A DNA stretch of 64,000 nucleotides, taken from NCBI RefSeq assembly GCF_006345805.1, contig NC_043009.1, forward strand, positions 55,304,001-55,368,000. The letters run 5' to 3'. Made by a program: the position numbers and the translations under genes. Source of the DNA: Octopus sinensis (lineage: Eukaryota). This document shows positions 1-64,000 of this stretch, piece after piece. How positions within the stretch are numbered: the first letter of the stretch is position 1; the number at the start of each line of letters is the position of its first letter. Below the pieces are notes generated by a model that worked only from the letters and a program-made list of their open reading frames with translations, did no database searches and was not told the DNA's origin.

Positions 1-590
1 CAACAACAATGACGGTGATGACAATGATGATGATGATGATGATTATAACAATGATGATAATGATGATGATGAGAATGACAACAACAATGATGACAATACT
101 GCTGCCACTGCCACTGCTGCTGCTGGTGATGATCATGAAGATGATGATGATGGGTTGGTGGTGGGGGCAGTCAGACTGATGACGATAATCATGTTGATAT
201 TAACTATTTCAACTTTGATTCTTTCCTGCAGGAATTTTATGGTATTTTCCAAAATAATATATTCCTCAGCAAGTTCTGAAACAGGAATTATTTTAATTCC
301 TATTTTAATAACAGGAAATAAAATAGAAGAAACAGAGGGATAAAAAAAAGACAAATTATCTTGATATATGGTATAAAAGTTGATGAATTAGTTATTAGAT
401 AGCGTATGTGTGTAAGGTGGCAAGCTTTTCAAGGGTCAATAAAATAAATACCAGTTGAACATTGGGATCAATGTAATCAACTTACACCCTCCCCAGAAGT
501 TGCTGGCATTGTGCTGAAATTTGAAACCAAGTAGTGTATGTGTGAAATTTCAAATAGTTATTAAAGATGGTTCACATTCAGATTAAGTGT

Positions 591-626
<36 letters not shown>

Positions 627-689
627 CACCACCACCACCACCACCACCACCACCATCATCATCATAACCCCCACCACCACCACCATCAT

Positions 690-721
<32 letters not shown>

Positions 722-2104
722 TTATCAGCATTACTCTCCTCATCCTCATTGTTTTAACATATGTACACACTCCCAAACGCACACAGACACACACACACAT
801 GCGCACGCTAAAACAAAATCTGTCATTAACTATTACTTTAAACTAATACTGTTTGTATTGCACACAATGAATTTTATTCAGCCCACCAGCCAATAATTGT
901 GACAAGAGTGATTTTTTTCAAACACTATTTTTATATATCAGATATTGTTACAGCATGCTTTTACCAATGAATACTTACTAGTGACAAAGTCCCAAGTCAC
1001 AGAAATATATATTTAGCAGTGCCACCATGGCTGTTAGACAATTTTCATGTGCTACAGATATATTTTTGTGTCAATATGTCTTGCAGAAATTATGACAATC
1101 ATGTAAGAATAACATTATTAATAGCTTTGATAAACTAATTATAAGATGTAAACATAGATTACATAATACCTTCCTCTTATACAAACCCTAATTCCCATTA
1201 GAAAATACTAGTTACTCCCGCTGATTGTTCCTTAGAGAAGCTCACTTTCCTTTGCCTCTAGGTCCATCTATTTAGCATTATTTAATATAATAATTACATT
1301 GCCTGGTAAACTCCTCATCTAGTTTTATCAACTTGTATATGAACCATTGGATTCTACAGTACTTCTTTATGTTACTACTATGTAGTGATGTTGGGATCTA
1401 GCTAAGCAGATTATTCCTTCCATATGTTTTATTATTAACAGTTCACTTCTTACATCAGTTACTTTGTAATTACCCTGAGTGCCATGTTATATCTTGCTAA
1501 TTTATACATTTTCTTTATCCTCACACATTTTTTTATACTCATGTATAAGAGCCTACTTTCTTCCTTTTTTTTCACACATGGTACACAGTTACATGAGATT
1601 GTTATTTCACATTCTGTCTTAACTCATACTACCCGTGTTTTCAAGTTTTGTTTTTCTATGTGTATAACGACCTGTAAAGATACATACTTGTGTGAATGCA
1701 TGTTTTTTTCTTTTCTCTTTTATTCTTTTTCATTTTTCCTCTTTTTTTTATGTGTGTATATATTTATACATTTGTATTTTACATATAAATTTTCATCCGT
1801 TCATGTCAGCTTTTTGTGTTTACATATGTGTATCTATATTTTTGTGAGTATATGCTAGTAGCTAGCATGTATATGCATATTCTTATGTTTGGGCATGTGT
1901 ATATCACAATATATATATATATAGGTTAGATGAAATATGTTTGTCACATATTTCAACTGCTATAGGCAAATACACTGCAGTTACCATGCATAAGTAACCT
2001 TATGATAAAAAGATGTGAAGACACCCAGTTCGTTCAGTGTCGCCATCTCTCAGGAATCTCAGACATCAAATTTATTGACTCTTGTTGATGAGATGTACCT
2101 AAGA

Positions 2105-2325
2105 GAGGTAACTCTCTTTGCAGCATCATTAAATGCAAAGGAGCCATCATCCATGCAGACACATTTCTCTCCAATGACATCACGATTCTCTCTCACACAC
2201 TGTCTTGCAATATGAAACACTTCAAGTCTCTGGTCCTTGTGACATAGAACATTGGCAATTTTTTTTCTTATTTGTGTCCCCTCTGGTTAAGTAAACCTTT
2301 CTCCTAGCTTCTCTTCTGACGATCT
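2105..2325 (-). mobile_element. RTE LINE ORF fragment (EN-RT linker)
   Basis: KKIANVLCHKDQRLEVFHIARQCVRENRDVIGEKCVCMDDGSFAFND; next to an RTE 3'UTR piece at about 2340-2500. Confidence 0.6.
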
Positions 2326-3133
2326 AATACAGTTCTAGTCTGATTTGGCATGGATTTCCTAATGCCAACCACTTTGAGAGTGTAATGGGTTCTTTTATGT
2401 GCCACCGGCATGAGTGTCATTTGCATGATACCAGTATCTTCCATGACTGCAATTTTACTCAGTTTGACAGGTCTTCTTCTCAAGCATGACATAATGCTAA
2501 ACGTCTCTGTTATTGCCTCTGTAAGGTAATCTGTGAGCTGGGTGCACTATTGGCCCTTAATCAATTCCTCTTTCCACTCCCATTTTTTGGTTCCCCCTTT
2601 TTTTTTTTTTTGCATTATTCGTTACAGCTGGTACTTTTCAACGGAATGGCTGTATGTACCTGATGGAAAAGAGCACTGGGTAGTTATGAAACATTTCAAT
2701 GTTACATAATAGGCACCTGGTGCCTTTATCGAAATAGCTATAGTTCTCAACCTCTTCTTCCATTCTTTTTAGTTACAGACTTCATTATTGCATAATTAGC
2801 AGCAGTTGTTGCTTTTCATCAGGTATTGTATAGCATATGTCAGTGGAATTTTCCACCTAAATTTGATATGGGAGAAAGAGTATTTGATGCATCGGTCAAT
2901 AAACTTTATTGATCAACTATCAAGTCATTTGTATTTTCTATACAAGCCTTATTTATGGAAGAGATGAACCAACTGCTTTTACCAAGACCACTTGACTGGT
3001 CCTGCTACATTATTTGTGTGTGTGTTTGTGTGTGTGTGTGTGTGCGTGTGTGTCTGTGAGTGTGTATGTGTGGATATAGATATAATATATACATAAATAT
3101 AGATATACATATATACATATTCGTATATGTATA

Positions 3134-3196
<63 letters not shown>

Positions 3197-3681
3197 TGTG
3201 CGTGCGCGTGTGTAAATATATATATAGAGAGAGACAGAGACATATATACACAGAAATGTATAGAGTTACAGATGCACATTGCAATGAAAACTCCAATTAA
3301 AAAGTGAAACCGGTTCGTAATTATGTATTTCAGAATATTTAATTATGTATTTTTGTAATTTTGTGCTCTGCAGTGTTTAATAATGTATTTTGAAAGTAAT
3401 TGAATGAAAAATGTTCTTTGAAATATGTCATCTTAAAATAATTTGGTAGCTATAATGTATTTTGGACATGATATAATAGTTTGGAATATGTGACAATGTA
3501 TTTTGAAATAATTTGATTGCAGTAATCTGTTTTTGAACACATATTATATTTTGAATTGATTTGATTGTAATAATGAATTTATTTTGGAATTTATTTACTG
3601 CAATGTAAAAAGTACATTTTCTCCTTTTTATTAATATTTTTCCGCACTTTCCAATTTGTGTGGATTATTTTTAATATGTTA

Positions 3682-3742
<61 letters not shown>

Positions 3743-4305
3743 ATATATATACTCTTTTTACTCTTTTAATTGTTTCAGTCATTTGACTGCGGCCATGCTG
3801 GAGCACCACCTTTAATCGAGCAACTCAACCCCGGGACTTATTATTTTGTAAGCCCAGTACTTGTTCTATCGGTCTCTTTTGCCGAACCACTAAGTGACGG
3901 GGACATAAACACACCAGCATCGGTTGTCAAGCAATGCTAGGGAACAAACACAGACACACAAACACACACACGCATATATATATATATACATATATACAAC
4001 GGGCTTCTTTCAGTTTCCGTCTACCAAATCCACTCACAAGGCTTTGGTCGGCCCGAGGCTATAGTAGTAGACACTTACCCAAGGTGCCACGCAGTGGGAC
4101 TGAACCTGGAACCATGTGGTTGGTAGACAAGCTACTTACCACACAGTCACTCCAATATATATATATATTCTTTTGAATGATATCAGTGAAATCTTCGAAA
4201 CATGTGTCAAAAGTAAAAGATTTGATTTATACCTGTGCTAAACTCCATTTATTTATTTATATACATATATATTTATATATATACACACACACTTGCACAT
4301 ACACA

Positions 4306-4346
<41 letters not shown>

Positions 4347-4584
4347 TAATAAAATATTAGGGAATAAATCCAAACTTACAGGGAAAAATCAGATATAGGA
4401 TTAAATCCAATTTTATAGTATAAATATATTATATCATATTATATTATATTAAACTAGAGATAAACCCACTATTAGGCAAATCAAACAATGAAAAACATAA
4501 GCCAATACATAAAATTAATATAACTTATATTATTTTAAATATATATCAAAAGTATTAAAAGTTTAATAAAAGATAAAGAGTAAA

Positions 4585-4677
4585 ACACTACGATCGTTTC
4601 ATGGCTGTACAATTCGAATAACAATAATTTAAATTCAATTAATAATTCGAGTTATGGTTACAGTCAATCTTCAGGTT
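4585..4677 (-). ncRNA. Hammerhead motif (intact core, weak stem I)
   Basis: CTGAAGA-TTGACTGTA...TACAGCCAT-GAAA-C(GATC)G-TA. Confidence 0.65.
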
Positions 4678-4932
4678 AATTGAAATATCTAAAAAATAAA
4701 CAGAAATATTTAAACAATATTATTAATTGAATTTAAATTTTTGATATATATTTAAAATAATATAAATTATATTAATTTTATGTATTGATTTGCCTAATAG
4801 TGGTTTTATCTCTAATTTGATATAATATATATATATATATAAGAATGCATGCTCTCACTGCATCTCCTCATTTTTGTTTGCCTTGCTCCTTCTCATAGAG
4901 ATAAAAACACAAGTATACGTACATGCATACAT

Positions 4933-4965
<33 letters not shown>

Positions 4966-5214
4966 CACACACACACACACACACGCACACACAAACACAC
5001 ACGCATGCAAGTATAAGCACACACATATTGCTGAAGTCATAAGAATTTCATAAACTTTCAAGAGGATGTCAGCTGACCCTTTTTTTGGGGAATATCTCGA
5101 AGCACACACATAAAGCTATAGATAACAGCATGCAATGTAAATATTTGCAGCTTTCTATGCGTACTTTAAGATACCTCCAAAATATATATATGCGCATGTA
5201 GACATATGTATATA

Positions 5215-5354
<140 letters not shown>

Positions 5355-5541
5355 TCACACATTCTTACATACTCACACACACACACACACACACATGTAT
5401 TTATTGGTTTCATTATTAGATTGTGACTTTCCTGGGGCATTGCCTTCACAAGTGCAATCAAGTATATCAGACCCCTCCTACCTCCAGTACTTGACTAGAA
5501 GTAGATACTGAGGACCGAGGCAAAGTCAACCAAGGCAATGT

Positions 5542-5601
<60 letters not shown>

Positions 5602-5739
5602 CACACACACACACACATACACATATTTGCATATATTCATTAAGGAAGCAGATTTTTTGCTCTGCAAAATTAAACATAGTAATAATGAGTAAGACAATAA
5701 TGACAATAAAGGAAAAAAAACTTATGAATATTTCTCCAA

Positions 5740-5843
5740 TTATAATGATGATAATAATAATAATAATAATAATAATGATGATAATAATAATAATAATAAT
5801 AATAATGATGATAATAATAATAATAATAATAATAATGATGATG

Positions 5844-5914
<71 letters not shown>

Positions 5915-5969
5915 GTAATAATGATAATAATAATAATAATAATAATAATATAATAATAATAATAATAAG

Positions 5970-6013
<44 letters not shown>

Positions 6014-6057
6014 GTAATAATAATAATAGTAATAGTAATAATGATATAATAATAATA

Positions 6058-6090
<33 letters not shown>

Positions 6091-6154
6091 ATAATAATAA
6101 TAATAATAATATAATAATGATAATATAATAATAATAATAATAATAATGATGATG

Positions 6155-6185
<31 letters not shown>

Positions 6186-6312
6186 TAATAATAATAATAA
6201 TAATAATAATGATAATAATAATAATTAATAATAATAATAATAATGATAATAATAATAATAATAATAATAGTAATAATAATAATAGTAATAATAATAATAA
6301 TAATAGTAATAA
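5740..6312. repeat. Long (TAA)n microsatellite with ATG/GTA interruptions
   Basis: Direct reading; source of the poly-I/L/N ORFs. Confidence 0.95.
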
Positions 6313-6498
6313 TACAAAGATCACCAACATATTTTTTACTGTAGACTATTTGTAATTTTGTGTATAAGTGTTGCTTTCCCTGTAATTAGGGTTAAAAGGG
6401 ATGGAGGAGGAGGAGGAGGAGGAGAAGGCAACATTGATGGTTGTAACTGCAAAAGCAGTGACATCAATGATGATGATGATGATGATGATGAAGAAGAA

Positions 6499-6533
<35 letters not shown>

Positions 6534-7520
6534 AGAAGAAGAAGAAGAAGAAGAAGAAGAAGAAGAAGAAGAAGAAGAAGAAGAAGAAGAAGAAGAAGAA
6601 GCCTTCTAAGCAACCCCTCCCACATGCACACACATGTGGAGGGGAAGGGCATTCTCCCCTATCATTCATTGCACCCCAAAATCTTCTTTCCAGTTTGTTT
6701 CAATAATTTGTTTCCAAACCATTAAACACCCCCCCACTTTCTCCTCTTCTTCACCCCTGCCGCAAACCCACCCACCCCCGCCCACACCAAACACCCCCAC
6801 ACCCCAAATGTCATGCTCTCCTTCCTCCACCCACCTCTAATGGTATTGCTTTTGTTTCAGCATGGTTTTCTTCAGCTGACATTTCCCCTTCACGCAACCA
6901 CCACTCACACTCACACTCCTTTTCCTACCACCACCACCACCACCACCATCATCAAGAATAACAACTTTTGTAATGGCTGCCATCTCACCCACTCTGACTT
7001 CCTATCTTCTGTAGAATGTTGAAAAGATGTCAAATAAACCGACTCCCTCCACACATACACATTTCTTCCTCCTTGTATCTTAACCTCGGGTCTTCATCAG
7101 ACAAAGTTGTTTGAAATGGGTGCAGACATAGCTGTGTGGTTAAGGAGTTCCTTTGCGACCATGCAGTTCTGAGTTCAATCTCACTCAGCTACATCTTGAA
7201 TAAAGTGTCTCTCCTACCAACTGGAAATTTCTTTGTAACCATTTGGAAGCAACAGAATAGCTTGATGTGATATCTTCATATGATAACCTTTGCTTTGAAT
7301 AAAAATTGGAACTGGTAACTTCCGTTATTCCTTACCATGGATTATCATTAAATTCACATTTAAATTGCTGATGGACCTTACCTATAACTGATTCGATCAT
7401 AAAACTACATGATACATACCCATCTTATTTTGATCCTTCTCTCATTTTTGACAAACTGGAATATACTTGTATCCTCAAACGGGGATATTCCTTCATTTTT
7501 ACATCTCTCTCCCTTCTCCC

Positions 7521-7597
7521 TCTCTGATGATGGCTTATAGAATCTTTACGCAATATCATGATCCACATGCTTGGCTCTTCTAGAAACAGCAGTAAGA
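7521..7597 (+). ncRNA. Degenerate hammerhead motif
   Basis: TCT-CTGATGA...TCTA-GAAA-C(AGCA)G-TA-AGA; stem II poorly paired. Confidence 0.45.
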
Positions 7598-8637
7598 CAC
7601 CCTATGTTTATATTCTTTATCTAAATTAAATGTCTTTTTCAAGTGATGCCAAATATTTTCTTTTTTTTTAATTTTTACTTTAATCTGTAAAATATTTTCT
7701 CTTCTGATTCATAGTATGCCTGAAATTTCTCAGAGTTCTTTGACAAACAAAGGCAAAGAGAATACTTGGATCAATCATGAGTTGTAGGACTCATAAGGCT
7801 GGCGTTTAACCCAGTTTCCACAGCAAATAAATGACTGAGAATATAACACTCTTCCTCTGAATGGAACACCAGTCTACTTCAGTGTTAACTTCTTAGCTAT
7901 TGTTGGAGACTATCTACAGTCGAGTGGACTAGGTCAATGTTACATGAAGTGTTTTACTCAAGAACAAAAGCACCAAGCAATTTGTGAATTGAAACCACAA
8001 TCTTACAATTGAGAGTACAACACCCAAACCACTAGGTTTGGACAAAAAATATTATCTTCAGATGCATCTGCCACATATATTCTTCAAGCTACACCAACTT
8101 GCAAGAGACATAGGGGTAGCCCAAGTATGAGAGGGTTGGATAATATTTATAGTCACAGTTAGTTGTACATGGGAACCCATCAGAAAAGTGTAATGGCAGT
8201 TACCTCTGATGGGAGGATGTGCCTGAAGCCTCTTGCACCATGACCTTCCCAGGGTGGAGAAAATAGAGAGATGGATGGATGCATCAGGACTAAGGGTTTG
8301 CAGTTTCTTACATATTTGTTGGAATGATCCGGCACATCTTCTCAAGCAACTGTTAAAACAGCATATTCTAACTTAATAAATTTATGATGTAAATTCTTTG
8401 TATCTTGTTTACATTCTTTTACTTGTTTCAGTCATTTGACTGTGGTCATGCTGGAGCAATGCCTTAAAGGGTTTTTTTAGTCAAAGAAATTAACCCCAGG
8501 ACTTATTCTTTATAAGCCTAGTACTTATTCTATCAGTCTCTTTTGTGGAACCACTAATTTATGGGGACATAAACACACCAACATTGGTTGACAATGGTGG
8601 TGGGGAAAAACATAGACACAAAGGCACACTCTCATAA

Positions 8638-8692
<55 letters not shown>

Positions 8693-9424
8693 GCTTCTTT
8701 CAGTTTCTGTCTACCAAATCCACTCACAAGGTTGCAGTAGAAGACACTTGCCCAAGGTTCCACACAGTGGGACTGAACCCAGAACCATGTCATTGGGAAG
8801 CAAGTTTCTTACTATACAGCCACACCTGCACCTGGACATTCTGGATTCTCACCCTCACAATACTACTCCCTGCCTCCCAGTTGAGAAGGTGTTCTCTTGC
8901 AAGATACTTGGTGACCCTATCAGTGCTGTAAAACGCACTAACAGGGCCACCAGATAAAAAGCACTATTGATGGTGTCGCATAAAAAGCACCCGGTACACA
9001 CTGTAAAGTAGTTGGCATTAGGAAAGGAATCCAGCTGTAGAAACCATACCAAAATAGATAATGGAACCTGGTGTGGCTCCTGGCCTTGCCAGCTCCTGTC
9101 AAAGCATCCAACCCATGCCAGCATTAAATGATTATGATGGTGGTAATGACACAGCTTTTTCTTTTAATTAATTTTGAAATTATGAATTTAGTAAAATAAT
9201 TTTGTCATTGTGAAACTGGTATTTGGAATATAAATTACATGGAATTTTGAGGGAAAGTTTAGAGTTAGATAACTTTAATAGTACAAGTTTATATCATAGA
9301 AACAGGAGCAGTCGTAAGCAGGTTGGCATCAAAAGGGTTAATATTGACAAACTTGAACCTGTAAAATTGTTTTACAGATTTTGACATTTAGAAATTTTGA
9401 CAGAACACTATTCCCTAAATTTGT

Positions 9425-9520
9425 ATCATCATCAGCATCATCATCATCATCATCATCACCACCATCACCATCACCATCATCATCATCATCATCATCATCA
9501 CCACCACCACCACCACCACC

Positions 9521-9554
<34 letters not shown>

Positions 9555-9616
9555 TCATCATCACCATCATCACCACCATCACCATCACCATCATCATCAT
9601 CATCACCACCACCACC

Positions 9617-9658
<42 letters not shown>
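9425..9658. repeat. (CAT/CAC)n microsatellite
   Basis: Direct reading; source of the poly-H ORF. Confidence 0.95.
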
Positions 9659-9660
<2 letters not shown>

Positions 9661-10677
9661 CATTAATACACCAAGCAAAATGCTTAGTGGCATTTCATCT
9701 GTCTATACGTTCTGAGTTCAGATTCCGCCAGGGTCAACTTTACCTTTAATCCTTTCAGGGTCAGTAAATTAAGCACCAGTTGGTTGTGTACTAGCATCGA
9801 TTTAATCGACTGGCTTCTTCCCCAAACTTTCAGGCCTTGTGCCTATAGCAGGAAGGATTATTATGATTATTAACATCAACATGCTGGGCAAAATGCTTAG
9901 CAGTATTTCGTCTGTCTTTACATTATGAATTCAGATTCTGCTGAGGTCAACTTCGCCTTTCATCATTTTGGGTTCGATGAAATAAGTACCAGTTGTGCAC
10001 TGGGGCCAATGTAATCGATTTGCCCCCTCCACTAAAATTTCAGGCCTTCTACCTATAGTAGAAAGGATTATTATTATGATTATTATTATCATTTTTCTTT
10101 TAATTTGCATGTTCGATGCAGTCACTTGCTAGGACATACTCAGTTCCCTAGGGTATCATCATCATCATCATCATTATTATTTTGCTTTATAAATTGTAAT
10201 CTGCAGTGTGTGAGACATAAAATCCTAAAGAAATAGTGGTTTTTCTCAAACTAAAAAAAACTTCCTGCTAGAGTATTATACCATACACACACATGTACAC
10301 ACACCCTACAACTTGGTATTCCCAGTTGAGGTGGGATAGACCAAGCTGTCATTATGCCAATTATTTTCAATATCCTTTCCAATTTCATATTAGTAATGAG
10401 TAATTTTTTTCTAATTTTGGTTCAAGGCAAGCAATTTTAAGATGAGGGTAAATAAGTCACATTGACCCCATGATCAACTGGTCCTTTTTTTTTAATTAAA
10501 CCCTGAAGGGATGCAAGGCAGATATGAACTCAGAACAAAGAGATAGAAGAAATAATTCTATTGGCAAAGGACATTACACTGTGTAACATGATTTTTGTCC
10601 TTGGGTAGCAGCTGTATGTATGTCTGTATGTGAATGAATGAATGTATGTATGTATGTATGTATGTATGTATGTATGT

Positions 10678-11421
10678 ATGTATGTATGTATGTATATATG
10701 TATGTAAACTGGGAAATTTTTTTAAAGAACCACACTCTGATGACCTCAATCAAATTAGTTTCCTCATAGCTCTCTTAATGATATGGATCTTTCCCTGAAA
10801 ATTTCCAGAAATAGGTGCAGGAGTGGCTGTGTGGTAAGTAGCTTGCTTATGAATCACATGGTTCAGGTTCAGTCCCACTGCATAGCACCTTGGACAAGTG
10901 TCTTCTACTATAGCCTCAGGCTGACCAAAGCCTTGTGAGTGGATTTGGTGGACGGAAACTGAAAGAAGCCCATCGTATATATGTATATGTGTGTATAAGC
11001 TGGTGTGTTTGTCTTTGTCCCCCTTCCCCCAGCATCACTTGACAACAGACGCTGGTGTGTTTATGTCCTTGTAACTTAGCGGTTTGGCAAATGAGATCGA
11101 TAAGTACTAGGCTTACAAAGAATAAGACCTGGGGTCAATTTGCTTGGTGCTCCAGCATGGCCACACTTACATGGTTGGCCTGAGGCTATAGTAGAAGACA
11201 CTTGCCCAAAGTGCCATGCAGTGGGACTGAACCTGAGCCATGTGATTCATAAGCAAGCTACTTACCACACAGCCACTCCTGCACCTATTTCTGGAAATTT
11301 TCAGGGAAAGATCCATATCATTAAGAGAGCTATGAGGAAACTAATTTGATTGAGGTCATCAGAGTGTGGTTCTTTAAAAAAATTTCCCAGTTTACATACA
11401 TATATACATACATACATACAT
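10678..11421. repeat. Inverted duplication, arms of about 250 bp
   Basis: 10678-10926 versus 11173-11421, including about 105 bp of unique non-SINE flank. Confidence 0.92.
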
Positions 11422-11430
11422 ATGCATACA

Positions 11431-12273
11431 TTGATCATGAAAGCAGTCTATCATGGACCAATAACCGGATTACTAACTCCCACATTGAAGGGTATGTGTT
11501 TGTAATCCGGGTACAGGAAATATCAACCAAGTACCTGATGCACAAAAGGGATAGAGATGTAGGAAAAGCAGTATAATTTCACAACTGATGCAGACTTTGT
11601 GGAATTAACACTGAAGATATCACGCATATCATAAGCAGTTGTCTGAAAATGTCATCACAGTATTATCTACCGATGAGACATGATGTTAGAGCTAGGACAC
11701 TCTATAATTAAATCTGTCAGAAGGATAACTCCAAGGACAAGGAAATAAGAATACACAGTATTGTAGAAGCCATAGCCACTTATAATAAAAAGGAGTACTG
11801 GTGGAATGTTACAGTAAAGATCTCAATAAAATGTAAGCACAACAGACCTGATATAATGATTTGCGATAGAGAAGAGAAACTGTGTACAGTTGTGGAAATT
11901 AGTTGCCCATTGGATGTTAAGATGAAGCTGAAGATCAGGGAAAAAGAGAACACCTATGCTGAACTATTGAGAAATCTGTAGTTACTCTATCTAGATTACA
12001 AATTCAGGTTTATACCTGTAATTATTGGGGCCCTGGGATATGTAACACACTGCTTTAGTATCAATGTTGAGAAATTAGGCTCCTCGAAACCAGAAAGGAA
12101 AAAGCTAATTCAAAGACTACAGATCCAATCCATCACTGGAACTATAACAATCTGTAAAACTTTCCAGAAGTTTATCATTTAAATATATATGAGCATGTCT
12201 AGATATGCAACTATATGCATGAGAATACATACACAAAGCAAAACATGCAAATCTGCACATATACATAGATACA
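11431..12273 (+). mobile_element. R4/Dong-like RLE-type non-LTR retrotransposon, 3' fragment (decayed)
   Basis: Manual translation gives CRLC..EDITHIISSC (CCHC knuckle), RHD, HNRPDI..EISCP (restriction-like endonuclease) and IPVIIGALG; internal stops; stop at 12180-12182. Confidence 0.85.
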
Positions 12274-13148
12274 TACTCTTTCACTCTTTTACTTGTTTCA
12301 GTCATTTGACTGTGGCCATGCTGGAGCACCACCTTTGGTTGAACAATTCGACCCTAGGACTTATTCTTTGTAAGCCTAGTACTTACTCTATTGGTCTTTT
12401 TTGCTGAACCGCTAGGTTACAGGGATGTAATCACACCAGTATCAGTTGTCAAGCGATGTTGGGGGGACAAATTCAGACACACAAACATACGCACACACAC
12501 ACACACACATACATATATACGACGAGCTTCTTTCAGTTTCTGTCTACCAAATCCACTCACGAGTATTTGGTCGGCCCGAGGCTATAGTAGAAGACACTTG
12601 CCAAGGTGCCACGCAGTGGGACTGAACCCGGAACCATGTGGTTGGTAAGCAAGCTACTTACCACACAGCCACTCCTACACCTGTACATACATACAGATGT
12701 GATATACAAGATTTATAATTTATGAGTAACATTAATACACCACAAATAATTCTGGTGTCAGGGAAGGAGGGCCAGGGTGAAGGTGACACTATTAGTTACC
12801 ACACTGGGTGACATCATTTCTAGTAAGGCTACTGCAAGTGTGTTTATTGTGTGTGTCTGTGTTGATTTATACACATATTTATTCAAAAATTTCCATTGTA
12901 TCTAAATTATATAAGCGTACATACATGCGGAGTGGTTGGTGTTAGGAGAGGCATTCAGCCATAAAAAAAAATGTGCCAAAACAGACACAAGGAAGCCTGG
13001 TGCAGTCCAACCCAAACTGCCCAACCCATGCCAGCATGGAGGGCGGATGTTAAATGATGATGATGATATATATACACACTCACATACACACTCATATATA
13101 TTATATACATACATACACACACAAAAATCTCTCTCTCTCTCTCTCTGC

Positions 13149-13180
<32 letters not shown>

Positions 13181-13254
13181 CATCATCATCTAACGTCCAT
13201 GTTCCATGTTGGCGTATACTAAACTATGATGATATATATATGTGTGTGTGTGTG

Positions 13255-13303
<49 letters not shown>

Positions 13304-13671
13304 TTATATCATCATCATCATCATCATTTGACATCCGCTTTCCATGCTAGCATGGGTTGGACGATTTGACTGAGGTCTGGTGAACCAGATGGTTGCACCC
13401 AGCTCCTATCTGATGTGGCAGAATTTCTACAGCTGGATGCTCTTCCTAATGCCAACCACTCCAAGAGTGTAGTCGGTGTTTTTACGTGCCACCGGCACAA
13501 GGGCCAGTCAGGCGGTACTGGCAATGGCCACACTCAAATGGTGCTTTTTATGTTCCACCTGTACAGGAGCCAGTCCAGAGGCACTGGCAACGACCTTGCT
13601 CGAATGTTTTTTCACGTGCCACCAGCACAATGTTAGGGTGTGGTTTAAATGTAATTTGAAAGTTATTTCTA

Positions 13672-13721
<50 letters not shown>

Positions 13722-14299
13722 TAAATAAATTAAATTTGGCAGTGATTTAAATAAGATTTGGTGTAAAATGTATAGACTCTCTTTCTCCTCATGCCACTTG
13801 TTATATCTATATTTGTTCTTCCATCATAGTTTTTTTTTTGCTGAATGCTAAAAATGCCAGAATGTATCTGTGGGAAAATGTATGTCAATACGTACAAAAA
13901 AATACATCATTACTTCATATCTCATGCCTGCTTACTAAAACAGGAAAAAAAAACAAGAAAACTCACAGAATTGTCCTCTTAATGGAGAATTGATAAAGAA
14001 ATAATGCCGTCTATAAATATCTTTTTGTCTTATCACTCATATTCATCCTGAAGATAATAACTTTCTCCATGTTATGGCTGTGATTGTTGTGTTTAAAAAG
14101 TTTTGCTCTAAAACCAACATTAGCCATCAGCAGTTGTTGTCAGTTCCAAATTAGGAAATAGAAATGTTTAAAATATTCATTTATTTTGCTTGTAGCAATT
14201 ATTTTTCAAAGTCAAATATGCTTTCACTAAGCTAAAGAAACTGCATATAATGTATACTATATTTACTTGTATAGAAATCACACCACTAATTTAGTGTTT

Positions 14300-14687
14300 C
14301 GGAGGTGCAATGGCCCAGTGGTTAGGGCAGCCGACTCGTGGTCATAGGATCGCGGTTTCGATTCCCAGACCGGACGTTGTGAGCGTTTATTGAGTGAAAA
14401 CACCTAAAGCTCCACGAGGCTCCGGCAGGGGATGGTGGTGATCCCTGCTGTACTCTTTCACCACAACTTTCTCTCGCTCTTACTTCCTGTTTCTGTTGTA
14501 CCTGTATTTCAAAGGGCCGGCCTTGTCACTCTCTGTGTCACGCTGAATATCCCCGAGAACTACGTTAAGGGTATACGTGTCTGTGGAGTGCTCAGCCACT
14601 TACACGTTAATTTCACGAGCAGGCTGTTCCGTTGGTCGGATCAACCGGAACCCTCATCGTCGTAACCGACGGAGTGAAAGAGAGAAG
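14300..14687 (+). mobile_element. Full-length tRNA-derived SINE with 12-bp TSD
   Basis: Pol III A box TGGCCCAGTGG and B box GTTTCGATTCC; TSD AATTTAGTGTTT at 14288-14299 and 14688-14699. Confidence 0.85.
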
Positions 14688-15737
14688 AATTTAGTGTTTA
14701 TTTAGTGGTATAAAATTTTGTTTTACCTTCATATTCAAACTTGATATCAGCTTTGTCCTTTGTATAATTCACACCTCAGTTTTTCCAGTTAAACTTTAGT
14801 ATATAACTCTTTCTATTATAGGCACAAGTAATAACTTTTTTTTTTACATTCTGATTTCTAACTCCACCTAGGTCAGTTTTGCCTTTCATTTTACCAGAAC
14901 TGATAAAATGTGTACCATTTGGGAATTGAGGTTGATTTTAATCAACTAAACCTGACCCCAAATTTTAAGGTCTTCTGCCCATATTAGAAATCAATGCTTA
15001 TTATAATATTAAACACTATAAACATAACATAGCATCAAACAATATTACTGACTCAAGCATTTTATTTGTTCTTGTTCTTTTACTGTTACTATGTAATCGA
15101 CTTAATCCCTTTGTCTGTCCTTGTTTGTCCCCTCTGTGTGTAGCCCCTTGTGGGCAGTAAAGAAATAAGTATTCTGACTTCAAATGTTGCCTTTTGTCCT
15201 TTCAGGATTGATAAAATGAGTACCATTTGAGCACTGGGGTCTATATAATGGACAAGGCTTCTCCCCCAACTCTGCAGTCCTTACACCAACAGTAGAAAAA
15301 AATTAGTATTATTATTGTTGGTTCTGTGCCAAAATTTGAAATCATTATTTGTTTTTGTTACAAATCTGTATACGTGTGCAAACCTGTCTATATTTATCTG
15401 TATTGAACCAATGTCTTTTGTACCTTTAATGTAGGCTCTTGTGGCCAAGAAACAAATGATTATCATTGTTGTTGTTGTTGTTGTTATTGTTATTGTTATT
15501 GTTAAGATAACGAGGTGACAGAATTGTTAGCAGGCCAGACAGAATGCTCTGTAGCATTTTATTCCAGCTGTTTATGTTCTGAGTTTAAATACTGCTGAAA
15601 TTGACTGACTTTGCTTTTCATTCTTTTGGGGTCAATAAAATAAATACTAGTTGAGCCCTAGGGTCAAAGCAATCAACAAGCCCCCACCCACAAAATTTCA
15701 GACCTTGTGCTTATAATAGAAAGAATTATTATTATTA

Positions 15738-15781
<44 letters not shown>

Positions 15782-15976
15782 GTTATTGTCATCCTCGTTT
15801 GGCACCTGTGTCGGTGGCACATAAAATCACCCACTACACTCTCGGAGTGGTTGGCGTTAGGAAGGGCATCCAGCTGTAGAAACACTGCCAGATCTGACTG
15901 GCCTGGTGCAGCCTTCGGGCTCCCCAGACCCCAGTTGAACCGTCCAACCCATGCTAGCATGGAAAGCGGACGTTAA

Positions 15977-16059
<83 letters not shown>

Positions 16060-16132
16060 TATTATATTATTAATATTAATATTGTTATTATTATTATTGT
16101 TGTTGTTGTTGCTGTTGTTGTTGTTGTTGTAG

Positions 16133-16169
<37 letters not shown>

Positions 16170-19100
16170 CATTATTATTATTATTGTTATTGTTATTGTT
16201 AAGTATCAGTCAAATATTGGGATTCATGATATCGATTAACCTCCTCCCCTTAAAATTACTGGTATTGTGCCTAAATCAAAAACCATTACTATTGTTAATA
16301 ACTTTTCTTTTTTCCTTGTCCAGGCACAGGAGTGGCTGTGTGGTAAGTAGCTTTTTACCAACCACATGGTTCCGGGTTCAGTTCCACTGCGTGGCACCTT
16401 GGGCAAGTGTCTTCTACTATAGCCTCGGGCCGACCAAAGCTTTGTGAGTGGATTTGGTAGACGGATGAAAGAAGCCCGTCGTATATATGTATATATATAT
16501 GTGTGTGTGTGTTTGTGTGTCTGTTGTCCTTCTAGCATTGCTTGACAACCGATGTTGGTGTGTTTAAGTCCCCGTCACTTAGCGGTTCGGCAAAAGAGAC
16601 CGATAGAATAAGTACTGGGCTTACAAAGAATAAGTCCCGGGGTCGAGTTGCTCGATTAAAAGGCGGTGCTCCAGCATGGCCGCAGTCAAATGACTGAAAC
16701 AAGTAAAAGAGTAAAAGAGTAAAGAGTCCATTGATTTCTTATACTTTTAATCAGAATTCATTGTTCAATTAATCCCATCAACCAATATTTATGTATCTCA
16801 ACACAAATTTTGTAAACAGCATTTAATTTCTTAGCATTCTATAACCGCATGCATTCACCAACGAGTTAAATTAATCCTGAAAGGTTTTTCCTGCCTAGCA
16901 AAATCTTTAGTCGCTTGTAAAATTCCATGCCTTTCAAGCAAGACAAATTAGCTCCATTAAAAATATTAGAACTTTCCCATCTTTTTAAGCAAACACTCAT
17001 TGTGAGGCAATTGTATTTATATGAGTTTAATGCACCGTCTGCCACAACAATGCACTTGGTGCACAGGAAACATAGGTGCATTAACAATTTGTCAAGAACA
17101 TTGTTACATGCATTAGCACCCAGTAACTGCATTGTCAATATAGTTTCGAGGTATTCTTTTTCTTCTTCTTCTTCTTCCTGCCCCAGTTTAGCGTTCAATT
17201 GTCTTTTTGTTGGTTGTTTTTCTTTTGTTTTAATTCCAGTTTGAAACCCAAGTCCCTTTGTCCACGAGACATTGCAATGCCAATAACAATATACAAATTA
17301 CTGTTCTTTCAGCTTGTATTTCGTTACACTAATCAGATGTAAATATCAAGTGAAATTTGATATGTAACATGGATCAGGGTATATTACATTTAGTTTAATA
17401 TTATTGATTGTATATCTTTCTTTGTTGTATAACTTATGTATGTAGTTTATATATCACAATTATCATCATCATTTCTATCAGTATCATCACCATAACATTG
17501 TCCTTGTTGCTGTCATCGTCATCATCATCATCATCATCATCATCTCAATGTCTACTTTTCTATGCTTGTTACACAGGCAACATGATATAAGAGATGGGTA
17601 GAGTGATGAAGAGCGATGATAAGAGTATATATGATATCTGCATTTGGGACTGAAACCCAAGCTGGCAGTGTTGTTAGCATGCTGAACAAAATGCTTAGTG
17701 GCATTTCATCCATCTTTACATTCTGAGTTCAAATTCTGCCAAGATCAACTTTGCCTGCCAATAAAATAAGCACCAGTCAAGTACTAGGACCAATGTGATC
17801 GACTTCTCCTCTCCTCAGAAACTGCTGGTTCTGTGCCAAAATTTGAAACCATTATTATGAACTCCAATGAATACTTTGTTACCTTGCAGAGCTAATTTCA
17901 AACTCTTTTGGTCACATAGAAATGGCAATATGAAATAGAGGTGATTTGTGTATTCATTCTTAGACAAAAAACATACCCCACTTTCCATGCTGCTGGTGTC
18001 TTAATCCAAGGGTGGCGAGATGGCAGAATAGTTAGCACACTGGATGAAATGCTTAGCGTTATTTCGTCTGTCTTACGTTCTGAGTTCAAATTCCGCCGAG
18101 GTCGACTTTGCCTTTCATTGTTTTGGGGTCGATAAATTAAGTGGAAAAATTTGAAACTAATATTAACAAGTGCAGGAGTGGCCGTGTGATAAGAAGTTTG
18201 TTTACCAACCACATGGTTCCGGGTTCAGTCCCACCGCCACTCCCCATCGCTTGATAACTGATGTTTAAAAAGGTGGCGAGCTGGCAGAATAGTTAGCTGT
18301 TGCCTTAATCTATTTTGACATTGGATTTTCACATCTTGGCTCTAATTATAGGCTGCTGCATATGACAGTTGAAGTGCAATGTTACACTCAATGTTAAACT
18401 CAACACACACAATTGTCTTCCACCAGGTGGCTCTCTTTTACTACAAGGCCCAGCCCTTGTTGCAGTGTGGTGCCTTGTGTACCTCAACGACCCTGAGAGA
18501 TATGGCAGGGGAGGGCAAGCTCCTGACAGGGCCTCCCATGAAAGACAGGTTCAAACTACCATAGACCACCTCTTCTCAGGTAAAAATGGGTTTGTGTAGG
18601 GACAACATCCCTATCAAGAAAAAAAAAAGCTACAGAAGTTTAAAACCAACAAGACTCAGGAGAGGAAGGCCTTCTTTCAGGGAAACATGTGACACAGTGC
18701 AACAAAATCTAAAAGGAAAATAACTAGAGGTGAGTTACTGAGGCTGGAACTGAAAAGGCAGGTATCCAACTGGAGAGATGCAGAAAAGACAGCCCAACTG
18801 AAAATCAGTGGTGAAAGGTCATCAATGGTCTTTGCTCTGTTGGTAAAGAAGGGCTTAAGGAACTAATTATGTGGCTCTCTTAACTCAGCCACAAGATTCT
18901 GCAAACTTTATGAGACTTATTTTACATTTTCTATTTCTTATCTGCACTTATATGTGCTTCCTGAAAGAATTATCTTGTTCTTCTGCAGATGTTTTTTTTT
19001 CACTGATATTTTTGCATTTTAATGCTTAATCTGTGTTGTATTATGATTGAAATATATAATAATGCCACCAAGTTCACCACAGATTGGGATATCAGATAAT

Positions 19101-19605
19101 ATGTGTTATCCTTAAGCTAGAAATGTAATTTCAGTGTTGACTCATATTTCAGGGATACAAAGCTAAATCTTCAGCATTCAACCATCAATGAAGTGTTCCA
19201 TTTTTGTACCATTTCATGTGATTATGGTAAATGTCATAAATCATGATGAAGCTAATATGTAAAATATGTTTCTTTTTAATACCAAGAATGGCTAAGTACA
19301 TTTTCATATGCTTAGTTTTGTTGTTACTCTTCTTAATGTAAGTAGAAATTTCAGAGACAAGGTATTTTGGTGTGATCCCTTTGGCATTACTTACTTGTAA
19401 ACATATTATGTAATAGTTCAGGGGAACTTTTCAGTAATGTACATGAATGTTAGGCATGTATGTAAGGATGTATACATACATTTATGTGTATATATTGCTA
19501 TACATGGAGATGGTCATATTTTTTTTTTGCCAATTACATACATGCACTTTTTAATTTAATCTTCATTTTAGTTTTTATCTATATTATTTTTAGTTTATAC
19601 ATCTG

Positions 19606-19646
19606 TCAAAGATCTTTCATCAAACATTCTGTGACCTCATCAGTGA
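19606..19646 (-). ncRNA. Minimal hammerhead motif
   Basis: TCA-CTGATGA-G-GTCA(cagaatgtt)TGAT-GAAA(GATC)TT-TGA. Confidence 0.6.
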
Positions 19647-21559
19647 TTCTCTGTCCCACACATCAGGTGTATAAACTAAAAATAATATGAATAAAAACTA
19701 AAGAGAAGATCGAATTAATAGTGTGTGTGTTTAATTGGCAAACAAAAATGACCATCTCCAAGTATAACAATATCTGTTTCAATACACTGTTTCACAACAA
19801 TAATCTTGCTAAACAAATACATAAATGTATGTATGTATGTATGTATGTATGTTTGTATGTATGCATGCATACATACATACATATGTGTGTGTATATGTTT
19901 GTGTCTGTGTTTGTTCCCCCCAACATCACTTGACAACTGATGGTGGTATGTTTACCTCCTCATAACTTAGTGGTTCGGCAAAAGAGACTGATAGAATAAG
20001 TACTAGGCTTCCAAAGAATAAGACCTGGGGTCGATTTGCTCGACTAAAGGCGGTGCTCCAGCATGGCCACAGTCAAATGACTGAACCAAGTAAAAGAGTA
20101 AAAGAGAAAGTACTCAGCACACTCTGTAAAGTGGTAGATGTTAGGAAGGGCATCCGACTGTAGAAACCAAGCCAAGTCATACTGGAACCTGGTGTGACTC
20201 TCCAGCTTGCCAGGGCTGGTCAAACAATCCAGCTCATGCCAGTATGGAAAATGGAAGTTAAACAACGATGATGATGGGTTTCTTTCAGTTTTTGTCTATG
20301 AAATCCATCCCCAAAGCTTTGGTCATCCCAGAGCTATAGTTGAAGGAACTCACCCAAGGTGCCACTGAATGAGACTGAACCCAACACCACATGGTCAGGA
20401 AGCAAATTTCTTAACCACACAGCCATGTCCGCACCTAGTCACATATAATTAGCGTAAAATTGCATAATGTTTGAATATTAATTAAATACTCGTTTCCTTG
20501 CTTAAAGTTGTTCATGCATAATAATGTAATATATTTAGTCGTTTATAACTTTCACATTTATAAGTAATTATTATAATTAGGTAAGATGATGAATGACAGA
20601 ACTAGTGAAGTGCCAAATTTGATATTTCATCATATCCTTTTATTCAGACATAGTATATCTAAGATTATGATAACCAATATTTCCCCATTTTTTAAAGACA
20701 CTATATTTTATCATTTATTTGTGGTGGTGGTGGAGGTTGTGGTGATGATGGTGATGATGATGATGCTGGTAGTGGTGGTGATGGTGATGATGATGAGGAA
20801 GAGGATGGTGGTGGTGGTGATATCCACATAAAAATTTTCTCTTATGAGAACATCCCAGGCAGACATTTTGTTATCTGATAATTCAATTGCATCATTAAAA
20901 GGTACAAACATTTTCATTTGCTCAATATGAATAACATTAAGTGTGAAACCCATGATAATTGAATAATGGTATTTGACTGTGTTTGTATGAGATAAAATTT
21001 ATACTACATGCTTTATAAGCTTGTTTTTGAATTATCTTTTTCAAGACAATAAACCGTTGTTTCTTGAACATTTTATTCTGCACAAGCATTTATTGATGAT
21101 AGAATTAAAAAGGTTTAGATATTCTACAGCTTGTGAAAAAAAAAAATTCTAAAAATATCTCTTCATTCAACAATGGGAAGTCACTAAATAAAGATAATAC
21201 ATAGGAGAGAGAGAAGGATTACTCTAAGTAGATGCAGCTGAGGATGTGACTGTTAGAGAGAAAGAGGGTCACTCCAACACTTGACTAGTTCTCATGTTCA
21301 ACTGAGATTCAGCATAAATTTTTGATTTATTAAAATTATTTCCAACTCAAGAGGATGTTGTGTCTTAATTACCAACTGGCAATTGGGATGAGTCGCAGAT
21401 AAGAAAAATGATAATCTCAAGAATCAGGCTTGTTGTCTAGAGATAAGAGGACACTCATGGACATTCTGCCTCAGCAGCTATCATCAGCATAAGAATTGTC
21501 CTTCCGTGTCTTCAGTGGCCAAAGGACTTATAGATATACAAAGAAAGTAGGACATATTT

Positions 21560-21810
21560 GTTGAGAGTATATGGCCTAGTGGTTAGGGTGATGTACTCAC
21601 AATCACAAGACCATGGTTTCAGTTCCTGGACTGGGTGGTGCATTGAGTTCTTGAGCAAAATACTTCTTCCTATGTTGCTCTGTGATCACTTTGACATCTG
21701 ATGTGAAGTACGTCATACACATGTTTTGGTAATGTCAATTCGATGGAGGGAGTGAGCTGAGATACAGTACATACATTTAATCACTATAAACAAATTATTT
21801 GTGCAGACTG
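21560..21810 (+). mobile_element. Old tRNA-derived SINE
   Basis: TGGCCTAGTGGTTAGGG...GTTCTTGAGCAAAA; related decayed pieces at about 7800-8040(-), 54860-55125 and 60650-60770. Confidence 0.6.
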
Positions 21811-21893
21811 TCTCTTTTCAGCCTATGAGATGCTATTAACACAGACACATTTATAGTCTAAGTAATTTGCATAATTAAAAAAAAAATGAACTA

Positions 21894-22297
21894 AGGCGCA
21901 GGAGTGGCTGTGTGGTAAGTAGCTTGTTTACCAACCACATGGTTCCGGGTTCAGTCCCACTGCGCGGCACCTTAGGCAAGTGTCTTCTACTATAGCCTCG
22001 GGCCGACCAAAGCCTTGTGAGTGGATTTGGTAGACGGAAACTGAAAGAAGCCTGTCATATATATGTATATATATATATATGCGTTTGTGTGTCTGTGTTT
22101 GTCCCCCTAGCATTGCTTGACAACCGATGCTGGTGTGTTTATGTCCCCGTTGCTTAGTGGTTCGGCAAAAGAGACCGATAGAATAAGTACTGGGCTTAAA
22201 AAAGAATAAGTCCCGGGTTGAGTTGCTCGATTAAAGGCGGTGCTCCAGCATGGCCACAGTTAAATGACTGAAACATGTAAAAGAGTAAGAGTAAGAG
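21894..22297 (+). mobile_element. tRNA-derived SINE family A (about 400 bp), representative copy
   Basis: GGCGCAGGAGTGGCTGTGTGGTAAG...GGTTCAGTCCC head, internal TA/TG tract, GTAAAAGA tail. Other copies at about 3751-4153(-), 8411-8830(-), 10813-11164(+), 12274-12680(-), 16322-16727(+), 28490-28914(-), 35053-35442(+), 45258-45647(-), 49203-49586(+), 58515-58907(+). Confidence 0.9.
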
Positions 22298-22741
22298 AAA
22301 TAGCTCAGAGTAGTCAATGGCATGTAGATGAACAATTTAGACAACCACAGATATATCAAATACCAAATAACAAATTCTTGATTTATTAAAACTATCTCTG
22401 CTTCTAGAGGAACCTCAAATGTATGAAACTGGAGTGAATAGAGTTCTAGGTAACAATGACCAGATATCTTGAATCTAAAGTCACAAGAATCTAAATAAAA
22501 GGGAAACAAAGATGTTTTGTTTAGTGGCAACAGCAAGCTCCAATTTGGTCATTTCTGAAATATTTAAAACAATATCATGACAAAAGTGATGGTCCAGCAT
22601 GCCCACAGGCTGAAATAAGAAAAAAAAATAGAAGCAAAACAGTTGCTTTATACCTTTAACAGCCCATCTACCTCAATGTACCACAAAGGACACTGCAAAA
22701 CTGACTTTTTATCATATATTACCCTTTCCATATAAAGCTTT

Positions 22742-23188
22742 GGAGCTTTACCTTTTGACCGACAGATTTAAAAAATAATTTTTCGTTTGTCACTGTTACT
22801 TATGACATCGTTTGTGCATTTGTACTGATTTTAGCTTTAAGGTTTTAGGGTTAGGGTTAGGGTTAGGGTTTTAGGGTTAGGGTTAAGGTTTTAGGGTTAG
22901 GGTTAGGGTTGTCATAAATAACAGTGACTAACGAAATATACACCGCTGGAAGTTCTTGTTGATAACAACAGCAGTAATTTTATTCAGTGGAATACACGTC
23001 ATTGATTGGTTGAAATTACTGAAATAGGACAACTTTAATATGAAATAACTTCGTAAATATAAGTTTTTCTCAAAAATGCTAAGAGTAAAAAATGTTTTAT
23101 ATGACACATTCTACCAGTGTCCGAAGTTTGAAAGTGTTTAATTACAAAAAATTATTTTTTAAATTTGTCAGTCAAAAGGTAAAGATCC
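22742..23188. mobile_element. Merlin-like MITE containing telomeric TTAGGG repeats
   Basis: Imperfect TIRs of about 40 bp (GGAGCTTTACCTTTTGACCGACA / TGTCAGTCAAAAGGTAAAGATCC); 8-bp TSD aaagcttt/aaagcttg; TTAGGG array at 22837-22910. Confidence 0.7.
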
Positions 23189-23736
23189 AAAGCTTGTTTT
23201 AGAAAAAGGTAGTCCTTCAAAAGTTTTTTCATAAATATACATGCTATTTTTGGCTAAGTAAAAATTAATTAAAAAAAGTAATGAATTAATGAAAAAGCAA
23301 TTCAAAAATTCTCATAAATGAATCAGTGTGAAAGTAAAGTTTGAAAATGAGTAAAAATTATGGAGAAATGCCAATAATCCTCCCTGTATATAAGTTGTGA
23401 CATAGGAATTAGAAAAGAAAGGAAAATACATACAGCCCCACCACCTCTCTCTCTCTCTCTCTCTCTCTTTTCACACATTGAAAGCGTTTTTTTTTCGTAA
23501 TGCATTTGTGCGTTAGTTAAAGACAAACTAGCATCAAAGTCTTGCACTTTTGTTGTAAAACTAGAATAAGAAGCATAACAGAAAAGTTTTTCCAGATTTC
23601 TGTAAAACTGAGCTACAATCTCAAACTGAGACAACTATGCTAAACTGGGACAATCCCAGACAAACCAGAATGTATAGCAACCCTCTATATGTGTGTGTGT
23701 GTGCATTTACATGCAGTTAAATATATGTCCAGTCAC

Positions 23737-23798
23737 AGAGTGACCAATAGTTTCTCATCTATAAAGTGCTTAGCCTAAAAGATGACTCATCAGACTCT
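23737..23798 (-). ncRNA. Type I hammerhead motif in PLE pLTR (left arm of inverted repeat)
   Basis: AGAGT-CTGATGA-GTCATCT...AGATGA-GAAAC-TATTG-GTC-ACTCT; C11.1 appears lost. Confidence 0.75.
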
Positions 23799-24013
23799 AA
23801 TGGTGGAGGGTATATAACCCCTTTTCAAACTGGAGGAAGAAAACCCTTACGGTCAGTAATTTGTAAACAAAAGAGTAATATATGATGCAAGCTTTGCATA
23901 GCAGAGTGGGCAAGGATCCTTAAAGACTTGTTGGACCTGAAATGTCTCTTAAATTACTGACCATAACAGTTTTCTACCTCCAGTTTGAAGAAAGGTTATG
24001 TGCCCTCTGCCAT

Positions 24014-24077
24014 TAGATTCTGATGAGTTGTCTATAAAGCTAAGCACTTTATGGATGTGAAACCATTGGTCACTCTA
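24014..24077 (+). ncRNA. Type I hammerhead motif in PLE pLTR (right arm of inverted repeat)
   Basis: TAGATT-CTGATGA-GTTGTCTATAAAG...CTTTATGGATGT-GAAAC-CATTG-GTC-ACTCTA. Confidence 0.7.
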
Positions 24078-24097
24078 TGGCCAGACATATATTTAAC

Positions 24098-24552
24098 TTA
24101 AAGTGTGGACATACAGAAAAAACCTCATTCCTGCAATTCACATAGTTGTTGGAAGCTCTCAAATTCTTTAAGAGATAGAATTTTTCAAGAGAACATATTT
24201 GAACATCTTTTGGATCCATTTGGGCCTGGTTTTAGAAAGGATTTTTCCATTTGATGCCATGGTTGCTCCCTTTGTCTTTAAGCTTCTAGATTAAAGCCAA
24301 AAGGATAGCAGACTATCTCTTATCACAGTGCATAAAATTCAAAAGATAGTGGTTATATCTGGATTTAAATTTTCCATTCATGTCTCCAGTAAAACGTTCG
24401 ATTTCTGTTTGACCATTGCCATAGTTTGCTGACACGTGTGCTTCATAAATACCGGAGGATATATCACGGTTCTGTCCTAGAAGACATTTAGATTTGTCTC
24501 TGCATGTGCATTCAGAGAAGGCTTGAGTCGTCTGTTGCTTATTGATATACAA
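24098..24552 (-). mobile_element. Penelope-like element GIY-YIG endonuclease remnant
   Basis: CTCRDKSKC..GIYEAHV..FKSRYNHY, then KLKDKGSNHGIKWKIL..NGSKRC..CSLEKFYL..CRNE across frameshifts; typical PLE endonuclease C-terminus. Confidence 0.8.
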
Positions 24553-25444
24553 CTTAACATTGGTGGGGGGAAGAAGAGGTAAAGAGGTAATTTTACTCGT
24601 GTGACTTGAAGATTTTACTGCGACGAACGGTCACTTGAAACTTTGAATAAAAATTTGTAAAGACCTTTTAGTTTTAATAAACTGTGTATCATTCCACCTT
24701 TAGTATTTGCATACTATTTTCCCACTTTTTATGCGCTTATCTGTGAACACACACACATACAATATGCTCATATATACTTTGTAGCAAGTAAGTGTATAGT
24801 CAAACCACAAACATATATATACATACGTTCATATACACATACATACACACAGAAAACCGTAGAAGAATTGTCATGCTATGTAACAGTGAAATATGGGCAA
24901 TAAATTCAGATTGGATATTAAATAGCAAGAAAGGCTGTGGGAGGCCGAACACATGAAGCATAGGACATCAAAGGTATATGACGGAAAATGTTAATGAATC
25001 GAAGTATATGGAAGAACAATGCTGTAAGTATAGTCAGTGATAAAAGTTTTGGTTAAAGAAATAGCCAGAGCGGTTCCGAAACATTGGACACCACAGGTGA
25101 AATAATCTATCGAAGGAAACCTCTTCGTGATCGCTCAACTTGCTGAAAATAGCAGAGAAATCTTCCCTATCTCTTAAAATAAAAAGGGAAGGAAAAGCAC
25201 TAATGTAATCCCAGAGACATTGTTTCGAAACTTCGGGGTGTTTGATCGATTCAAGTCTGAACAAAAAGGTCAACCAGCAGATTCTCTCGTCCTAAGCCAG
25301 CAAGGGGTATTTTTTTTTTCTCATAATAGAATGAACTTCACAACCACCTTTCCGAAGTTTTATATCTACGTAAAAAAAAAAAAAATCAATCTATCCTTTC
25401 ATCTCCTTTTTTTATTCTCTTGTCTGTCTCTCAAACTTTCTATC

Positions 25445-25536
<92 letters not shown>

Positions 25537-26579
25537 CCTACCTAACTATATATATGTCTTTCTCTTTCACTTCAAAGCACTCATACTCTTATGTATTTCT
25601 TCTCTTTCACCCGCTATCATTCATTCTAAAGTCCTCCTCTCTTTAATCTTTCACACACAGACACACAAACACACTTCTATTTGTATTACTTCTCTGCTCT
25701 TCATTCGTTGTCTCTCGTTGTCTTCCGTGTTCACCACTCACATTCACACACAAATATATGCGTAAAATGCACTGTCCAGACGAAACATAACCAGACACAA
25801 AGCTTAATACTGGTTAGGTCAGTAGGTACTGACATAATGTTTAGGGAGCTGTTTCCACTCTCCGCACTAACCCTATCCTTCCCTCAACTAATCAACCAAT
25901 TATTCGGCCAACCGACACAATCTACGCTGCCAATAGTTGGCGGTCTCTCTCTCTTTCTCTTGCTCTTTCTCTCTCTCTCTCTTGCTCTTTCTCTATCTTT
26001 CTCTTGCTCTTTCTCTAGCTCTTTCTCTCTCTTTCTCTCCCTCTCTCTCTCTCTCACACGCATTTGTTCTCAAACAACCACACTCATGCACACTCAGACA
26101 ATTTCTCTTACTCTCTCTCTCTCTCTCATTCTCACACGCATACACTTTCTCTCACTTACACATCCTCTCCCCTCATACACACGCACTCTCTCTCTCTCTC
26201 TCTCTCAAACACACTCTCTCTCTCTACCTGTCTTTCTATCTTTCCATTTAACTATTTATACATACACATACTCAAACTATCGTTGTCTTTCATTACTCAT
26301 TATATGTCCTTTGACGCTCACACACGGAGAACTCGCCTACACACACCTACACACACACACACAATCTCTCTCTTTCTGTCTTTATGTTTCCTTTGTCTTT
26401 TCCTTTCTTACAAACCTAACATTGAGAAATACTAAACACCCCCTCATCACACATACTCAGTGTCTTGACTGTCAGACTCCTGTTTTATATTGAGAAACAG
26501 GAACACATTTTCCCTTTAAGAATTCTTATTCTTTAGTGCTTGCTTTCACTCTTTCTTTCTCTCTCTTCCTCTTTGTATT

Positions 26580-26613
<34 letters not shown>

Positions 26614-28701
26614 ATTCTATTTTGTCTGGTTCCACACACAACAAAACATATTCTCTCTCCCTCTCTCTTCCTCTATTCCCTCTCTCTATGACCCTTTTTT
26701 AATCATTCTTTCACACCTCACACAACACAGTATCTCTTTTAACTTGGTGTGACGTCATATTTTAATATCGACCTTTAACATCGTTAATAAATGCGGAAGA
26801 TTTCTAAGATCAAAGCAATTACTCAGTCCCTACCACTTCTCCCAGGCATCACCCCCCACTTTTACCTTAGCGAACCCACCGCCCACCACCACTTCTTCTT
26901 CCCCATGTAAACCCACAACTTATACATTTCAGTATCTTCTTGGACCATACTTCAGCGAACTCTTCTCCTGGCCCCTGAGGGCTTGCGGTGATAGTTATGT
27001 TTAGCAGTGATAATGGTGTTGGTTATATGGTTGGTGTGTGTAAGATGTGTTGTGGGATTCGAAGTGTAGTTAACGACATTTTTTTCATGTAGTAAATGAG
27101 GTTTACTTGATGTATACAAGAAACACCCAGATGTACAGCTTCTCCACTTTCTCTTTCCCAATTGCTGGATCGGAAAAACACTCAATTGACGCGAATATAC
27201 ACATCAAACGCAAATTTACGCACCACACTAATGCTATTCCTCCCACAAACTCTTCATGTGTATGTGTATATGCGCGTGTGTGTGTGTCTGTGGGGTGTAC
27301 TTTTTTATTTATAGTTCTCTATATATTTATATTTATATGATATACATCCATGCATTGATACTTTTGTATATTTATTTATATTTATGTATTTATTTACTTA
27401 TATTCTCTATATATAGTTATCTATCTACATATATGTATGTATGTATATACAGACTATATATATATGATATACATATATATACTATATATACACATATACA
27501 GGAAGAGAGTTGTAAAGGGGAAATAAAGGAAAGAAAATACTGGAAGAACCATCTGTTTATTCCTACTTGTTCCCACAAAATCTCCTTGGAAATGGAAATC
27601 TAGAGATCCCTGTACATTATAACTACATTGTCTCACGAGAAAACCCTCTACGGAGTCATTCAACTCGCAAGAAATAACAGACAAATTTCCTTCAAATTAT
27701 ATCAGGCTACTTAAAAATAAGGTAAAGACACATTAAAGTAGGGATTCTCTTCAAAATGAGAAGATCGTGAATGGTATGTCTTTGATCATTTGTCTGTTGG
27801 AACAGAAATGACATAGAGACTACACAGCAACAACGTGACTTTCTGAGAATACACAATAGTCGAGAGGTTTTCAAACACGTTTGGCTTTGCAAATTGGCTT
27901 GAAGCATAAACTAGATCTTGTAGGCTAGATAAAGGACAATTATTTCTAAAAACACTATTCATAAGGTAGATCGAAGTCAATGCATAAAGGGAGTCAATAC
28001 ACATTATAACAACTTTATTAACAATAAAGAAAGGGAGGAATCTGAAGTGTTGGAAACGTCTGTGTATAGAGAGATGATGGTGATGATGATGATCATAATC
28101 TTCATCATTTAACGTCCACTTTTCCACAGTTGCATGGCGGAATTTGCTGAGGCAGAAATTCTACGGCCAGGTGCCCTTCTTGTCGTCAACCTTCACCTGT
28201 TCCCAAGAAAAAAGTAATATTTCCCAAGGACACGAACATCATGCTCATTTACAACCAGCACGTGATATCAAGACAAGGGTACACTCAAATACACGCTCGC
28301 ATGCATGCACGCACACACACACACATACACGGGCACACACATATATGTATATGTTAGGTTTCTTTCAGTTTCCTTCAACCAAATCCATTCCCAAGGCTTT
28401 AGTTGCCCCAGGATTATAGCAGAAGACACTTAAGATACCTTGCAGGGGAACTGAACCCAAGACCGTATAGTTGCCTATTGAAATATACACCTTTACTCTT
28501 TTACTTGTTTCAGTTATTTGACTGTGGCCATACTGGAGCACCGCCTTTTAGTCAAGCAAATCGACCCCAGGACTTACTCTTTGTAAGCCTAGTACTTATT
28601 CTATCGGTCTCTTTTGCCGAACCGCTAAGTTACGGGGACATAAACACACCAGCATTGGTTGTCAAGTGATGTTGGGGGGACAAACACAGACACAAACATA
28701 T

Positions 28702-28742
<41 letters not shown>

Positions 28743-29465
28743 AACATATATACGACGGACTTCTTTCAGTTTCCGTCTACCAAATCCACTCACTAGGCTT
28801 TGGTTGGCCCGAGGCTATAGTAGAAGACATTTGCCCAAGGTGCCACACAGTGGGATTGAACCCGGAACCATGTGGTTGGTAAGCAAACTACGTACTACAC
28901 AGCCACTCCTATACCTATATATGAGGAAATATGCCTTTGCCTATTGAAATACGTGAGGGAAATTCCTCTACATGGTATACATATAATTTTGTAAGTAAAA
29001 TATTTTACTTATAATGAGAATGAAGATTAGAAAGTGTCCAAATGAATATAGAAAGTTCATGAGAAGATTAATGCTACATACAAAATTTGCATGCTTTTGG
29101 TTGTATGTCCTTTCACTAACATTCATATCACTACAATCCTTATGGGCCCCAACACTAAATGCTTGCTAGTGTTATATGATTTGTAAATCATGATTTCTTG
29201 AGTTCAGTTTCACTGTGCAGCAAGGTGTAGCTGTGGCTGTATGGCGAAGAAGCTTGCTTCTGAGCTGTGTGGTCTCAGGTTCAGTCCCACTGCACGGCAC
29301 ATTGGGCAAATGTCTTCAACTGTAACCTCTAGCCAACCAAAACCTTGTGAGTGGATATCGTGTATCTACTGTTTTTACCTCGCTCAGAGGTTTATTATTG
29401 CTTGTTTCCACTTTTCTGAGATCAGTAACTTTTCGTCACTGGAAATAGTATATATACATACATAT

Positions 29466-31406
29466 ATCATCATCATCATCATCATCATCGTTTAGCGTCC
29501 GTTTTCCATGCTAGCATGGGTTGGACGGTTCTACTGGGGTCTGTGAAGCCAGAAGGCTTCATCAGGCCCAGTCAAATCTGGCAGTGTTTCTACGGCTGGA
29601 TGCCCTTCCTAACGCCAACCACTCCGTGAGTGTAGTGGGTGCTTTTTACGTGCCACCCGCACTGGTGCCAGACAGAGCTGGCAAACGGCCACGAACGGAT
29701 GGTGCTTTTTATGTGCCACCGGCACGAGGGCCAGGCGAGGCTGGCAACGGACACGAAACGGGGCGGTGCTGGCAACGGTCGCGAAACGGAAAGTTCTCTT
29801 ACATGCCACCGGCACTGGTAACACATCTGCAATTTCCATTGATCGATTTCCATTGATCGATTTCGATTCTGATCGTCACTTGCCTCAACGGGTCTTCACA
29901 AGCAGAGTTTTGACATGCCACCGGCACTGGTAGCACATCCACAATTTCCATTGATCGATTTCGATTCTGATCCTCACTTGCCTCATCACGTCTTCACAAG
30001 TAGAGTTTTGTGTCCCAAGAAGGGAAGGTATGCATACGTAGGCTGGCTCCATCTCATGTAGAAGGCCACGGGTTATGGACTCACTTGTCCTGCCGGGTCT
30101 TCTCGCGCACAGCACACTTCCAGAGGTCTCGGTCTCTAGTCATTTCCTCAGTGAGACCTAAAGTTCGAAGGTCGTGCTTCACCACCTCGTCCCAGGTTTT
30201 CCTGGGTCTGCCTCTTCCACAGGTTCCCTCAACCGCTAGGGTGTGGCACTTTTTCATACAACTATCTTCATCCATTCTCGCCACATGACCATACCAGCGC
30301 AAACGTCTCTCTTGCACACCACAACTGATGCTTCTTAGGTCCAGCTTTTCTCTCAAGGTACTTACACTCTGCCGAGTATGAGTACTGACATTACACATCC
30401 ATCGGAGCATACTGGCTTCGTTTCTAGCGAGCTTACGCATATCCTCAGCAGTCACGGCCCATGTTTCACTGCCATGTAGCATGGCTGTTCGTACACACGC
30501 ATCATACAGTCTGCCTTTCACTCTGTGCGAGAGGCCTTTTGTCACCAGCAGAGGTAAGAGCTCTCTGAACTTTGCCCAAGCTATTCTTACTCTAGCAGTT
30601 ACACTTTCAGCACACCCGCCCCCGCTGCTGACTTGGTCACCTAGGTAACGGAAACTATCAACTATTTCTAGTTTTTCTCCCTGGAAAGTGACGGAAGTTG
30701 GTCTCAGAGCATTTTCAGTGTTATTGTTCCTGAGCATCTGCCACATACAAAAACCATCTTCCTAGTTAGCCTTCCTTTGACATTGCTGCATCTCTTATGT
30801 GTCCATAGCTTACACTTGGTGCATCTTATAGAGTTTCTACCTACACCTTTTCTACAGATCGAGCAGGGCCATCTACCTGAAGGTGTTTGTGATTTGTCTA
30901 CCTTCCTACTGATTACGACTTTGGTTTTAGCTAGATTGACTCTGAGGCCCTTCGATTCTAATCCTTGTTTCCACACCTGAAACTTCTCCTCCAGTTCTGA
31001 TAGCGACTCAGCAATTAGAGCAAGGTCATCAGCATAGAGGAGCTCCCAAGGGCATCCTATCTTGAATTCCTCCGTTATTGCCTGGAGGACTATGATAAAT
31101 AGGAGGGGGCTGAGTACTGAGCCTTGGTGGACTCCTACCTCTACCCGGAATTCTTCACTGTACACATTTCCAACCCTCACCCTACTAGCGGCGTCCCTGT
31201 ACATGGCCCGCACAGCTCTCACTAACCATTCATCTATCCCTAGTTTCCTCATTGCCCACCAGATAAGGGATCGGGGGACCCTGTCGAAGGCTTTCTCCAT
31301 GTCAACAAAAGCCAGGTACAGGGGCTTATCTTTGGCTAGGTATTTCTCCTGCAGCTGCCTTACCAGGAATATAGCATCAGTAGTACTTTTCCCTGGCACA
31401 AACCCA
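29466..31406 (-). mobile_element. 5'-truncated RTE-clade LINE (RT with YADD, PHD finger, one frameshift, 3'UTR, (GAT)n tail)
   Basis: ORFs 30704-31399 and 30081-30746: FVDMEKAFDRV, GVHQGSVLSPLLF, LLYADD, FRYLGD, RRLRWYGHV, GRPRKTW; frameshift near 30715; internal duplication in the 3'UTR. Confidence 0.95.
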
Positions 31407-31470
31407 ATATTTATATATTTATATATTTATTTATATTGAGAACCACTTCCCATTACCAACCGGTGGTTGT

Positions 31471-31515
31471 CACATGCTGATGATGGATCAATATTCAGAA
31501 ACCCGGGTCCGTGTG
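31471..31515 (+). ncRNA. Minimal type I hammerhead ribozyme, intact core
   Basis: CACATG-CTGATGA-TGGAT(caat)ATTCA-GAAA-C(CCGG)G-TC-CGTGTG: 6-bp stem I, 5-bp stem II, palindromic stem III loop, GUC site at 31507-31509. Confidence 0.85.
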
Positions 31516-31946
31516 TATCACGTCAGGCTGCAGATGGGAATGATTACTTCCCTTTGCAAATACTGATAGGGCACAGACAGTGTGTCAATAGCCAGCTGGA
31601 GGAGATGTCTTCCTGGGGCTACAAGCTACAGTAGCATCAACCCTTAAGGGTTAGCCACATTTAGGTGGCAAATATACTTAACAATGTTGTGCAGCTACTG
31701 TTTATATCTCGCTCGGAGATTTATTATTGATATATACATATTTACACATATTTGTTGGATGGCAGTTGACTGCTCACGAGTTCCTCAGCCCTTTGATGAG
31801 TCTTGTTTTTCATCCTGCAGGGTGTCCGACAATCACCCTCCTCACCAAGCAAGCCTGGTGGGGTTGCCAGTTTAGTCACCAATGACCCAACCATGCAACA
31901 GGTTGTACTGGATTACATGTTACCAGTAGCACTCAACAGTGACCTG

Positions 31947-32544
31947 ACACACATACACACATACATACATACACACATACATAAATACATACATACACAC
32001 ATATATACATACATACACATACGCATACATACATACACACACATACATACATACACACACATACATACATACGTACACACACACATACATACACACACGC
32101 ATACATACATACACACACGCATACATACATACGCACACGCATACATACGTACACACATACATACACACACACATACATACATACATACACACACACACCA
32201 CACACACACACATACATACATACATACAACACACACATACATACACATACATACATACACACACGCATACATACATACACACACGCATACATACATACGC
32301 ACACGCATACATACGTACACACATACATACACACACACATACATACATACATACATACATACACACACGCATACATACATACACACACGCATACATACAT
32401 ACACACACGCATACATACATACACACACATACATACACACACATACATACACACACGAATACATACATACATACATACACACACATACATACACACACAC
32501 ATACATACACATACACACATACACACATACACACATATATACAT

Positions 32545-32580
<36 letters not shown>

Positions 32581-32620
32581 CACACACACACACACACACA
32601 TACATACATACATACATACA
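31947..32620. repeat. Compound (CA/CATA)n microsatellite
   Basis: Direct reading; source of the HT/VC-rich ORFs. Confidence 0.95.
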
Positions 32621-33487
32621 TTTGAAGCACAGGAATGGGTATGTGTGTAGTTAAGAAGTTTGCTTCCTCACCACATGGTTTTGTGTTCAGTCCCACTTCA
32701 TGGCTCTTCAAGTATTTTTCCTGATTTTTTTTTATTTTCGATTTGCCTATATTTATTATATACATCTTTTATCTTTTTTTTTGTACTTGTTTCAGTTATT
32801 GGAATGTAACCATGCTGGGACACCACCTTGAAGGGTTTAATCAAACAAATCAACCCCAGTACATTATTTTTAAAGTCTCGTACTTACTGTTCTGGTCTCT
32901 TTTACCAAACTGCTAAGTTACAAGGAAGTAAACAAACCAACACCAGTTGTCAAATGCTGGGAGAAGACACAAACACAAAGACATTCACACTTATACACAT
33001 ATACATATATATGGCAAGATTTTCACATAGCTTCCCTCAACCAAATTCAGTCACAAGGCATGACACCTGCTCAAGGTACTGCACTGTAAGACCGAACCTG
33101 AAGTGGCAAGCTGGCAGAAATGTTAGTACACCGGGCGAAATGCTCAGCGGTATTTCATCTGCTACTACGTACTGAGTTTTATTAAAAAAAGGCAGTGAGC
33201 TGGCAGAATCGTTAGCATGCCGGGTGAAATGCTTGGCGGTATTTCGTCTGTCTTTATGTTCTGCATTTAAATTCCACCGAAGTCGACTTTGCCTTTCATC
33301 CTTTCGGGGTCAGTTAAATAAGTACCTATTTCTTTATTACCCACAAGGGGCTAAACACAGAGAGGACAAACAAGGACAGACATAGGTATTAAGTTGATTA
33401 CATCGACCCCAGTGCGTAACTGGTACTTAATTTATCGACCCCGAAAGGATGAAAGGCAAAGTCAACCTCGGCGGAATTTGAACTCAG

Positions 33488-34160
33488 AACTCCTTGGCTT
33501 CAGGTTCAGTCTTATTTCTTTATTGCCCACAAGGGGCTAAACACAGAGGGGACAAACAGGGACAGACAAACGGATTAAGTCGATGAGATCGACCCCAGTG
33601 CGTAACTGGTACTTATTTAACTGACGGCGAGCTGGCAGAAACGTTAGCACACTGGGCGAAATGCTTAGCGGTATTTCGTCTGCGTTACGTTGTGAGTTCA
33701 AATTCCGCCGAGGTCAACTTTGCCTTTCATCCTTTCGGGGTCGATAAATTAAGTACCAGTTATGCTCTGGGGTCGATGTAATCGACTTAATACCTATTTC
33801 TTTATTACCCACAAGGGGCTAAACACAGAGGGGACAAACAAGGACAGACATAGGTATTAAGTCGATTACATCGACCCCAGTGCGTAACTGGTACTTAATT
33901 TATCGACCCCGAAAGGATGAAAGGCAAAGTCGACCTCGGCGGAATTTGAACTCACAACGTAACACAGACGAAATACCGCTAAGCATTTCGCCCGGCGTGC
34001 TAACGTTTCTGCCAGCTCGCCGTCAGTTGAATAAGTACCAGTTACACACTGGGGTCGATCCCATCGACCTAATCTGTTTGTCTGTCCCTGTTTGTCCCCC
34101 TCTATGTTTAGCCCCTTGTGGGTAGTAAAGAAATAAGACTGAACCTGGAGCCAAGGAGTT
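33488..34160. repeat. Inverted duplication, arms of about 310 bp, 52-bp spacer
   Basis: 33488-33797 is the reverse complement of 33850-34160, including shared SINE junctions. Confidence 0.9.
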
Positions 34161-34279
34161 GCAAAAAATGAGCTTCTAAACCACACAGCCATAACTGAGC
34201 CTCTAATAATAATACAAAAAAAATGTAACATCAAGCAATTCATTGTTAGTCATATAACTTGGCAAATTAAATAGTCATA

Positions 34280-34326
<47 letters not shown>

Positions 34327-34504
34327 GTTGAGGAGCTGTGGCGTTCAATATGGAACATTATTGTGTTTGTTGATGTATATTAATTTATATTGTTTATATT
34401 GTATTATTGTGTATATGTATATATATGTATATATATGTAAGAATATGAGTATGTATGCACTCATATTTATATTTAGATGTAAATTATTTTAGGGTTTGCA
34501 TTAG

Positions 34505-34619
34505 AATCTCCGAAGAGGCCGTAAGATATTCTTGTTAATGTTTCATTTATACCTGCATTATATGGCTAATAGGTTAAATGAGACATACCTATCTTCATGG
34601 CCGAAACAGCTGTCAGTTA
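34505..34619 (+). ncRNA. Hammerhead motif with CCGAAGA core and long extended stem II
   Basis: CCGAAGA-GGCCGT-AAGAT..ATGTTTCATTTA/TAAATGAGACAT..ATCTT-CATGGCC-GAAA-C(AGCT)G-TC; inside a segment of about 490 bp flanked by (TA)n. Confidence 0.7.
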
Positions 34620-35441
34620 TAATGTAAATGTATTTTTATATCTTGTTATATTTATTTAGTTATATCTCACCATATTGTTTGTAATTATTGTACTGTATTA
34701 ATGTCTAATCTCTTTGCTATTGTGTAGTGTTTTAATAAAGTATATGATTCGGTATTATCTGATAGTTGATGATTGATTTAGATATATTTCTCCATTTTCT
34801 CATTTTGTATATATATATATATATTTGTATATATATATAAAATTTATTAGTTTAAATTCTTTAAATAATTTTTTATTTTTAACTATTATATTTTTAAATT
34901 AATTCTATGTATTGGCTTATGTTTTTCACTGTTTGATTTGCCTAATAGTGGTTTTATCTTTAATTTAATATAATAATATAATATATTTATACTATAAAAT
35001 TGGATTTAATCCTAAATCTAATTTTTCCCTGTAAGTTTGGATTTATTCCCTAGTGGTAAGTAGCTTGTTTACCAACCACATGGTTCCGGGTTCAGTCTCA
35101 CTGTGTGGCACCTTGGGCAAGTGTCTTCTGCTATAGCCTCGGGCCGACCAAAGCCTTGTGAGTGGATTTGGTAGACGGAAACTGAAAGAAGCCTGTCGTA
35201 TATATGTATATATATATGTATGTGTGTGTGTTTGTGTGTCTGTGTTTGTCCCCCTAGCATTGCTTGACAACCGATGCTGGTGTGTTTATGTCCCCGTCAC
35301 TTAGCGGTTCGGCAAAAAGAGACCAATAGAATAAGTACTGGGCTTACAAAGAATAAGTCCCGGGGTCGAGTTGCTCGACTAAAGGCAGTGCTCCAGTATG
35401 GGCGCAGTCAACTGACTGAAACAAGTAAAAGAGTAAAAGAG

Positions 35442-35484
<43 letters not shown>

Positions 35485-35494
35485 ATATAATATA

Positions 35495-35529
<35 letters not shown>

Positions 35530-35784
35530 TAAGAAATGATTATGACATACATATCAGGAGATTGAAATGAGCTGCGCTATAAATGACAAGGTTAAAACGA
35601 ATTAAAATTTTGCCAGTTGACAAGCATTGAATAGAATTTAGAATGAATGGTTGGAGAACTGATGAATATTAGCTGTCAGAGGCTCTAATGTAACAGTAGA
35701 TTCCATAGTTGGGGAACTCATTAATATTATTAGCTGTCATGGGCTCTGATGTTACACTTGCTTCCATTTGTGTTTATTAGGGAA

Positions 35785-35822
35785 CATCCTGTCGTGGGGC
35801 TGGCCTGAAACAGCTGAAGATG
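35785..35822 (+). ncRNA. Decayed hammerhead motif downstream of a possible PLE ORF end
   Basis: CATC-CTGTCGT-G-GGGC(tg)GCCT-GAAA-C(AGCT)G-AA-GATG; stems retained, three core positions mutated. Confidence 0.4.
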
Positions 35823-36014
35823 AGATCAATAGTTTTCTTCAGTCTGACTGCCATAGATTAGTTAGCTGTTGGTTGATGACAATATAACTGCATTGGTTAA
35901 GAATAGTCAAGACACGAGAATTCAATTTGAGCATGACAACTGAAAAAGAAAAAAATTCCAGACTTAACCATTTCTAATATAAGCATGTGTCTGTTGTTGT
36001 TTGTTTTGCTTTAA

Positions 36015-36237
36015 CCCTTTAGTGTTTGCATATTTCTGTTGAGATGTTCTGTGTTTCTTCCAATTATTTTAAATATAACAAAGAATTTGATAAAATAACT
36101 TAGTTACCATTACGCTGGTGTTAGGAACATAAATTGCGACTAAGGTTTGGTGGAAGATTTTAATTTGAAACTTATGAAAACAAGACATTTGTACTACAGA
36201 GCCAGAAGCGGGTTCAGCCAGGTTGGTATCGAAAGGG
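36015..36237. mobile_element. piggyBac-like MITE
   Basis: TTAA-CCCTTT...AAAGGG-TTAA termini; a related partial copy ends at about 9341. Confidence 0.55.
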
Positions 36238-36429
36238 TTAAAGCGACTGAGTTAAAAAAAAAGAGAATTAAACAAGAACTTAAAAGAGAAGTCAAAACAA
36301 AATGAAAAAATATGAAGTGAAGAAACAACAAACAAAGCTAATATACCTGAAGAATATGACAAGATAAAGAAAGTTTTCCCGATTAAGCACAAGTTCTGCA
36401 GCTGCCTTACCACTATTGTCCAACTAGTT

Positions 36430-36893
36430 CTTGATATTGTCTATGTTCTTTGCTTACCTCTTCATCAACTGCTCGTTGCTATTCTTTCCATGATAATATT
36501 TTCCAAACATCTGCTTTTTCGTATATGGCCATAATAGATGAGCTTTCATTTTATTACATCTTTTGTGTATTTGTTACGACACACATTCAGTTGTCCAATG
36601 ATCCATGTAAGATACTCTTAAAATTCCCCTCTATACCACATTTCGAATGCATTGATTATGTTCTCTTCAAATTTGTTCAGAGATCATGCTTCACAACCAT
36701 GAAAATGACTATTGGCCAAATGAGCGCTTGCACCAGCCTCGTTTTTAACTTAGGTGAGACACTTTTCTGGTCCAGATATTATTAAGTTTTTCTATGGATG
36801 TTCTTGCCATGGCTAGCCATATCTTAATTTTTTTCTTACATGTGGTTTCATCAGAGATTCAGACTCCAAGATACTTGTGCAATTCAACCTGTT
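36430..36893 (-). mobile_element. Decayed RTE/BovB-like LINE fragment
   Basis: EQVELHKYLGV..AMARTS..KTRLVQALIWPIV..GCEA..INAFEMW with stops and frameshifts. Confidence 0.7.
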
Positions 36894-37203
36894 CGATGAC
36901 AATGATGAGGATGATGATAGTGATGGTGGTGGTGGTGGTGATGATGATATATATATAACTGATGATATATATATAAGGTGGCGAGCTGGCAGAAACGTTA
37001 GCACGCTCAGCCGAAATGCTTAGCGGTATTTCGTCTGCCGCTACGTTCTGAGTTCAAATTCCACCAAAGTCGACTTTACCTTTCATCCTCTCAGGGTCGA
37101 TTAAATAAGTACCAGTTACACACTGGGGTCAATATAATCGACTTAATCCATTTGTCTGTCTTTGTTTGTCCTCTCTGTGTTTAGCCCCTTGTGGGTAGTA
37201 AAG

Positions 37204-37235
<32 letters not shown>

Positions 37236-37694
37236 CTGCTAGATATTTTAAGTTTTCTAACTTAATATATTTCTTTGTAAGACATTTTGGAGATATTTCC
37301 TCTATCTTGACAAGACAGGATGTTTTGCAGTTGTTATAAACATTTGTGTCATTCCACTTGTACATTCTGTTCGTTTTATGTCCCTCTCATTGTGGTCAAG
37401 CCAGCTGCTATTTGTAACAAGGATTCACAGAAACCTGTCTCTTTCAACAGCAGCTGAAGAAGTGTATTGATGCAAAAATATCTTGATATCCCAGTAGAGT
37501 TACAGTAAAGTAAATATAAGCATATTTTTTTTATATGAGTATATCTTATATTGACTCTTTCCGTTATTTATTTCACATAGACATTGCTTATAACTTCAAC
37601 TAGTTTCTTATTAGTTATCGGACACTCAATAAATAATACCTCAGACAAATTAAGAAATTAAATTGAGCCATGTGGAGGTCAATATGTCTAGTTA

Positions 37695-37738
<44 letters not shown>

Positions 37739-38018
37739 TATAACCTTTCTGGGAATATCAAGATGTTTCTTCAATATCATAGTCATCATCATAATATAAT
37801 GTGTCTGCCATCCATGCTTGTAAGGGTTGGACAGTTTTATGGTATCCAATAACTTGGCATTCTGTGACAAGATCCAGTATCTATTCTGGCATGGTTTCTA
37901 TAGCTTCATAATGCCAACCACTTTACAGAATGTACTGGTACTCTTTTCTTGAACCAACACTAGTAAGGCTGTCAAGTAGCTAGCAAGATAAAGAAAGGAC
38001 TTCTCAACAGAATGGAGT

Positions 38019-38078
<60 letters not shown>

Positions 38079-38080
38079 GG

Positions 38081-38118
<38 letters not shown>

Positions 38119-38386
38119 CACAACACATACACACATATATGTGTGCATATATATTAACCACTTTTCTATGCTTGCATGGGTTAGATACACACACACACAC
38201 ACGCACACATACACACCAGAGTTTGGGCGTACAAATGTGAGGAAAAGTACTCAGTATATGATATATAAAGTTTATTTATTTGAACAAATGATTTTCCGTT
38301 TGTTGCCTAAATAAATACATATACGCACAGTTGCAGAGGGAGTGAATCATCAGCTGCAATAATATATGAATACTGAATATATATAT

Positions 38387-38444
<58 letters not shown>

Positions 38445-38798
38445 CTATATATATATATCATATATATGTATATATATGTATATACACATATACATTATGT
38501 CATATATATATATATGTGTGTGTGTGTGTATACACATACATACATATACATATATGTGTATGTGTGTGTATATATATATATATTATATATATATATACAT
38601 AGAGAGAGAGAGGAGAGAGAGAGAAGGAGAGAGAGAGAGTAACACAGCAGCATCTTTGTACTATCTCCAAAATGTCATTAGCAACAATGTTGATTATTTT
38701 GTTTCTGTTATGTATTTCTAAAAAATCATTTAAAATAATCTGTGGACTTTGCTTCTCTTCTCTGAAATCCTACAATTTCTTCTCTCTCTCTCTCACTC

Positions 38799-38832
<34 letters not shown>

Positions 38833-39381
38833 GTATGTATGTAATGTATGTATGTATGTATGTATGTATGTATGTATCTAACTACCTATCTATCTATCCA
38901 TCTATCTATCTATCTAATCTATCTCTTACTATCTCCCTTTCAGTGTTTTTATCTCTTCCCCCACCATCTCTCCATAACGACATATTCAAATGAACTCTTG
39001 TGCCACTGTTACCATTTCACAACGGTACCAGCACTGTTCCATGGATAATCTCATATTTGCATAGGTAAAGCTCTTTCCCTCTGGGCAGTAAACCAAAGCA
39101 CTCAATCCCTTCTCCATATCTTATTCTTCCAGTTATACACAAGACCTTTTTACAGAGCCCTGATTTCACAATGAACTTTTTATCACTAATGGCTTCATTT
39201 AACCGATTTGCAAATTCTAAAAGACATTGTCTTTCTTTTGCATCTTTTCCATTCAATTGTCACATTTTTTCCCCTCTTCAACCTTCATTCTCTCTCCTAT
39301 TTTTTATTTCTCTCCTCCCTCCCCTTTATTCTCTCTCTCTCTCACACACACACAATTTTGACAGTATTGTTGCTTATGATA

Positions 39382-39424
<43 letters not shown>

Positions 39425-39994
39425 GCAGACATATATATGACAATATTGCTTATGTAAGTATATGTATGTATATGCACACATACACACCATGATATATAGA
39501 TATATATATATATATATTATATATATATATATGCATGTATATATATATTATATATATGTTTGTGTGTATATATATATATATCTATATATATATTATGTGT
39601 ATATATTTATATATGTGCATTTATGTATGTGTGTGTGTGTGTGTGTATTGTGTGTGTGTGTGTGTGGTGTGTGTGTATCACTGTCTCTTTCTCACCCAGT
39701 GTCTTGAAATTTTTCTATTTATATCTTGTCTTTCTTTTCCTCATCCTCTCTCTCTCTATTTTTCTCCATTATATACTCTCAATAGGTTAATTGGCAGGAA
39801 AATATGAAGAAACGAAAGAGAATGATAAGGAAACAGGCATGATATTTAACATTAGTACAGTTTGGAGAAGGTCTTCTATCCCAAGGCATCGTTTATTCTG
39901 ATGTTTTGCCAAATTCAGTGCAGTGGGGCATTTCTTTGCAAAGAGCAGGGAATGGGATAATAATGATAAATAATAATAATAATAATAATAATAA

Positions 39995-40029
<35 letters not shown>

Positions 40030-40455
40030 TAATGTGAGAGAGGCGATATGAAAAATGGACATTGATTATGTATAAAGAAATTCTGTCACCCACCACCACC
40101 ACCACCACCACAACCACTGATCTTTATGCACCCCTACCATCTCATCCTCCTACATCAAGCATGTGCATTGCTTTGATGTCAGCCTCTCAGGAGACTCTGA
40201 TTAATAGGGGACACATGCATGACCAACGAGACTATTAAATAACAGAATAGAAGAAGGGTAGGGGGGGTTCCTGTGGTTGTGGTGAGGGTGTGAGAGTGAG
40301 AAGCCCCCTAAATACCCCTTGAAAAAGTTTACTAATGGTATCTATCAATCATCCGTCTCGTAGAAAGCATGCCTTAACCATTGGAAATAAGTTATCTTCT
40401 AACTAGTCAAATCAACTCAGGAAACTCTAGCCAGAAATGAGTGGACGATGAGAGA

Positions 40456-40488
<33 letters not shown>

Positions 40489-40501
40489 CAGATGAGAGAG
40501 C

Positions 40502-40582
<81 letters not shown>

Positions 40583-40637
40583 GGAGAGAGAGAGGGGGGT
40601 AAGAAAGAAATATTTTCTTTAATATCAATGAGGAATT

Positions 40638-40673
<36 letters not shown>

Positions 40674-40907
40674 CAAACATATCTAAATACACACATGCAC
40701 ATATAGCTCATATAGCTATAAAACATACAAACACACACATATGAATACATATAAACATATATAATATTACAGGGATGTACTTGCATAGCAAGTGACTTGA
40801 TCTGAGATCGTGTGCTGAAACGAAAACAATTGCAGCGTGGAAGGTGTTTGTAAGCCATTTAAGAAACACACAAAGGCCGTTCGATTCACTTCAACATTTA
40901 AGTTTAA

Positions 40908-40958
40908 TTTGTTAAAATATCTTCGTCGCTTTAAGACCGCGACCTGTTCACTGACAAA
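40908..40958 (-). ncRNA. Hammerhead-like motif with G3:C8 swapped core
   Basis: TTTGTCA-GTGAACA-G-GTCGC(ggtcttaaa)GCGAC-GAAG-ATAT-TTTAACAAA. Confidence 0.5.
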
Positions 40959-41431
40959 AATCCGTGCTGCATCTGAGAAAGTAACAGTTAGTTCATTATA
41001 TATATATGTACGTATGTATGTGTGTATGTATGTATGTATATATGCATGCCTGTATGCATGCATGCATGTATGTATGTATGTACGTACGCATGTGTGTATG
41101 TATGCATGTATGTGTGTATATGCATGCACACACACACACTATAAACCTGTAGTGGTGGATAGGTGTAGACTGACCACTCATCACAACAATATCAAATTTC
41201 AACCCCCCCCCCCGCCGAAACTAGGAAGTGATTTACGACCCTTACCCCCACGACAAAACTCTAAAACCTATTATCAGCCACATATCTCTTTATCTCAAAA
41301 CTTTTGTTTTACTATTACTTATCTTTTTTTTTTATCTTATCTTATAGTATATATAATATACTATATGTCTTTGTATATATATATATATTTAAAAAAGGAG
41401 ATGTGGAACACGAGTTGTGATATATAAAAAT

Positions 41432-41729
41432 GGAAATGAAGAAAATGCTGACAAAATAATTTAAGTAATTTAAATAATTTAATTAGGTGAAAGTTCTTTT
41501 TACCGGTTGCGCATTTGTTATGCTTATCAAAAGATTTTTTAAGAGAGATAGAGTTCCTTTCTGATAGATTTTTTTTCCTCTTATCTCAGATAAGAGGAAA
41601 AAATCTATCAGAAAGGAACTCTATCTCTCTTAAAAAAACTTTTGATAAGCATAACAAATGCGCAACCGGTAAAAAGAACTTTCACCTAATTAATTACTTA
41701 AATTATTTTGTCAGCATTTTCTTCATTTC

Positions 41730-41730
<1 letters not shown>
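41432..41730. repeat. Near-perfect palindrome of about 300 bp with a 3-nt loop
   Basis: Arms 41432-41585 and 41589-41730 are reverse complements apart from small indels; loop TCA. Confidence 0.95.
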
Positions 41731-41764
<34 letters not shown>

Positions 41765-42377
41765 TAAAATACACCCAAGACACTCTTTTAAGTGGTTGGC
41801 ATTAGGAAGGGCATCACGCCATAAAAACCATGTCACAATAGACAGTTTGAGTCTGGACAGCTCGTTGCTAGCAAGCTCTATGTCAAGCCATCTAACCCAT
41901 GCCAGCATGGAAAGAGAACACTAAACGATGATGATATCATCATCATCATCATCATCATCGTTTAACGTCCGTTTTCCGCGCTAGCACGGGTTGGACGGTT
42001 TGACCGGGGTCTGGGAAGCCAGAGGCCGCTCCAGGCTCCAGTCTGATCTGGCAGAGTTTCTACGGCTGGATGCCCTTCCTAACGCCAACCACTCCGCGAG
42101 TGGAGTGGGTGCTTTTTACGTGCCACCTGCACAGGGGCCGGGGGGTCCGGCATCGGTCACGATCGGTTCAAGCTTTTTTAGAGTTGAGTTGGGGGGGGTC
42201 TAGCTGAGAAAGGTTCCACCAGTGGAAAGAGAGGGAGAGATAGTGGGGGGGGTGCAGGTAATATAGGGAAGCACCAGTGGGGAAGGTTGGGTAAGGAGGA
42301 ACGATGACAAGGAAGGGTTGGTGCAGAAGAAATAAAAACGTAAGATATCACGAGACGGGGAGGGGACTGGAAGGAGA

Positions 42378-42414
<37 letters not shown>

Positions 42415-42701
42415 GGTATGTAGAAAAATACAACATGGACAAGAACGTATAACTCTTAGAAGACGATACAATAAACATGGACAGGACATTCGAACCCCTC
42501 AGTCTTCAGTCAAGAACCGGATCATCGTAGTAATTTCGGCTGATTAATCTTGAGATTACTAGATCACGGCCAGCCCTCCAAGAAAAACTAAGCAACGAGC
42601 ATTAGAAAAACTAAGCTGGAAGCGTAGATTTCCTGGAAGAAGGATCGAATGCATACGAACACCAGGACAGCAAAAGGGACATATATATACATATATATAT
42701 A

Positions 42702-42832
42702 CAGGGTGTCCCAAAAAAATGTATACACACCTTAAATAATTGTAAATTTGTTATTCTTTGTAAGCCTAGTACTTATTCTATCGTTCTCTTTTGCCGAACC
42801 ACTATGTGTATACATTTTTTTGGGACACCCTG
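42702..42832. mobile_element. Tc1/mariner-type MITE with an internal SINE fragment
   Basis: Perfect 28-bp TIRs CAGGGTGTCCCAAAAAAATGTATACACA; TA on both flanks. Confidence 0.8.
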
Positions 42833-43496
42833 TATATATACTATTTTTTTGAAGCTGTTGAATTTGTTCCAGTTTATAAGATTTGCTTTCTAAATCATTT
42901 GACATGAGCTGGAGGCGTTGTTTAATTTTTGTATTTGTTTCATAATGCTTAATGAAACAGTTTAAAGTTTTCTAAATTATCCAACAGTGTCTCTACTTCC
43001 TTGCTGTAACAGAGACTCTACTGCGTTGTTCTGTTTGTCCTTTGTATTTGATAGTTGATTCTGCTTTCTTAATGCTTAACTAATCTTTTCTTATCTTACT
43101 TATAATTAAAAGCAATGTGTTTCACATTGGTCGCACTGGCATGGGGAAGCTAAAACAACAAACAGAGTGGGAGTGAGTAACGGTCAGAGATACTCAATGC
43201 TGACAAACTGAAGTGAGAGATTTTATGCAGAAGTTGTGTAAACTTTTATTGTAAATAACATTTACTTCAAAAATTTCACTCAACTATATAATATATAAAT
43301 ATATATGAAATTATTTATTATGCTCATGTTTTCAAAGTATCAATCATATAAAGTTTATATATATTTCTAAATTCAGTGAAGCAATTAGCTGAACCCTAAT
43401 TATAATTATGTTTATAATTATAAAATATTTGTATATATATGAGTACTCTTTTACCCACCTTGTTTCACATTTATGTGCTTACTGTGGTATATATGT

Positions 43497-43527
<31 letters not shown>

Positions 43528-43596
43528 GACCTCATGTATACTGTTGGCGATTTTTTTCCCTCTGTCTTCCCTTCTCTGGATCTTTCCTTCTCCTAT

Positions 43597-43631
43597 GTTT
43601 CCGACGAAGAGCTCCGCTCAAAACGTTAAAC
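43597..43631 (+). ncRNA. Degenerate minimal hammerhead motif
   Basis: GTTT-CCGACGA-A-GAGC(tcc)GCTC-AAAA-CG-TT-AAAC; G12 lost, consistent with CpG decay. Confidence 0.55.
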
Positions 43632-43720
43632 CCTCCTTCTTTCCTGAGCATCCAATAATACTATATTTGTTCCATGTCCTCGCGTTGTTGTGTTTTTTTT
43701 GTGCTTTCTTGTTTGGATTA

Positions 43721-43756
<36 letters not shown>

Positions 43757-43864
43757 CATACATACTCAATCCAAACAAGAACAAGCAAGAAAAATCAACA
43801 ACATGAGGACATGGAACAAGTACTGTGTTATTGGATACTCAGGAAAGCAAAGAAAAGAAAGAGG

Positions 43865-43899
43865 ATTTCACATTTCAAGCAGAGCTCTTCATCAGAAAT
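43865..43899 (-). ncRNA. Degenerate minimal hammerhead motif (inverted partner of 43597-43631)
   Basis: ATTT-CTGATGA-A-GAGC(tct)GCTT-GAAA-TG-TG-AAAT. Confidence 0.55.
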
Positions 43900-44779
43900 A
43901 TAGAAAAAGTCCAGAAATATAGAAAAAGAAAATCGCCAACGATACACACACGGTCACATATTGAAGTGACTCAGTGAAAGGGAATGAGTGAAGAAAAAGT
44001 TCCTTCTAAGACAGGAAAGTGCAAGAGAAGGAAGTATGTGTGTATGTGTGGGTATGTCCATGAGCACAGGCCTGTGTGTGTGTGTGTGTAATGACTGAAC
44101 ATGTATGTGCGTGTGTGTGTGTGTGGTTGTGGCTGTTTATATATGTGTGTGGTTGGACTAGTGTAGCTTAAGGTCATAGGAAGAATTTATAGTAAGAATT
44201 TTATGTAGGAGTGGCTGTCTGTTGTGTGTCTCCCTACACATGTGCGTAGGAGAATGGTCAGCAGAAAGGTGTTTAACTGGTAGTTTGAAGTATGTGTCTG
44301 TGCGTATATGTATATGCTGTGTGTGTGTGTGTTTTGTGTGCAGCGTATGTCTGTGTATGCGTGAGGTTTGTGGGGGTTGTGTCTGTGAAGTAAATGTAAG
44401 TTACTCTGTGTGTGTGTGTGTACAAGTGTGTGGTTATACAGACACACATATGTATATATTATACATTTACATACATATATATATATATTATATATATATA
44501 TATACAAATGTGTATATATAAACCATAACAGGTGGTATGACAGGTGAATATATTTTTAATCACATGACATCTTTAGGGTTACAACCATTTCACAACCTTC
44601 TTCGTGTAGTATTAATTTGTGTGTGAAAGGAATTATGCTTACATGTCTGCATTAACATGTGTGCTTCACATTATACAATTGTGTATTCACAAATCAATGG
44701 AAATAAAGAAAGCTATCTCATGAGATCACTAATACATCATGGTTACACCAGAGATCAACATGGTATGTATATATGTATG

Positions 44780-45011
44780 AAGGCGGCGAGCTGGCAGAAA
44801 TGTTAGCACACCGGGCGAAATGTGTAGCCGTATTTCGTCTGTTGTTACGTTGTGAGTTCAAATTCCGCCAAGGTCGACTTTGCCTTTCATCCTTTCGGGG
44901 TCGATAAATTAAGTACCAGTTACGCACTGGGGTCAATGCAATCGACTTAATACCTATGTCTGTCCTTGTTTGTCCCCTCTATGTTTAGCCCCTTGTGGGT
45001 AATTAAGAAAT
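44780..45011 (+). mobile_element. tRNA-derived SINE family B (about 230 bp), representative copy
   Basis: GGCGGCGAGCTGGCAGAA...GAGTTCAAATTCC...GGGGTCGATAAATTAAGTACCAG. Other copies at about 9880-10070, 18008-18140, 33190-34140 (cluster), 36975-37207, 47552-47781, 52535-52768(-), 57130-57260(-). Confidence 0.9.
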
Positions 45012-45647
45012 ATATGTGTGTTTGTTTTATCTCCTTGCCTCAACATTGGGCAGCAGTTTTAAACATGTGGCATTATCATGCAAGTGGTCTTTTCTTTGCT
45101 TCCAATCTTCCATGTAATCACGTGAGGGCATGGATGCCAATTCCTGTCGCCAACCCTCACCTGAGAGCAGGTGAAGGTCAGCAATAGGAATGGCATCCGG
45201 CTCTACAAAATCTGTCTGATCTATGTGAGCTTGGAAAAGCAGATGTTTCATATATACACTCTCTACTCTTTTACTTGTTTCAGTCATTTGACTGCGGCCA
45301 TGCTGGAGCACCGCCTTTTAGTCGAGCAAATCGACCCCAGGACATATTCTTTGTAAGCCTAGTACTTATTCTATCGGTCTCTTTTGCCGAACTGCTAAGT
45401 AACGGGGACGTAAACACTCCAGCATCGGTTGTCAAGCGATGTTGGGGGGACAAACACAGACACACATATATACATATAGATATATATACACAACAGGCTT
45501 CTTTCAGTTTCCGTCTACCAAATCCACTCACAAGGCTTTGGTCAGCCCGAGGCTATAGTAGAAGACACTTTCACAAGGTGCCATGCAGTGGGACTGAACC
45601 CGGAACCGTGTGGTTGGTAAGCAAGCTACTTACCACACAGCCACTCC

Positions 45648-46350
45648 AATATAAATTGTGCTGGACATGAGCGATCGTTGTATTCTTTCTTGACTTGAAG
45701 TTTGCAGCCAAACGGCTGGGTGGATTCACGTGGAAAATGGCACACATGTGGAGACGGGTGCATACATGGGAATGCGGTTTGTATTTTTTTCCTAGCCCTC
45801 ATACTTACCGAGAAAATCGATTAAAATTTTTCTAATGGATTTCCTGTTTGTTCCACCATTAAAACAACCAGTTGCTCACACAGCCGGCATATACCATTTC
45901 TCTAGCAACAAGGTGAGTACAGGATGACAGTCAGCCAAAACTTTTGCTATGCTGTCTCTCTTCTTCTCTCTCACATACACACACGCAAGCATGCACGCAC
46001 ACACACACACATCCATTTCATATATCTTCTTTCAATTTCTGCTCTTTGCAAATAAAATTTTTACGGATACAACTGCTTACAAAAATAGGGATTAATGTAT
46101 AATTTCTTTCTACGTTCATAATTAAATCAATGTTTTAATGATTAGACAGAGGCCCAATAGAATAGCTCTCAGAAACAGACTACATACAAATTCTTTCTTC
46201 ACAACTCCTAAAGCTGTTTTCTGACAAGGGTGAGGCTCCAATCAAAACATGGGACCCGAAATGATAAGGTTGAGAAACGCTGTTATAGATTAGGCCTAAC
46301 CGAAAACAATCACAGCCACATCATCCAAACAGACCGGGCTTAGCTGCTAG
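45648..46350 (+). mobile_element. Probable non-autonomous Helitron-like element
   Basis: 3' end ...ACCGGGCTTAGCTGCTAG|T (CTRR terminus with decayed subterminal hairpin); AAACGGCTGGGTGGATT..TGGCACACATG near the 5' part; 5' boundary uncertain. Confidence 0.45.
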
Positions 46351-46378
46351 TATATATATATATACATATATATATTAC

Positions 46379-46884
46379 ATGGAAAAACATGAGCATGAAA
46401 AGTTATATTCTTAAGATTATAAACATGGAAAAGTACAGGACAAATTATTACACCTGTAAATGTATAGGACAAGCTATTACTTCTTGTAAAGTAAAGAATA
46501 AGAAACTTTTTACTTAAAATATTGCAACAAAGAATGCCAGTTCTTCTAATTTATCAATCTTTACAGTTCTCATCTTTTAAATTTATTGTACAAAACTGTT
46601 CAGCTAATTTGTAAGTTTGTCTAATTAGTCACTTTTTTCTGTATTTAAGGAAGTAAATTAGCCAAATTCTACTTAAATAAGTATAATGTTATTTGTAAAC
46701 TATAATAAAATAATTTATAATATTCAAATTTTAATTTTAGCTGCAATATTTTAAGTAAAAAGTTTCTTATTCTTTACTAGAAGTAATAGCTTGTCCTATA
46801 CTTTTACAGGTGTAGTAACTTGTCCTGTACTTTTCCATGTTTATAGTCTTAAGAATATAACTTTTCATGCTCGCATTTTACCAT
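46379..46884. repeat. Inverted repeat, arms of about 145 bp, spacer of about 215 bp
   Basis: 46379-46526 versus 46742-46884. Confidence 0.9.
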
Positions 46885-48334
46885 CATCTAGCATAAACCT
46901 GCCTCCCTCAATACTAAAACCTCTTATTTGAGGGTGTGTAGTGCTAGTGACATCATTAATGCTGGTGCTACATAAAAGGCACCTGGTGCAAACTGTAAAG
47001 TGGTTGACCTTACAAAGGGCATCCACTAGAAGAAACCATGGCAAAGAAAACAGTAGAGCATGGCACAGGCTTCTGGTTTGTTGGTTCCTGTCAAACCATC
47101 CAGCATATACTAGTACAGAAAAGCAGATGTTAAATGGTGATGATGATGATGATGATGACGATGAAAACTAAATAACAAATAACATAAAAAGGGATAAAAA
47201 TTCAACACTTTTTTTATTCATAAAAATAAAAATATTTCTTTTTATAAGATTTAATATTGGTGGTGAATTTTTGCTAAAAAAAATATTCTAATGAAGAAAC
47301 ATCATTAATTGTATGAAACAAAACATCTTTTATTCCAATGATTTCTTCCAAAATCCACAGCTCACTATCCATCGTTGAATTTCTCTTTTTAGGTATTCTA
47401 AATTATGCTGTGTCCTATATAATCACGTATGTTATCCAATTAATCATGTTGCTGATTAATGTACAATATGCAAATTAGTTATACACTGATATGCTACCAT
47501 TACACACACACACACACACACATAAATATATACACAAAGGTACAACAAATTAAGGCGGTGAGCTGGCAGAATCGTTAGCATGCCGGGCGAAATGCTTTGC
47601 GGTATTTCGTCCGCCGCTGCATTCTGAGTTCAAATTCCGCTGAGGTCGACTTTGCCTTTCATCCTTTCGGGGTCGATAAATTAAGTATCAGTTACGCACT
47701 GGGGTTGATGTAATCGACTTAATCCGTTTGTCTGTCCTTGTTTGTCCCCTCTGTGTTTAGCCCCTTGTGGGTAGTAAAGAGATACAAAGGTACAACACAC
47801 ACCTTCCAGACACTGATGGTCTAGAACCTCTTATAATCTGCATTAATTTATGAGCAGGAACCTCAAATTCCCGCAGCCAACAGACAAATTTACTGTGTGG
47901 CCCTGTTTCAAAGTACCTTGTGCAGTACAGCATTAATAAAATTGTATCATCATCATCTTTTAGCGTCCATTTTCCATAGTTACATTAATATTTATTTAAT
48001 TTAGAGGTGACCAGCCTTAGTTTGAGAAAATCAATAATCTGGAAAGGTCTTGGAATGGAAGGTTCCAGAAATTGATGTGTGTGTATGTGTGTCTGTGTGT
48101 GTGTTTGTGTGTGCATGCGCATGTATTCTTAATTATTTTACTGTTTATTTAAAAGAAAAATAAGAGCTTTCCACTTTGTCTGCAATCATCGCAGATGAGG
48201 CTTTCAAATAAATAACTAGATTTATGCACATTAGCCAAGTTTCATATATTCTATGTCCAGCCAATCTCTCATATCACTGATTTTGTGTTATCACAGTTTC
48301 ATTTAAAAATATTACATGCTTTTTTTTAATAATT

Positions 48335-48340
48335 TTTATT
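48335..48340 (-). promoter_or_regulatory. Candidate AATAAA polyadenylation signal of CARS2
   Basis: AATAAA on the minus strand about 250 nt after the stop; AT-rich context makes it weak evidence. Confidence 0.35.
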
Positions 48341-48593
48341 TCAATTTATGCATTTCTTCTTCTGTCTTGCCACTTCTATTAATATTCGATTCACATCTAG
48401 GATGCTTTATAGGAAAATTTAAATCAATTCCAAGATCTGACAGGTACTTTACCTGGAAGGTAAAAAAAATAAAAACCCAATGGAAGGATGAAAAAAAAAA
48501 AATCTGGATACCAGGTTTAACAGCAGAATGTGCAGGGTCATAAACTCCACACTGCAAATTTTTTGTTTGTCTGAAGATCAAATGCTCAACTTC

Positions 48594-48653
48594 TTAATTT
48601 TCATTTTTCTTTTTCTTTGTCACAATTTTCCATGAAGAGTCATCTCGATAATC
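48594..48653 (-). CDS. CARS2: CysRS terminal coding exon (DYRDDSSWKIVTKKKKNEN*)
   Basis: tttttatag acceptor; conserved D...W then a stop. The short C-terminus without the cytosolic extension argues for the mitochondrial enzyme. Confidence 0.85.
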   Translation of the reverse strand, partial: DYRDDSSWKIVTKKKKNEN

Positions 48654-50739
48654 CTATAAAAAGAAAAATGAAAGAACTTCTAAATATAGGATGAAATTAT
48701 TGTTAAATAGGGAGCATTACTTTTATCAGTAATTAAACACATACAATGAATATTTTTAATATTATGTTGTTCAAGGCGGCAGGCTGGTAGAATCGTTATG
48801 ACACCAGGCAAAATGCATACTAGCATTTTGTTCATCTTTAGGTTCGGAGTTCAAATTTTGCCAAGGTTGACTTTACTTTTCATACTTTTGAAAATCGAGT
48901 TGATGTAATCGACTTAACCTCTCTCCCCAAATTTGACTTGACAGCCAGTGTTGATGTGTTTACATCCTGCAACTTAGTGGTTCAGCAAAAGAGACCAATA
49001 GAATAAGTACCAGGCTTTACAAAAAATAATAAGTACTGGGATTGATTTTTCAACTAAAATTCTTCAAGGTAGTACCCTGGCATGGCTGCAGTCTAATGAC
49101 TGGAACAAGTAAAGATAGCTGTTACCTCTTACTTTGAGGAAAGACTTCACAATATTTAGCCATAAATAAAAAAAAATAACTCAAATTTGACCCAATGGGT
49201 CGTAGGAGTAGCTGTGTGGTAAGTAACTTGCTTACAAACCACATGGTTCAGGGTTTAGTCCCACTGCGTGGCACCTTGGGTAAGTGTCTTCTACTGTAGC
49301 CTTGGGCTGACCAAAGCCTTGTGAGTGGATTTGGTAGACAGAAACTGAAAGAAACCCGTCGTATATGTATGTTTGTGTGTCTGTGCTTCCCCACCCCACC
49401 CAACATCACTTGACAACTGATGATGGTGTGTTTACGTCCCCGTAACTTAGCTGTTCAGAAAAAGAGACTGATACAATAAGTACTATTTTTTCAAAGAATA
49501 AGTGCTGGGGTCGATTTGCTCGACTAAAGGCGGTGCTCCAGCATGGCCACAGTCAAATGACTGAAACAAGTAAAAAAGTAAAGAGAATGAAATTTTGCTT
49601 GAAATTAGATAAAGGCTAGATTTGAACTCAGAACTCAAAGAGCTGGAACAAATACTGCAAAGTATACTGTATGTGGATCTAACAATTCTACTAGTTCACC
49701 ATATTTGTTTGGTACTTTTTTATTGACTTTGGAAAGTTGAAAGGCAAAGCTAACCTTGGCAGGATTTGAAAATAAGTACACTAGAATAAATATTCCAAGG
49801 TCTTTTGCCCAGTGCTCTAACAACTCAGCCAATTCACCATATGGTATCATTACCATTGCCCCTACTATAACCATCATTGTAATCGTTTTCACATCCACAT
49901 TTTTGTTTGTACAGGTGGAAGGAATTCACTGAGGTTAAATGCCATTTCTGTTGTCAACCCCCACTTGTTTCCAAGTGAGGTAATATTTTCCAATGGCTGA
50001 GGCAATGACAAAAAACTGAGACCTCTGTAGATATGCTGTGATTGAGAAGACCTGGCAAGTAAAGTGAGATCACAGCTGTAGCCTACACCAGTGTCACATC
50101 ACCAGCCCATTTAAAAAGTACCTTTGAATCGTCGGGTGACATGCCATGCTTGAGAAGACCGATTAAGTGAAGTAAATCAAAATTAAAATCAAATCAAATC
50201 AAATCACAATCAAATGGAAATTGTAGTTGTGGCCGATGCCAGTTCTGCTTGACTGGCTCCCATACTGGCACGCAATAAGCACCATTCATGCATGGGTTGT
50301 TGCCAGTGCCGCCTGACTGGCTCCCCATGCTGGTGGTATGTAAAAAGCATCATCCAAATGTGGTCGATGCCAGCTTCCACCGCCCTGACTGGCTCCTGAG
50401 CTGGTAACACATAAAAAGCACCATCCAAATGTGGCCAATGCCAGTGCTGCCTGACTGGCACCTGTGCCGGTGGCATGTAAAAAGCACCCACTTGTTATAC
50501 CCAACTTTGTAGGGAATAAATCAATGTTGTAGCTTTCAAATGATGCCACCCAGCTGGCTAGGCAAGTAGGCTCATATACACACACACACTAGGCTTCTTT
50601 TAGTTTCCGTCTAATGAATTCATGTTATAAGACTTCGGTTGGCCTGTTCAAGTTGGGATTGCACCCAAAACCACATGGCTGGCAAATGAACACCTTAACC
50701 ACATAGTCACCCATGCCTGATGTAAACAATCAATCTTAC

Positions 50740-50858
50740 AATTATTTGTATATCCATGGCTGCAAATTCTTTACGAATATCATCAGAAGAAGAAATTAGA
50801 GGTTGGAGAGCTTGGAATTTTACTTTCTTCTTTTCTTTCTTGTTGAGATCTTCATAAT
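50740..50858 (-). CDS. CARS2: CysRS exon (DYEDLNKKEKKKVKFQALQPLISSSDDIRKEFAAMDIQII)
   Basis: ttccag/gtaaga boundaries; 119 nt; SDxIR motif of the CysRS C-terminus. Confidence 0.88.
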
Positions 50859-51082
50859 CTGGAATGAAACAAAGAAGGAATTTGGTCATGTCTAACAAAC
50901 AAGAGTATTTCAATGAATTTTAAAATAGATTGTAACAGACATGAAAATATAAAATGTTTAAGGGTGGTGGGTGAAATTAGAGATAAATTCATGGGTCACA
51001 GACAATAAACCACCTTTCTTAAGGTATGATCTACTGATGATTCTTGTTTTTTTTTGTTTCTATTTAAGTTGTTAATGATAAC

Positions 51083-51695
51083 AGTGGTGGTGGTTGTGAA
51101 GGTTGTGGTGATGGTGGTGGTAAGTGATAGTGTGGTAGTAGTGGTCATAGTAATGGTGGTGGTGGTGGTAGTGATGAATATAGTGATGATTGTAGTAATG
51201 GTAATAGTGGTGGTGGTTGTGAAGGCTGTAGTGATGGTGGTCATAAGTGATAGTGTGGTAGTAGTGGTCATAGTAATGGTGGTGGTGGTGGTAGTAGTGA
51301 TGAATATAGTGATGATTGTAGTAATGGTAATAGTGGTGGTGGTGGTTGTGACGGTTGTGGTAAGTGATAGTGTGGTAGTAGTGGTCATAGTAATGGTGGT
51401 GGTGGTAGCGGTAGTGATGAATATAGTGATGGTTATTGTGATGGTGATAGCAGTGGTAGTTGTGATGGTGACTGGCCGTGAAGGTTGTGGTGGTGAGTGG
51501 TGATAGTAATAGTGATGGTAGTAGTGGTAGTGATAGCCGTGGTGGTTGTGATGGTGGTAGTGGCTGTAGTTTAGATGGACGTAATGAATATAGTGATGAT
51601 TGTAGTGATGGTGGTAGTAGTTGTGATACTGATGGTGGTGCTGGTGGTTGTAATAGTGATAGTGGTATTGGTGGTGGTGGTGGTAGTGATGATGA
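51083..51695. repeat. GTG/GTA-rich low-complexity tract with three tandem units of about 120 bp
   Basis: GTAAGTGATAGTGTGGTAGTAGTGGTCATAGTAATGG-like block recurs at about 51120, 51243 and 51360. Confidence 0.85.
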
Positions 51696-51734
51696 AAGTC
51701 ATTAAAGTAGGGGTGGCAGTGATAAATTACTTAC

Positions 51735-51858
51735 CTTTCCCAAACGACATATCTTCATGAGGGCTTAGAATAAACTGTCGAATTTTGTTCCTGTATTTCA
51801 CTGTACTGTCAATGACTTGAGACAGTTGTAGATCACTGCCGGACTCTGCCTGCTGCTG
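51735..51858 (-). CDS. CARS2: CysRS exon (QQQAESGSDLQLSQVIDSTVKYRNKIRQFILSPHEDMSFGK)
   Basis: Tandem CAG acceptor, so the start could be 51858, 51855, 51852 or 51849; G/gtaagt donor; YRNKIRQF resembles the CysRS FRxxVR motif. Confidence 0.85.
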
Positions 51859-52975
51859 CTGCAAGAGATACAAGACAGGGTACATACAGGTGGGTATCTT
51901 TAAATGGGGTACACAACAAAAATTTCTTGCATCAGCATAGGCCTAAGTGTGGCTGACTGGTAAGAAGTTTGCTTCCCAGCCACATGGTTTTGAGTTCCGT
52001 CCCACTACATAGCACCCTTGAGCCAATGAAGGCCTTGTGAGTGGAACTGATAGATGGAAACTGAAAGAAGCCCTATGTGTGTGTGTGTGTGTGTGTATAG
52101 ATATAGGCACCTGGGCTGGTGACATGCAAAAGATACCCAGTACACTTTATGGAGTGGTTGGCATTAGGAAGGGCATCCAGCCATAGAAATGAAGTGGTCA
52201 AAACAGACTGGAGCCTGGTGCAGCTCTCTGGCTTACCAGTCCCAGTTAAACCATCTTACCCATGCTAGCATGGAAAATGGGCACTAAATGATGATGATGA
52301 CATGTGCGTGTGTGTGTATGAGATTGTCTTCTTGCCTTGACATCAAATGACAGATGTAAACAAGTGTCACCATCATGCAAGTGGTGTCGACTTGAAATGA
52401 AGGACAACGCTTATATGACAGTGATGCTCATTTACAACTATGAAGTGATGTCTAGACAAAGAGACGGTAAAACATATACACACACAGTGAGATTCTTCCA
52501 GTTTGCATCTACCAAATCCACTCACAAGGTTTTTATTTATTTCTTTATTGCCCACAAGGGGCTAAACACAGAGGGGACAAACGAGGACAGACAAAGGGAT
52601 TAAGTCGACTACATCGACCCCAGTGCGTAAATGGTACTTAATTTATCGACCCCGATAGGATGAAAGGCAAAGTCGACCTTGGCAGAATTTGAGCTCAGAA
52701 CGTAACGACAGAAATACCGCTAAGCATTTCACCCAACATGTTAACGTTTCTGCCAGTTGGCCGCCTTATGCCAGGCTTGTGAGTTTTTGTAAGGCGGCGA
52801 GCTGGCAGAAACGTTAGCATGCCACCTTGGTGGAATTTGAACTCAGAACACAAAGATGGATGAAATGTTGCTAAGCATTTTGCCCAGCATGCAAACAGTT
52901 CTGACAGCTTGCCACCTTTATAAAAAATATTAAAATATTACAGAAATATAATGAAATATTACAGAAGGCATTTAC

Positions 52976-53077
52976 CGTTTGTTTACCAAAGTTTATACCA
53001 AAACTCTGCAGTAATTCAGAAACATACATAGCTGCAACTGCAACAGCAACAGTACTGCGACTGGAACATGACGGGTC
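52976..53077 (-). CDS. CARS2: CysRS exon (DPSCSSRSTVAVAVAAMYVSELLQSFGINFGKQT)
   Basis: tctcag/gtaaat boundaries; 102 nt, phase 0/0. Confidence 0.85.
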
Positions 53078-53384
53078 CTGAGATACAAAAGAATCAGAGA
53101 TTACTATGAAGTAGATCAAAGGAGGATAGCTTATTAGAACAGAAGATTTCTTATAGTAATTTCATTTTGGAACAAGTCCACAAATTTTGGGTGTAGGGCT
53201 ATAAGTTAGCTTCCTGTAGTTAGTAAGGTCTTTGAATCCATTATTATCATGGCTTTGATCGGGTACCTGGAATCTTCTGGTATTTTTTCTGATTTTCAAT
53301 ATGGTTTTCATGCATCTAGGTCTGCTCTTGATGTTCTCACTATCATATCTTACCATTTCTATCATTCACTAAGCTCTTCCAGTG

Positions 53385-53925
53385 AAGTTACTCATTGATC
53401 TTGATATCTCAAAGGCTTTTGACAGAGTGTGACATGTTGGCCTGACCCATTAGTTCAGAGGCTATGGTATGTCTAGGTCTTTCCTTAACATCATCAAATC
53501 ATTTCTTTCAAATTGCAGAATCAATGTGGTTCTTGATGGCCAGAAGACAAATTCATATACTATCAATGCTAAAGTGTCTCAAAATTCTTTACTTGGTCCT
53601 ACTATTTTTCTCTTTTCCATCAATGACATTCCAGATCATATTTCTAAACTTGCCCTCTATGCCAATGATACCAATCTAATCATGTCATAACAAAACTAGT
53701 AGCCTTGATTGGTATGTTTTCTTTGAGAATAATCTTTGTGTCGTCATGGAAATGGTTAGTGACTGACTGGCAAGACAAAGCTTTTGTCAGTTAGTCATCA
53801 CAGGCATCTACTCCTTTCCTTCATTGCTTATGGGCAGAGTTGGTCTTCCAGAAAGCTATGGTATCAGACTTCTTGGTTTGACTTTGACCAGGGGTCTCTT
53901 TCGGAATAAATATGTCCAGTCAAAA
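53385..53925 (+). mobile_element. Decayed CR1/L2/Jockey-group LINE RT fragment in a CARS2 intron
   Basis: LDISKAFDRV*H...VSQNSLLGPTIFLFSIND...LYANDT (decayed PQGSxLGP and YADD). Confidence 0.8.
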
Positions 53926-55367
53926 GAATGATTCTAGTACTTGACTGATATTTATTTTGTTAACACAAGAAGATAACAACTTACACAAAATTTGAAATGA
54001 GACCATCCATTCCCAATGAGTCCCCTAAAAGTAGACTCATTCATTCATACATTCCCTGCTCACACACAACCAAATCAATGTCATTAGCCTCCACTGTGGC
54101 TGGCATCAGAACCATCAGTAATATGTGTAGCGACATCATTTTCCAGTGTGCGTGTGTGGGACGTCATTCTTCAGTGTGTGTGTGCAGGGCTGGAACCTTC
54201 TGGAAAGGCCCCACACACGATCAAACTGCCATGCCTGCATCCTCATCATCATATTATTTAATGTCTGCTTTCCATGCTGGTCAGACAGTTTGACAGGAGC
54301 TGATCAGCTGAAGGGCTGTTCAGGTTCCATGTCTGTTTTGGCAAGGTTCCTACTACTAGATGCCTTTCCTAATACCCATATATACATTAAATAAAACCAG
54401 TTCCTTTACAGTGTTGACCCGGAGTCTGGTCATAGACCATAGAACACTCAACCAAGATCTAGTTTCTACCGAGCCTGAACCAATCAGTCAACCACCATCT
54501 CCGACGCAGTCATCATCATCGTTCAACAATTCGTCTCAAGCATTTGTCAGCCATTCCATCGTCGACAGAAAATTTGACTTAAGCTGTTAGTGTGATCCGT
54601 GCACCAAGCATAACAGGCAGTCCAACTTAAGAATATACAGTTTAAAATACATAACATAAAAAAATAAAAAATTTCATGTTAGCACACATGCACACTGGAA
54701 AATGACGTCACTACATATATAAACAGACTGGATAGCAAACTAGATATGACTAGCTCCAGTTATCTGTTTACCAATAATAAATAAGGAGTTAGTCGTACGA
54801 CCCTGAAGAGTGGAATATTCAGAATGCAAGGTTTGTAGAAGGCATTGATTTGTTGCAAGGTTAATTCCCCAGTTACTGCTGGAGCTCATTTACAGCTGAC
54901 TGAATCAGAACAACACGAAATGAAGTGTTTTGCTCAAGAACACAATCTAGAAACCTGTCTGAAAATCTTATGACTGTAAGTGCAATACTCTAACAACTAG
55001 ACCATGTTAGTGAAGGTTCCATGTGAGTGAAGGTTCATGGCATAGTTGTTAGGGTATTGCACTCACAATCATAAGATTTTCAGTGTGGTTTCCAGACTAG
55101 ACTGTGCATTGTGTTCTTGAGCAAGAACCTTCACTAACATGGCAAAATGAACGTAAAACTAAATGTATATATATTCCCTAATGTGTATAAGTGAAAGATG
55201 TAGACATCAATGTTAAAAACTGATAAACTGGTGTGTCTGAAAACAAAAATACTTTGTAGTATTTATTCTCCTTTTTTTTTTTTTTTTGAGATTAAAAGCT
55301 GTGTGACAATAATAACAACAAGTAAAATAATACTGTTACTATGACTAACACTTCATTGATATTTTAC

Positions 55368-55488
55368 CTGTGTTGGAGTAAGTTCAGTGTTCATGAATTG
55401 CACAAATGACATGATGCTGGCTACAGTCCTGGGTAAATCAAAGTCATCACACAAAGCTTCTCCCACTGACATCTGTAATTGATCCAGC
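55368..55488 (-). CDS. CARS2: CysRS exon, helical anticodon-binding region (LDQLQMSVGEALCDDFDLPRTVASIMSFVQFMNTELTPTQ)
   Basis: ALCDDFD motif; cttttag/gtaaaa boundaries; 121 nt. Confidence 0.93.
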
Positions 55489-55785
55489 CTAAAAGAGGGG
55501 GAAAAACCCACAAAGCCTGATAGTTAGGATTCTGTGTTTGTATGGAGAAACATAATATTGCTATGTAGTGCAGTAGTGGTGGAAGTAATCTTTTGTATAT
55601 GGTTATTGCTGTTGTTGTTGTTGTTGTTAAGCAACAAGACGGGTAAGGGTGATTAGGTGATAGCCTAGGGCTTAGGGGCGAGTGAAATGCATATATATAC
55701 ATTACACACACACACACACATATATATATATACACACATTACATATATATATATATATATATATACACATTACATATATATATAA

Positions 55786-55877
<92 letters not shown>

Positions 55878-56366
55878 GCTTCCACACAGTTTCTATCTAC
55901 GAAATTCAGACACAAAGCAATAGTTGGCCTGGGGCTATAATAGAAGACACCTGCCCAAGGTGTTTGCTGCACAGTGGGACTGAACCTGAAACCATGTAGT
56001 TGCAAAGGAAGCTTCTTAACCACATAACTATGCTTGTGCTTATATGTGCAAACTCACAAATTTGTATACAAGTATACATACATACTTTTTCATAAATACT
56101 GATTTTTACCTCTGGACTTGCACAAATGGGATGGTTTTTCCTGTCGGAGTAATTGTTTTTACAACTGGATGCCCTGCCTACCGCCATACAAGCCTGAGTC
56201 TATATGATCTAAACTATAAGGTCATTTCAAACGTTTATGAGAACACATTCATGTGAGTATGTGTGCAGGTATGTATGACAAGTGTAAATCTGTGTGTATA
56301 TGTGGGTACTTAAGAGTGTGTGTATACATGCAAGTATATGTGTGTATTAGAAACGAATATACCTAC

Positions 56367-56505
56367 TTTGATAGTATTTCTGACTCACTGATATTTCCAC
56401 AGTTCATCTGTCCCTGGATATAGGCTGAAGAGTTCTGCAGGTAGGATTCAATCTGGGTGAGAAGTTTTGATGCTTTCTCTATTGATTCCTTATGGTAAGA
56501 AATTC
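56367..56505 (-). CDS. CARS2: CysRS exon (ISYHKESIEKASKLLTQIESYLQNSSAYIQGQMNCGNISESEILS)
   Basis: ttccag/gtaggt boundaries; 139 nt; open and phase-consistent with both neighbours. Confidence 0.88.
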
Positions 56506-58199
56506 CTGGAATTATATGACACTTTGGGTTTTTTTTTTACAGCTTTTACATGCAGACATCAACTATGTTTCTCCATAAAAGGTTCATCATTTATCTCTAC
56601 AGACTCTAATCATCTCAGAAAGATTAAGTAATTTTATATAACAGATTATGTCATGCTCATGTAGTATAAACTGAATTCCTCAGTGTTTGTCAAATCCTTA
56701 ATTTCCACATGCTACATGTTGTTTATACATGTTCAGAGAAAATATGACAAGAATACTAGGCCAGTAGAGAGTATAAAGAGATTTGAAATAACAGTTTGAT
56801 TACTATGGCTTAGGTTTTAACCCAAAGCAATCATTACATTAAGTTTTAAACAAATAGTATTTCTTTTCTTTCACCCCCCCTCACCATTGAGCAGTTTTCT
56901 TAATAAATGCTTTCCAAATACAGCGTATCTAGAAGTACATAAACTTAAGTGTCCTTGTTTTAAGAAGGGAAATGTATGATTTGAGAGAAATTTGGTTCCT
57001 ATTTCTGGTAGGCTGAGAATGACTAGTTAGTGGTTCAATCTCTAGTTAGTTCCCATGGAGAAGGGACATAACTCTGTTTTGGTTTACCCAAATGACACTT
57101 GTAATACTCGTAATCATCATCACCAATATTCTTTTCTACTCTAGGCACAAGCCTGAAATTTTGGGAGGGAGAGAGCCAGTCGATTAGATCGACCCCAGTA
57201 CACAACTGGTACTTAATTTATCGATCCCGAAAGGATGAAAAGCAAAGTCGACCTCGGCGAACATCGTCTTTAACAAATTCACATTCTGGCTGGCATCATG
57301 TTCACCAAAATATCCACTGCTGTTACTTATCATCAGCATCAATAGGGACAGACGTGGCTGTGTTGTTAAGGAGCTCACTTTGCAACCACATGGTTTCAGG
57401 TTCAGTCCCACTGTGATGACCTTGCGTAAGTGTCTTCTAATAGCCCAGGGCTGATCAATGCCTTGTGGGTGAATTTGGTAGACACTCACTCCATTGTTAT
57501 TACAGGACATTTCTTAAGATTTCAGGGCAGAAAATATGTGATTCATATTTTTAGATGCTGGCGAACTTACTGAATGAAATTTGGCTGAAATATAAAGCCA
57601 TTTAATAACCTGAAGGTGTTCGTACTTATACTTGTGCTGGTGGCACATGAAAAAAACATTGGAGCGAGGTCGTTGCCAGTGCTGCTGGACTGGCTCCTGT
57701 GCAGGTGGCACATAAAAAGCACCATTTGAACATGACCGTTGCCAGTACTGCCTGACTGGCCCTTGTGCCGGTGGCATGTAAAAGCACCCACTACGTTCTC
57801 GGAGTGGTTGGTGTTAGGAAGGGCATCCAGCTGTAGAAACTCTGCCAGATCAGATTGGAGTCAGGTGCAGCCATCTGGTTCGCCAGACTTCAGTCAAATT
57901 GTCCAACCCATGCTAGCATGGAAAGCGGACGTTAAACAATGATGATGATGATGTTAAAATTTTCATTAAAATTTCATTACAGCATAAATATTGAGATGCC
58001 AGATAGTCAACACTAATAATATATATATATACACTTACATATACACATTAAGTTATAGATATTTTATTAAACCGTTTCCACAATCTTGGTTGTATAGAAA
58101 ATTAAGTGAAATATGTAGGTAATCAATTCATTAGGAATGGAGAATGTATGGGAGAAAAATTATGATAAGGATGGCAACATAAGAGATTTGAAAACTTAC

Positions 58200-58331
58200 T
58201 TCTGCGATAATGAGTAAGCATGCAGAAGAAACGGAACTGGTCAGCTGTGTGGGTCTTTAGAAAATCTGATATCAATACAACATTCTTTAGAGACTTTGAC
58301 ATTTTCTCTTGGTTTTTAATATGAAGATGAC
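58200..58331 (-). CDS. CARS2: CysRS exon with KMSKS signature ([44 protein letters not shown])
   Basis: Class I aaRS KMSKS motif; cctttag/gtaagt boundaries; 132 nt; absent from the ORF track. Confidence 0.97.
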
Positions 58332-60439
58332 CTAAAGGAAAGATAAAAATAAATCACCTTTTGAGTAATAAAATCTTGAAGAAACTCAAATAAACAAAAA
58401 TCATAACAAAATTCATAATCATCATCACCAATATTGTCTTTAACAAAATAACATTCTGACTGGCATCATGTTCACCAAAATATCCACTGCTGTTACTTAT
58501 CATCAGCATCAATAGGGACAGACATGGCTGTGTTGTTAAGGAGCTCACTTTGTAATCACATGGTTTCAGGTTCAGTCCCACTGTAATGACCCTGGGCAAG
58601 TGTCTTCTTATAGCCCAGGGCTGACCAATGCCTTGTGAGTGAATTTGGTAAATAGAAACTGTGTGGAAGCCTATCATGCATGTATGTGTGTGAGTATGTG
58701 TGTCTTTGTGCTCCAGTAATTGCTTGACAACTGGAGTTGGCTTGTTAATGCCCCCACAACTTAGCAGCTCAGCAAGAAAGACTAATAGAATAAGTACCAA
58801 ACTTAAAAATTAAGTACAAGGGTTGATTAGCCTGAATAAACCCTTTAAGGTGGTGCCCCAGCATGGCTACCGTCTAATGACTAAAACAAGTAAAAAATAA
58901 AATAAAAGACCAACACTGACATTATCCTAAAATCATTATCATCAACACTTCAACATCACCATTGCTCACTAGATACATTAAAGAAATTAGTACATCTCAT
59001 GTCTCTTTCTTTCTTAACAACTCCACTCATAAATTTAAATTTCTAAATGTTTTGTCTGGAGGTTTTTTTCCTTTTGCTTTTGTACACCTTGTTTCTCATG
59101 ACTGTATGGTTGTTAGGCTTTTTCTGTTGGCGCAATTGTTTTTAATACCCGATAATTATTCTTACAAAAACAAAAATACAACCATACAGTCAGACTGGAA
59201 CTGGATTTCACCCTTCATGTTTGGCTCCTTTTCCTGAGGAGTTGTGCACCTGAGTACAGTATACAGTAAGTTCATTGTATTATATTAGCATTTAAACCAA
59301 CTACATCTTGCCCAAATAGTCTACCTGTTTGTGTTCAAACTGGCCAGAACCAACCTCTCACATATACCTTCTACAATGTCATTCTAAAAATAAACAAACA
59401 CATCATTGAACTCTTGAAGCTACAAGATAATGCATGATAAATTCAAAACAATGTGACTATATAAGCTCTGCATTTGGGAGAGTAGTCTGAATGTTGAAGG
59501 CTTAAACCTGACAGGAAAACACCACACAATCAACAGACTAATGGCTGCCTCTACACACCACCGAACAGTACGTCAACTTTGTCTACAAGATCAACAGTCC
59601 AGCCTGACCACAAAGCCTCTTACACATCCTTGTTGTAACCTGTTATATTAATTTATTTCATGTATGGCAATCATTGTATTTTATAACAGAGAATAAATCA
59701 TCGCTTACCAGTTCATTCTCATCTCATGTCGTATATCATTTTCACATGCTACACAGAAAAAATCAGAAGGCAATGATTTGTATTCATGTTCAAAATTGCA
59801 GCAATTTTATTACAGGTTTCCAAAAACTCTGAACAAATGTGTGTGACTGAAAAACTTATGATGTGTGCAAAACATCATAATGTAGACATACAGTCTGGTA
59901 GGAATAACATTGTATGACATGAATAATTTCAGTTTCACTTACTACTATTTACCAAGACTCTACACTGAAGCTGATAACAATTCCATAGTATAAAACTGGA
60001 CAAATGTCATAGTGCAGATACTAATCTTGCTGGAGAAGCTAATTTCAGCAAACAGGATATAATAAGACTCATAACTGCTTAAAAGAAACAAATGTCAAGT
60101 GAAGAACTGGACACAAGGATTCAGAGTAGCTAAAGAAAACTTAGCCCAGTAGTCATAACGACTAGGAAAGTGAATAAATAACTTTCCATGTTCTAGATGA
60201 GGCTGAGAGAATGAGGAGCTTGAAAGTACATCGTTAACAGTTCGACATCTTCACAGCAACTAACTCAACTTACTGTTTTTAGGTGTGTTTTCAACTTGGG
60301 CGTAAGATGTTGTTTGAATGTGTGCAACGTCAGCTTAACTGGTCAGCATCTGTCCTAAACAACTAACTTGCGCTCCAGTAAAAAAAAAAATTTATCAGGT
60401 CTTACTACAACAGGAATGCCACATTTGTGTATTTCTTAC

Positions 60440-60573
60440 CTGTGTGAAGCCAATAATTGCACCATTGCTTGCATCCATGATATGTCTGGGACTGAGCAAG
60501 CTCATTTTCATGGTGTGGGAAAATAAGGTCTTCTCCTCCAGAGTGCAAATCAAAGTTGGAACCAAAGATTTTG
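60440..60573 (-). CDS. CARS2: CysRS exon ([44 protein letters not shown])
   Basis: DxHxGGxDLxFPHHENExAQS zinc-ligand motif; AG/GTAAGA boundaries; 134 nt. Confidence 0.97.
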
Positions 60574-61132
60574 CTGGAAGTAAACAATGCAATAAATAGG
60601 ATTTTTTTACATAAAGAGCACGAACATTCAACAGCTGTCATATTGTTTAGCATGGGGGTTAGGGTGTTGCACTCACAACTGCAAGATAATAGTTTTAATT
60701 TGTGAACCAAGTGGTATGTTGTGTTCTTGGGCAAAACACTTACTTTTACATTGTTCCAGTCTACTCAGCTGTGTTTCCTAGCAAGATAATATTTCTCCTT
60801 GGCCAGAAATGTTTTCTCATTATGACAGTGACACTCATTTACAACTATTACTCAATGTGAAGACAAAGAGACACAAACATACATGTACAAACACGATGGG
60901 CTTCTTTCAGTCTTTCTACTAATTCTCCTTACAAAGCTTTCGTCAGCTTGGTGTATAGTAGCTAGCAAGGTATCATGCAGTGGGACTGAACCTGAAACTA
61001 TGTGGTTGGCAAGCAAACTTCTTCATCACACAGCCATACCTGCACCAACTTTCTCTTAATATACTACAGAACTAATAATTATGATAATAATATGAAAAAA
61101 TCCATACACGCACACATCAAAAACTGACTTAC

Positions 61133-61259
61133 CTTGCCATGGCAGAACATTCAATATGCCATCCTGGTCGGCCCTTACCCCAAGGAGACTCCCAGGAAGG
61201 CCCCTCTTTCATGGCTTTCCATAGAGCAAAATCCAACGAGCTACGTTTGCCTTCATGAG
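61133..61259 (-). CDS. CARS2: CysRS exon ([41 protein letters not shown])
   Basis: Hallmark DFALWK...[12 protein letters not shown] motif; AG/GTAAGT boundaries; 127 nt, phase-consistent. Confidence 0.97.
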
Positions 61260-61880
61260 CTGGAAAGAAATTACAGAAAAGGAAAGGTCTTATTTCAAGA
61301 TGTTTTTTGTGTAGATTTACCAATTTATAATATATACATATGTGTGCATGTGTATTTGTTCCCTCTACTGCTTGACAACTGGTGTTGGTTTGTTTATGTC
61401 CCTGTAACTTAGTAGTTTGACAATAGAGACTGATAGAATCAGTGCCTGACATAAATATAAGTTCAGCAAAAGAGAGTGATAGAATAAGTACCAGGCTTAA
61501 TGTAAGGACTGGAATTGATTTGTTTGACCAAACCCTTCAAGGCCCCAGCATGGCCTCAGTCCTATGACTGAAGCAAGTAAATGATAAAAGTTATCAATCC
61601 CTGCTTTGACATGGGCTCTTGACATTATACACAGAAACCCTGGATTGCTTAGACATCAAATCCTCTTTTTAAGCCTAACTACTCTACTCCAACAGAGTGT
61701 AGAAGCATGAAATTTGGAACTGTTTTAGTTGGAAGAATTTCAAGAAATAAGTAGTTTGAGAGTGGTACATTTGATTTGTTTTTTACTCCTTTAGTCTTTT
61801 TACAAGCATAGGTATTCATTTTATCAACCTTCAACTTAACAAGTTGACCAGAACACTAAAATACTTTCCAAAATACTAAC

Positions 61881-61958
61881 TTGATTCTTCAAATATTTCC
61901 TGTTTCTGGCGCAGCTGACCATAGTCTGGATATGCTTCAACATCAAAGTAAACGCTTC
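61881..61958 (-). CDS. CARS2: Mitochondrial-type cysteinyl-tRNA synthetase, internal exon (GSVYFDVEAYPDYGQLRQKQEIFEES)
   Basis: tttccag acceptor and gttagt donor; SVYFD motif of CysRS; phase joins the next exon. Upstream exons are not in the window. Confidence 0.85.
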
Positions 61959-63335
61959 CTGGAAACAAAATACAATAATCATACATGTGCATGTGTATAT
62001 ATATATATATGTTACATTTAATAGAAGTAGTATTGAATTAAAATAGCCATCTATGTTGTATGATAATTAATGTAATACATCACTGAATGGTAATTCATTG
62101 CAGTTTTCATTGAGAGAAACAGCTCCTATGAAGAAATTCATTAAAAAAAATGGTTAAGTTGACAGAGAAATAATCAGACAACTAGCCAAAAGGCTGGTGT
62201 TTCACAACCCATCATTGGCACTTATGTATTCATAACTAATACCTTTAACTTTAACTGGCTTAATTGACCAAAATATAAATAGATATCATGAGGAAGAAAA
62301 GGTGGCTGACAAGCATTTCCTAGATCTTTAAAACCAAGCTCAGGTTCTGCAAAGAACAAAAACTCCTCTGAAGTTATAAATGAATTCCCCACCCCTACAA
62401 CTGATCAAAATATTGGTTTCAAATTTTGGTACAAGGCCGGCAGTTATTTTTTGGGTGGGGATAAGTCGATTGCATCAACCCCAATGCCCAACAAATTCTG
62501 TCTGACACATACAAGCATGGAAAAGTGGACATTAAACAACGATGATGTTCATGTCTAAAGACCAATATACAGTGTACAGTAAATTGTCTAGTAGCTTAAA
62601 AGCTGCACTCCATGCAGATTTTTATACCTACAGTACAAAACTAAAGAGAGCAATAATAATAAAGCATTTATCGGTACCCTACCAATATGGTATTACTTTT
62701 AATTCAGTTTAAATGAAAAAATTCATAAACTTTTGGAGTTCTTTTAAAATTCGAATTTCCTATTGTTAGGATGTAACAAATCCTCATCCAGGCCTAATCC
62801 CAATGCTGGATGGTAAAGAACCAAATGAAGGGCAGATTTTCAATTCTGGGATCATCCTGATTCCAGAAAAAGGTATAATATATCTATGTAGAGCATATGT
62901 AGACTGAAATACAAGGGTCCCAGACAGACAGAATTTCGCATATATTATTATAAATGTACAGACAGACTCAGTAGCCATGAGTACATTTGGTTAGCTTATA
63001 GAATCTATGTTTAGTGAAGAGGTAAACAGAATATATACCAGATGTTTTTCATAAAAATATTAAGTTATTTTACAATTTCTTATGTTACAAACTTCTGTCT
63101 ATTGATCCTTCAACCAAAAGCCACAAGGTTAGGAGATGTTTTGGCACAGCTGTTTTAGCATTGCTGATTTAGCATCAAATGATTCTCTCCCTCCCCCCCT
63201 TTCTCTGCTTATGCATGTGAGCATATTTCTCTGTGTCTCTGAGGAGAGGAAAAGTGTTTATGTTGATTGTATTCAATTAATAAACTGTAACATCTCTCTC
63301 TCTCTTTTTATTAGTGTTTCTAGTAATGAGTATTA

Positions 63336-63750
63336 TATCATCATCATCATCGTTTAACGTCCGCTTTCCATGCTAGCATGGGTTGGACGATTTGACTGAG
63401 GTCTGGCAAACCAGATGGCTGCACCAGACTCCAATCTGATCTGGCAGAGTTTCTACAGCTGGATGCCCTTCCTAACGCCAACCACTCCGTGAGTGTAGTG
63501 GGTGCTTTTTATGTGCCACCAACACAGGTGCCAGACGAGGCTGGCAAACGGCCACGCTCGGATGGTGCCTTTTACGTGCCACCGGCACGGAGGCCAGGCG
63601 AGGCTAGCAACAGCCACTATCGGATGGTGTTTGTTACGTGCCACCAGCACGGAGGCCAGTCGATGCGGTGCTGGCTACAGCCCTGTTCAGATGGTTCTCT
63701 TATGTGCCACCGGCACTGGTACCAAAACTACAAATTCCATTGATGTTGAT
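63336..63750 (-). mobile_element. RTE 3'UTR-only insertion with (GAT)n tail, representative copy
   Basis: Closely similar to the 29466-29900 tail. Others at about 8875-9135(+), 13310-13630(-), 15795-16016(+), 41935-42165(-), 50020-50490(+), 57635-57953(+). Confidence 0.85.
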
Positions 63751-64000
63751 CAGAGCTAAAACAAGTTGAATGTCCATTCAACTATCTTATGAAGAAAAAG
63801 TGATCATTAAGATTATTTGTTTGTATCAGAACTGAAGTAAGCCATAGTAAGCTAAATCTAATCTTGTTTTCAGTTTACTACTTACATAGTAGCAGCTTTG
63901 AGAGAGGTGCGAACATTACAATATCCCTTTTCTTAAAAAACCTTGTACTTTATGCAATGTGAGAAACAATATCAGAGATAAAAAAAAACATGCAGGTTTC

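What the first reader, a model, noticed from the sequence alone, without database searches (positions are those of the whole stretch)
31440..31730. Intact minimal hammerhead next to the 5' truncation of an RTE LINE
Seen: a complete HHR at 31471-31515 with all core nucleotides, a GUC site, a CCGG loop and U-A at the base of stem II. A second decayed motif (CTGATAG-GGCACA..TGTGTC) follows at about 31563-31590. The segment end (about 31689-31729) recurs at about 29360-29400 on the other side of the RTE. Inference: a tandem pLTR-like array interrupted by the RTE at a TA tract. This is the best candidate for an active ribozyme in the window.
Basis: partly seen in the sequence, partly recalled or inferred. 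Interest (0 to 1): 0.72.

Follow-up and report, generated by a model that had tools for sequence, protein, structure and literature searches.

The report
Worn hammerhead in abundant Penelope-type repeat
The self-cutting RNA motif (hammerhead ribozyme) is really there and belongs to a very abundant repeat that is likely the tail piece of a Penelope-like jumping gene, a known kind of element, but this lone copy carries weakening mutations and is predicted to cut poorly or not at all.

Summary
The type I hammerhead at 31471-31515 (+) is real: full core, 6-bp helix I, palindromic helix III that would pair between two copies. Chance is unlikely (0 and 3 of 300 shuffles). It sits in a high-copy repeat: 4,518-9,821 contigs laid in each of three DNA runs. 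Most relatives carry other letters at three or four of this copy's helix II positions; its stem is predicted at +0.1 kcal/mol against -4.7 to -5.6 with the majority letters. G10.1-C11.1 is not met. The 'second decayed motif' is a family hairpin, not a hammerhead. The 29360-29449 piece is the same family and runs further 3', so two pieces flank the LINE; a true tandem array is not shown. The LINE lies on the opposite strand, so the adjacency is likely incidental. RNA reads show no pile-up at the cut site. It is not the window's only candidate: paired hammerheads sit beside a Penelope-type endonuclease remnant at 23.7-24.6 kb. Verdict: new member of a known kind (Penelope pLTR or non-LTR retrozyme), likely inert here.

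The parts
31471..31515 (+). Type I hammerhead motif: helix I 6 bp, core CUGAUGA (31477-83) and GAAA (31498-501), helix II 31484-31497, palindrome 31501-31508, predicted cut after C31509
   Evidence: sequence; descriptor scans and shuffles; pair list
31463..31521 (+). Predicted extension of helix I beyond an internal loop (31463-67 with 31517-21, 5 bp); G31466 is A in about 15-32% of DNA depth, which keeps the pair
   Evidence: predicted only
31438..31729 (+). Main copy (about 292 bp) of the high-copy hammerhead-bearing repeat; non-coding, several small hairpins (fold z=-2.6, 1 of 200 shuffles as stable); left edge not fixed because the lay skipped 31370-31441
31570..31586 (+). Hairpin GGCACA/TGTGTC, the 'second motif': a family hairpin (31578 is A in 74-79% of DNA depth; a subfamily in RNA reads keeps the stem with another loop and lacks the upstream CTGATAG), not a hammerhead
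   Evidence: (tables 3, 7)
29360..29449 (+). Second, 3'-terminal piece of the same family: overlaps the main copy by 41 bp (35 identical) and adds about 49 bp, the first 30 of which resemble what relatives carry beyond 31729
   Evidence: (loose ends)
29450..29466 (.). TA-rich tract between the left piece and the LINE tail
29467..31407 (-). 5'-truncated, frameshifted LINE (RT, PHD-like finger, C-terminal domain, 3' UTR, (GAT)n tail); relatives have AP endonuclease + RT; the RTE-clade label is recalled from its motifs, no call names the clade
31408..31437 (.). TA-rich tract between the LINE 5' break and the hammerhead repeat
29223..29356 (+). SINE-like repeat cut short and joined to the left piece (11 of 12 window copies that carry the motif continue with their usual 3' end; this one does not)
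31730..31949 (.). Separate high-copy repeat ending in microsatellite, abutting the main copy; no match to the LINE's protein relatives

Best explanation
This is a real type I hammerhead motif in a worn copy of a very abundant repeat that is likely the 3' terminal (pseudo-LTR-type) part of a Penelope-like retroelement or of a non-coding derivative of one; in the family the ribozyme would cut after C31509 as a double hammerhead, while this solitary copy is predicted to be weak or inert. Mechanism: two copies in one RNA, or two RNAs, pair their 8-nt palindromes into a full helix III and cleave (inferred from anatomy and from published type I hammerheads). The element would be copied by a Penelope reverse transcriptase and endonuclease from its 3' end into TA-rich DNA, leaving mostly 5'-truncated copies and partial tandems (inferred). 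Two pieces ended up in one TA tract here and an unrelated LINE lies between them in the opposite orientation, most likely inserted later (inferred). SHOWN: the motif, its non-chance status, the high copy number in runs of three organisms, the shared family of the two pieces, and the minority letters in helix II. NOT SHOWN: cleavage, the autonomous partner, the order of insertion.
For: High copy: 8,203, 9,821 and 4,518 contigs laid on 31370-31955 in runs of organisms A, B and D, this count including the neighbouring repeat; 44-90 contigs per run carry the other letter at each of the four helix II positions. No core, helix I or palindrome position is among the 40 difference rows shown, whereas helix II changes are of pair-keeping type (A31487-U31494 here; G at 31487 in 85-95% and C at 31494 in 68-80% of depth). 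Two strands of the window copy co-fold into the intermolecular helix III plus helix I (palindrome duplex -14.9; exact double hammerhead -35.9 vs 2 x -13.5 kcal/mol for monomers). Depth is biased to the 3' side: the hammerhead bins are 6-26 times below 31690-31729 in X1 and X2, 2-9 times in X8, as expected for 5'-truncated copies. 69, 81 and 45 contigs have loose ends at 31729, as expected for a frequent 3' end with an optional tail; 5' truncation, partial tandems, 30-40 bp tails and (TA)n targets are described for PLEs (PMC8557442 passages). This genome has hammerhead-bearing PLEs: another family lies at 23.7-24.6 kb. For weakness of this copy: helix II +0.1 vs -4.7/-5.6 kcal/mol; no second hammerhead of the family in 64 kb; no pile-up of RNA ends (table 6).
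Against: No PLE coding sequence was linked to this family: nothing upstream of 31438 could be read, and the 24-kb element shows no DNA similarity to it. The hammerhead's shape is the canonical type that PMC7229834 ties to tandem retrozymes, not the min-HHR typical of PLEs. Summed contig depth is not a copy number (the tool's own warning), and the drop near the left edge is partly an edge and divergence effect. 123 difference rows were hidden, so conservation of the core is shown only as 'not among the strongest differences'. C>T and G>A decay of paired CpG can mimic compensatory change. Folding penalties omit tertiary contacts. The RNA run is of organism D, only about 6% of it was read, and its reads over the hammerhead differ from this copy at 5 or more places, so this locus itself was not observed.
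Confidence: 0.55

Rival explanations
1. The family is a non-LTR retrozyme: a unit of about 340 bp in head-to-tail arrays, whose transcripts self-cleave to monomers that circularise; this locus is a broken two-unit array split by the LINE (closest to the first reader's view).
For: Canonical type I shape. Unit of about 292 + 49 bp, within the 150-450 bp range and near the mussel (350-390) and axolotl (330-350) units (PMC7229834). Head-to-tail joint from 31729 back to 31467 in one contig each of X1 and X2. Folding z=-2.6. The two pieces would lie about 50 bp apart without the LINE and are the only two in 64 kb.
Against: Strong 3' bias of depth instead of even coverage. Only one contig per run shows the joint, and none in X8. 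About 47 bp of TA-rich DNA separates the two pieces. No strand-specific, end-defined RNA in X23 (969 mates in 12.9 million records, both directions, no end pile-up), although a poly(A)-type library would miss circles.
Confidence: 0.3
2. Whatever the family, this particular copy is still an active ribozyme (as monomer or trans-dimer), because the core is perfect and U-A closes helix II.
For: All core letters are present. Every helix II position can still pair. Natural hammerheads tolerate weak helix II and even U10.1-U11.1 (PMC3088659 section 8; axolotl HHR_Amex2). A Hydra PLE motif with U-A at the base of helix II is listed in PMC4209133 supplement file 2.
Against: Helix II is +0.1 kcal/mol. 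The hammerhead fold lies 5.3 (51 nt), 8.2 (141 nt) and 10.0 (292 nt) kcal/mol above the free ensemble. It lacks G10.1-C11.1, called the most conserved pair besides 15.1-16.1. No cis partner. Axolotl monomers cleave only 6-22% in an hour, and 8 of 9 predicted Xenopus dimers did not cleave (preprint 10.64898/2026.07.22.740005).
Confidence: 0.15
3. The hammerhead is functionally tied to the LINE: it made the LINE's 5' end, or the two moved as one composite flanked by an 11-bp duplication (29450 and 31730).
For: The hammerhead starts about 64 bp from the LINE's 5' break; ATATATACATA stands at both 29450 and 31730.
Against: Opposite strands: cleavage of a + strand RNA cannot define the 5' end of a minus-strand LINE RNA. 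The 11-mer occurs 30 times in the window. 4 of 8 LINE 3' ends found by motif abut TA-rich tracts (by eye), so a shared target explains the adjacency.
Confidence: 0.04
4. The motif is a chance match inside an ordinary repeat.
For: Rfam's hammerhead models do not score it. The bare core pattern occurs by chance in large collections: 69 metagenome loci, none related beyond the pattern.
Against: 0 and 3 of 300 shuffles, before counting the perfect palindrome and the helix I extension. Relatives carry a stronger helix II at the same register.
Confidence: 0.02

Closest known systems
Canonical metazoan type I hammerheads in non-LTR retrozymes (Cervera and de la Pena 2020, PMC7229834; parts 2-3 of 6 and passages read, supplement unreadable)
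   Same: 6-bp helix I, 4-bp helix II, 1-2-bp helix III with a palindromic loop (dimer type); non-coding unit of about 340 bp; GC below 50%; high copy number in an invertebrate-type genome.
   Different: No G10.1-C11.1: U-A here, C10.1 in most relatives with an unread partner. Tandem arrays and circular RNA are not shown; coverage is biased to the 3' side.
Hammerheads in the pLTRs of Penelope-like elements (Cervera and de la Pena 2014, PMC4209133; parts 1-2 of 4 and supplement file 2 parts 1-2 read; Craig et al. 2021, PMC8557442, passages)
   Same: Mostly solo, dispersed, variable copies; dimer-type palindrome; partial tandem; TA-rich insertion context; variable 3' tail.
   Different: Not the min-HHR shape (helix I is longer, helix II shorter, helix III present, flanks not U/AU-rich). 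No RT or GIY-YIG sequence was linked to this family.
Retrozyme monomers derived from PLE pLTRs (Li, Clavereau, Pollet, bioRxiv 10.64898/2026.07.22.740005; parts 1-3 of 5 read)
   Same: Dispersed monomers and short multimers of a hammerhead-bearing unit in a genome that also holds PLEs; most tested predicted elements did not cleave.
   Different: That work covers vertebrates, three insects and a coral; homology of this family to a pLTR was not testable here.

Membership tests
Type I hammerhead ribozyme | Core C3-U4-G5-A6-N7-G8-A9, G12-A13-A14-A15.1, U16.1-H17 | tested here: met
Type I hammerhead ribozyme | Helices I and II closed next to the core, helix I open-ended | tested here: met
   6 bp and 5 bp, but helix II is predicted at only +0.1 kcal/mol
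Type I hammerhead ribozyme | Conserved G10.1-C11.1 pair | tested here: not met
   U31484-A31497 here; C at 31484 in 67-90% of DNA depth; the family letter at 31497 was not displayed. Exceptions are published, so this lowers but does not exclude activity.
Type I hammerhead ribozyme | Score against Rfam hammerhead models | tested here: not met
   no hammerhead match at E<=10
Type I hammerhead ribozyme | Self-cleavage at H17 | not testable with these tools
   RNA reads of organism D show no end pile-up (table 6), but these are other copies and an unsuitable library
Dimer-type (double) hammerhead | Palindromic helix III and loop 3 able to pair between copies | tested here: met
   8-nt palindrome 31501-31508; formed in the co-fold minimum-energy structure
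PLE min-HHR (PMC4209133) | Absent or tiny helix III, long helix II (7-8 bp), short helix I, extra nucleotide after A9, G10.1-C11.1, U/AU-rich flanks | tested here: not met
   sequence; the extra-nucleotide reading needs a second extra base before GAAA
Penelope-like element pLTR | Lies 3' of, or flanks, a PLE RT + GIY-YIG ORF | tested here: inconclusive
   none adjacent; sequence upstream in other copies could not be read (skipped 31370-31441; no genome held)
Penelope-like element pLTR | 5'-truncated dispersed copies, partial tandems, 3' tail, microsatellite targets | tested here: inconclusive
   3'-biased depth, loose ends at 31729, two pieces in TA tracts; depth is not a copy number
Non-LTR retrozyme | Head-to-tail repeats of 150-450 bp, each with a hammerhead | tested here: inconclusive
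   one hammerhead only in the window; one head-to-tail joint contig in 2 of 3 DNA runs among the 15 joints shown, 56 hidden
Non-LTR retrozyme | No coding capacity | tested here: met
   no stop-free frame of 100 aa or more within 31440-31729
Non-LTR retrozyme | Abundant unit-length linear and circular RNA | tested here: inconclusive
   low reads in both directions without defined ends in one RNA run, about 6% read

The most novel reading that the evidence does not exclude
An undescribed, very abundant hammerhead retroelement family of octopus-type genomes, a first cephalopod retrozyme or pLTR ribozyme, whose active form has a canonical type I shape but replaces the near-invariant G10.1-C11.1 pair with C10.1 opposite G or A, cleaves as a dimer and yields circular RNAs of about 340 nt.
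Probability: 0.2. Interest if true: 0.45.

Novelty: new member of a known kind. Interest (0 to 1): 0.2.

Why it matters
Modestly. Hammerheads in Penelope-like elements and retrozymes are described across invertebrates, molluscs included, so one worn copy adds a lineage rather than a principle. Three library searches and term look-ups in PMC7229834, PMC13282606 and PMC8967140 showed no report of a cephalopod hammerhead; unread supplements and subscription papers may hold one. The feature worth a specialist's look is the family-wide departure from G10.1-C11.1, which thousands of natural copies could test. The window also shows two unrelated hammerhead-bearing repeat families about 7.5 kb apart.

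Tried and rejected
Own-genome search: no genome is held, so copies came only from one lay of four runs. Rfam: no hammerhead or HDV-like match. Pattern scans for family copies: 69 metagenome loci, all unrelated beyond the pattern; 0 hits in viral and prokaryote collections for two family patterns and one SINE pattern. Idea that 31750-31950 is the LINE's own 5' end, which would put the hammerhead inside the LINE: no match from 122 proteins, and its depth is much lower at the 31750 side than further towards the microsatellite end; rejected. The 11-bp target-site duplication: the word occurs 30 times in the window; rejected. Second hammerhead at 31563: fails on core, GAAA and helix I; rejected. 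Supplement searches for the family sequence or an Octopus hammerhead: no family match in PMC8557442 file 1 and no Octopus entry in PMC4209133 file 2 (file 1 not searched). The PMC7229834 supplement was unreadable, the PMC13282606 supplement was listed but not read, and bioRxiv supplements are closed. Lunse et al. 2017 on PLE hammerhead variants is recalled only (not held under the id tried). PMC9901934 passages gave no data on the 10.1-11.1 pair. A word-seeded protein search with the first 24-kb frame found nothing; the profile-free full search did. Pfam was run on 58 of the 82 frames of 100 aa or more; 24 mostly microsatellite or low-complexity frames were left out.

Full report
Observation. 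The sequence at 31471-31515 (+) reads as a complete type I hammerhead. The pair list is: helix I 31471-76/31510-15 (6 bp), core CUGAUGA 31477-83, helix II 31484-88/31493-97, GAAA 31498-501, C31502-G31507 around CCGG, and GUC with C17 at 31509. Positions 31501-31508 form a perfect palindrome, and a further 5-bp helix (31463-67/31517-21) can extend helix I past an internal loop. A strict descriptor finds only this site on both strands of the window; 0 of 300 block-wise dinucleotide shuffles gave a hit with helix I >=5 and helix II >=4. A relaxed descriptor gave 3 of 300 at I>=6, II>=5 and 14 of 300 at I>=5, II>=4. Rfam does not recognise it.

Setting. The window is microsatellite-rich animal DNA with SINE-like repeats and LINE 3' ends. 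I recall these repeats as typical of Octopus genomes; no call names the organism, and no genome is held. Left to right the locus is: a SINE-like copy cut at 29356 (11 of 12 window copies continue otherwise); a family piece 29360-29449; a TA tract; a minus-strand LINE from its (GAT)n tail at 29467 to a 5' break near 31407 (RVT_1 E=3.1e-25; relatives carry AP endonuclease and RT; 109 of 120 hits start at 31414); a TA tract; the hammerhead repeat 31438-31729; a separate high-copy repeat to 31949; and a long (CA)-rich microsatellite.

The family. Runs of four coded organisms hold the stretch, at best 0.60 of its words. Laying three DNA runs and one RNA run on 31370-31955 at 80% likeness placed 8,203, 9,821 and 4,518 contigs and 969 read mates (the counts include the neighbouring repeat). 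In helix II the window is often the minority form. In X1, X2 and X8 the other letter holds this share of depth: 31484 T>C 90, 79, 67%; 31487 A>G 95, 92, 85%; 31494 T>C 69, 68, 80%; 31495 T>C 44, 35, 82%; 44-90 contigs per run carry it. No core, helix I or palindrome position is among the 40 rows shown, but 123 rows were hidden. The letter at 31497 is not displayed. It is not C at 10% or more in X1, since all four A>C places of that run are listed elsewhere; G (a C-G pair, both bases in CpG) or A (a C.A mismatch) remain the likely options. Either way G10.1-C11.1 is not met.

Organisation. Contigs that leave the window sequence at 31729 (69, 81, 45) continue with letters matching 29401-29430 at 23, 19 and 23 of 30 (by eye). 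The left piece has the majority letter at the position matching 31715. So both pieces are one family, and the unit is at least about 340 bp. One contig each in X1 and X2 joins 31729 back to 31467 (15 joints shown, 56 hidden). Depth over the hammerhead is 6-26 times below that at 31690-31729 in X1 and X2, 2-9 times in X8, and far below the peak near 31600. The tool warns that this is no copy number, and the skipped zone 31370-31441 lowers the left edge. The pattern fits 5'-truncated, 3'-anchored copies with a variable tail better than even tandem arrays, but does not exclude arrays. There is no usable target-site duplication: the shared 11-mer occurs 30 times in the window.

The second motif. 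CTGATAG lacks G8/A9, no GAAA occurs in 31551-31620, and no helix I partner exceeds 3 bp. Relatives have A at 31578 (74-79%), and 245 RNA reads of one subfamily keep the stem with a different loop and without CTGATAG (table 7). It is a conserved hairpin, not a decayed hammerhead.

Likely working. Canonical metazoan type I hammerheads have a 6-bp helix I, a 4-bp helix II and a 1-2-bp helix III with a palindromic loop, and cleave as dimers (PMC4209133). Two strands of this copy co-fold into the intermolecular helix III and helix I, and the exact double hammerhead (-35.9 kcal/mol) beats two folded monomers (2 x -13.5), although the minimum-energy dimer (-43.3) mispairs helix II. This copy's helix II is +0.1 kcal/mol against -4.7 or -5.6 with the majority letters. 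Its hammerhead fold lies 5.3, 8.2 and 10.0 kcal/mol above the free ensemble in 51, 141 and 292 nt of context; these figures omit tertiary contacts. No partner of the family lies in the window. Published monomers of this type cleave poorly (axolotl 6-22% in one hour, PMC7229834), and 8 of 9 predicted Xenopus dimers did not cleave (preprint). Against this reading, natural hammerheads tolerate weak or mismatched helix II bases (PMC3088659 section 8). The RNA run (organism D, about 6% read) shows reads in both directions, continuous depth across 31509 and no pile-up of ends; its reads differ from this copy at five or more places and the library may miss circles, so it neither shows nor excludes cleavage. 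The LINE is on the other strand, so the ribozyme cannot have made its 5' end.

Not the only candidate. A relaxed scan found a second full-core hammerhead at 23793 (minus strand), with a related copy at 24020 (+) in a 73%-identical inverted repeat. It lies next to a stop-broken frame at 24070-24630 (minus) that hits 325 proteins at E<=0.001. The long hits are 650-820-residue proteins with reverse-transcriptase-like motifs, a CxC linker and a weak GIY-YIG match (3 of 10 scanned, E 0.004-0.033, below Pfam's cut-off); reading them as PLE proteins rests on recalled motifs. Its folding penalty is equal or smaller (4.9-5.1 vs 5.3-7.6 kcal/mol). It shares no detectable DNA similarity with the finding's family, but indicates that hammerhead-bearing PLEs exist in this genome.

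Comparison and verdict. It works like the dimer-type hammerheads of PLE pLTRs and non-LTR retrozymes, which a 2026 preprint argues are one lineage. Membership in either is not fully tested: no PLE frame is linked, and arrays and circular RNA are not shown. It fails the min-HHR shape and the G10.1-C11.1 feature. I found no report of a cephalopod hammerhead in three searches or in the passages read; supplements I could not see may hold one. New member of a known kind; this copy is likely inert; interest 0.2.

Noticed in passing
window 23715-24630: Remnant of a likely Penelope-like element: stop-broken endonuclease-type frame on the minus strand (24070-24630; 325 hits) followed by a 73%-identical inverted repeat (23715-24098) with a hammerhead in each arm (cores at 23793 minus and 24020 plus). 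Both have a G after A9, a long helix II without C11.1, and a 7-nt near-palindromic helix III region. A different family from the finding.
   Followed up: partly
window 60408-61536 (minus): Two frames match the cysteinyl-tRNA synthetase catalytic domain (Pfam tRNA-synt_1e, E=6.9e-18 and 3.1e-20, consecutive profile positions 158-200 and 200-245): likely two exons of a CysRS gene.
   Followed up: no
window 30704-30900 (minus): The LINE carries a PHD-like finger just after its RT domain (Pfam PHD E=4.7e-5, just under the cut-off); most of the listed relatives share it.
   Followed up: partly
window 31730-31949: A second, unnamed high-copy repeat that ends in TA/CA microsatellite in many copies (loose ends at 31949 in 68 and 81 contigs); no match to the LINE proteins and no Rfam family.
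   Followed up: partly
window 29801-30010: Direct duplication of about 100 bp (80% identical, with an extra short internal repeat) in the LINE 3' UTR.
   Followed up: no
window about 2113-2265 (minus) and 53400-53696 (plus): Further short remnants of LINE coding sequence related to the same proteins.
   Followed up: no
window 31680-31691: A small hairpin where the window has A-U and relatives G-C (31683, 31688); both bases lie in CpG, an example of CpG decay mimicking a compensatory change.
   Followed up: partly
L036:1499-1534 and L057:1500-1535: Two metagenome contigs share a hammerhead-like string with the same palindromic helix III but a different helix II; not the same family by BLAST (E=0.25).
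   Followed up: no
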